A stretch of 56,692 bases of DNA, the filler included, from Diploschistes diacapsis (Eukaryota): the NCBI GenBank assembly GCA_023645945.1. It is 5 parts of 5 records of this genome, joined end to end, with 100 filler letters (N's around TTAATTAATTAA, not from the genome) between each part and the next. Parts side by side here need not be neighbours in the genome. Positions count along the whole stretch, not along the records: positions 11,385 to 22,644 come from JALAIB010000845.1; 4 more parts are not named here. The stretch is one strand, 5' to 3'. Shown piece by piece: positions 1 through 56,692 of this stretch; positions within the stretch are counted from its first letter, which is position 1, and every line of letters starts with the position of its first letter. The notes under the pieces were generated by a model, which did no database searches, had not been told where the DNA came from, and saw only the letters and a list, made by a program, of their open reading frames with translations. A program made the translations under genes and the position numbers.

Positions 1-845
1 ATTATATAGTTTTTGTGGCTATATAGTTTATTTTATAAGTTATTACAGGCACGATAATGATAAAATTATACTTTTTTTATATTTAATTATATATAGTTTT
101 ACGTATTTTTATAAGTGATATGTATTTGTATGTAAATTATATAGAGATCTAGGTACCTGACAGAGCCACAGCGAGCTAGGCAGAATGCATTACTAGGGCG
201 CTACTAAATATGTTACACAATTTTATAGTAGGCAGAATAGCACATACCCCAGAACTCGGCCACCTTATATTGACATTTTGATTAATTTTATTCAGTTATG
301 GCCGCCTCGTATCGTAATTGTTAGAAGGTGGATATTATGATCCTTAATTAACATCACGGAAAGGTTTTAAGCAAAAATTTCTTTTGGCGAAACTCTTTAT
401 TTCGCGGGTTTCACAGGTTTTGTCAGGTTTCGCCAAAAGTTTTAGGCAACGTATATTATATTTATATTAAATAAACGAAACTTGGTATTATATTAGACGT
501 TTACGCTAATAATAATTTAAATTCGCGCCAGCGATTCTATAATATATATATATTTATATTATAAAAACAGATCTTTTAAGATCGCGAAAATATTTTGAAA
601 CGGAGGTAGATTTAAATTATATTCGAATTTTATTTTAATATATTATAGAAAATCGAAATTTATTTTACGAAGCATAACGACGCAAAAAACGATATAAAAA
701 GCTCGAAATAAAGCTTTAAACGCTCGAAAATTACTTTAAATTCAGTATAGGAAAATTAGCCATTATTTCTGAAAAAGTGCCAAGACGCCAAGACAATTCT
801 ATTAACTTTTGAAACGTACTATAATACTTTATAAATATTTTAATC
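1..845. other. AT-rich, RIP-like degenerate tract (probable old repeat/TE relic)
   Basis: Very AT-rich with abundant TpA, apparently few CpA/TpG, retained CpG, and no ORFs. It ends abruptly just before SLD2. The pattern matches repeat-induced point mutation (judged by eye, not computed). Confidence 0.6.
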
Positions 846-876
846 ATTTAAAGGGCATTTTTCTAAACATGCTATT

Positions 877-2893
877 ATGCCACACCCATTTCCAAGCACA
901 TCATCAACCATACAGAACGAGATGTCACTTGAAGCAGCATTAAGCCAAGATGTCCAGCAAACCCTTCGTCTCGAACTCAAAGCATGGGAAAATGCCTTCG
1001 CTGCCGGCAATGGAGGGCGTAAAGCCGGGCGCGAGGACATCAAGAGCGCGCCCGAGATAGGTCTGGCAGCGTTCTCTCCCCTTGTTTAAAGGACATTGCT
1101 TATGTACCGACTATGCAGCCGCCAAATATAAAGCCTACGACAAGCTCCGCTCAAAGTCGCTTTCCCAAAACCCCTTCGAACCACAGCAGACATCTTTATT
1201 TACTCCGCCAACGAAGAAGCGCAAAGTTATAAATGCCGCTAAGTCGCAATCGAGAAATCAAGCTTTGCATGCTGTAAAGCAAGATTCACAGAAGAAAGCT
1301 CTTTCGAACCACCCTTCAACGCTTGACCCCTACGATTTCCCTTCCATCCACCAAACTCCCTCCTCTGTCCGTACCGGCAACGTTATAGGACCAACGCCCC
1401 AGAAGAATGGGCAGGTCCTTGGGCTCTTCGACCTTCTCTCGCCGCCATCCACCAAAAAGAATAGAATCGACGACACCCCTTCAAAGAATCTTGCACTCCA
1501 AGCGACTGCAAACGGTGCCACCGTGCTTCCCTCCCTACCAATTCATCTACCATCAGATCCGAGGCTGCCCTTCACCACCCCTTCTAAACCCCGTCCGCCC
1601 ACCTCTACCAGAATATCAACTGCAGCAGAGCTGTGCATGACCCCAATACTACAACGGCACACCCGCACCCCTCAATCGTCAGGAAAACGCAAATTCCTCG
1701 ACGCCTTCCTCACGCCTTCCACGCGGCGCGCGACCACCCTTGCATCCGCCCACAACGAGAGCAACGACGCAACGCCCAGCTCCAGGCGGAAACAACCATC
1801 AATCCTCACACAATACGTGATGGAAGCGACTTCACAGCAGCCCGCCACCGCACTCATCGACGCCGTGCCCACAGGCGACGAGACCCCTGCCTTCCTCCGC
1901 CGCTTCGCCGCCCCCCTTCCCTCCGCTAGCAGGAGGCCTACGCTCACCAAGTCCCACGCTGCCACCGGGCCGGCAATCACAGATGCACTACTAGGCACGG
2001 AGATACCCGCCGGCCTCGAGCATGAGGAGTTGGCGCACAGTCCCGTGCGCGTGCGCCTCCCGCGCCAGATGCCTTTGGGCAGGAGTCTAAGCGAAATGGT
2101 GAAGAATTTGCGGCGGGCGGAGGAGGAGAAGCTGGATGAGGAGATGGAGATTATGAGAGAGATGGAGATGGAAGAGCAAGGGGTGGAAGATGGGTCGAGG
2201 GGTGTTGGGGGGGAGAGGAAGGGTCCGAGGTGGGAGGTTGGAGATAGCCAGGTTGTGATGGGAGCTAGTATTGGAGGTGGAGGCGACGCTACAGGTGTGG
2301 TTGACGGTGAAAGGGAAATGAGGTTGGGTGCGGACGGGGAGTGGAACAGCAGCGACGAAGAGGGCGCAGAAGGGAAGGGTGATGTAGCGGAGGATAGCAG
2401 ACCAAGAAAAGTGTGGAAGAAAAATGGGCAGAAGAGAACGACGAGGCGGGTGAACATGAAGCCGCGGACGGCTAAGTGGGCGCCGGAGAAGGAGTGGGAT
2501 GCTGAAGAGCAAGATGAAGAGGGGGAGAAGAATTGGGATGGCGACGTGGTGGCCGAGACGCAGGCCGCTGATCCTACTTTCGGACATGATGATGCTGGTG
2601 CAGCGGACGATGTCGGTGGTGATCACAGCCGGGGCGCGGAGTTGAGATGGGACGAGGATGGGGACAGAGAGCAGTTAGAAAAGGAGCAGAGAAATGGTAG
2701 GGGAAGAGGGAGGCCGCCACAGGAGAAGAAGGCAGCAGAGAATCCGCAAGCTAGGGAGGAAATGGAGGGCCTGAAGGAGAAGAAGCCGCGTAAGATCAGT
2801 GCCAGTGCACATGCTAATTTCCGGGCGCTGAAGATCAGGAATAAGAATTCGCGGGCCAAGAGGGGTGGAGGGAGGTTCGGTCGGAGGAGGTGA
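877..2893 (+). CDS. SLD2: DNA replication regulator Sld2/Drc1 (2 exons; intron 1061-1118; start at 877 or 922)
   Basis: The spliced N-terminus LRLELKAWENAFAAGNGGRKAGREDIKSAPEIAAKYKAYDKLR is the Sld2/RecQ4 N-terminal domain. It also has IGPTPQKNGQVLGLFDLL, many S/T-P CDK sites, KKNGQKRTTRRVNMKP and a C-terminal HANFRALKIRNK. A GT-AG intron joins the two frames. Confidence 0.9.
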
Positions 2894-3698
2894 GGAGAAG
2901 AGATCTGGAGTGGTCAGATGTGTGCTTGGTGTATATAGAATGAGTCTGGGGCATTTGGCGGCCAGCTTCCTCGATAAAAGCGATTCACATGCATTGGTTT
3001 TGGAATGACTTATTCTGGTGTGCCAACCCGCATCCCCCCGCAATATAGCGTTCCAGTGTATATCGTGTGACTGCGATTCTAGCCTCAACCCATCAATTGT
3101 AGACAAGAAGCACTCCTAGCGCGACTTTCAGAATATCTTCTTCGTCTTTTTAAATAGACCTCTAGATTCTACATGTCAACCCGGCCATGAAACCTTTCTT
3201 TCAAATTAAATCTCTTGACAGCCTGATATACCGATCCGTCAGCTCCTACACAGGCCCAAGCTACTCCTGCCCCTCTTTGGCCATCTGGTTGTAACGCATC
3301 CAGAAATTCCAGTCTTTTTTCATTCATCTTCTCCAAGGCGCCATCCAAGCCCTCCATTACACTTTCAGAGTTCCTGTCCTTGTCTCCTGCAGGTTTGCCT
3401 CAGTCTGAGCCTGTACTTGCCACTTCGCTCTGTTCAATTACCCGCAAAACAAAGAATCTTAGCGGTGTGATACCTTGCACTTTTGTGTTACCTCGGCCCT
3501 TCTTCTCGGTCTTTGCTCTTACGTACATCAATGAATTGAGGCGAAAGTACTTGAATGCTGCTCAACTGCAAGTGCTCAGCCTCTGTAGCCGACGTGGGCG
3601 GCCACGCCAGTTTTGTAGATCGAGTAGTCGAATTATGCTACCCAGGTCCTTTTGGGATTGTAGCTTAACAGGCTATCGTGTTGTCTCTTAGGATGCCT

Positions 3699-4908
3699 TT
3701 AGTCTGGTGGATATCGATCGTAGTGACGGTCTTTGCTGTGCTCTCCAGAAAGACCAGAACCACTGGTTGAAGAGCTGCGCCTTCTTTTCATTCCCACCTC
3801 CAGCCTTCCAGTTTGCAACATTCCTTCCCCTGTTGTATCCGACATTGAACTAATATGCCTCCCTTCGATCGCTCCTAAGCCCTTTTGTTGCCTGAGTTCT
3901 GGATACTGCACATGCCGATCCCAGCTTTCTAGATCCGTGTACGGACTTCTTAGCCAAGCTCGTAACTCGTGCAAGAACAGCTGCGCATTTTTGCGGCCCA
4001 GGAACTCGGTGAGCATCTCCTCAGCCTGGCCCTGCGAGCCTTTGATGTCGACCGTCTTGAGTATAGCTAGAATATACTCTAACAGGAACTCGGCGTTCGA
4101 GGCACGCCGGCCACGAAGCGTCTGCTCACTCCGTATCTGGGCCCTGGAAATTCCTACACCGTGAGCAGCTGTATGAGTGGCATCCGAGCGAGCCGAACGT
4201 GAGTCCCTCGAGATGGCTTCGTCGGAGTTTGGGCTGAAGAGGTCGAAGGCTTGAAGCTCGCGTCTAATCCATTTTCGTGCTCTGGAGATGAGCTCGGTGT
4301 CCGAGGTTAAGCGAGCGGGCGTAAGATCCTGAAAGCGTGAGATTCGATTGGAGCCTACATGTGCAGAGTAGAGTTGATGCTGATAAATATAGCGGCGACG
4401 TATTAGGGCTGACTCCGGTCCTACAGGAGATGCTCTCCAATGAGAACGGGGGCGCTGGAATCTAAGCCTATTTGGCTGCCAACTGGGTCGACATCGGAGG
4501 ACCCAAGATGCCGGCACAGGTCGGTACGGAGCCTCGTCTGACGTCAGGGACTCCGTAGAAGCGACGTTATAGCTCTTGGACGTTCCCCGAGAGTTGAAAT
4601 CGTACTCAACCCTGGAGACATCGGTTTTACCTGAATAACAAGATCAGCTGCTCCCGCCGCCAGTTCAGCGCAATGGACCGGGATCTGCAGGCCCACTCAC
4701 ACAATGGACAACTTGACTTTTCCTGAAGCCAGCTGACAATGCAGATGAAGTCGAAGCTCTGGTGAAGACAGGGTAGAACAACGGCCTTCTCGGTTACAGA
4801 TTCGAGGCAAATCACGCAAGGGTCCGAAGATCTGGATCCTGACTCTAAGAGCTTCGCTTCTTCGAGGGTACTCTGGACAGTTGTCTCTCTCAGATTGTTA
4901 CGTTCCAT
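3699..4908 (-). CDS. RING finger E3 ubiquitin ligase, TOPORS-like (exons 4908-4701, 4630-3699; ~379 aa)
   Basis: C3HC4-like RING CVICLE...[25 protein letters not shown] is completed across a GTGAGT..CAG intron (4631-4700). Downstream it has WIRRELQAF and [28 protein letters not shown], typical of fungal TOPORS-like proteins. Confidence 0.85.
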
Positions 4909-5420
4909 CGCCTATCGTCAGCTCAAACAAGGTTGAGACTACTTACGGTTCATGCATAAGCAGTTTCAGGGAATGGAGGACGCTGCAGGTTTCCATATCG
5001 CACCGAAACACGCGGGAAACATCGCCACTAGCACGTGGCTACGATGTTGGATACGTGGCTGTGCACTGTGGTTTGAAAAGGTTTTTTCATCTATTTGGTT
5101 CGAACTTCGATTCTGGAAAGATTCTGCTCAGCACTAGCTCAACCTATTCTTCACACACGTTTCGTTTTGAGAAAAGCAAATATGGAGTAAAGTAATTTTG
5201 GAACGATGAGAATAAGATTCACAGCAAAGGTTTTATCGTTCGCTCTGAATTAACAAGCAGATGAAAAAGACATCTAACGCTTGAGTCCCTCGCTATGCTG
5301 TGAAACTAATACAGAAGCACAAGCATAATATGCTGAACGACGAAGCAGATCCTTGCGTCCCATTATTTATGAGATTCAGCAACAGCCGAGTACCATCACA
5401 TCATCAACTATATTCAATAT

Positions 5421-5841
5421 TTAAGACTCGAAAAGCACTGCTCTCTTGTAGGGCCCCGTTAGGACAGTGCCATTGTCGGCGATGGCACCGTCGACGGAGC
5501 AATAAGCATTGCCTGCATGCGGGGAGGTCTGCTTGCATGGTGCAAATTGACAAACGCCACCACAATATCCCGCCAGATTATCGTTACAATTGCCAGCATA
5601 ACCACCGTTACCGGCTGCGTCGCAGTGGATGATGTAATTGGTGCTACCACTCTGACCAGCACAGTACGTGCCAGCCTTCTTGCAGGTAATGGTGCCGTTG
5701 TTCTGGCTATACCAACGTATGTTAGCTTTCTCCCTCGATGTCGAGGAGCGGTAGGCCGCGGTGGATCTGCACATACATAATATATTGACCGGAAACGCTG
5801 GCGACCGCGGCAGCCAGGACACCGATGAAAGTAGATTTCAT
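5421..5841 (-). CDS. Small secreted cysteine-rich protein (exons 5841-5777, 5706-5421; ~116 aa, 8 Cys)
   Basis: Signal-peptide-like MKSTFIGVLAAAVASVSG is followed by intron GTATGT..GCTAAC..ATAG (5707-5776), which splices in frame to QNNGTITCKKAGTYCAG...GNCNDNLAGYC...AYCSVDG. The ORF track misses the first exon. Confidence 0.85.
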
Positions 5842-6832
5842 GTTGGATTGGGGGTTTGGAGTGGCGTCGGCTCGATAGAGCAGATGTTGGTTGATAGGTT
5901 TGCGTTGTTTTGATTGCTTAGAGAACGGTTCAGTGTTGCGGCGCAGATGAGGGCTTCGAAACGGGGATGTTCTGGAAGTTTTATATACTCCTCTGCTCTT
6001 CCCGTCGTTACTTCTGTCTAGCGGCTGCTTCCTCGGGACAAGCTCAGCTTTTTACGGCAATACGAGCAGCCTCAGAGAACCTTCTGAAGAGGCTTGCTGA
6101 ATTTGGTAGGATTGGCTCCCAAAGGCTGAATAGTCAGCCAATGATTCGAAAAGTCTGGCAGAGGCAACCCTCTCACAGGCTGTGGACTTGTGACGCTTGG
6201 CATGGTGTCAAATTACCATTCCGTACAACTTGGTGGTTCGGCCCCTCTGGGCTCTTTCTGCCTACTCGTGTTCTGCAAACGCACGTTTCGTATTGCTGGC
6301 GCCATTTGCTGTTGGCTAGAGATAGCAGTGGAAACGTCATACTGCGTCCGTCCGTTGACGATAAGGATTGCTAGATTATCAATGTAAAGACCGGATAGAA
6401 GACCGGAAGGCTTACCGGCCTGCATTAATACAGCTTGCACCTTTTAGAAGACGTTGCAAAAGAGTGGTATGCTCTCGTGCGGGCAGGATCCTACCGAAGG
6501 CATTACAACGTAGAGCAGGGAGACCGCAGGACAATCCATGACATTCATTGGCTCAGTAACCGGGTGTTGGTGATAGTAATTGGGAGCTGCTGGCGGCCAC
6601 GTGAAAAATCTCGTATAATGGGTGGTAGCTGGCAGCTTTTAGGTATCTAGAGGTAGTGGGTGATTGCACACTAGCAACGGGGCTGAGCGCTTTAGCCACA
6701 AACAGTTATTACTAAAGAACAAGATTTATGCACGTGGCGCAAAAGAATATGCCAATCAGATAGGCCCGAGTCCTAGCATTTGCTCAGCCATTCTCATAGC
6801 AGCATCATCTTGCAAAATATATATTGAGCTTA

Positions 6833-8212
6833 ATGGTTAGTGTTTCAAGAGGATCCAGGCGGTTAAGCGAGATGTAGAGAGAGAAAGGTCAAGTGCGGTA
6901 CGTACTGCGAGAAAGGTTCATTCCACATCCTTTCCACAAACGCTTCCTAACTAACCAGACGTTTGTGAATAGACCAAGTTCAGCCAACTTGCCAAGGACG
7001 TGCCCAAAGCTGGCCTAGAATGCGGAGGATATTCTGATGACTTTCTACATGACCCTCTTAGCTTTAGCCGTGTGTTTCTTATGCTTCTTCCAACTTGCTC
7101 AGGCTGCCAGCAAATTCAAGGAGGTGCAACATCCGCTTGTGCTCCCTCTATAGTTCGTCTTTGAAAGATCTGGATCGAATTTTGGGCGACCCCAAGCGAA
7201 ACCGCACCCTCGAGATTTTTGAGGCCATTACGGTGATGACATCGTACGCGGTACGTTGACAATAGTTCTGATCGGATGGCTTGAAGCCCAATGAAGAGGG
7301 AGGTTCTTTGTCCGAGGTTTGTCTGACTGGTAGTTTAGTATCTCGTTACGAAGAGGACAACCGGCTGGGTTAGCTACTGTTTGGGTTAGGAAACGCTCTT
7401 CAAGTCCTACGGACCAGGGGCATTCAATACACCATCGACCTTGGGGGGGGGTTTTTTTTTGAAGACTGTCGAATAATGATTGTCAATGCGTCAATGTTAG
7501 CCTGGAAGCCAACAATACTCGCTGATTCTGACTGGAAGACGATCCCCTGGGCCGACAATCCAGTAGGTCAAGTCCGAGTATCAATACTTGATGGACATCA
7601 TGGTGGACGCCCCGGGAACCACCATGCAAGTCTACTATCCTCTCCAGCCTCCCCTGAGTCCACGGCCTAACTAAACGCTAGACGTAGATACGACGTACAA
7701 GAAGGCCTTGACCATGTTACGATCTCTAAATAAGCGGCAAGGGTCGTGGTACAACAATCATGACGAAGAATTTTTTGGGATCACTACCAACCTACACACC
7801 ACAGTCTTGGTTCGGCGAAATTGACGAGTTGAGGTGGAAGACAGTCTGGCACTTCTCTTCCCCCTATATCGCAAATACTTACAGGACATTTCACTGTCTA
7901 ATTATCATTGCTCTTCGCATGGTCTCGAATCTGGAAACTTCTGGTCTGCTCAGTGTTGAGCATCCTTGCGTAGATGGATCGCATCAGATCTATGCAGCTG
8001 CGATTGAGATGTGCCGTTGTGTTGACTATCACTTGATGGAATCCCACAAAGGGGCAGGCAGCCTATTCATCCTTGTGCCGAGCCGTGCCGCTTGGAAGAC
8101 CCTTGGCGAGACAACTCCCGAGGGTCAGTGGTTGATGGGTGTTGTGGAAGATATAAGCTCAGGCGATCGTGGTCGATGGGGCTGCCGCTGCAGATGCATT
8201 AATGAAGCTTGA
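6833..8212 (+). pseudogene. Degenerate Zn(II)2Cys6 transcription factor
   Basis: Fragments read MVSVSRGS..(frameshift/TAA)..ARCRERKVKC|intron|DQVQPTCQG(R)A..(frameshift)..KAGLECGGY, a broken binuclear cluster. Downstream fragments (ILADSDWKTIPW, AIEMCRCVDYHL..GSLFILVP) resemble C6-TF C-terminal regions. There are several stops and frameshifts, including in a G/T run at ~7443-7460. Confidence 0.75.
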
Positions 8213-9282
8213 ACAAAATCATTTACGACGCCCCTCTCCCAGTGGGTTCAAATAGTATTGCTCTAAAGCAGTGACATCATCGACCAGGGCGACCGTGTTG
8301 ATAGTGTGGGAGCAATTGAAGTGTGAATTTGATGAAAGCTAGGTTTGAAGGCTCAAGATTCCAGCCGCAATCAGTTTGACACCCTATTGTTTTTACATTC
8401 ATGTGCAACAAATCCGGCCTTCTCATTGACATCGGCAATGCTCTGGCTAAACTGTGCGAAGCTGATGCAGCAGGGGACCGCCTCAATACTGTGGAAATGG
8501 AACAGGCGGAAGGTCGCATGAGGTGAACGCCAGAAGAAGTCGGGCTCAAGATTCAGATGCCTCTGATCGCAAATCATGCTAAGGCATTGCGAGAAGTTAG
8601 AGACATATTCAGCATCTCAAAATAAGTTAAGATACCTGCACTTGTGTTTACGGAGAGCCCAAGCTATATACACACAATAACCAACCGCTGGACACAATAT
8701 ACTCAAGATAGGAAACTCATTTCAGGATGGATTACAGGGGTTGATTGAACAAGCAAAACAAAAGCTGCATATAATACATGATCAAAATCAGGTGAAGAGA
8801 TCTGAGAATCTGTTGTCGCCGCGAAATCTTTTCAAAACGGAGTGTCTGTTTACAAGACAAGGTCATCTCCAACGATATCTAGTCAAAAGGTGCTCAATAA
8901 CCTGCAAGTCTGCTTAGGTATCATTGCGAGGTTCTACCTGTGGTATCTCTATAGGCCCTTCAAAGTTGTGATACAGAGCGAGTATGTTGAATGATACATA
9001 TAGCAAGAAATGATAGTATTGATTGAAGCTGTAGTGTGAATGATAAGTATCCGCTGATTGCCGTATTTTTGCGGTGACATTAAATGTGTCTAGAGGTTTG
9101 AGCCCTTCCAAGCACCTTGACAGCCCTACGGAGTACATATAGATTCAGTAATACCCGCGGTGACTGTTTTCTTTGTTTGAACATAATCGTGCCTGTTTAT
9201 GCTGGTCTTGCGGCGTTATGTATCCCTGACTCTGTTTTCTTGCGAGATTAACAGATTTCCGTCAGTTATTCCTATACGCAGG

Positions 9283-11284
9283 ATGGGCTCCTACACCATC
9301 ACCGCGCTGAAGCGATGGTCAGTCCAGGAGAAGCAAATGCCAGGTAGGCTGTATGATCTGCTGCGTCGAAACCAGACTAAGGATCCATAGCTGTGTCTAG
9401 GATAAAAGCGCTTCATGTCTACGACTTCGACAACACTCGTGAGTTTCGGCAGCCGTTCTTCCTTGTTCTCTATAATACTAAAGTATACGCAGTTTTCCTA
9501 AGTCCACTGCCAAATCCAAAACTATGGTACGGTCGGACAATCGATTTCTTGAAGCAGCAAGATTGCCTCGTCAACGGAGGTTGGTGGCATGACAAGAGCA
9601 TTCTGGAGGCGACTGGCGAGGGCATGGACAAGGAAGAGCCAAGAGCTTGGGAAGGGTGGTGGAACGAGGACATTGTACAGACTCGAGCGTATGCACGGGG
9701 GCACGAACTAATGCGATCCCAAGGTTAAGCTTGTGGAGCTAAGCATGCGACAGGAGGACGCCATGACGGTACTCCTAACGGGCAGAGCTGAAGCTGGATT
9801 TGCGGACACGATCAAGAGGATGGCAGCTGCGAAGAAGCTCGAGTTTGACATGATATGCCTCAAGCCTTTGACTGGACCCAACGGGCAGCGCTTTCCGAGT
9901 ACGATGCTGTATAAGCAGGCGCTTTTGAAGGACATTATCTTTACCTACAGAGAGATAGAAGAGCTCAAGATCTACGAGGATCGACCGAAGCAGTATGCCA
10001 CTCACTCGCAGCCAGCCTGACCTTGCTGATCTGTCACAGTGTTGCCGGCTTCCGCCAATTCATCGATGTTTTTAAACGCGATCTCCGAGACCATCCCTCC
10101 TCTGTATCACGCAAAGACCTTGCCGGCGAAGTAATTCCCGTGGCGGACACTGCCGGGGCCCTGGACCCCCTGACGGAAACAAGAGAAGTCCAACGCATGC
10201 TAAACTCGCACAACCTCTCCACCCCTTCACCACGGCTTCTAATCAAACGCACCGTCTTCTTCCTCGGCTACCTCCTCTCCCAGTCCGATACCGACAACCT
10301 TCTCACCCTCCTCGACTTCCCCCCTTCCGAACCCCTCGACACCAAGCTTTTAGGGAATAACATCATGATCACCCCTCGCCCAAGCACAGCCTCAGTCCTC
10401 GAAAAAGTTGGCGGCCAAGGTGCCAAGCAGATCTGGCAAGTCACCGGCTTCGGCCAACACTCGAACCTGGTCTTCGCCGCCCGCGTCGCGCCCATCCCGA
10501 GCTCGGCCACCTACTTCACCGAGAACCCGGTACCCATGGTGGTGCTAGCGTGCCGCAAGGGCGGCAAAGCCGTCGATTCGACACGGATCAACAACTGGAC
10601 GCCGGTCCCGAGCGACAAGCAGTTCGTCTTCGAGACGACGGTCGGAGAGAAAGTGCAGCTACGGATAGAAGAGGAGATGGAGGGCCAGACGGAATACGAG
10701 GCCCTGTTCCCGCCGAAGAAGGACCTTTTGCCCTGGCCGGTTGGCGCGGGCGTGAAGAGGAAGGCATTAGGGCCCGCGGATGATGCTGGTAATGAGCGTC
10801 CGCCGAGGGAGGAGGGGAGCAGGAGGGTCAGCGATCGATACAGGGGCAGTGCGCATCCGCATCGTGACGGCGGCGGGCGTGGTGGGCGAGGGGGCCGAGA
10901 CAGAGATCGGGACCGGGACCGGGAACGCGAGAACGGACATAGGAACGGCCCGCCACCTGGAGGCAGAGGCGGGCGCAATGGCGACCGGAGAGACAGAAGG
11001 GACGATCGGCGTGACAGAGACTGCGGCGGCGGGCGAGACAGAGACCATGACCGAAACCGAGACCGAGAGCGGGACGGGGGCGATAGAAGCGGTGATAGAG
11101 GCGGTGTCGGGGGCGCGCGAAGAGGCGGGAGAAACGGGTACCGATCCCTGGACGATGTGGCGGACGGGCCGAGGAACGAGAGGTATGCCAACGGCCAGGC
11201 GAGCTATGACGATGGTCCGGCGTATGCGGGGCCGGATGCGTACGCGGCGAATTTCCCTGCGCTGCCTATGGGTGGGGCGAGGAA
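9283..11284 (+). CDS. HAD-superfamily 'Swiss Army Knife RNA repair-like' (HAD_SAK_1-type) protein, multi-exon, 3' end cut by contig end
   Basis: Spliced motifs LHVYDFDNT|.FLSPLPNPKLW, GGWWHD, WEGWWNE, TVLLTGR, FDMICLKP and IYEDRPK correspond to HAD motifs I, II and IV. There are four short GT-AG introns and an RGG/RD-rich tail. Confidence 0.8.
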
Positions 11285-11384
11285 NNNNNNNNNNNNNNNN
11301 NNNNNNNNNNNNNNNNNNNNNNNNNNNNTTAATTAATTAANNNNNNNNNNNNNNNNNNNNNNNNNNNNNNNNNNNNNNNNNNNN
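11285..11384. other. Artificial contig linker (Ns + TTAATTAATTAA six-frame stop)
   Basis: 100-nt spacer, identical in design to the other three. Confidence 0.99.
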
Positions 11385-11507
11385 CCCCTACACTGATCGA
11401 GAGTCCCACCCCCTTTCCTGGCGTTGGTGCCGCGCGGAGCCCCCTGGTGGGGCATTCGAATCGTGTGGGATAGTGCAGCTAATACGTCGACGTTGACGCA
11501 CGGACAG

Positions 11508-11675
11508 AAACCGGTGCACGCCGACCTCGACGCCATGCTGGACCCGGCGAACTACATCGGGCGCTCGGCGGAGATTTGCGAGCGGTACGCGGGACCCGGC
11601 GGCGTGCTGCAGGCCAAGCTGGAGAGGTACCGGGCGTATATCGACGGTGCGGGGACGGCGGAGCTCAGCGTGTAA
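11508..11675 (+). CDS. ADE13: Adenylosuccinate lyase, last exon only (rest off-contig)
   Basis: After a GCTAAT branch site and CAG acceptor it reads KPVHADLDAMLDPANYIGRSAEICERYAGPGGVLQAKLERYRAYIDGAGTAELSV*, matching the fungal ADSL C-terminus. Confidence 0.75.
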   Translation, partial: KPVHADLDAMLDPANYIGRSAEICERYAGPGGVLQAKLERYRAYIDGAGTAELSV

Positions 11676-12664
11676 GTTCCGGGGCTTGCCCTTGGGCGCT
11701 GTACCCGCTGCTGCTGTTGTTGTTTCTGTAGTGTGGGTTCGGGGGCTGTCGGGTGGGCGGTTCGATGGGGGGCGACGATGGCAGCATATGGGGGGGTGGG
11801 TGAGGCGGCCGCGGTGCTTTGGGGAAGGGGAAGTGGGAGGAGAAGGGGAAAGGGGGGAATGAAAAGGCAGCAAGGGTTGGCTATGATAAAAGTTTGTGCG
11901 GCATGCGATGCCTGTATGCAATTCGCTTTGAAAATGGGGGCTGATTGCCTCTCTCTCTCCCCCGACGATGTTTCTTCGTTCTTTTTGTTCGAGCGCGGCC
12001 TGTAAAAAGTCCAGAAGCCCCGAAAGACATCTCGCGAGGAGAGAGAAATTTTGCAAGCTGGGTGGAGGGGACTCGCCTTGCTCGCCGGCGCCCCCGCTAT
12101 CGTGTAGCATCTGCGAGCAAGCTCGACACAGCGGCACCACCACGGCCAGGCAGCGTGGGCACCCGTAGCACATGCTTCAAGCTGGAGGCAGCTTATAATC
12201 TCAATTGCCAATTCAATTCTAATTCATGCCGCTTACTTGCTACTACCAACATTCCTTAAGGCTTGCCCCCAAACACTCATCCTATCGAGTTACAGAAAAA
12301 ATCAAAGCCCGCCGGGCCGTTTCCTCTGCATTCCGTTCGCGAACACCGGTATCCTTCGACAGCTCCGCTTTCCAGGAAACATCCCGTGTTTGCCCTAGCC
12401 GTACACCCCCGTTACAGATATCTCGAGCAGGAACAGGAAAGATGATGTGGGTGAGATGAAAATACTGATATAGTGATTTGGGACCGTTCGTGGTCCTTCG
12501 CTCCTTGGTCTATCCCTGGCTCACCGTTTTTGGTATCCATGGTTTTGGATTCACCATCTTGATCGGGCTACCCAAGGTCCCGCGCAGGCATGATAGAACT
12601 CGACAGCAGCGTCTCCTCCGTTTGGCAGATGCTTCTTGGCGAACCAAAAAACACAGTTTGCAAG

Positions 12665-14143
12665 TCATGTATGAAGCGGATCAACGCCCTCGCTCATGGC
12701 AACGCTAACGTTGTGGTGATGGCCGCCGCCGCTGCCGCCCATGTTGGGCTGCTTGTAATCCATGGCCCTCATGCGATCCTGGACGGGGCCGAGAAGCCTC
12801 TTGAATCCCTCGCTGCCCAGCGTTGCCACCTTCACTTCGCTCGTAGCAATCACCGTCGCAGCGCGGGGCTTGTCGTCGAGCAGGGCGAGCTCGCCAAAGT
12901 AGTCTCCCTTGTGGTAGGTCTTTAGCACCTCGCTGCCAGTCACGTGCTTGTACACGGATGCCGTCCCGGACTCGAGGATGTAGAACGACTCGCCCTTGTC
13001 GCCCTCCCTGATGATCTGGTTGCCGGGCTCGAACCTCTGCGTTTCGAGGGCGTCGGCGATCTTGGCGCGCTCGTAGGGCGTGAGGGAGGAGAGGAGCGGC
13101 ACCTCCTCAAGGAAGGACTCGTACATGCGGCGCCTCTGGAAGGCAGAGTCCATGAGAATGCGGCGGAAGGTCACGCGGTCCAGGGCCCAGAGCAGTGAGT
13201 TTGGTTCGGTGCTGATGATTGTTGCGGCGCGAGGGGCATTGTACATCAGGGCGAGTTCGCCGAACGAGCCACCCGGGCCGACGGCAGCGACTCTGGCGCC
13301 CATGCCGTCCGCACCGGCTTGGATGGTACCGGAAGAGTGGATGTAGACCTCGAAGCTCCCCCTTTCCACCACGTAGAAATTGTCTCCTGCGTCACCCTGC
13401 GAGATGACCTTTATGCCCCTTGCTGGAATGGGCTTTTCGAAGAGAGCAGCAATGACCTGGTTCATCTGCTCCTCGTGGAGGTGAGAGAAGAGGAAGTTGT
13501 TCCTGACCGCTGCCCTGATGCGGGCTACCTGGTCCTCGGTCTTGGGGTGCGAGGGGGGTTTCCAGTCGTCCGAGTCGGAAGCAGTGGGATTCATAGACTC
13601 GGCCGAGACGGAGGTGCGACGGCCAAGAGCATAATTTTGAGGCAAGCCTTCGTCCACTGTACCGGGGAACGAGGACTGAGCTTGGGCGGCCGGGTCGAAA
13701 GATGAAGCACCAAACGGCGAGGCTCCGAACGAAGCTCCTGTGCCGAAGCTCGAGGTGTTGAAGTTTGTCGCAGCTGGAGAGGCAACTGCGTCCATCTCGT
13801 CCTCCTCGTTCACTTGTTGCATCGCTGGATTCTGACTGGCTCCTCCAAAGGGATTATTGCCCGGGAAGGAAGTCTGTGCCATCTTTGGGGGGATCTTAGA
13901 GGTCGGAGAGGTTGGAGGTGCAGGAGAATTTTTGAGAGAATGGCCCAGGAAGCGGGCTCTGTCTTCCTCGAGACGTTTGTTGAAATGGTTTGCGCAGAAT
14001 TGAAGGACGTCCTTTGGCCTGTGTTCGCGGAGTGCGTGGGACAGAGTGTCGGCCTCGTGCTGGTAGTGAGGATGGGATGGTTTGTTTGTCTTTGGGATGT
14101 TGTGGACGGAGCGGATTTGGGGAGTTTTGCCGGCGGGGGACAT
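12665..14143 (-). CDS. pkaR: cAMP-dependent protein kinase regulatory subunit (exact 5' end uncertain)
   Basis: It has a D/D-like segment RPKDVLQFCANHFNKRLE, the inhibitor site RRTSVSAE, and two cNMP-binding cassettes (SFGELALMYNAPRAAT and YFGELALLDDKPRAAT). Confidence 0.95.
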   Translation of the reverse strand: MSPAGKTPQIRSVHNIPKTNKPSHPHYQHEADTLSHALREHRPKDVLQFCANHFNKRLEEDRARFLGHSLKNSPAPPTSPTSKIPPKMAQTSFPGNNPFGGASQNPAMQQVNEEDEMDAVASPAATNFNTSSFGTGASFGASPFGASSFDPAAQAQSSFPGTVDEGLPQNYALGRRTSVSAESMNPTASDSDDWKPPSHPKTEDQVARIRAAVRNNFLFSHLHEEQMNQVIAALFEKPIPARGIKVISQGDAGDNFYVVERGSFEVYIHSSGTIQAGADGMGARVAAVGPGGSFGELALMYNAPRAATIISTEPNSLLWALDRVTFRRILMDSAFQRRRMYESFLEEVPLLSSLTPYERAKIADALETQRFEPGNQIIREGDKGESFYILESGTASVYKHVTGSEVLKTYHKGDYFGELALLDDKPRAATVIATSEVKVATLGSEGFKRLLGPVQDRMRAMDYKQPNMGGSGGGHHHNVSVAMSEGVDPLHT

Positions 14144-14285
14144 GATTATGAATTATTCACATAAGCTTTCTGGCTTTCTTTTGCCTGCCTGCAATGCAAT
14201 GCAAGGGATCGGCACTAAAGAGCAAACCTTAAATCTTTGGCTTTTTGAAAGAGAGGGGGAATAAACATCAAGGAGGGCAATCGAC

Positions 14286-14307
14286 AAGCAAGCAAGCAAG
14301 CAAGCAA
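14286..14307. repeat. (GCAA)n microsatellite
   Basis: About 5 tandem AAGC units upstream of pkaR. Confidence 0.7.
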
Positions 14308-14650
14308 TCAACCCATCAGTCTATTCGAAGTGGTTCCGGTGCTATATGCACAGCACACATAAGTCGAGGGAAAAGCTTGATGCTACACAGGACACGGGGA
14401 ATGGGAACGAGGGACGGGCGTCTACTTGTGAAGAGATGGAGGCGATGGTGAAGGAGGAGGAAGGAGCAGCTGGAGCTCAAGTTTAGTGGAATTGAACAGG
14501 AAATCGCGGCCTGATCAATATATCGATATATCATATACTTCTCATGTACTCCTCATGTACTCCTCCATCTGCGTACTAGATACCTGTATCTTGCACGGGG
14601 CAACAGTGGGCTCATGTGCTCCTGGCCAGTTGGATTTGAACCCAAGCTTG

Positions 14651-14698
14651 TTCTTCGCTTCTTCTTCTCCTTCCTCCTCTTCTTCTTCTTCTTCTTCT
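14651..14698. repeat. Imperfect (TTC/TCC)n microsatellite
   Basis: Pyrimidine trinucleotide run ttcttc...tcctcctcttcttcttcttcttcttc. Confidence 0.8.
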
Positions 14699-15213
14699 AA
14701 GAACCTTCGATCATCCTTCCAGACCTTCTAGAAGATTGCACTTTTTTCAATTGAGCATATTCCTTTTTTGTTAATATCTCTTACTTTCTCTTACTTTCAT
14801 GCCAATGTGAAATATGGCGTGAAGCTGCTCTCTGGTCACCGTTTCGCTCGCCCTGCACAATGACCTCGCCCCCCATTTTATAGGGAGCAGTAATCGTGGA
14901 GGTCCAGCCGATAGCTCCATAGGCTTTAAAACCATAGCCACAGAGACAAGAAAAAAGAAAAGTGTGTTGAAATCAGCCGCAGCCATGCTCACCCGGTAAC
15001 AGGTTACGGGTCGGGGTCGCTCTACTCTACGTGTCTAGCTTCAGGATATCTCATCGCCCAATTGGCACCATGGTGTCAGGTACAGTGCTGCTGGCGGCAT
15101 GCTCAACCGCTTTCCTCTCTTTGTCTCGAATTTTGTCAGTAGACGATAGTGAAGAGCTGGCTACGACATGCCCTTGATGACGATGCTGTTTCAAGCAGTA
15201 CCGTCCAAACTAG

Positions 15214-18009
15214 CTACAAGACCATTTGCCATGTCACCCTCCTACTCTGCATAGCCTGCAATACACTTAGCGGCAGCAACGATTTATCCACCATGGCGAG
15301 GCCTCCAAACTTCTCGAACAACTCGTTCGCATGATACTGTATCGTCCACCTCATCTCAGCACTCATTTCTCCAAGCTCCATTTCTTCTCCCATGTCGGGC
15401 GAAGCACGGAGACGCATGAGTGCCTGCTCGACCGTGTTCGAGACGTTGGGCTCGCGCTTACTCGGCGGCGCCATGAAAGAGGTGTAAATCTCTTCCAGCA
15501 AGGCGCTTGAACTCTCACGCCACTTGGTGTACTCTGCGAAGCTGGGGAACTTCTGAGCATCCTCCCACGATAGCTCTGTTCCAGAGGATACGACGTAATT
15601 ATCCTTCTTGAAGCAATCGCGATACGTTTTACTGCGCTGATGCTCGGACCTAGTGTCAAAGAGCTTCTTTGCCTCATCATAGCCTAACTTTTCTTCCAGA
15701 TGGAACTTTTTCATGTACTCGTCTGGATCTATGCTTATGCTCTCGCGGACAAGGAAAAGCGAAGTAAAAGGGTTCTGCAGGTTCAGTCCGCCAAAACTTT
15801 CCGATAGGTACAGAAACGCATCGGGTACGTCAGTGACTCCGAAACGACGAGATATGAGCCCCTTCAAGTGATTTGTGACTGTTGCAGCAACGCCTTCGTT
15901 GTGGGATTTGAAGAGAAACTCTTGCATTTCCTTGTGAGTCGCTAGGACTTGGTCTAAGTGGTACCGCCCGAAACAGAGCGCTGGACTGTCTCCACATCAG
16001 TTATCTGCGCAAGTCTTTTTTTGGTCCGAAACCACTTACTCTCCGAAGGTATAACTAAAGAACCTCCCGATGCAGCTATTCCAGGTCTTGATCCACTCCA
16101 GAACGCTCTTGGTGCCCGCAAGTTGCTTCTGGAGCTGTTCCACATGCTGCTGGACATGTTCCTTGTTGATGATCCAACGACCAGAGTCTGGGTCAAGAAT
16201 GAGGAAGTTCATCACGACCTGGCCTTCGGGTAGTGCTTTCACGATGCTAGCATCCTTCTTGATCCCTTTCTCTACTAAATAAACCGAGCCTGTCTTGTGC
16301 TCGTTGAATTCCAGCCCCATGATTTCGGCGAACTCTTTCATAGTTCGCCAAGCTTTTGCACAGTTCTGTGGCTCCCCAACCAGCCACAGGTCATCGTGAA
16401 ATCGGTAGAGGAGCATGGAAGCCTCCTGATTGACAGCAACGTCCATCATGAAGAGAACGAGCTCTCCAAAGAGTTTTTCGAATATGTGGGCCATTGGCAG
16501 CCCACGCTTTCTCGTTCTTACTGGCTTATCGTTGAGCATATCAAGAGGGGGCTCCAGGACTTTTTTGAGAAAACGTATCCATTCTTCCTGGAAGCCCATG
16601 AAGCGGAGAACAGCAAATACGGTACTGTGTGCAAGTCCCGTCGCAAACCACTGAAAATCGCTTTGGACCACAGCCACTGCACCGTCGAGTGATCTTCGCA
16701 GTACCACTTCGGTTGCTAGGGTTCGCAGAAGCAGCTGCTTTATCTCCTTCGGAGATTTCCTCTTCGAGTCCGTCTCGTATCCGGTCTCATCGTCATCGTC
16801 GTACCCACCGGCCTCGAAGATTCTTGAGGGCAGAGGTGCCATGAAGAAGTGTTCCCAATAGGTTGTCAGACGCTCTGAATCCACAGAGCGATTCGGATAA
16901 TCTCCTTTGAGCGGCATGCCATAATATTTTCGTTTCTGGACTTCTTCATATGGCATGTTTGTTGCATGTTTCCATATTCCGGTGTATCCCTCTATGTTTC
17001 GGAGCGTGCCCTTGAGCTGGACGGCCCACATTATTCCTATCCACTGTGTGAAGATCGCCTCCAGCACGTCTTCATCCATCATGACCCGCCACTTCCCATT
17101 GAGGCTCTGGCGCCTGCATCTGGAGTTAACCTCGTGACCAACACTTTGGTAGAATACGACTTACGGTACCACGGGCATGCCTGCCGTCCCAATATTCCAT
17201 GACCAGTTTTGGAGATCTCTGTACCTCATATTCAGGACATCCCTGATCTCCGTCAATACAGCTTCGTCGCGCAAGAACTCCTGCAAGCTGGCCTTCTTCT
17301 CGTCATTTAACAATTGGTTCTTGAGAAGGGCTTTGATAGACCACTTTAGGGACCGATCGTCCAGAAGGCGTTTCTCGGAGAGCATGCGCTCGCCCGTCTT
17401 ACTGACATCGTCACGAAGTTTCTCCAGAACTTTCTTGCCACTATCGCCTACAAAAAGAGAATCGAGGTAGTGATCGATGCCAGATTCATCCGTCTCCAGT
17501 GGTTCGAAAACAACACGCTCGAACTTGTCCCGGAGCTGCTGTAGTCTTTCCTTCTGCCTCGTCTGGACCATCTCGAAAGGGTCATCCAAGGAAGTACTCT
17601 CTAGCATTGCGGCTTCCGTTTCTTCAGTATTCGGCGAGTCAATCCATTCGGTCAGAAGGCGGGAATAAAGATCAGCGAGACCCAACTTCTTTGATTCCAT
17701 ATCAAGTCTCGACTTCAGAACTGCTTCGAACTGCGAGAGGGCCGCGTCACCAATGGATGGGTCGTACTCCGCCTGGTCAATCCAGCCGCGCATGTTACGC
17801 AACTCATCGGGGGACCAGACGTCAAGTTTCGTGACTCTGTCGTGCAAACGGGAGACTCGTTTCCGGACATCCTTGGCCTCCCCCTGGGCCTCGTCCAAGG
17901 CTTCACTCTTGCTTTTCTCGTATGCATGACGCTGCTTCTCGAGCTCTTTGATCTTTGTGACGGTGATGGACTGCAGAGTGCGAGAGAGAATCGATGCAGA
18001 GGAAGCCAT
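15214..18009 (-). CDS. rvt: Cellular (non-mobile) reverse transcriptase-related protein, rvt class (exons 18009-17165, 17113-16040, 15985-15214; 896 aa)
   Basis: Two canonical GTAAGT..CAG introns (17114-17164, 15986-16039) join three ORF-track pieces into one 2691-nt frame. It has a coiled-coil-like N-terminus, PRQSLNGKWRVMMDED, an acidic loop YDDDDETGYETD, QSDFQWFATGL, RGLPMAHIFEKLFGELVLFMMD, catalytic LLYRFHDDLWL and MGLEFNEHKTGS. No gag, protease, RNase H, integrase or endonuclease is visible. Confidence 0.9.
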
Positions 18010-18217
18010 TGTGAAGCTCTAAAAAGTCAAATTTACCAGGTACTAGAGACTTTGGTATGAAGGATGAACTCTCACTGCATTCATTGTACCTAGCCGTTTC
18101 CTCTAGCGGCATAGAGCACGCGGTAAAGCCGCAGCGGGAACGAGGCCAAGGTAAGGGCGCCTGCTAAGGTCCTTTGCTAACCACTTCGAGTTGATCCATT
18201 GGCCTCCTGCAGTCTTA

Positions 18218-18507
18218 GCCCTGCAGTCAATATTCAGTTATTCGAATATGAATATTAACAGATTATTTGCAGTGGCATAGCTGGCGCTGCTGGTTGCCGA
18301 TGTCGCTGATGACATGGCTGCAGCAGCATCTAGGACGATGCTGCCCACAATGGCTATATAGTGCTCGCTGGCCCACCTTGCTAGCCATCATCATCCAATT
18401 CAATCTACACACACTTCATTCTCCTACAACAACCTTTAAGCTATTCCTATTCGAATATAGATAATGATATTTCTATTCGAATAATTGAATGGTTTCGACT
18501 ATAGGGC
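18218..18507. mobile_element. MITE-like non-autonomous element with imperfect ~40-bp terminal inverted repeats
   Basis: The left end GCCCTGCAGTCAATATTCAGTTATTCGAATATGAATATTA aligns with the reverse complement of the right end, GCCCTATAGTCGAAACCATTCAATTATTCGAATAGAAATATCA. There is a third TATTCGAATA copy at ~18448, and CTGCAG lies outside both ends (possible decayed TSD). Confidence 0.55.
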
Positions 18508-20489
18508 CTGCAGAGGTAGCCAATAGGCCAAAGAAAGCGCTGATTAGTGATTAATGCGGTCGGCACACGATCATCTTGTGATCTCGCATATATATATATA
18601 TCAGTATTGTTGGTCTTTTGGCCAAGTGAATTTTCCATGGACTCCATCCCAATTATTGATTTTCACTGGAGCTTTTGTTGGTGTTGGACCAGGCTTTGGC
18701 TTAATCGATTAACGATCGGATTTAATCCATGATCAATCGGGGCGAATAATCTATCTATCAAAGATTCCGTAAATAGACTAGTGGGGGATTTTTTTGGATT
18801 TTTTTTTAAGAATAATGAATAAATAAAGATTTACTCGCCGGTTATAACGCTCTCGTTGATCACGATCAAGCAGATACCGACCTAACTGTCCAAGTCCCTC
18901 TTTCCTATTCCTCAGCTCACTCAAGTTGTCGACAAGACGAATTGACGAAATCTCTGTGCAAATTCCAGTATCTCAAGGGCCAAAACCTTTGGAAGGGTAC
19001 AGTATATTGTCTCACATCCAAGCTAACGAAGAGCTCTACCTGATGATTACCTGAGAGTCTGACTGATTGAATTCTTCCAATTGCTCTACTCTGATATACT
19101 GGTCTTCCCTCCCTTGCACGGCAAATTTTCAGGGAGCATTAAAGTTGGTCTGCTCCCTGAATATGCTGTCGAGGTGTAGCCTCTGAGGCTGCCGGCGCCG
19201 TTCCCCTTGCCACTATCTGCGCGATAGCCCAAGGGAGATGTTTGTCTCAACACAAAGAGGCAGGACGTGAGCCTCGATGGAATCAAGATATTCGGCGAGC
19301 ACGCTGTCAACGGTGCGAGTGAAGAGCCTATGAGCGGCATGTCTGCGTTATACGCGCAGCTAGCCCGCCGGCCAGGAACGTTACAACATGTATTTACATG
19401 GAAATACTCGGAAATGCGTCAAGCTGACTGGTAGTACCCAGATGGGTGCCAACTAACCACACAAACCGCAATGCGGCTGTAACCATGTTCAGCGATAAAA
19501 TACAAAAAGGTTGAGCCGCAGGCTTTTCTTCGCCGTTGAGCCGCGAGCCAGACTCGCAAACGAACTGCATCATGGCGGGCTCCGTCAATCGCTCGAACAT
19601 CTTGGTTACTTGGGAGGAAAGTGCGAAGCCTTCCGTCATCAGCAACGCTGTGGGCTACGGGGGGACCATTTACTGAATCGTATCTCCAAACGAGTTGGCA
19701 GTACCGATAATGACACCGTGATTGGGGGAGCACCCTCGTGTATTGGAACGTCTACGTGGACGGGGCATGTCATAGGCGTGCGGCATGCCTGAGGGCTGAT
19801 AAGTGCTGGCCGTACGCCAACATGCATGAGTCTTGCGTGCATGGACCTGTCAATGGTAATGAAGCGAACGCTGCCGACCGGGGGCCGCTGCCGAATGTGG
19901 GAATTGAGCACTTTGTGGTCTAATTAATACATTCCCGGCGTCCAAACTGCGATGGCAGAGGTTTATAAATCACGATGCGTGGCAGACGGATGGCTGCTAG
20001 CAGTGAAAGCAATAGCACTACTTCTATAATTCCCCATTTTCAATCGGTTTACGCTCAGAAGCCAGACTCTCGCGCCCAAACTTCTCCCCACGGTCTTGGG
20101 TGCGTTTTGCTATGGACTGCAGTTCGCCCACTATCAGCTGAACCCTGATTCACTGCATCAGGATATCTCCTTCTACAACAGAATCATATTGGTTTTCCGG
20201 CTTGACAGATGCACAGGGGCTCTGTGATTTCGCGTATATACATCAGTTTAGTTCAATACTGGCACAATGCAGTATTGTTGGTCTTTTATAGCACGGCTCA
20301 AAAGAAGATTCTACATGTGAAAGAGCCCAGTCCAGTGATTACCCGATCCAAAGCTCCCATAAAACTTCCGTGGAGGAACGGGCTGGTACTCGTAGGAACC
20401 AATCAGTGGGTGCTGACAAGAGCCCATCAAGAAAGCCAGCAAGCGGATGTGCAAAACGCTGGCCAGAGCACTGGTGAGGTGCCTGCGCT

Positions 20490-22125
20490 AACTGATAGTT
20501 ATCTATCTTTTGTCGACGACGATTGCGACGAGAACGACGCAAATCCCAAAGGTCCTCGCGGTCCCGACAACTATCTCATGGTGCCCAAAATGCTGCCCCT
20601 GGAGGCAGAAGCCGCTGTTGAGGCGTGCATTTTTGCATGGCTGTGACTCCTCTAGACGGCACTCCAGGCAGATTACATACAATCGGAAATGCTATTTGGA
20701 GGCGCGAAAGCCATGAGTGGCTCAAGAAATATGCCAAGAGTCTTTCATCTCGAAAATACCATTGGACCGATACGCCAGAGAACGACAATGTAACCGGTGA
20801 TAAGACTGCTGGGAACAAAACGATAGTCAACTTTGCCGCCGTAGCTAGTGAAAAGGAGAAGCGAGCGGTCGAAGAACTCGACAAGAACTTAGCAAGAAAA
20901 AAAAGAGGACGAAGCAGGTGTTAAGAAGATGTTTGAGGAATAAAGCGGCGTGAGAGGGCTAGGAAAGCTAGCAACTGGATATGCATGTGTCGACCCTACT
21001 GGGACCGCGAGGACGACGGAGACGAATTGGAGTCGGAAGAAGATGAGCCGAATTCTGAAAAAGGCTTGTGTGGCCAGTTCGATCAATTGAAGGATGGATG
21101 TAGCAAAGACGGACGCATAGACGGCTTTCCTGCGGATGAGCACCCGGATCATGAATGGATATGCACGAAGCGAGGGTATCAATGGTACGAGTACTGGTTG
21201 TGTGAACAGTCGAAGAGAAACCAAAACTTGTTCGACATGCATATATATACCGACTGGACTGGTTACGGGACCTGTGAGATAGTCTAGAATCAGGTAGGTC
21301 AAGCATCCGAAGTCCTTCAACAAGGCTAACAGAGAGCAGCTGCAATGTTTCAAGACAGAATTTGCGAAGAGTAAGCCTGACGTGTTAACGTTACGGTCTC
21401 AGTTTGAGGCCATGGCAATCTTCTTGCACCACGATTGGATGGAATTGGGCACTATGCACAAATGTCTGAGTTTCTTTCCTTTTTGTGCTTACCAGTATAG
21501 TGATCGATGATTCTGACGGTCTTATGGCGCTCATTCGAATCCAGGGTAGGGCAGTCGTTAGCTTCATCCGCTTCCTTATTGATCAAGATCTTTTCGTCAA
21601 GCATTCCACAATTCGCAACTTGGGCCTCGTGCTTGCATGCTGGATCCGCTATAACCGTCAACAGGTTAACCCCGGCCTAGAGCACGTTGACTGGTGGAGT
21701 AAAGAGAATTTGAGGTTGGCAGACAAACACGGCGTGCCGATCCATGGCCCAGCCGTCACCCAAAAGTTTTTGAAAAAAAAATCCATGACGAAATTGCTGA
21801 AGACGAGAAGGAATGGGCGGCTGATGATGAAGAGGTGCGGATAGAAGACCCTGAACTTGGGGAAAAGATATATGCAGAAATTCGAAAAAGAGATGATTAC
21901 GGAGGGCTAGATTCTGAAGACCTCACTTTCCAGAAGCGTTGGGGTTGGGCGAAGAAGGTGAGTTTCGAGGATCCCCAATACTACCTACAACGTCAGGCTA
22001 TCTGACGTATGAAGTTCTCCGAGTACGCAGAGCAGCATGGCGGAGGCCGCCGAATCGGCGGCAGCCAGTACAATATTACGAAGATGGACAAGAACAGGAG
22101 GAGAAAATGCAGGCTTGGTGAAGGT
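20490..22125 (+). pseudogene. Disrupted gene of an uncharacterised fungal family (5' boundary approximate)
   Basis: Coding-like fragments include CRPYWD..PADEHPDHEWICT..RNQNLFDMHIYTDWTGYGTCEIV*NQ, IRNLGLVLA and IGGSQYNITKM, separated by plausible introns. There is an in-frame TAG at ~21285, a TAA at 20941, and frameshifts in A-runs (~20897, ~21773). Confidence 0.65.
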
Positions 22126-22644
22126 GGTGGAGGGCTATTTGATTTTCCCTGAAGGTGAGGAGCATCTTTTGGTGAGCCGGTGCAGCCTTAGGTCCATGCA
22201 AGCATGTAAGAAATGGTAGCCTTTTTATATCGGAAGAGTGTACATTTACGCTTAGATGCACTATATCTTCGGTTCCTCGTAGAATGTATATTAGATTTGA
22301 ATGAATCCCAGCATACTTTACACTTTTTCAATTAAACATGCACATAACCTATAGCTGAGAATCCCAAGAAGTCCGAAAGGCTTCAAGCTCTTTGTGAGGC
22401 GGCCTTGATTGCAACCTAGCATAAATTCCTGCCCTTCTGTATCATTCCCAATCACTCATATTGTGAACTAGCAAGTGCTATGCGCACGAATCGAAACAAC
22501 CGCCAGGAGGATAGGTTTTTTTTGTTAATGTTGAAAATACAATCAAATTACGAACACGTACGACAGGTAAAAACTAGATGTATATAAGAGCACACTGGTT
22601 CTCTTGTTTTTCGGCGCCATCGGCGTCTCAATACACGATAGGAG

Positions 22645-22744
22645 NNNNNNNNNNNNNNNNNNNNNNNNNNNNNNNNNNNNNNNNNNNNTTAATTAATTAA
22701 NNNNNNNNNNNNNNNNNNNNNNNNNNNNNNNNNNNNNNNNNNNN
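22645..22744. other. Artificial contig linker
   Basis: Ns + TTAATTAATTAA. Confidence 0.99.
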
Positions 22745-24489
22745 GAGACAGCTTCCAACATCTTGACCTTCGCCTCCTGCACCATTCTCTTTATTAGCTG
22801 TCCCTCGCCCTCCTCCTTCCCCTCTCCATTACCTCCGCCAAGCTGCGCGAAAATCATCATGCCAGCGTGCACGGGCAGGTAGCGCACGTCCCAGCGTCGC
22901 AGGGTGGAGGTCACGAGGCGGTAGTTTGCAGAGAGGCGCGCGCGGTGGGTGTCGATGAGCGATGGGAGTTGGGGGGAGTTGAGGAGGGAGATGGTGTAGA
23001 GGTCGCTTAGCCGGCTGCTTTGCCAGAGGGTGCAGGAGATCACGGCAGCGAGGAGGAGGGGGTTGCGGGGGGAGACAAGGGCAGCCTTTATTTGCGAGAG
23101 GAGGGGGAAATCAGTAACTTTGAGGGTGCTGAGTGGAGAGCAAGGGGAGAGTTATGTATGTGCGAGAGGGAGAGGGGGAAGAAACGGAAAGAAATAAGAC
23201 AAGAGAAGGAGAAAGACAAGACTGTGACGAATAAGATGAGAAGCGAATGTGAGGTGGTTGCTTGAAGACATGAAAAGCTGCTGTTGGCAGCATGAAAGAC
23301 CATAATATCTTGTGCAACGGGAACAGCAACTCACCATCCGCACCCCAGTCGAACCCAGATCCTTGCTCAAGCTCCAGACGACATGCAAGCGGCTCAGGTC
23401 GAACGCGGGATCAGCGTCATTCACATCATTGGCCTCCTTTCCTTCCACCGTTCCCCCCACGGCCTCAAGCGCTGAAACAAACCCCAGCCTCTTGTTCACC
23501 ATACCCCCGCCACGTGTCTCAACCTTACCCTCAGCTCCTTCTCCTTCCTCCCCCTCTAGAATCGAAAGCGCGTACACTTCATCTGAAACCATGTGCAGCC
23601 CCTTCTTCGCACGGAACTGCATTAACCCCCTTAGCGTCTCAGCGTCGTAGCACATGGCGGCCGGGTTCTGCGGGTTGCAGACAAGCAGGGCGCGGATGCG
23701 CGACGGGTCCGGAACGGAGGCGTAAGCGGATTCTAGGGCGGGCAGGATGGCAGGCGTGCAGGCCTCGAGGAAAAATGAGGGGGTTGGCGACCACGAGAGA
23801 GATGCTGGGTATGTGCAAACGAAGAAGGCCTTGGTAGCCCACTGAGGCTCGGGGTTAGATTGGGAGGGGGTTCCATGGCAATAGGGAAACTAAAGAAGAA
23901 GAAAAGGATGATTTGTTTGCTTACGCCAGCAGGGTCCCGCGATCAAGACGGCATCCCCGGGTTCGCAAATGGACTGGACGATGGCGTCGAGCCCATTGCC
24001 GGAGCCGGACATGGTCGTAATGTGTGTCGGCTCGATCTGGAGCGAGGGGCGGAAATAGCGATTGAAGAAGCCCGCGAAGGCGACGAGGAGGGAGGGGTTG
24101 CCGCCTAGATCTGGAGGGAGCGAGAGCACCTAGCAGGCACGATTAGGATCAGCTGGAGACTGGAGAATACATAGGGACTAGAGCCAAGCAAAGAAGAGAA
24201 TCTCTCGTGCTCTTCTTCACTGCCGGCTTTGAGCCTGTCTTGCCTCGGGGTCGAAGCCGCCCGCCAGAGCCTGAGAGAAAAGCTCGATCAGCTCCTTACG
24301 GATGGTCCAGCTCTCGGAGATGGAGAGGTTGATGGTTCCTTCCAGTAGATATTCTTTGGGGTACATGGGTAGTAGCATCGCAAGTTTCTTCTGCATAGAG
24401 GGCGACAGGCCGCCGTGCGAGGCCATAAACTCTATCGAGGGTGATGGTGCTGATGGTGCTGATGGTGCGCCGGTTTGGGGCTCCGTCAT
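22745..24489 (-). CDS. PLP-dependent class I/II aminotransferase-fold enzyme (ACC-synthase/GliI-like); apparent 1-nt frameshift near 23775; 3' end off-contig
   Basis: Motifs are INLSISES, LGGNPSLLVAFAGFFNRYF, ICEPGDAVLIAGPCW, LLVCNPQNP, HMVSDEVYALS and VWSLSKDLGSTGVRM (PLP lysine). A phase-1 donor puts exon 3 in the GYQGLLRLH frame, which shifts to FLEACTPAILP at a C5/T5 run. Confidence 0.8.
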
Positions 24490-24725
24490 GGTGGCGGTAG
24501 AATAGATGGTTGCGAACTAGAAGCTCTTCGATCGCTTCATCTAGCAGGTGGTGCTAAGTAACGGAATGACACAAAATCACAAAGTGAGCGAGACACCTTG
24601 GAAGGTTTATACACGAATGTAGGTGTGTATCATGGGAGGTTACACTGCTACAGGGTGCGAGTAGGCCACACTAAGCCGCGCGAATAAGATGTAATTCTAC
24701 TACACAGTCTCAGTCGAGACATTTT

Positions 24726-26084
24726 TCAGTTGGGCGCCCTTTCAGTGACACTACTAAAACCCCTGTCTACCCTGATACCTTTATATTCCTCTTGCTTAAT
24801 GGCTCCCGACTTAACGACAGAGTCGTTGTGGTTGTGCAGTTCATACCATTGATATTTTGCCTCCGAGTTGCTTCCCTTGCTGTTAGACCTCTCGCCCGTG
24901 GACCGTTCCCTGGTGCTTCTAGAGCCGGACGAACCACGGCTCCGCAGCGAAAGGAAAGAGCGAAATCTTGCGACGAACGACTCGGTGGACGATCCTTTGT
25001 TGAAGAGAGGCCGCAGTGTGGGCAAGCACGCGGCCGTGCACGAAACGCTTGCTTCTACCGGATACCACTCGACCAACACGTAGATTGCGGCTGTTTTGGA
25101 ATCAGTCATGCATCACATGGACGGTAGGTAATGTTCCTGCATACATGCATTGGTTGCGATCTCGCCACCGCCCGATCCTTTCGGTCCTTTGAGGAAGAGG
25201 TATTGATAGTAGAGGCGCATTGCTGACCCAATGCACGCTCTGGATAAAGACAAAAATTAGCGGGCGCTTAGCTTAATTGGGAAGAGGAGACAATAGTACA
25301 TGAATCCAAGGAAAAAGACGCCAAGCAGCAGCAACTTCTTTCGTGTCGGCATATGGAGTTTCCAGATAGGAAATATGGGAAGACATAAAATAGCAATATC
25401 AAGCAGAAGATCGAGGACAGAAGTTGTCGCCAGAAAGACCGGATAGGCTATAATGAAGTTGGAATCATCCTGGTCCAGTCTCCAACTGTCGGATATTGGC
25501 CACTGTCCGAAAATCTGACCCTGTATATCAAATTAGGGTCTGTGATGATTGAACCAAGGGTGATTTACACTTACAACAAGCGCACCAGCTGTCCAAAGCA
25601 CCATGAGCACAATGAAAACGTCGATAACTATGCGGAAGGACCGGACCGTAAAGATACGACGGTAAAAGAACAGGATAGAGAGCTTGATAAGTCCCAGTGC
25701 CGCAAACGAAATCAGTGGACCGACGTAGAGGATCTGTCGTGGTTCATAAGGTTGGCAATTCGACCAGCTCGAGGCACTTACTTTTTCGAAGCCTACAGTC
25801 TGGTCCGGGGTCATTTTGGACAGCGGCGGTCCAAGGCAGCCCGTGACTGCTCCATAAATGAGTGCTATACCGATACAAAGACTGAAAATCTATTGAACTC
25901 GTTAGGAAGTACAGAAATGGAGTGCGCATACCCTTACGCCGCCTATAAGTATTAACCAGTCATCGATGCCGATGTAATTGGATTTTGTCCTCCTAGCCAC
26001 GAATCTTAGAATCACAGGGGTCGTGGAGAGGATGCGCAGCACACAGCCAAGCGCAATGAGAACATTCCGCTCTGAATCATACAT
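24726..26084 (-). CDS. PTH11-like rhodopsin-domain integral membrane protein (6 exons, appears intact)
   Basis: Segments VILRFVARR..IGIDDWLIL, LGLIKLSILFFYRRIF, LLLDIAILCLPIFPIWKLHMPTRKK and VEASVSCTAACLPTLRPLF are joined in frame by five GT-AG introns. Confidence 0.85.
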
Positions 26085-26832
26085 GTTGTCTCCAAGCCCT
26101 GCAAAACAAGGCACCAAGGCAAAAATTCTGGAAGGATGGCCTATGTGAAGCTTTCATATTCGAGAAAGGGAAGACACAGACATACGAGGGCTTTGGAAGC
26201 GAAAGACGGTCTCTGGAACAGTAGTCGGAGCAGGCCAAACGAGTGAAGAAAAGTAGAATACCCATTGCGCGAGGAAAGCCAAGGGCGTGGTGTGCCTGAC
26301 CTGACACAAGAGGCACAACGTTGCAGCTCAATCCTCACACAACCTCGCCTGTTTGACCACTTCGTCTCGTGAACAACGGCGTGGGTGCCTGCCTGCCTGC
26401 TCGCAAGGAAACATTCGTGCAGGAAGACCCAGAGATTCACCTCGATGCCGGGCAGCGAATCGGCATCGAAGAGAAGAATGAGGCATCACGCATGTCGATG
26501 ACTTGATATCTAGGAATTTTTCTCTTTGGTTACAGCAGGCTGTATTGGACTTTTTCGAGTTACACGTAAGTGTCGCGATAAGATTTCGATCTTGATGAGC
26601 TCACCCTCTTCCAGGCCAGAGCAACCTGGGTATCTTATAGCACACAGCGAATGGTAACACTGGTCTATAGAATCAGCACCCATAAGCTTCCCTTCCTTAA
26701 CTGGTCTCTGCTGCCTCTTATAGATCTCAATGGTGTATATATACCTTCCACCACCTACTATCTTTGCAAAGGAGTAAACTGTCATCCGCCAGATACACTT
26801 ATGCTCTAGGCTGACTCGTTTACTCGATTAAC

Positions 26833-27243
26833 ATGAGCGACACCGAGATCAGAGTTCTTGCCCTTCATGGCCACGGCTCTAATGCCAAGGCGAGCTTTGC
26901 TAAATCTCAGTTATAAGGCCCAACTAATTTTTTGGCAGATCTATCAAGCTCAGACCGGTCGGTGCTATTATACTGTTTGATATTCATCTCTAACTGTATC
27001 AGCGGCCCCAAGGCATGAGTTGGGTGATCGTTTTGAATGGGTATTCGTAGAGGGATCAATCCCCAGTCCCATGGCGCCAGGTTTGTTGCAACTCTGTTTT
27101 CAGTTCTTCTAGCTAACTTTCCGTAGAGCTTAGAGTTCCACCATGAGCCGGAAGACTGCTTCTCCTTCTTCGATCCTGCAGTGCCCCAGACCAGGGCAAA
27201 AGCCGTTCAGGACCTGAAGAACTATGACAAGGACGAAGGACCA
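26833..27243 (+). pseudogene. 5' fragment of FSH1-family serine hydrolase/esterase (LovG-like)
   Basis: It reads MSDTEIRVLALHGHGSNAK|IYQAQT|..RHELGDRFEWVFVEG..|..SFFDP..AVQDLKNYDKDEGP, then homology stops before the catalytic GFSQG motif. There is also an internal frameshift/stop at ~27140. Confidence 0.75.
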
Positions 27244-27539
27244 GTAGTTAGGTCCCCCGCCAATTCTCACCAAAATCATCGACCCGAATATCTTCCCCAG
27301 AAACGTGCCAAATCGAAAATTTAAAACATGATAAAGAACTTTAAGAGCGGTCATATGTAAGAGATTTTTTTCCGAATCGTTTAAAATTTTCCTTGAGTTC
27401 CTAATATGGGGCTAAACATTTGCAAAAATTGCGCAATGACTGACGGCACGGCATAGGCCGCAGATCTGCGAACCGTTCCTACACCCTCTCAATGCCATCC
27501 TGCAGCAAGCACGAACAGCCCACCACTTCACCTGACAAC

Positions 27540-28833
27540 TCAGTCTACTGCATACTCCACTTCTTGGCCACCTCGCTTCTTCTGCATCGCTGACGAGATA
27601 GAAATGGATCTAGAGGCTTCATCGGGAAGAAGAAAGCCTAGAAGTAAGGACACTGTTCAAGACACTGGTGATCATCGCCAGCGAAACGACAGATCCTAGC
27701 ATCCGAAATTGCACAATAGTCCCTGTCGCGACAGCTTGTTTAAATCAGTGACGTTCAAGTGACTTGGTTTGTGAAAACATACCCAATTCCTGGGCATCCA
27801 CAGCATATGGGGTTGCGACAACCAAAACGCTAAATGAGAGACCTATGCCGAGAGAAACCACTGCTTCTAGTATTAATTGGGCCGCGGATTGCAATCCAAA
27901 GCCCGGAGAGACAGTCAAGATTGTGAAGCCAATGAGCTGAATCACGGAGCCAATAAACAGGATGGTAATTGCATAGGTTCTGGTTGTGCTCGCGAGGACG
28001 TTCACAACAAAAGCGGTCAAGGAATTGCCAAGGGAAAATGGCAGCAGACGCAAGCCAGCACTTAAGGCTGATGAGTTCGTCCTCAATCTGGAATCTTTGT
28101 GGCAGGTCCAAAGACATGATTGATATAGAGCATCCAATCAAGATGGCCAATCTGCCATTGTTAGCTTGCGGTCGTGTCTGCATGAATTTGGTCGCAATCA
28201 TTGTACTAACAGTAGCATGACCATCCAGACTCTATTGTGTACAAAAGACCAAGGGAAGACAGGCTCTCTAGCGCCTCCTTTTCTCGTCAAGTATCTTTCG
28301 TACATAAGAAATGCTGACAGAGCCAGACTAAATAAGACTAAGAGGCATATTACGGTCGGCGAAGACCACGTTAAGATGGTGTTCACACTGGGGGGGGGGT
28401 ATCGACACGAAAAACGAAGCGGCAAGGAGGAGAACGAATCCGACAAAATCGATTTTGTTAAACAGAAAGCCAGCTACCTCCCAATAAGACAATGATCCTT
28501 CCAAAACGGGCGGCTGGCCATATGGCAAAGTAGACGGCAGTAGGAGAAGAAGAGCTCCAAGGGATGACGCGGCGAGCGGCACGCTATGAAGGTCTTCAGA
28601 CTTCTGTGCTTCATTGGGAGCACGGATACTTACTTCAGAAGGAAAAGCCAGCGCCAGGTTGACAAAGTGGATATTATTCCACCGAGCGCCAGCAGTCGCC
28701 AATGCTATGGAGAAGAATATTATGCTGCCGTATAGAGAATATTTTGACTTCGGAACCGATTCAACCATGATAATCATGGCAAGTTAAAAACTCCCCGAGC
28801 CTCCTAAGCCTTGCAAAGCTCGACACACGATCC
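27540..28833 (-). pseudogene. MFS drug-efflux (DHA2-like) transporter, 5'-truncated and disrupted
   Basis: Fragments include IVCRALQGLGGSGSF*LAMII, KIDFVGFVLLLAAS, REPVFPW, LPQRFQI, AGLRLLPF and ATGTIVQFRMLGS. It has an in-frame TAA, frameshifts (e.g. G-run ~28390) and internal deletions, and no N-terminal exons. Confidence 0.8.
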
Positions 28834-28854
28834 TGAACACCCTCGATTAGCAAG

Positions 28855-31800
28855 CTAATTCTACTGCTTTGCAAGCGCTTGCAACCATTTCTTCCGAAGA
28901 GTCAGATCCGAGAACAGCTGATGTTCTTGCTTTTGAATCTTCTGGGGAGATCCCATTGCTTCAGATACATAAGCTCTCACTATCTTCCATAGACGATACG
29001 AGAACTCAAGTCGTGCCTAGGAGCTTGCATTGTCATAAGGTCGATTGGAAGCCAGATTTGAGCGTACTTGACGCCGCCCAGGTATCGCAACTCTGCCAGG
29101 TCGAGCAAGAACCGAACCAAGATCTCACTGACGGTTTAGCCGCATTAGACAATATTATCGGTCGTCTGATGCGAAAAACAGTGTTTGGGCTCGCTGGCAT
29201 CGAGCTACAGAATCTCTCAGAGCCCATGCGCCTCTATTCGCGGTGGTTACGCCAAGAACATCTGACATCTGCAAGACAAGACCAGTCCTCGACCTATGAG
29301 GAAAGTGTGACTATTGACTCCCAAGAAAAGCAATTGCAAGCACTTATGAAGGCAGACGAAACTCAGAGAAATCGATTGAAAGCGACTCTCCAAGTGGGTC
29401 AGAATCTGCCTCAGATCATCAAGAGCGAACTCGATCTGCATTCCGTCCTTCAGGCGAATAATCTGACATTACCCTCAAGCCGAGGACCAGTGTCTGATAA
29501 ATACAGCTTTCAAGCGGCGAGACAATACTTGCGCCAAATGGTGCACAAAGCTCCCGACATGAAGATTATTGAGGTGGGGAGTAGCATGGGAACCATGACA
29601 GAAGCATTACTGCCAGCGTTCATGGCGACCCCTGAGAATGGGTCAGACATTGATCACGCAGGCTATGATCAGATCTGTTACACTAATGTAGACCAAGCCT
29701 TGCTAGCAGCCGCAGAGTCGAGGCTGAAAACACTTCCAAATATCAATTTTGAAATACTTGACATTGGTCGCAGTCCCAAAGAGCAAGGCTTTGAGCCCGA
29801 GACGTACGATATACTTTTTGCCTCCCACCTCCTCGAGCGAGAGCCTCGCACTCATCAAATCCTGAAGCACGTGCTTTCGCTGATGAAGCCCGGTGGAAAG
29901 CTTCTGCTATCAGAAAACACGAATAATCTATGTCGGGTCAACTTCGTGAACGGATTACTACCAGAGTGGTGGAAACCAGGCCCTACGCCAACGGAGATTT
30001 CAGCTCCGTGCTTGTCACTCCAGGACTGGAACTCAAGGCTGGCAGACACCGGCTTCTCCGGCACCGAGGTTGTTTTTAGAGATCACGATGACGAACGATG
30101 CCACGAAACATCGATCATTGTTTCATCAAAGCTAAGATCGGTGCCGGATGTCTCGCCAAACTCAACAGCCAAGCTTCTGATCGAATCTAAAGATGCCGAA
30201 GTGCAAGATATCAGCACCAGGCTGGGAACTTGCGGTATTGATATCAGTGGAATCGTGTACCTTGAAGACCTTGTCCAGGGCTCTAGCCTGCAAGACACCA
30301 TTTTCGTCTCGCTGCTCGAGCTGAACCAGCCGTTCATTAGGGATTGTACTCCTTCCGGCTTTTCGCAATTGCAACACCTGTTCAAAAACGCCAAAGGCAT
30401 CGTCTGGCTCACTCAATGCGGGGACAAAGTCGATCCCGCTTTCGCCATCATTGACGGCCTGGCCAAATCCGCAAGGCTCGAAGATCCCAAACTGACACTG
30501 GTCACCGTCGCACTGGAACTGCAAGAAGGGCTCGGTATCTCCGACAGGCAGCTGAGCTACATCTCCAAGATCTTGAAAGCGACGAGCTTCGAGATTAACA
30601 GCAACCTCAACGACATGACGTACAAGGAAATTAACGGTTCGATGTGCATAGGAAGGCTTCGGTACGACCAAGCCTTGGACCCTATCGCCCAGAACTGGCA
30701 GGGACCAGCGCAGGAAGAGATCACGAGTTTTGACCGGAGCACACCGCTGAAGTTAGAGGTGGAGAGTCTAACTCATAATGAGCCCGCTGTCCTGCAGCAA
30801 GAGTCCACAGAATCTCGTCTAACACTGCCAAATCTGTTGGACATCGATGTCCATGCCTATGATTTCTCCTCCAAGAGTCCGTCAAGCTTGTCCAAGGAAT
30901 CGGTTCTTGGATTTGCCGGTGTAGTAAAGAGAGTGGGCGCCACATGCGAGGGTTTCGAACCTGGAGAACGAGTCTGTGGCATTGGCAACTTGGTCTTCTC
31001 TAGTCTTATCCAGGTTGACTACCGCTGCTGCGCCAAGATTCCAGACTCGCTAACTTTCGCGGATGCTGCCCTGATTCCACAGGCATTTCTTACCGCATAC
31101 TTTGTCTTCCAGCTGGCGAGTATTGATGAGAACGATGCTTTGCTCGTGCAACGCGCGGCAAGCGTCCTCGGCCAGGCAGTGATTCAAATCGCGATACAAC
31201 GCGGGCTCAAGTCGATACTCGGGACCGTTGGTTCGGCGGAAGAGAGAGCGCTCTTAGAAATGGAGTGTCATATTCCTTCGACTGATCTTTACTCGGACAT
31301 CTTGTTCCTGACCAGTAACAAGTGGGCAGCTCGGAAAGATTTCGAGAATCTATCGACATCCAATATCAATGTAATTGTAAATGCTTTGCCAAGCGTCAGT
31401 TTGGAGTCTTCGTTTGAGTGCGTCGATTTTTTTGGACGAGTGGTGGACATTACAGGACAGCAATCCCGTGGGGACTCTGTTCATCTGAGGAAGGCGCAGA
31501 GCAAAGGCGTTTCTTTCTCTTCCTTTGACCTATCACAATGGATTCAACACAGACCAAAGTACCTTCAAAAAGGTTTGAAACACGTGATGGAGCTATTTTC
31601 GTCCCAGAGGGTCAGCCCACTTCGAGGAATTAGGAAAGCATATTTATCAGACATTCATCAAATTTTGTCACGTCCTGAAAGGGATCAGGAGCTAGATCGA
31701 ATTGTCATTGAGATGAGGATAGAGCAGCCTCTCAAGGTGAGTTCAGACAAAGGTATCTGTAACTTCGCTGGCGTTGCTCATAGATCATTCGAGCCCCTAA

Positions 31801-33017
31801 GCATGGTCATCGGCTCAACGCAGAGACCACCTATGTGATAGCAGGTGGTTTGGGAGGCATTGGGCGCTCTATTGCACAGTGGATGGTAGGCGAGGGCGCA
31901 CAAAACCTGGTACTCTTATCTCGGTCTGGATTGGAAACGGCGGGAGCTCCGGCTTTTTTTGAGAGCTTGACAAGTCGAGGTGCCATCGTGAAGACTCCTC
32001 CTTGCGATATAAGCAGTCTCGAGTCCGTGAGAAGTGTGTTAGCGGATCTTGAAGGTCTTCTGCCTCCCATTAGAGGTTTCATTCACGCGGCAGTTGCTTT
32101 CCGGGTGAGTGCAAACGTTTCAAATCGATGAATTTATGTTACTGAACTTTTCATAGGACGATACCTTCTATCAGATGTCCCACTATGACTGGAAGATGGT
32201 AACGAAGGCAAAGGTACAGGGAGCCTGGAATCTACACCGAACACTGCCGCGCGACTTGGACTTCTTCGTCATGCTCTTCTCCATCGTCAGCATCGGGGGC
32301 AACTTCGGGCAGTCCAACTATGGCGCAGGCAACGCGTATCTCGACGCGATGGTTGCGTATCGGAACTCTCGAGGCCAGAAAGCAGCAGCCATCAACTTCG
32401 GGCCCTTCCGGAGCACAGGATATATTGCGAAGAACAAGTACGCCCTGGACGCGACGCTCAGGCTGGGTTACTTTGGAGAAGTAAGCGAGCCACAACTATT
32501 CGCTCTTCTAGGCCACTACTGCGATCCCACGAGTACGACCCTAAACCCAGCGCTGAACCAGGCTATCGTTGGTTTCACGAAACCACAGGCTACTATCCTC
32601 AAGCGTTACCGGGAAGGGGGAACAGCCTTGAGCGTAGCAGTCATGCGGCACTTCCTACATTCTCACGGCTCGGGCCCTGCGGAGGATCAGGCGGTTGCTG
32701 CTCCTTCGACGTCCCCTAAGGGCACCAGTAGTGCTAGACATGACTTCATCGCTGCCGAAACAAGCACCGACGCAGCTGCAGTCGTAGCGGCGGCTTTCGC
32801 TGCGAAACTTGCGGTTAACGTAGCCACTCAAGGGCCTATAGACCATCAGTTGCCAATTCATTCTTATGGCATCGACTCCATAACGTCCTCGACACTTCGT
32901 GGTTGGATTGCGGCCGAGTTTGCCGCTGAAGTGTCCGTTTTTGAGATCACGGGCGGCGGTTCGGTTGCCGATCTTGCAAGGACGATTGCTTTGAACAGTC
33001 CGCTTAGGGGGCGTTAG
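28855..33017 (+). CDS. Highly reducing polyketide synthase, 3' part only (end of DH, pseudo-cMT, degenerate ER, KR, ACP); introns 31737-31783, 32105-32156
   Basis: It shows post-DH VDWKPDL, cMT-like MKIIEVGSSMGTMT / QGFEPETYDILFASH / LMKPGGKLLL, ER-like FEPGERV and LLVQRAASVLGQAVIQIA, KR YVIAGGLGGIGRSIAQWM..GQSNYGAGN and ACP YGIDS. There is no KS or AT, and an in-frame TAG lies at 28848. Confidence 0.9.
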
Positions 33018-33999
33018 ATCGAGGTCGTGTGGGAGCAGAGGCTTTGTCACGTCTTTATACTTGTATCCGTGTCTAGGTGCATATTATTCTTCACTAAGCA
33101 GCTAGCGGTCCAACTTTCGATAATTGCAACCTCTTATCAGTGGATCGTAATGATTACTCCCTCATGCCGAAGAGACCATTCGCAGACCAGCGATATCAAG
33201 CCTCTTTCCACTTCTTAGCCTGCCGCCGAATATTTATTACGGTCTGCTGATTGGGATTCGATACTCCAACTCCCCAATCCCTAGTTCCTCCTCCTCATTC
33301 CCATACAAAGATTTCAATATATCGCAGCCACGGGAGCCACGACCCATCTACAGCGGGGACCGCGCTTCTTTAAGCCGCGAACAAGAATATCTCACTCTCC
33401 GCAGCTAATACAGCTCAGCACCCACTGCTCTAGCGCGCTGCAATTCTAGCAGGAGAAAGGAGCGAGCTGTAGCACAAGATGGCGAGTCAAATTTTGATTC
33501 TGCGTTGTTTCAACTTTCATGGAAAGGAAAAAAAGAGAGGGAAGAAAATTTAGGGAGGATATTGTATATGGTAGGGCAGGGGGTGGGAGCTAGTGCGGTC
33601 GTAGGGCTGAGAGATTCGGCCAATAATGATGGGCGTGGAGCTCTCTGTTGGATATAGACAGTAGCCGTGTGGGCGGAGAGTTTCGGGCAACGGTGGTCAC
33701 CAACTACTACGTATGAGAGCTTCGGGAGCTTTCTACATCTATCCTCTAAAGCACTTGGAGACGGGTTTTGTAGATACGATCGTCAACGCCTCCCCCTTCC
33801 TGTGGTATCCCAACATGTGCCTAAAGTACTCCTTCCATGCTCGCCAACCTCATATCCCACAGCATTCAACTTCTCTCCCTCCCCACTCTTATTCCTCTAT
33901 CCCCCTCAAACAAACATCACAGCCTCTCCAATCCAACCCCCAACTCCTCCCTCAGCAACGCACTCAACCGACTCCCATCCCTCAAATACACCCACTCCC

Positions 34000-34099
34000 N
34001 NNNNNNNNNNNNNNNNNNNNNNNNNNNNNNNNNNNNNNNNNNNTTAATTAATTAANNNNNNNNNNNNNNNNNNNNNNNNNNNNNNNNNNNNNNNNNNNN
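34000..34099. other. Artificial contig linker
   Basis: Ns + TTAATTAATTAA. Confidence 0.99.
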
Positions 34100-36019
34100 T
34101 CCCCCTCCAGTCCACACCCACTCTCTCACCCCCTTCCTCCTCATCCCGCACCCTCGCGCTGACCGCCGCCCGCCACTGCCTAACGGCCTCCTCCTCCTCG
34201 ATCCTAATCTTCTCGTTCCACGCCTCCTCACCCCTCTGCACCGCGCTCTTCACGGGCTCCTCGTTCTCTTTCGCACCGGCCACCGCTCCCGTATTCGATC
34301 TCCCACGAAAGACTTTTATTTTGGGAAGCCATTTCCTCTGGCCCTTTTCGCCGCTCGATTTGACGGCCACAGAAAACGTGGCTCGCTCTTCACCTTCTCT
34401 CGTTTCGCCCTCACTGTCATCCTGAGTGGAAGCCCTCGTAGAAGCGCCTCCTCCAGCCCTCCATCTCCTCGGCAGCACGTACCAACCCCCCACCAACACC
34501 GCGGCCCCCATCGCCGCGCAGCCCGTCAACAGCACCACGCCGGCGAACTTCCCATCCGCACCATATCCATCCATCTTCCCCTGCCCGACGCCCAGCAGCG
34601 CCGAGCTAACGGGACCAGCAACGAGAACGCCCACACCCTTCTGGAAGCTGAAGAGGCCGAACGTAGCCAGGACGCCGGACGGCGAAGTGGGGGAGAGCAC
34701 GGTGCCCATGCGAGCCCAAAGAACGGTGTGGCCGTTGGCCGCGAAGCCGAAGAGCAGGGCGAAGAAGATCAGAGGGAGTAGAGAAGTGCTGAGGCCCCAG
34801 AGGGTGAAGGCCGCGAGGGAGGAGAGGAGGGAGGAGGTGACGAGGAGGGCGTTCAGGGGGATGCGGGGGATGCATGATCGTGTGTGGGTGCGCGTTACGG
34901 TGGAGGCGAAGGCGGAGGAGAGGTCGGAGAGGAGGCCGAAGGTGAGTTGGCCGAGGACTTGCCCGACGGCTAGGAGAGCGAGAAGCAGGGCGCCAATTGT
35001 GGGCGAGAGGGAGACGGCGGCGGCGTACTGTGGGAGGAAGATTGTTGGGAGGAAGAGGGCGAGGGAGTGGGCTGTGTTGTTGAGGGTGTAGAGGTAGAAG
35101 AGGGGTTGGCGGAGGAAGGAGAGGTTGAGGGTCGATGTAGTGGGGAGGTGGGAGGCGGGAAGGCGGGGTTTGAGGAGCAAGAGGACCGGGCCCGTGACGA
35201 CGGTTAGTATGAGCGCGAAGATACGTAAAGTGGTGGCGTGGCCGACTTTGGAAAGTAGAGAGGAGGTGAGGAAAGGGAGGCCGATGCCTGTGAGGCCCGT
35301 TGAAGCGGTGACGATCCCGTATGCAAGACCGCGGCGTTCGATGAACCATTCGTTTATTATGCTCATTAGAGGTAGGTAGAGAATTAGTTCGCCGAGGGAG
35401 TACATGATTCCCTGCGTGGCGATCAGGGCCGGGAGGGTTGTAGCAAAGGAAGAAGACAGTAGAGAGATGATGCAGAGGGGCCAGCCTGCCCAGATCATTT
35501 GCCGTCTGTAGCGCGGAAACTTCTCGGTCAGGTAAGTCATTAGTGGGGCGCCGAGGAAGAAGATGCCCGTTTGGGTGACACCGACGAGAGGGAGGTAGGT
35601 GGAGGACTTAAAGGGGCTGTTGGACGTCGTGCAGTAATAGTTTTGGAACACTCCATAGGAGAGAGGAAAGCCTGTAGATGTCAGTAAGCGGGCATAGCAT
35701 TTGCTGCCAATGAGGGCTCACCCCATATCAGCGCCTCAAAGACAAAAGCGGCGGCGAGTATCGACCATGCCTTAAAGCCATGATCCACTGGTGGCAGCTC
35801 GGGCTCTCTCGACCTCTCCTTCACTGGTGTCTGGTAAGCCTCCCCACCCCACGGGTTAACGGTCTCGTCTTCATCCGGTGCAACTTTCGGCTCTTGGTTC
35901 CCAAGTGTGCTGGTACTGTCTGCAGAGCCATATCGATCCCTCACAAAGAGTGGTGCCACAGGCGCTGCCCGGAATGGCGATTGAGGACCAGCCTGGAATC
36001 CGGACTCCAGCGGATTCAT
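34100..36019 (-). CDS. MFS monocarboxylate-porter (MCH-like) transporter; intron ~35672-35720; extreme 3' end off-contig
   Basis: Motifs are LPPVDHGFKAWSILAAAFVFEALIWG|FPLSYGVFQNYY, LIATQGIMYSLG, INEWFIERRGLAYG and GQLTFGLLSD, with about 12 hydrophobic segments. Confidence 0.9.
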
Positions 36020-36820
36020 GATGAATTACAATTATGTATATTAGAAACAGGTATGTTAAGAAATGAAAATATACGTCACCAGGACGCCGGGTTAAGGATG
36101 GCAAGGCGGCGGAGGAAAGAAAGAGGGACTGGGTGCTGCAGCACTTTTCTAGTCCTGGCTCACCTGTGTTCGAGGCCATTATTGCTACGTCAAGCAACAG
36201 CAAGGAAAACAAAAGACCAACCACAAACGACCCACTATGCACTTAGTGATGATCATTCCGCTGAGCGGGCCACAGTATACGTGTACTGGAGCTCTTGAGT
36301 ATGGGAAGAACAGCGACTGCGGCCGTGTTGGGGCGTATCATGGTTGTGTGTTGGACGTTGGATCACCAAATATGGGTTTAGCTAGCTTCCGAGGACTTTC
36401 CGGAGATAGAGATTTCTGGGCGCTCACACCAACATTGAAGATATATCTCGAAGCTGATCTGCCATCAGCCCGCTGTTGTCGATGCAAGGGATCATGACAA
36501 ACTGGAAAAGCTCGAAAAGAAAAAAGAGCTTGTGGCAAGCGCGGCTATTTGAGGATGGGGGTAAAATTTTGAACTACTTTTTCAACATTGAAGGTGCGAG
36601 CCATGGGTATCATATTAGGTAAGCGGCTCGGCAGTGAGTCAGCAATATCGGAGCTTAATGGCTTCGGCTTTCCGAGAGCTAGCCGGTACCTATTAAAAGC
36701 TGAGGAGTAAAGGACATGTTTTTTGCAATAGAGAGTTTTCTAAGAAGGTATTCGAGTCACCGAAGCTCTAGTAGAGCTTGCTGGATCGATCCTACAGCAA
36801 TACGAAAATCGTAGATTGGA

Positions 36821-37933
36821 ATGGCATCTCCGCAAATTGCATACTTAGTCGTCGGAGGCTGCGGATTTCTCGGTCACCACATTGTCTCACAGCTCCTCGA
36901 TACACACACAGCGCAGGTCTCTGTGCTTGATTTGCGAAGTGACAGAAATCGCCTTCCAGGCGTACGATATCACAACGCCGACCTTGCCTCTGCAAACGAA
37001 GTCCTGAATGTCCTGCAGGAAGTCCAACCTGCGGTAATAATCCACACAGCTTCGCCGCTAGCTGTCAACGACAACAGACCACTATTCGAAAAGGTTAATA
37101 TACAGGGCACTCGAACCCTACTCGATTGCGCCATCAAGGTCGGAACCGTTAAAGCATTCGTCTTCACCTCTAGCTCGTCAGTTGTGCACGACAGCATCAG
37201 TGACCTCAACTTCGCCGACGAATCCTATCCGGTGCTTCGATACCCTCAACAGCGCTCATACTACTCGCACACCAAAGGGATAGCTGAAGAGATCGTGCTC
37301 GCGGCCAACAGGAAAGATGGAGGTATGCTAACCGTCTCCATTCGGCCAGCAGGCATATTTGGCGAGGGGGACAACCAATTCCTACCAGCTTTACTTGAGG
37401 CCTACCACACTGGCAAGACGAATGTGCAGCTTGGCAGCAACCGAAACAGGTTCGACACCACGTACGTCGGCAACGTTGCGCATGCGCATCTTCTAGCTGC
37501 GAGAGCCCTGCTGCAGACGCATGCCATGGGTGTTCAGCCCCTCGACCACGAGAAAATAGATGGAGAAGCCTTCTTCGTGACAAACGATGAGCCAATGTTC
37601 TTTTGGGACTTTGCGCGTACGGTATGGAGGGAAGCCGGGTGGAAAGGCAAGGCCGAGGATGCGTGGGTGATGCCGAAGAACGTCGGGCTGGTGATCGCGA
37701 CACTGTTGGAATGGATATACTGGATCATCTTTTTCGGTGCAAAGCAGCCGCTTTTCAAGCGATCCTCTGTCCAATTCAGTTGCATCAACCGCACGTTCAA
37801 CATTGACAAAGCGAAGAGAAGACTCGGGTATATGCCATTATTGGCAACCAAGGATGGGATCAAAAGGGGGGTGAAATGGTTCGACGCTCAGCAACGAGAC
37901 AAGGAGAGGCTTGGCGAAAAGAAGACGAAATGA
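36821..37933 (+). CDS. ERG26: Sterol-4-alpha-carboxylate 3-dehydrogenase (C-3 sterol dehydrogenase)
   Basis: Intronless 370 aa with LVVGGCGFLGHHIV, IIHTASP, FVFTSSSSVV, YSHTKGIAE (YxxxK), SIRPAGIFGEGD, TYVGNVAHAH and GEAFFVTNDEPMFFWDF. Confidence 0.9.
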   Translation: MASPQIAYLVVGGCGFLGHHIVSQLLDTHTAQVSVLDLRSDRNRLPGVRYHNADLASANEVLNVLQEVQPAVIIHTASPLAVNDNRPLFEKVNIQGTRTLLDCAIKVGTVKAFVFTSSSSVVHDSISDLNFADESYPVLRYPQQRSYYSHTKGIAEEIVLAANRKDGGMLTVSIRPAGIFGEGDNQFLPALLEAYHTGKTNVQLGSNRNRFDTTYVGNVAHAHLLAARALLQTHAMGVQPLDHEKIDGEAFFVTNDEPMFFWDFARTVWREAGWKGKAEDAWVMPKNVGLVIATLLEWIYWIIFFGAKQPLFKRSSVQFSCINRTFNIDKAKRRLGYMPLLATKDGIKRGVKWFDAQQRDKERLGEKKTK

Positions 37934-39507
37934 GTCAAGGGACTTTGTACACAATCATGTTGCAGTTAAAAACTCCCTGCCACACAAGCATTAATCCCAA
38001 ATGGCATTTCAAACATTTCCACATAAGCCATACAAGGCCAAGCCATACCCATACCCCAACATTTTTCCATACATGCATTGTCTCCACCTACTTCCTCCAC
38101 TTTGCGACCGTAGCTTTTTTTGTCCGTAGTGTAGTCTGTCATCGATGATCGAAACAGCTAAGCCTGGAGTGACCCACGACCTTCGAAAAGCTCTGCCAGC
38201 AGTTGTCTTCACCATTTAACCATACCGCCAAAACGGGAAAGATATAACAAAATCTTGTAACCACGTAAACCGAATCACGTTTTTCCGTGATCCCACGAGC
38301 TTTTTCATTGCCTTTGATATATTGATCTGCCGCTATCCTTTCCCCCTTTTCTTTTGAGCCCCTCGAACGCCCGTTTTATCCTCTCTGGATAGCGGCTTCG
38401 TGAGAAGTAAATCATGTATATCAGCAGCTAGTTAATTAGTTAAATTTTGCACCCCTTTTCAATGTCCTTGGCTATGTCCAGACGGATTTTCGACGTCGGT
38501 CCATAACAACTTTTTCACGATCCGGCCGGGCCAATATGTATTCTCTTGGCCCGCTGTTTGTCATTCTGGGTTGTTGAAGGATCCTCTACGAAGGGCGGTT
38601 ATGGTTATATTATGGATATAACTTTCTGCTTCCAATCTTTGAGATGCTTTGTGATGCCACGTTCCAGAACATGAAATCTTGACTAGCGAGATGATTCAGG
38701 AGCACTACCTGCTCCCCCATGCTGTCCATACAAATCCTGTAGGGCTGATAATTAATCTGCGTATACGCTAAGTTATGTCCCATACAAATTTGCATGTGCA
38801 TTTCCTCAAGCTTTTCTCAAGTCATTTGGTAGCGCACGCAAGTTCATGTCACGTGATAATATCTATTATTATTTTATGTGGGTAGGGTGGGGAGTAGTAG
38901 GTGGTGCTCGGTGCTGCTGAATCATCTCGGATTTTATAATGTGCCTGCCAAGTAGTCTAGCTCGTATCTGGCTCCCACACTAATTTTGTATGTATTACAT
39001 TACACATATAAGTCTGTGTGGGACCTACTTAGCGAGTATGCAAAATAATTGTCAGCCCTATACTATCTGTATGGAGAGTGTGAGCGGAGCAGGTAGTGCT
39101 CCTAAGACAAACGGTCCACTTCCGCATTTTATGACCCGCTCGTATTGTGTGTGATTTGGTCCTGTAGTAGTAGGCCGATGTCAGCTTGTACCCCGAGCAA
39201 CATGTTCCTCCTCTATGTCTATATATAAACAAGCTTGGGATTGGTACATTACAACGCCACAAGCAATAAACAACTAGCTGCTGACAGCGGCGGAGGTATA
39301 TTCGTGGCAACCAACAGGATGAAAGGACAGGATATTGAAAGTGCTGAAGCTGGGTGGCTGCACAATGGAACTTGGGTCTAAAAATGTTAAATAAGTGATA
39401 AAGACATGCATGGACACAGTGTCTACACTCCTGCTGGCTCCTCTTTACCACGCTGGATCCCAGTCGTCTTTTATGCCTTGACGGTGACTAGGGACTGATC
39501 CAACAAA

Positions 39508-40692
39508 ATGTCCTTTAAAATCCCTTCCTACGACGCACTAAGCTAGACAAGGAGCCAATGCGGCCGCGAACGGGGGAGATGAAGGTGCTTAATCTCGGGA
39601 TGTATAGAACAGGCACACTGTGTACGCATTGCGCTCCTTCCATATTAGTCCGGTGAAACTCAGATCTCCCTAGCCATGTGAACTGCTCTCGGCATACTCG
39701 GCTACCGCGTACGAAAGCTTGACCATCCCCTCAGACCTCTCGAGTAACCTAACGGACTGACCTAGACTTACCATATGGCTGAAGCGGTCGCCGACTCTCG
39801 AACCCTGCCGCTCTGGTGCGAAGCCGTAAGGGCACACTATCTGGGCCAAGGCAAGCCATGGGGAAGAGAAGAATTCGATAAGATACTCGGCGATTATGAT
39901 GCGACTTCTGATGTTCCGTCTTGCATACTCGTCGACGAGCTACTGAAGGATATACCCGGACGCCAAGGTAATCCTAACGGAGCGCGACGTCGATAAATGG
40001 ATGGCTTCCGTGGAGAAGACACTCGGGACCGTTACGGGTTGGAAAGGGTGGGATATCGTTTCGCCTTGGCATCCGGTAAGCTTCTTTCTCCCCCCTCCTC
40101 TTTCCATCACTATAATCGCCCCTACTCTTGTTATCCCATTCCACATGGCTTTCTTCCGAACTTTTATTACATTCCACCTCATAGGCTACGGACTAAACCT
40201 CCCTTCAAAGGTCGGCGCGAGACTCTGGACCTTCCTATCCACACTCTAGCCTCCTCCTGGGCCCACGAGGAGCGAGAAACCGGCAAATCCAGGCGACAGC
40301 TCTACCTCGACCATTACGCCCGCGTCAAGGAGCTCGTTCCCCCCGAGCGCTTGCTCTGTCACGTACCCCAGAAGGGATGGGAGCCGCTGTGCAGGTTCCT
40401 CGACGAGCCGGTTCCCAAGGTGCCTTACCCGAACGTGAACAACACGGACGAATCTGCGAGTCTGCATGCACGGCTTTGGTGGATGTCCGCGGCGTTCATG
40501 GTGCTTAAGGTGGTGGTAGCGCCCGTTGCGTTAGCGGGGGCGGTGTTTTACGGATGGGCTTATCTGCCGAAAGAGATGCCGGGGGGGGTTTACGGCAGCT
40601 TCGAGCTGAGTATGTTGTGCCGCCTGTCTCGTACCGGAAAATGCTTTGGATGTCATCGTGTGGTTGTCACGGTAGGAAGGGTAAAAGACTGA
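39508..40692 (+). pseudogene. Fungal P-loop sulfotransferase-family protein, disrupted
   Basis: Fragments MKVLNLGMYRTGT|.AM*TALGILGY|TYHM..EEFDKILGDYDATSDVP..(frameshift)YPDAKVILTERDVDKWMAS..HYARVKELVPPERLL..GWEPLCRFLDEPVPKVPYPNVN. It has a TGA at ~39679 and frameshifts at ~39541 and ~39952. Confidence 0.8.
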
Positions 40693-41361
40693 GTGTGGGC
40701 CACAGCATGTTCCGTGCCTGAGGACATAAAGTTGTAGGTAGTTTCTTGTATAGATATCGTACTAGTGAGTAATAATGACGAGCACAGTCTGGGCTATAGT
40801 GTGCTTTTAAAACCCCCTTCAGACTGCTGTCTGAATATGTATAGGTGGACCAAGTAGAAGAGAAAAGAGGATGCTGTCTTGGCGCCAAGCCACCAATGCC
40901 AAGAAAGGCAAGAAATGGCAAGTAACCCCTGAGAAAGGGAGCTATATCAGTTCAAGTACATTGCGTTAGCAAATCACCGAAACAAGGTTTATATATCGAA
41001 GCCAAAGCGAATGAAGATGTTTGTATGGGTAGTTAGATTGGCAAGCTGTCTGTCTACGCAATATTCCTCTAAAATGAACACATGCAACAAGCCCATCGTA
41101 TCAAACATCCAACCAATCCCTCCCAGGGCTATCCTTTCCTTAGCTAACCAATAGTAATAAATGTATGGTTAGCCCAGTACTTCGGTGAAAATTTGCATAC
41201 ATTACACCTTCTTCTTCCGCCCAACGTTTCGCTTGGGAACGTCAAGATCTTCCCCCTTTTGTCTCTTCGACGGTCCATGCTCGAGCTTAGCCGCGGAACC
41301 TTCACGTCTATCGTCAGTTCGTGTCTGAGCAGCCTTCCTCGGCGGCGGCGTTATGTTGGCT

Positions 41362-43350
41362 CTAGGAAGTATGGGGGCTCACACGGTCTACTCCGAATTC
41401 AGTCTCGTCAAAGGCTTCGTTCTGGCTAGGGACAACGGGAGTGTGAGCCGATTTGGCAGCTTGCTGGCTGGACTGGGTCAGGGAACGGACTTCTTTTCTG
41501 GGCCTGCCGCGACGGCGGGTCGTAGATGGTGCTATACCAGGTGGAGTGATCACTGTGTCCGTGGAACCTGGAGTGTCCTGAGCGGTTGCGGATTGCAAAG
41601 GAGCCGATTGGCTGCTTCCGACCTGCTTTGGAGCATTCGGTGCTTCGAAATGATTTGTAGAATTATCCGCTGTCACAGCATCGGCTGTATTCTGAGTGGT
41701 CGAGCGCTGTGGGGACGAAGATACTTGGATGTTCTCGAGCCGGCTATTTGCCCCAGGTGCTTTGCCATCCATTGGTTGTGGAGGTACGACCGAACTGCTG
41801 ACAGTAGGTGGAGCTCGTGCGCGTTGCGGAGAAGAAATTACTTGCTTCGCGTCTTGTGTACCCGTATAGGGGGTTTCACTTTGACGCAGAGGGGTTGGGG
41901 TGCGTGAACAACCGTTGGTATGCCCACGGGTTTGGCTTCGTGGTCGAGATGGAGTCTGACAGGTAATCGCAGGATGACCACAGGCCTGAGGGTTTTGAGC
42001 CTGATCCACCGATTTAGGTATTTCACCGCTTCTAGGAACTGGCAAATCTGGGCCGCTTTCTGCACTTGGGCTTGGATGGCTTTTACCATAGCCGGAGCCT
42101 CGAAACTGATGTGGGCCATCAGTGGTATCCCTAAAGCGCCGTTTTGGCACAGGTAGATTCGGATATTGAACATTCAGGTCTGACTTGGTGGGCTGATTGA
42201 CCTCAGCTTGTTGAATGGAGGCGAGTCCTGGGGGCGGAAGTTTAGAAAAAGCTACAGTCTTGCGAACATTACGTCCCAGTCGTATATACCCCCATTTCGG
42301 AGCCGTTTGGTTGACAATGACACTTTCGTCCGGACACGACATATTGAGTTGACTTTGACGGGATTGATCAATAGCATTGTTCTGATATGAGAAGATGGCA
42401 CAACGCGGATCACGTAGGCCATGATCAACTGCTTTGTCAGATGTGGACGCTGGAATGTCCTGCTGGCTCATGATCGGTTGATCTGGTAGGCGCGTTTGTC
42501 CAGAGTTGGTGAGAAGATGCAGCGGGACCTTTTGCTGATGCGTGTGATGGGTTGGATAGGCTGGTTGAATCGGATGGCTTGGATAGATCGAGCGCTGAAA
42601 ACTGCCCCGAAGAGGCGGCGGCGGGTTGATTAGTGGATTCTCAGCACCATCATATGGATCTCTATAGCTGCTACCAGCCATGAAAACACCCTGTCCGATG
42701 GAACCTCGAAGTTCCTCCTCTCTCTGCAGTAAGTCAGGACTGTGTTGTGACGGAGCGCCTAAAAGAAGATTTGGGGGGTCCCGGGTGTCTTCAGCAGATA
42801 CAGGTTGGCCATAATAGTCTTGCCATCCATGGACATTGCGGAAATAGCTATCGTCGCTTGGAGTTGCCAGTTGCAACGCAAGCGGGATTTCACATTGATT
42901 GTACAATGCCTCAGACTTCCCTCTTCGCACAGCATGGACTCTACCAGGAGGCTGAACTGGGGGTAAGGTGTTTTGGTGATCTACCACGTCAGTTCTGTGA
43001 GGATGCGGGAACCATCGTAGGGCGAGATCTTGGCCATGCTGTGTGTTACCATACGCTGGAATGACTGAGTGGAGTTCTCCTTGCGCCCTTGTTTGAGATT
43101 CGAATGCGCCATGAAACCTCGAGGCAGCAGGGTTCTGCGTTGCTAGAGTGTCACCACTGCTCTGTACATTCACGGGAGCTAGATAAATCTCATTGGTAGG
43201 ATCATCAGATCTGGTGTTCGTGTCTCGAGACTTTGTTGAGTGCATACCACCGCGGGCAACATGCGCACTTCGACTTCGACGCCGTTGCTCGTGCTCTTTG
43301 ATATCAATGAAGTTATTCTCAAGAGCAGTATTAGAAGATGCGTTAGCCAT
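41362..43350 (-). CDS. Hypothetical disordered protein with AT-hook motif
   Basis: An open frame of ~660 codons, P/Q/S/T-rich, with RRRGRPRK near the C-terminus. No other recognisable domain, and the start is uncertain. Confidence 0.6.
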   Translation of the reverse strand: MANASSNTALENNFIDIKEHEQRRRSRSAHVARGGMHSTKSRDTNTRSDDPTNEIYLAPVNVQSSGDTLATQNPAASRFHGAFESQTRAQGELHSVIPAYGNTQHGQDLALRWFPHPHRTDVVDHQNTLPPVQPPGRVHAVRRGKSEALYNQCEIPLALQLATPSDDSYFRNVHGWQDYYGQPVSAEDTRDPPNLLLGAPSQHSPDLLQREEELRGSIGQGVFMAGSSYRDPYDGAENPLINPPPPLRGSFQRSIYPSHPIQPAYPTHHTHQQKVPLHLLTNSGQTRLPDQPIMSQQDIPASTSDKAVDHGLRDPRCAIFSYQNNAIDQSRQSQLNMSCPDESVIVNQTAPKWGYIRLGRNVRKTVAFSKLPPPGLASIQQAEVNQPTKSDLNVQYPNLPVPKRRFRDTTDGPHQFRGSGYGKSHPSPSAESGPDLPVPRSGEIPKSVDQAQNPQACGHPAITCQTPSRPRSQTRGHTNGCSRTPTPLRQSETPYTGTQDAKQVISSPQRARAPPTVSSSVVPPQPMDGKAPGANSRLENIQVSSSPQRSTTQNTADAVTADNSTNHFEAPNAPKQVGSSQSAPLQSATAQDTPGSTDTVITPPGIAPSTTRRRGRPRKEVRSLTQSSQQAAKSAHTPVVPSQNEAFDETEFGVDRVSPHTS

Positions 43351-45351
43351 CTTGCCTTTCAAAAGCTGGTGTCGGTGATTTTCTTATGGTACAGTTGACA
43401 GAGACATGTATGTGCAAGGGCCTTATAGAGTGTGGTGGATACCATGGCGATGTTATATCAGTGTTAAAAATTCCTGTAGCTGCTTTAACGATTCACAAAC
43501 CTGAACAGGTATGTTAGCAAATTCCTTCTTTGAACCCAATTCTTCACCTTTAGTGTGTTCATGGATGAGAGACAAGGGTTGCACTCTTCTTCGGGCACAT
43601 GTTTGTGTTCCTGCTTCAAGGAGCGCATCCTCACCTGAGTTATTAAGAAATCCACTTCATGTTGCCATTTTTGTGAAAATAAAGGAAAGTAAAAGCAAAC
43701 AATTCTCATTGGAACGCAAGTGCTTCTCCTTTTTGTTCGATAATATCTTATCCAGCAAGTTTTCTAGACACTCCCCAGACTAGCCATAAACAGAAATCAA
43801 GCTCGATACTTTACAGCCAACGGTTGGAAGACCATGTTAAACTATGGCCAAGAGGGATTATTGTTTGGTATGCAGTATGCCTTGCTTCTAGAGCTTCTTA
43901 CTTTTCCAGAACGAGGGTATCAAGACACTCACAGCGGCCTAAACTGACGATCTCACTTCAACGCATCATACATGGAGGTCAATAAAGCTTCCAGCCTAAA
44001 GCTGCTCTGGTCGACTCCAAAGCTGACTGATTCAGCGAAATAGAACCTATATCTCTAGTCCTTCGTGGAAACAGGCAGACATCCTTGGACAGTAGTATAC
44101 CGAGCACCTTCACAGCTGGACCAGAGCGCCTAAGTGACGGACATTTGAACAATGCCACTCTCAAACCCTCTGCAAGAGGTTGGCCAGCCACATGCAGGTA
44201 TAATGATCGAGAAGTATAAGAATACGAACAAGCGACATGCAGTTGCCGTGAACCGAAAACATGATACATAAAGAAGAGAATATATAGTATCAAAACAAGA
44301 TTGGAAAACTTATAAGGACTAGTATACCTATTATGCTCCCGCTCTTCATGCCTGCAAGGTCACATGAAGTTCCAGATACAGGGACTCTGATGAGTTTGAA
44401 GAGCACTCCGCAGATACCATAAGCTCTCTGGAGATATGAAAGTAATACTTCAACCTTCCAGCTGAAACTCGTCGCATGAGTGTTCGGTTTACCTAGTTAA
44501 AACTCATAAGGGATCTTTCACAAGGTAGAATGAGGTTAGGTTTTCACGCTTGTCCAAATGCGGTTTCCGCCAAGTCTTGGAGTTTATACTGAAAGGGCAT
44601 CGAGGCATCGCGCCAGCATCAATAACATCCCATAGCGAGATCATAGTCCAGCTGTTCGACAGTGGGCGTACTGAGAATGGTGCTCTGCAACTATGCGGAT
44701 ACTTCGAAAGGCACCGTGGTACCGTCGGGATGCGGCAGCCACAGCTTTACGCAAGACACAAGATGGGACAAGCCCGGCGTCGATACTGCAGGATTGCAGG
44801 ATTAATGCCTTAGACTTCACTGAAATGGCTCACGGAGTCTAGCGTCTAACAAAAAAAGAATCCTATCTAGTAAGTTCTATTTAGCGTTCAAAATGGGCGA
44901 TCAATTGTCTGCATATGTCCTTCGCTTTCCCGGAAACGGTCACTTCATCCATTGTTTCCTCCTTCCTGCACTTTTCCACATTTGAGCTGCTCCAAGGAGC
45001 CCACAAACTTCGGACTATCACTTGATGGATCTGGCTCTATTTCTCTTCAGTTTCCAATAAATGCTAGTCATCATCACTCCAACATCAGACCTACATTCCC
45101 GCATCCGCCTTCAGCCACCCTCACACATTCTCCCTCATATACGTTGAGAATGTATTTCCCTCCCCTCCACAATCTCCCCCGCGGCGGTCCTCCCACTCAA
45201 ACCCTCAGCACTCTCACAAGAATGACCACCAAGGCCCTCACCCTCAACCGCCGCACCCAAGCGCCCTCCGCACCTTCAAGCTCAAGCTCCAACCCACTCC
45301 TGACCTTCCTAGTCCGCAATGCTTCCTCCCCTCCCACACCACCTTCCCCCC

Positions 45352-45451
45352 NNNNNNNNNNNNNNNNNNNNNNNNNNNNNNNNNNNNNNNNNNNNTTAAT
45401 TAATTAANNNNNNNNNNNNNNNNNNNNNNNNNNNNNNNNNNNNNNNNNNNN
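45352..45451. other. Artificial contig linker
   Basis: Ns + TTAATTAATTAA. Confidence 0.99.
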
Positions 45452-46835
45452 GACGGGGACGGGGGAGGGGTTTCTCGTAGTCGAGCGCGTCCGCTTTTGA
45501 TTCGGGCTTCGGCGGGGGCTTCTGTACATGCACCAGATGCGCCGTGTCCCTCCGCTGCGGATGCGGCTGTTCGATCAGCAGTGTCGGAACTAGCGGATCG
45601 GGTTTTAGCGAGCTTGCTACTAAGTTTTCAAAGGACTTGTAGTGCTGAAAATTGGCAAACTGCGAAGGACGATATGGCGTGACCGAGTCCATGTTAGATT
45701 GAAGTGACGAGCGGCGGCAAACATCAAGCCCTGGAGGTGATGTTTGTAAGTGTGGTGAGGTTTGGGTTGAGCGCGGGGGAGGCGACAACGGTTGAGGTGG
45801 ATTCCAGAGATTTCTCGAGGGTCCATTCTCAGTGATGTTGAAACCCACCTGCTTTTTGTTTTTCCGACATCCGCTGTCGGACTCCTTGATGTAATATTCC
45901 TGGATTATGGTCTGGTCCGCAGAATACGGAAGAAAGCTTGGCATGCTTCGCTGGGTCCGACTGAGCTTGTTGCGCTCCTCTGGCCGACCCAGTAGCTGTC
46001 TGTCGAATTCTTCGTGTTCTGGTGGGAGTGACAAGTCATTCAAGTCGTCGGGGTTAGGAGGCGTGTTGACGATGATGCCAACGTTGTTTATATACTCCCA
46101 CCTGTCCATAATCCACTCGTCCCATAACTGTATTGGAACAGTTCCGCCGACATATGTACCATCCGGGTTCTTGAATCTAAAGTCCACAAGGCGGTGTAGA
46201 CCCGGCACTATAGCTTCGTATGGCTCAACCGCGACCGCGAGTGAAAGCTCTGCGTCGTAGCTCACTTTCTGCATCGTAAAATAGAAATCAGTTTGGAAAC
46301 GGCGAAGTACGCAAGTTTGGCAGGCCAACTTATGCTCGCCGAAATCCTCAAGACGCTCTTCTGCAGATGAAGGAACGGTTCCGGTATCGATATTGCCTTC
46401 GAAGAAGCCCTTGCACACGGCTAGATAAGATCGGTCCTTGTTCTCCTTTGCGTAAGGGCGTTCCTGCGTCCAGATGTCGAGGTCTCCATTCGAGCAGTTG
46501 TGGTCACATGGCGCTGGTATCATATCCGAGGGCGTATAATGACCGCATCCTAGCAGCTTGTGGGAATTTTGCCTACACCCGTCAGTAGAAGTTTCGGAGT
46601 CCTCTCCATCAGGAACCAGCAGACCCAAGACTTCGAAAAGCTCCAATTCCTTTTTGAGCTCCCTTAAGCTTGCCTGGGAACTGTTAAGCTCTTGACGTAC
46701 CAGTTGCTTTCCGACATCTAGTTTCGCTTCCTTTACAAGATCTCGCAACTCGGGCTCCAGGCCGTGAAGGTAGCGCTTCTTCTCTTTCCCCCTCTCGTTG
46801 ACCGTCAGTAGCTTCTGGAGTAGCGAGGGGCCCAT
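45452..46835 (-). CDS. Hypothetical protein with Cys/His cluster; 3' end off-contig
   Basis: An open frame of more than 460 codons from MGPSLLQK, containing CRQNSHKLLGCGH..PCDHNC..LACQTC and a Pro-rich tail. Confidence 0.6.
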
Positions 46836-47861
46836 GATGTTAGGGTTTTTGCTGCGGTATCTCGTTTGTGTAAGTAGATGCAAGCGATACGCTTCTCACA
46901 GAAGTTCGGTGCAAGTGTTTGATGAAGGAAGGACAGGCATGATAGGCTTTAAAGCGAGAAATTGAGAACAAAAGGATTCATTTGCGAACAATGACTGGCA
47001 TGGAGGAATGGCTGGTCGCACATTGCCTTTGTCACGCTTGACAATGGACCGCAGAGAGTACCATTGTTCCCATGTATTACTGCTTCTTATTGTAGGCACA
47101 GATTTTTCACGGCACATCGTCCCAACCGATCAATACCCTATACCTTTGCGAAAAGCATTATGTGCGATACGGTAGCCTCGAAATGTATCAGAAGGAGAAA
47201 CGCTTGGAAAGACTAGAAAACCCAGTGCAACAAAAGAAGCAATAGCATAAGAGACATTGACCACAAAACCTAGAAACCGCGCATTGCAAGGACAATCCAT
47301 GTTAAAAGGAAATGCCTTGCATGCTCAAAATCACAGAATATGCAACGTGTCTCGGGGAGCTGAGACTGTCTTTAGGTGCCATAGTTTGCACAGTCGATGT
47401 AGAGAGGATGCGTGTCCATCTCCGAGCATGGAGCCAGTAGCAAATCTTCGACTCTGCATCGCAAACTGGAGATAATATTGTGCGAAGTAGGTAGTAGGTT
47501 GGCTTCTCTATTCACGGCTTAGAAACAGGAACAGGTCTGACATGATGTCATGTACGACAGGGCTTGCAAAATCATATCACAAGGGTCGATAACAACCCCC
47601 TAACAAACCTGCCCCTTTAGGTGGATGATACATTTCGCTCCAGTTGAAGTTCATTCTCCATTGATTTCTCCTGCATTATTTGGATATGGTAGCTATCGTA
47701 ATCTCAGGTTTGCAAAGCGCAAGCAGATACTTCCTCCTTCCCCTTTCGCCCGGGCTAGCTCGTATGAACACATTATCCGGATATTTTTCTAACCCTCTCT
47801 CCCGCTCAACTTCCTGGTCTTTGTTACAAGCAGATTTTAAATAATTAGACGCCCCGTTAGC

Positions 47862-49574
47862 CTAGAACATTGGTCCACCGAGACGAATGTTGACCGTCTT
47901 CGTCTGCGTGTAGTTGGCCAACGCAGCCTCTCCGAGCTCGCGTCCGATACCGCTCTCCTTGTAGCCACCGAAGGGTAGCTGGTGGTGGAGCAGGTTGTAG
48001 TTGTTGATCCAAACTGTGCCGGCGCGTAGGGCGTTGCTGACTTCAATGGCGGTGTTGATGTTGGTTGTGTGGACGGCAGCGGCAAGACCGTAGGTGCTGT
48101 GGTTGCCAACCTTGATAGCGTCCGCAGTGGTCTTGAACTTGGCAATGGAGCATACGGGGCCGAAAATCTCCTCCTGCATTATCTTCATGTCCTCACTGAC
48201 GTTGCTGAAGATGGTGGGTTGGATGAAGTAGCCTTCGTTCCCGTGTCGCTCGCCACCAATCTCGACCTTGGCGCCCGCCTTCTTGCCTTCGTCAATGTAG
48301 CTGTTGATACGATCAGTATCATTCAGTATGAGATACGATGTAGAAAAAGAAACTCACTTCATGATGCGATCGAACTGCAGTTGCGAGATTTGTGGGCCTT
48401 GGAACGTCTGAGGCTCGTGGGGTGCGCCAACCACGTTCTTCTTTGTGCGCTCCTTGAAGGCCTCTAGGAACTTGTCGTAGATGCCTTCCTGCACATAGAC
48501 GCGTGAACCAGCGCAGCAGCACTGACCGTGGTTGAAGTAGATGCCGAAGTTGACCCATGAGATGGCCTGCTCGATGTCTGCGTCATCAAAGACGATGTTG
48601 GGGCTCTTGCCTCCAAGCTCCAGAGTAATCTTCTTCATGTTCGAGCTTGCGGCGGCCTTCATGATGGAGCGGCCTACGACGGTGCTGCCGGTGAAGGCAA
48701 TCTTGTCGACATCCATGTGTGCAGCGAGGGCGGCACCGGCCGTTTTGCCGTAGCCGCAGATGATGTTGATGACCCCGGGCGGGAATCCAGCCTCCTTGAT
48801 CAGCTTACCCATGTAGAGTCCGGAAAGTGGGGTCTGCTCGGCGACCTTCATGACGACGGTGTTACCGCAGGCGATGGCGGGGCCAATCTTCCAGGCCCAC
48901 ATGAGCAGTGGGAAATTCCATGGAATGATCTGACCGCAAACACCAATCTGAAGCTGGTAAGAAAACGGATTAAAGCCGCTTTATACTTGAAGGGCTTACC
49001 GGCTCCTGCTTTGTGTACGCGAGGGTCTCGGGATTTGTGTCAACGACCTTGCCCTCAATCTTGTCGGCCCATCCTCCGTAGTACCTGATGCAGTTGTAGC
49101 TGTTTGGTACGTCGGCCATTTCCGCTATGCTCTTCGCCTTGCCGTTGTCGAGGGATTCGATAGCAGCAATGGTCTTGGCGTCTCGCTCCATAAGGTCGGC
49201 CAGGTTGGTCATGTATCGGCCTCGCTGCTGAGGGGTAATAGTTCTCCACTCGCCTTCGAAGGCCTTTCGTGCGGCTGAGACTGCAACGTCGACATCCTTC
49301 TCGGTTGCCTCATGTACGGAGCAGATGACCTTCTCATTTGTCGGGTTAATAGTATCGATTGTCTTGCCGTCAACACCCTTAACGAACTCATTGTTGATGA
49401 AACTGTAGGGTGTCAGATGTAGATTCAGGAGGTAGAAGATCAGGGTGTATGTAGGAGCTGACGAGCTGCCTCAACGTAGAATCAGTAAAGGAGGTTTATC
49501 ATGACGTACAGTCCGGTAGGCTGCTCAACGCTGCCGCCACCAGGGAACTCCAGAGTGGTGTGGACTGCGGACAT
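47862..49574 (-). CDS. aldA: Aldehyde dehydrogenase (4 exons)
   Basis: Motifs are [44 protein letters not shown] (catalytic Glu), GQCCCAGSR (catalytic Cys), EEIFGPV and [15 protein letters not shown]. Confidence 0.95.
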
Positions 49575-50617
49575 GGTGACTGTACTTGAGCGTATGGATA
49601 GGTGTGGAATGCTTTAGTAGGCTTGCTGAAGCCAACAGGGTATTTCGCAAGGTGTAATTGAAGAAAGGGGGGATGGACGAGGATAGAGGAAGATATTTAC
49701 GTGCAAACCTTAGTGAGGCGGGGTTCTTGGATTCTTGATGACTCGGGCACAGAAAAGTGTCTGCATAGTCGTAAGTGAGATCACCTTAACTTCATTTGCA
49801 CCAGATTCACCCTACACCTTCACTTGATTGGAGGTTGGGGGGGTCGTTAGTGGCGAATGTCGTGGGGTTTACAACGTATGATGATGCTCCCACCATGAAC
49901 CCCGCATTAGTCAAGTTACTCTGGTAGGTAGGTAGTATGTAGATGGTTTTTGTTTAGTACACGTCTAGTTAGTTGACGTTGCGACTAATACTAAAGTATT
50001 TGGCGGCCCTATGGAGGAAGGGGAGGAGGGGAAAACTGCCAGTGCTACTGCCACTGCTCTGGCTGAACACCTACTAATCCCATCAGCTAGGATATCCGTT
50101 GCTTTTCCTTTCCTTTCCCTTCACCAAATACCCTTTGCGGGAACTTGCCAAGCTCTATTTCCGCTCGCCCAAGCTCTGCCATTTGTTACACACTGACAAG
50201 CTCGTCGATTTCTGGAAGTGGCTTCCAGCAATCGCCCGTGTCGTTCCTTTCCTCTAGCTGTAGAATAAAACATATCCAAGCAAGGGCAAGGGCATATCCG
50301 ATGTGACTCCTGATACTGAGCGACCCATCGGCGCAATAGGCAATCATTATACCGTTGTTTAACGCTTTGGGCACTTCATGTTCCAAAGGCATCCTCAGCG
50401 GATCAACCTGCAAATCAGGGTGGACCCCAGAAATTCATTGACTCTTAGGTCTTTGAATTTCTTCGATCGCTGTTCTTTGGGACAAGCATTCAAGCAGGAA
50501 CGGGCTGCATGCATGCGCAGGGAGTCGCAGCAGTAGCACTAAGTGGCGAGCTTGTAAGCCTCGCCTTGATCGCTTAGGGCCAGAAGTTGAGCCTCTCCAC
50601 TACCGACATTGGCCAAG

Positions 50618-53030
50618 TCAGCGCTTGGCCCGTGTACTAGTAGCTACGGCCGGAGCAGGCTCGAAAGCATCCCCGTCGCTGTCATCCTCGTCCTCTATAT
50701 AATCGCTAAGGTCGTGTGTAGCTTGTGCTCTGCTCGCTCTAGTCCCCCGTGAAGATGCCTGTGTCGCTTTGCGTGCCGGCTGCTTCTTTGTTACAGCCGC
50801 TGGTTTACTGGCAGTCTTGGTCGTTCCTCGCTGAGATTGTTTAACAAAGAGAGGAAAGAGCTGGGAGTCGTCTTGGTCGCCGGCGTCGTCCATGATAACG
50901 TCGTCATCCTCATCATCGTCTTCCTCGACCACTTTCTTCTTGCGTCCGCGCGTCGACTTACTTGCTGGGGCAGCTTTCTTAGCTGCGGGAATAGCCTTCT
51001 TGGCCGCCACAGCCTTGGTTGTGCCGTTCTGCCGACCTCTGCCTCGTGCAACAGGCGCAGGAGCAGATGCAATTGATTCGCCGTCTTCATCGCCTTGATC
51101 CTCGTCTATGTCTGCATATTCTATTGCTCCTGGGTTATCAGACCAGGAACCATCCATATCTGAATCCCAATTGTCTGGCCTTGGCTTCATTTTCCGCCGC
51201 CGGGAGCTTTTAAGATGGCCAGCGGCGAAAAGACCTTCCATGCGAGATTTGTTCAATTCCAGTTCGTTCTGTAGATCATCCTCTTCATCATCGCCATTGA
51301 GCGATAGCAGATGATTCACCTGGGACTTTAGACTATCGTCGACGAAAGCCTCCATTGCATGCTTGTCGTCTTTATCAACAAATTGAGTTACCGCATCACC
51401 AAAGGAATTTTGCGGGAGAATAGTCAAGGACTGCGCGGTCAGGAATTCGCGGACAAGTTTCTCAACCTTGACAGAATCAAGAGTTGCTGATTCGAGGACT
51501 GACTGGTCTGGCACCTCGACGTTTTTCAGACCTTTGCGGACCGCTGCAGTCTTCCTTCGCCAAAATTGTACGACGTCTGTAGTGTTGGCAACCCTTTGTG
51601 CAAACCGATTGGAAAAGCGCTGGGGGTTCTCACAATCGAACAAGCCACCTTCAGGTGCAGTGTACTCGACCCTAAGTCGGACCAGTGGTAGGGGAGTCTC
51701 AACCTGCTCTTCCGAGTCATTTTGCTCATGAAGTTCCTGCCATTCTGTGTTTGCTTCATTTATGAGCTCTTCCACGATTTCCATCAAACGACGTGTGATG
51801 TCGCCCCTGTTATTTTCCTTCTTGGCAAGCTTTTTCGTGACTTTGTCTTCTGCTAAGGATATGTCCTTTACCTTGAAAGGCCGGACCGACTTGAGACGGA
51901 TCGGCTCGGAGCTATATTCTCGACCAGTGATACTCAGAATGCAGGCATGCTTTGGCTCGGCTTCGCCTTGTACTAGAGACGTTGCGACCGTTGAGCCTGG
52001 TTGGATGATGTCAAAGTTCGTTTCCGCGTTGGGTCGCGGGTATATCAAGGACTCATGTTCGTGGCCCCAGATGACTAGGTCCATCCAAGATGGCAGGAAG
52101 TTTTCCGGCAGATAACCAGTCTCTGTGTAAGCGTGGCTAGCTGCGGATTAGTCAGAGAACTGCAATAATGTAGTGTCGAGGATTACCGATTCTGGTGAAC
52201 GCTCATGAGGTTGAACCAATCAGATTTCTGTTGTGAAGGCTGGAAGAACTTGACTTTCCCGTCTCTAAAAGTCCGGAAAAGACGTTCGTCCCGGACATTG
52301 CTCATGCCGTACAAAGCAAGCTTGGTGCGCCCTTTCTGCAACAAGACAGGTTTGATCTCAATATTGTCAGATTCGTGGGTACGCCCATAATAGTTAAGAA
52401 GGCCGCCGATCTGGAGAAGGTCCAGAGCAGCAAGATGGCTTTCCTACATATGGTCAATGCAATTCAGGATTTGTCCACTGCATAGCTTTACCCCTGTAGG
52501 GTCATCGTGATTACCATGGATTGAGAAGACAGGGATTGCAACGTTGATATCTGGGTCTTCGTAGTTGACGTGGTCAAACGTGCTAAAGCCATTTAACTTC
52601 TTTATCTTACAGCTCAATAGCAAGCACTTACCCCTCGAAAGCCTCTGTTTTGTCGCTCAGTATCTCCAGCTCACAAGGCTTCTCGCCCAGACAGTTACTC
52701 CGCAGAGAACGCATGACTTGATAATAAGCCTGGCGTGAAGGCTCTAGCAGGACATTAGTCTTTCGCCAACGTGAAACTAGTGAACTTGCTATTGTCATGA
52801 AAGAGGTCGCCCGCCAGAAGAACCATGTCCACGTCTCGCTCCTTAGCTAGTGTCATAACTTCATCAAAGGTCCTCCAGCTATCATCCTTTCGAATTGGAT
52901 CTCGCTCCTCAAAGCCAACATGGTTATCTGTCGATACGAGTATGCGAATAGTATCGCTTGCTGTACAGGATCTATTAACTTCAAGTATAGCACATTGGGC
53001 TTGCGTAACTCGCTCACTGTTAGGTGGCAT
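50618..53030 (-). CDS. MRE11: Double-strand break repair nuclease Mre11 (multi-exon)
   Basis: It has phosphoesterase motifs [29 protein letters not shown] and WGHEH, plus [21 protein letters not shown] and [10 protein letters not shown]. Confidence 0.97.
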
Positions 53031-53682
53031 CGTGATTCGACTTCTTTATGATCTTACAGATACAGTGCTATGCATATGTAATAAAATTGTGAGAGGTTAG
53101 TATTGAGGAGATCCTCGAAAAATGCCTGCAGCAGTGACTTAAGAGAAAACGAAGACGAGACGGCTTACGAGGCCATAATATCAAACCTCCTCTCTGTTGT
53201 TGGTGCCTGTCGACAAATCGCCACATCACGTGCAGTCAATCTACGCGACGGTGACTAAGCGCTCATTCCAAAACACCTAGCAAAAACCTTGAGGTGCTTC
53301 TCAAGTTTTCTGCTAAAATGGAATTTGTCGCCTACAAGAGGCACTTTAACGTGTAAAGCAATAATCACCTTGCGAAATCCACAATGCTTGTGGTATCAGA
53401 TAAGTCATATTCAGTGCTGCCTTGGCCTGGTTTTCTTCCTCCTTTCTTGGCCAACCAGATTCCTCTAGTTCAGCTAGTCTAGCTAGGCTCTCCGGCGCTC
53501 AAGGCTGCGATGCAGCCTTGTGCAGTGCATGTGGATAAGCATGCCAAACTGGCAATTTGAATACTTAAGAGGCTTCAAGTAGCACTCGATTTTCATCTGT
53601 TGCATATTCGAATTGAGCTTGAATCATAGTGCTTTGTCTTTTCCTCTGGAGCCCCTATATATTCTAGTATAATTTCTCTGCG

Positions 53683-56071
53683 ATGCGTGACGGAAGTTTA
53701 ACATTTCAGGGCGCTCTTGATAAATTCTGGACTGCAAACCTTGGGCATGGGAGGCCTCCACGCCAGCGTCAGTGTCTCTATGAACCTTGACTTTCCCGTC
53801 CGAAACTAACTGCTCTTCAGCATTCTCCGTTCTACCTCGGAATACACATGCCAAGCTTGATCGTCGACGCACACCAAAGGGCAACCTGCTCGGCGGAAGT
53901 GTCGCAGATTCTTACCTAGAAGCTGTATCAGAATGTGAATTCAAAGTGGCACAGATTGTAGCCGACTGCAAGAGGAACAACATCAAGTACAGCGATCCGG
54001 ATTTCAATCTTTCGGATTTCCGTCACTGTATAAATCCACTGGGTGTACCGAAACAGGACAACGACAACGATGAGGGTTCAGTGATATCCATACACGATGA
54101 AAGAGATTTCCCAGCCTGCGTCAAGCGGGTCGGAGACGTCTTCGAGGAACCAAAATTCTATGCCGGGAATGGACCCAAGGTTCATAGCACACGGCAAGGT
54201 GCATACGGTGACTGCTGGTTCATCTCTGCTCTGGGATCGCTGTGCGTTGGCGAAAAGGACCCATTGCTCATACAGAAGATATGCCCAGTGAATGCTCGTG
54301 ACGAGAAAGTGGGTGTGTACGGATTCGTTTTCTACAGAGATGGAGAGTGGTTCTCCGAGATCATCGATGATAAGCTTTACTTGTCCTTCCCAAACTATGA
54401 CGACTGGAAAGAAAAGGGAAAATCGATGTGGTCCGCGTCCAAGTCTAGGCTGCCTGCGCAGATTCGTCGTGATGAGTTTCTAAATACATATCAACGCAAC
54501 TCGCAAGCCCTGCATTATGGTTCAAGCACAGATCCAAACGAAACATGGGTGCCGCTTTTAGAGAAAGCCTATGCTAAAGCCCACGGCGACTACGGTTCAA
54601 TTCGAGCCGGACGCCAGGGGTAAGAAAGTATTGTTGTTTGCTTGGATAGTTTGCTAATGAGACCGGTAGGGAAGGTGTTGAAGACTTAACAGGCGGTGTA
54701 TCGACTGCGATTTTGACTGCAGATGTCCTCGATATCGACGAATTATGGACTGGAGGTCTCATGGAAGTTAACAAAGAGTTTTTGTTTGGCGCAGGGACGC
54801 GAGAAGCCTGGAATCCAAGCCCCGTTGATTTGCAAGGTATCAAACACAATCATTCATATTGTGTTTTGAAAGCCGTGGAGTATGAGGGTCAACGCCTAGT
54901 GCAACTCAAGGATCCATGGGGGAATGGCGGCTGGACTGGGCCTTGGAGCGATGGGTCTAACGAGTGGACCGCGGATGCTCTGAAGGACCTTGAACATCGA
55001 TTCGACAATAATGGTATCTTCTGGATGCCCTACAAGCTCTTCCTTCAGCGCTTTGCGTGTCTGAGTCGGACAAGATTATTCAGTAATGAATGGAATATTA
55101 GTCAACGCTGGGCCATTATCCAGGTGCCTTGGTCAGGAGAGTGCAATGATACGAAGTTTGAGTTCGTTCTTCCGCAAGCTACTCCAGCAGTGATCGTGCT
55201 TTCAAAACTCGACGAACGCTATTTCGTAGGTCTCGAAGGCCCATATGATTTCACACTCGCTTTCAGGGTTTATGGATCCGGCAAAGAGAATTACTTGATC
55301 CAAGGCCACAACACTTATGAACGCTCAGCGAGCGCTGAGCTCGATCTGGAAGCTGGGGTATATGAAGTCTTCCTTCAAATCCACGCTACGCGGCTGGACG
55401 AAAAGCCAAAGGTTGAGGATGTCGTGAAAGAAAACTGGCTCACGCGACGCAAGAAGCTCGTTCGAATCGGCATGTCCCACGACATTGCTCACTATGCGGC
55501 GCAATCGCAAAGCGCCGACACCACCACTGACTTTGAATTCGTTGACACAGCAAATCAACCGCGTGCAATGTCCGAAGCTTCCGCTATGGGCAACACGCCT
55601 GCAGACTCTGAGGCATACGATGTGAAAATGGAGGTAACCGAGCGAGCCACACAAGAAACTCAACACTTTGGAGGGCAGCTGTATGCGATAGACAACGACG
55701 TTGATATAAGCAGAGTTCCATCCGCATCACCACCGCCATCGCACACCTACCGTGAGCGCCGGTCGGTGAGGAGAGTCTCTAGCAGAGCATCCCTTAATGG
55801 TGACGAACCACCTGGCCCAAGGAAGCATCCCGGACCTGCAGAGCCGTGGGACGCAATTTGTACGATTGGTCTAAGGATCTTTTGTCACAAAACCGCAGCT
55901 ACTATCAGGGCAATCAGCCAAGGCCGTAACAATGTTAGAAGCACCGCTAATCTTGATATCGACGATCCCGAGGAATATGCAAGGAGGCCGAAGACAAGGC
56001 CGAGGCCAAGGCCAACAGCGCGAAGACGAGATCTGAGCGGATGGAATGATGTCGGAGCACTCCTGGGATGA
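53683..56071 (+). CDS. Calpain-like cysteine protease (exons 53683-53767, 53821-54619, 54670-56071; 761 aa)
   Basis: CysPc motifs are RQGAYGDCWFISAL, IIDDKL, WVPLLEKAYAKAHGDY, EGVEDLTGG, HSYCVL, QLKDPWG..WTGPWSDGSNEW and GIFWM. Both introns splice in frame. Confidence 0.9.
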
Positions 56072-56372
56072 CTTGCTAGAAGTACTCCTTGGATAAACTC
56101 CTTGGATAATATGGATGTAGAGTGACTGACCCCGTAACGATGTAGATGACGACGATATTGTAATAATCTTGCCACCTCCAATATTGATTGCCTCCTTCAG
56201 AAAAGCGTTCGTTTTGAAGTAGAATATACAACCTTCGAGCTTTCCAGTGTGTGCTGGAGCTTGCCTCCCATTCAAAGATTCGCTTCCAACGCCTCCGCTA
56301 TGCCTCAAATATATTGCAACACCCTTCACACCACCTCTTTCTTCCCCACCCCTCAATCCTCCACCTGACCAT

Positions 56373-56692
56373 TCACTTATTTCTGCTCTGCTTATACGTA
56401 AACTTCTTCCTCGTCCTATGAATCCAAACTCAGTCAGCCCCCAGAATCCCAAAAACACACCCCCTCTGCCTCTCCCCTTCCCCCTCCGTTCCATCAGGGA
56501 AAAAAACAACTCACGGCGCAAACTCCCCCAACTTATGCCCCACCATATCCTCCGTGATGGTCACATCGTAATACACCTTCCCATTGTGCACCTGGAACTT
56601 GAGCCCGACGAAGCTGGGCAGGATGGTCGCGGCGCGCGCCTGCGTCCGGATGGGCGGCGGGGCCTTTTCGCCGGGTTGGGGGCGGACTATGG
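56373..56692 (-). CDS. RSM19: Mitochondrial ribosomal protein S19 (uS19m), 3' part; intron 56416-56514
   Basis: [60 protein letters not shown] is the uS19 signature. The 5' end lies beyond the window. Confidence 0.92.

Follow-up and report, generated by a model that had tools for sequence, protein, structure and literature searches.

The minus-strand locus at positions 15214 to 18009 of the window, the whole 56.7-kb stretch of DNA analysed here, is likely to be a complete and probably functional fungal rvt gene, to which the protein-primed polymerase mechanism described for that family may carry over. Judging from the sequence, we have little doubt about the identity of the encoded protein as a fungal member of the rvt family, which is UG37 of the UG/Abi classification of reverse transcriptases (RTs). 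The gene belongs to an already described family, common in filamentous ascomycete fungi, of which it is an unexceptional member, and it stands by itself among typical host genes, outside any retroelement.

Reading on the minus strand from an ATG at 18009 to a TAG at 15214, removal of two introns leaves 2691 nt that encode 896 amino acids and a stop codon with no internal stop. Three minus-strand open reading frame (ORF) pieces (17161 to 18018, 16036 to 17160, and 15214 to 15996) are joined in one frame, and both termini of the protein match the family consensus to the end residues. Exon 1 (17165 to 18009) encodes residues 1 to 281 plus 2 nt and corresponds to the helical N-terminal domain; exon 2 (16040 to 17113) encodes residues 282 to 640, with RT motifs 1 to 7 and a large insertion between motifs 2 and 3; and exon 3 (15214 to 15985) encodes residues 641 to 896 and the stop, covering the end of the thumb and the C-terminal domain. 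Intron 1 (17114 to 17164) is 51 nt long and runs from GTAAGT to GCAG, intron 2 (15986 to 16039) is 54 nt long and runs from GTAAGT to ACAG, and either would introduce an in-frame TAA if retained. An alternative acceptor for intron 1, 6 nt upstream at 17120, gives a 45-nt intron that is also in frame and a protein of 898 amino acids. It was rejected as the main form, and kept only as a possible alternative, because the two extra residues are absent from all 12 aligned homologues. The 51-nt intron together with intron 2 fits all 12 without a gap, and on that alignment the 51-nt acceptor is preferred for the predicted splicing. The stop-free protein of 896 residues that the initial annotation obtained by splicing two canonical introns was recomputed at the same length and, as a splicing prediction, agrees with the homologues; its description of the gene as "hidden" in ORF fragments comes down to two short introns. 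Exon 3 aligns with fungal homologues as far as the final residue. Six indels were listed from relatives' contigs aligned to the gene: the sole exonic one is 3 nt (16813), a 1-nt insertion carried by related contig X3 lies within intron 2 (16015), and the remaining four fall outside the coding sequence (CDS).

The class assignment was made with profile searches. Exon 2 matched the RT_UG37 profile with 111.7 bits (E 6.8e-33), and the second-best profile, RT_UG17, reached 23 bits (E 7.4e-06). The AbiP2 profile scored far under UG37 (19.4 bits, E 9.6e-05), and Pfam RVT_1 gave 13.6 bits (E 0.054) against a cut-off of 29.6, touching only the FHDD stretch. Exon 1 matched the N-terminal part of RT_UG37, profile positions 4 to 231, with 30.8 bits (E 1.9e-08); exon 3 scanned alone gave no RT_UG37 match at E ≤ 0.01, and a sequence search of exon 2 against the PDB gave 0 matches at E ≤ 10. 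Five full-length homologues, 44 to 57% identical across the whole protein, matched RT_UG37 at E values of 2.7e-48 to 2e-61 from profile position 3 to positions 656 to 683 of 778. UG37 corresponds to rvt in passages of a published account (PMC9226505), and we assign the gene to the rvt class because of the RT_UG37 matches taken together with that equation. The initial annotation had called this a stand-alone RT-related gene of the rvt class, and with RT_UG37 the best profile, far above UG17 and RVT_1, that call stands. Passages of another source describe rvt as the sole class of RT to have been reported from bacteria as well as eukaryotes and a large loop 2a insertion between motifs 2 and 3 as one of its features (PMC5718144).

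The protein aligns end to end with fungal proteins of about 890 to 940 amino acids. Searches at E ≤ 1e-3 returned 350 matches among proteins of 630 to 2000 amino acids, the named ones spanning several Pezizomycotina classes, and 710 representatives in 1.84 billion 50%-identity clusters. Metagenome relatives were collected from 75 loci, all at most 53% identical, 41 of them with at least 3 kb downstream. The intron positions of the gene are shared by none of the 75, 48 of the 58 full-length relatives are uninterrupted ORFs, and by this comparison both introns are specific to the gene's lineage. At L069, a locus from a distant relative, two copies stand in tandem, and the family therefore cannot be called "single copy" throughout. 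A contig search for bacterial relatives with fungal-specific patterns gave 58 pattern matches, none of which was confirmed, and is uninformative on bacterial rvt.

From its N terminus, the protein comprises a helical domain of some 280 residues, an RT core interrupted between motifs 2 and 3 by a large disordered insertion that is acidic in part, a thumb, and a conserved C-terminal domain. The predicted catalytic aspartates D434, D522, and D523 are all intact. The motif A aspartate D434 (16657 to 16659) lies in QSDFQWF (residues 432 to 438) and is at least 90% conserved among 133 sequences; in motif C, FHDD (F520 to D523, 16390 to 16401), both aspartates are invariant and the histidine at least 90% conserved in the same sequences. 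In exon 2 numbering these are D152, at least 90% conserved like H239, and the invariant D240 and D241. The insertion, or loop 2a, occupies roughly residues 327 to 402 (16753 to 16980, boundaries estimated) and contains an acidic stretch beginning GGYDDDDE (residues 384 to 397, 16768 to 16809), and the family consensus retains its GGYDDD. Some 143 residues separate the NGKWR motif from the motif A aspartate, including extra helices and the unstructured acidic stretch. An AlphaFold model of exon 2 had a pLDDT of 89.8, with no secondary structure predicted for exon 2 residues 90 to 120 and a pLDDT of 55 to 68 over residues 101 to 120. The N-terminal part of homologue P0012 is predicted to be all helical over residues 2 to 262, with helices of up to 40 residues; coiled-coil packing of the matching exon 1 region is putative. 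The features named in the initial annotation, FHDD, QSDFQWF, and an acidic insertion, are thus present, and its long helical N terminus is predicted through the P0012 model. It had presented FHDD "in place of YxDD" as special, a view that does not hold, as the H, D, and D are 90 to 100% conserved in 133 sequences. By sequence, FHDD, the motif A aspartate, and the acidic GGYDDD loop all belong to the family consensus and are no peculiarity of this protein.

Comparison with relatives supports purifying selection on the gene, as had been proposed earlier. Whole-gene dN/dS was 0.13 to 0.30 in seven pairs of metagenome relatives, and dN/dS in the RT core was 0.09 to 0.17 in six of those seven. The gene itself was compared with run X2, which is about 2% diverged from it, using 40 of 93 variants. 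Among the variants listed, residues 405 to 896, in the core, showed 9 nonsynonymous and 9 synonymous changes (ratio 0.27), residues 283 to 404 showed 16 and 3 (ratio 1.41), and residues 283 to 896 gave an overall ratio of 0.56. The signal in residues 283 to 404 comes from 19 listed changes (p = 0.038), and this loop-bearing segment holds 16 of the 25 listed amino acid changes. Most of the listed amino acid differences from X2 fall in loop 2a itself, which also holds a 3-nt indel. Between close relatives the loop joining motifs 2 and 3 appears to evolve rapidly, against a constrained core.

Work by Gladyshev and Arkhipova, published in PNAS in 2011, reportedly described rvt genes as encoding a multimer with Mn2+-dependent NTP/dNTP polymerisation and protein priming, induced by translation inhibition. 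Passages of a later source describe rvt genes as single-copy genes whose N-terminal coiled coil forms multimers in vitro, as not being parts of retrotransposons, and as showing protein priming that depends on the C-terminal and RT domains (PMC9226505). For the N. crassa RVT, passages of PMC3520738 report that the protein is non-essential, strongly up-regulated on protein synthesis inhibition, and possessed of terminal transferase activity in vitro. By extension from the Neurospora and bacterial RVT proteins, the protein encoded here would multimerise through its N-terminal coiled coil, its RT active site would polymerise nucleotides in a terminal-transferase-like, protein-primed fashion with no known template, and the gene would be switched on under translation inhibition. 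We put the chance that this scheme, a protein-primed, largely untemplated polymerisation by a stress-induced multimer, applies to the encoded protein at about even, by analogy.

The fold of the predicted protein bears on the untemplated part of that scheme. Among known structures, the RT core matched R2 (Z 15.8), DRT2 (Z 15.4), and LINE-1 (Z 14.1) with 271 to 279 residues aligned, and diversity-generating retroelement (DGR) RT with Z 13.6; together these four aligned over 239 to 279 residues, and their Z values are partly inflated by aligned length in the case of the larger templated RTs. Group II RTs fell between Z 15.8 and 10.9, DRT9 scored Z 12.3, and TERT scored Z 11.5. AbiK and Abi-P2 gave Z 10.9, with 194 to 197 of 357 residues aligned in the palm and fingers only. 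For the whole protein, represented by a homologue model, the best matches were to R2 (Z 24.2 and 23.7, the former with an rmsd of 4.9 over 481 aligned residues), and LINE-1 ORF2p matched with Z 18.8 to 20.6. The R2 and LINE-1 ORF2p superpositions cover model residues 118 to 890, approximately, at a sequence identity of 10 to 13%, and in the full model the exon 3 part falls on the thumb and linker of both. In these models templated RTs stand nearer to the predicted core fold than Abi polymerases do, so the likeness to Abi-type polymerases suggested at first is not favoured by the fold (Z 10.9 for AbiK and Abi-P2 versus 14.1 to 15.8 for R2, DRT2, and LINE-1). As the best fold matches are templated retrotransposon RTs, the "untemplated" part of the mechanism is weakened.

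An alternative that we consider unlikely is that the rvt enzyme is RNA templated and, like DRT2, DRT9, DRT10, or telomerase, copies a short RNA template that is separately encoded or borne in an untranslated region. Protein-primed repetitive or homopolymeric DNA would then be a stress or antiviral signal, and the untemplated activity seen in vitro would be a side reaction. The proximity of the core fold to R2, DRT2, LINE-1, and DGR, with AbiK and Abi-P2 lower, argues for it, as does RT_UG17 being the best PADLOC profile after UG37 on exon 2 and on three of the five homologues (P0012, P0046, and P0001). UG17 is DRT10, described in passages of a 2025 preprint as an RT with links to TERT that synthesises repeats from an ncRNA template with protein priming (PMC12632851). 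TERT also clusters nearby in language-model feature space (score 0.90), which we take as a lead only. However, the gene's contig (11385 to 22644) had no Rfam match at E ≤ 1, and the window flanks had no blastn match in the loci of the 75 relatives. Flank similarity among relatives was found only between loci whose CDSs are at least 74% identical, with flanks less conserved than the CDS in most such pairs and nearly equal in the closest ones, so that flank conservation tracks CDS relatedness only. A conserved 3' flank in seven distant-clade loci was without covariation (term +0.99; 2 of 43 pairs compensatory), and the fold scores that favour templating are themselves subject to the length effect noted above.

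It is quite improbable, in our estimate, that fungal RVT does in eukaryotes what the defence RTs DRT9 and DRT10 do in bacteria, as an enzyme triggered by stress or virus, protein primed and copying a short RNA template, with the fast-changing acidic loop 2a as a surface under conflict. That idea draws on the resemblance of the core to templated RTs over Abi polymerases, on UG17/DRT10 as next-best profile, and on the concentration of listed changes in residues 283 to 404. If it were true, a repetitive or homopolymeric nucleic acid would be an immune or stress signal.

The neighbor of the rvt gene is pkaR, encoding the regulatory subunit of protein kinase A (12665 to 14152, minus strand). It lies on the same strand 1061 nt downstream, and the RIIa and two cNMP_binding Pfam domains found in it bear out the adjacency given in the initial annotation. 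When pkaR and six other window ORFs were searched against the 75 metagenome loci, no tblastn match was found at E ≤ 1e-8; these relatives, at most 53% identical, thus lack this gene order. The gene had also been said to stay intact while many accessory genes of the window are broken. This contrast falls away, because the window is made up of five contigs, each about 11.25 kb long, with artificial N44-TTAATTAATTAA-N44 spacers between them, and genes at the joints are cut by assembly. Such spacers mark the left (11285 to 11384) and right (22645 to 22744) ends of the gene's contig. Other fragmented window ORFs are consistent with splitting by introns, as in the rvt gene itself. TGASTCA sites of the Gcn4/CPC-1 type numbered 2 in the whole window against 7.75 expected, with none near the gene.

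The searches found no retroelement features, in agreement with the earlier observation that the gene lacks retroelement genes, LTRs, and a poly(A) tail. No LTR, TIR, or TSD-like repeats were found around the gene, no run of A longer than 6 occurs in the 1061 nt that follow the stop, and the window holds no second copy. Retroelement Pfam families were found in 0 of the 24 largest window ORFs and in 0 of 100 flanking ORFs scanned from the loci of 33 relatives, and endonuclease, RNase H, gag, and zinc-knuckle families were found neither in the three exons nor in the five full-length homologues. It is thus very improbable, and already largely refuted, that the gene is a relic of a non-LTR (LINE- or R2-like) retrotransposon, or a piece of one that was domesticated. 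The whole-protein structure matches to R2 and LINE-1 ORF2p would favour such an origin, but at 10 to 13% identity they come no closer in sequence than other RT classes do, RVT_1 stays under its cut-off, and UG37 matches far better. Neither poly(A), TSD, nor repeat was found around the gene, dN/dS is 0.13 to 0.30, flank and CDS similarity go together in related species, and the family counts only 710 representatives at 50% clustering. It is likewise barely credible that the gene is unexpressed or decaying, its frame open by recent chance: the ratio above 1 in residues 283 to 404 among the listed X2 variants could be read that way, but the 896-codon frame is open only with two canonical introns removed and ends exactly with its homologues, the catalytic residues are intact, the listed core ratio is 0.27, and the single listed exonic indel is a multiple of 3.

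A complete rvt gene is the reading that we prefer. It contributes to the family a fungal member with clear limits, taken from an assembly associated with a lichen, and with it come the added observations of lineage-specific introns, a fast loop between motifs 2 and 3 against a constrained core, and a predicted core fold nearer to templated RTs than to Abi polymerases. None of these three observations gives direct access to the product or role of rvt genes, and the finding is mainly a correct annotation.

Set beside known systems, the protein shares with TERT a fold match of the core only, and Pfam searches for Telomerase_RBD or TERT gave no match at E ≤ 1 in the window exons or at E ≤ 0.1 in the homologues. 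R2 and LINE-1 ORF2p superpose best overall, over a stretch that takes in the N-terminal extension, the RT, and the thumb (Z 24.2 to 18.8), but the rvt protein has no endonuclease domain, no retroelement context, and no multicopy signature in the window, and the sequence similarity is at background. With AbiK and Abi-P2 the likeness lies in the untemplated polymerisation in vitro and protein priming of RVT proteins, as given in passages of PMC9226505 and PMC3520738; the fold match is weaker, the AbiP2 profile reaches 19.4 bits, and other domains surround the core. Among the ncRNA-templated UG RTs (DRT10/UG17, DRT2, and DRT9), DRT2 (Z 15.4) and DRT9 (Z 12.3) have the RT core fold in common with the protein, UG17 ranks second among the profiles on exon 2, and parts of PMC9226505 and PMC12632851 describe protein priming in this group as in rvt. 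Unlike them, the rvt gene is eukaryotic, has introns, scores far lower with UG17 than with UG37, and shows no adjacent ncRNA or SLATT-like partner gene nearby. From described rvt genes it differs at its C-terminal end, where roughly the last 150 to 250 residues, and the whole of exon 3 when scanned alone, lie outside the bacterial UG37 profile; it agrees with them in the RT_UG37 match over the helical N-terminal domain and RT core, the large insertion between motifs 2 and 3, the stand-alone context, the purifying selection, and the length of about 900 amino acids.

The assignment of this gene (minus strand, 18009 to 15214) to the rvt class of stand-alone reverse transcriptases (RTs), proposed in the initial annotation, was borne out by profile searches. 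The protein is almost invisible to Pfam alone, with RVT_1 giving 13.6 bits (E = 0.054) around the FHDD motif against a cutoff of 29.6. The PADLOC profile RT_UG37 matched exon 2 with 111.7 bits (E = 6.8e-33) and exon 1 with 30.8 bits (E = 1.9e-08; profile positions 4 to 231), and every other RT profile scored at most 23 bits on exon 2. Five full-length fungal homologs matched RT_UG37 with E values of 2.7e-48 to 2e-61, from position 3 to positions 656 to 683 of 778. UG37 corresponds to the rvt elements according to PMC9226505, and PMC5718144 describes as an rvt hallmark a large loop, termed 2a, that separates RT motif 2 from motif 3. The protein has this rvt layout, comprising an N-terminal domain, a loop between motifs 2 and 3, and the catalytic residues D434 and D522-D523. 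The N-terminal domain is about 280 amino acids long, and the helical character claimed for it is supported by the predicted model of a homolog (P0012; pLDDT, 88.6; pTM, 0.89), in which the counterpart is all helices over residues 2 to 262. Roughly 143 residues separate the NGKWR motif from the motif A aspartate and contain additional helices as well as an acidic segment that lacks structure; in the exon 2 model (pLDDT, 89.8), residues 90 to 120 lack secondary structure, and pLDDT is 55 to 68 over residues 101 to 120.

The FHDD motif, the acidic insertion, and the catalytic motifs are thus present as first described. They are not peculiarities of this gene but the family norm, since both FHDD aspartates are invariant in 133 aligned members, the histidine and the motif A aspartate are at least 90% conserved, and GGYDDD is part of the family consensus. 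The rvt family has been known since 2011, and public-database homologs already carry the label "reverse transcriptase domain-containing protein." The finding is a correct annotation of a further member of an already known family.

The coding region falls into three open pieces (17161 to 18018, 16036 to 17160, and 15214 to 15996), and at both breaks the sequence reads as a GTAAGT donor, an in-frame TAA, a short pyrimidine- or branch-like stretch, and an AG. Joining 18009 to 17165, 17113 to 16040, and 15985 to 15214 gives 2,691 nucleotides (nt), or 896 codons plus TAG, the same length as had been predicted for the stop-free protein. Removal of the 51-nt intron 1 and 54-nt intron 2 gave a gap-free alignment to all 12 named homologs, and the first and last residues coincide with the ends of the family consensus. 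An alternative intron 1 acceptor at 17120, 6 nt upstream, likewise preserves the frame, for a protein of 898 amino acids; it is less likely, as its two extra residues are absent from all 12 homologs. Contigs of three other public runs were placed on the gene, and six indels were listed. Four lie outside the coding sequence (CDS), a 1-nt insertion at 16015 lies inside intron 2, and the sole exonic indel is a 3-nt change behind 16813, in the acidic loop. This placement lends indirect support to the predicted exon-intron map. One contig of the run carrying a relative about 2% diverged (X2) lacks 43 nt at 18119 to 18163, upstream of the gene in its promoter region, so that close relatives differ in length there.

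Among metagenome relatives, 48 of the 58 full-length genes are uninterrupted single open reading frames (ORFs), and neither intron position was found in any of 75 metagenome loci; three lineages have an intron 9 to 28 codons downstream of the intron 1 position. Several database proteins start at or just ahead of the exon 2 start, including P0121 (378 amino acids, 71% identical) and a group of 587 to 641 amino acids, and these starts suggest that closer relatives may share a break near intron 1.

Purifying selection, as had been postulated, was evident in Nei-Gojobori comparisons of seven pairs of intronless relatives, with whole-gene dN/dS of 0.13 to 0.30 and the lowest values in the RT core (0.09 to 0.17 in six of seven pairs). 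The relative in X2 differs from the window by about 2% across the whole stretch, and among the 40 variants listed, of 93 in all, 37 fall in the CDS part 15214 to 17113. In these, residues 405 to 896 carry 9 nonsynonymous and 9 synonymous changes (ratio, 0.27), so the core and C-terminal part are constrained, whereas residues 283 to 404 carry 16 and 3 (ratio, 1.41; Fisher P = 0.038, with small numbers and 40 of 93 variants listed). Of the 25 amino acid changes among the variants listed, 16 fall in 16753 to 17113 (residues 283 to 402), the stretch with the motif 2-3 loop, together with the 3-nt insertion. That stretch is changing fast in this lineage, on small numbers and 40 of 93 variants; in other lineages the loop shows dN/dS of 0.14 to 0.36.

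A retroelement origin found no support, in agreement with the reported lack of retroelement genes, LTRs, and poly(A). There are no LTR-, TIR-, or TSD-type direct or inverted repeats around the gene, the longest A run in the 1,061 nt after the stop is 6, and the 56.7-kb window holds no second rvt copy. The 24 largest window ORFs gave no retroelement families; their matches were confined to ordinary host families, among them Sld2, pkaR, PKS, MFS, 3-beta-HSD, aldehyde dehydrogenase, Mre11, and calpain. Likewise, of 237 flanking ORFs, the 100 longest (from 33 of the 75 metagenome loci) contained no retroelement families and, apart from the two neighbors in L061 and L009 described below, matched ordinary metabolic or trafficking genes that vary by lineage. 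Flanks of relatives' loci are similar solely in pairs with a CDS identity of 74% or more, and in most of these pairs they are less conserved than the CDS, with the closest pairs nearly equal; this is the pattern of orthologs at stable positions. The family is also small for an RT, with 710 representatives at E ≤ 1e-3 in a set of 1.84 billion clusters built at 50% identity. A separate count among longer proteins gave 350 matches, and those with names come from several Pezizomycotina classes. A caveat is one 6-kb metagenome contig (L069) with two tandem rvt-relative copies (4 to 2164 and 2617 to 5569), which share about 29% identity with the window protein. Identities of the relatives in the 75 loci (L001 to L075) to the window protein fall into bands of about 43 to 53% and 29 to 36%, with a few at 38 to 39%, a split that suggests two or more fungal rvt clades. 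A CHAT-domain (caspase-like) protein adjoins the relative in L061 (2708 to 5263), and a DUF6589 ORF adjoins that in L009 (3900 to 4499).

The argument that the gene stays intact while its neighbors are broken does not hold. The window is five concatenated contigs of about 11.25 kb each, joined by artificial six-frame-stop spacers (N44-TTAATTAATTAA-N44) at 11285 to 11384, 22645 to 22744, 34000 to 34099, and 45352 to 45451, so genes cut there are assembly artifacts and adjacency across spacers is meaningless. The gene lies on the contig at 11385 to 22644, and the adjacency to pkaR was confirmed there by RIIa and two cNMP-binding domains, 1,061 nt downstream on the same strand; a search of the 75 loci of relatives, all distant (at most 53% identity), did not recover this adjacency. 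On the third contig, ORF pieces at 25389 to 33017 with methyltransferase, HRPKS NAD-binding, KR, and PP-binding domains resemble the latter portion of a highly reducing polyketide synthase extending towards the spacer at 34000, and the following contig carries genes for an MFS transporter and a 3-beta-HSD-like protein.

The gene is conserved, under selection, and stand-alone, and its RT active site is intact. By analogy with the literature on other rvt proteins, RVT would form a multimer through an N-terminal coiled coil, the multimer would add nucleotides by protein priming in the manner of a terminal transferase, and RVT would be induced upon translation block; we give this combination an even chance for the present protein. 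In the main rival reading, which is improbable, the enzyme would in reality copy an RNA template, as in DRT2, DRT9, and DRT10, the last being RNA templated according to PMC12632851. No partner RNA was found in the gene's contig (Rfam), in the window flanks compared with those of relatives, or in the relatives' own flanks. In one clade (L049 to L060), the first ∼220 nt after the stop are 72 to 91% conserved where the CDS is 84 to 95% identical, with no consistent ORF and no covariation by RNAalifold; this is probably a 3' UTR.

Predicted models show that the protein has a genuine RT fold. With a full homolog model, the best match was R2 (Z = 24.2; rmsd, 4.9; 481 aligned), followed by LINE-1 ORF2p (Z = 20.6), group II intron RT (Z = 18.4), and then DGR, DRT9, DRT2, and Prp8. 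The exon 2 model, searched against 48,161 representative chains, matched R2 (Z = 15.8), DRT2 (15.4), LINE-1 (14.1), DGR (13.6), group II intron RT (12.8), DRT9 (12.3), retron RT (12.0), TERT (11.5), and AbiK/Abi-P2 (10.9), with identities of 7 to 16% throughout. These R2 and LINE-1 matches do not make the protein a member of the LINE family, a placement opposed by its sequence profiles, its domain content, and its context. In ESM Atlas feature space, as a lead only, the exon 2 protein (16042 to 17112) lies nearest to Ascomycota hypothetical proteins (0.93 and 0.91), a mostly bacterial cluster in which Chloroflexota are commonest (0.91), and fungal clusters annotated as TERT (0.90). In its predicted build, the RT core stands nearer to the templated RTs than to the untemplated Abi polymerases.
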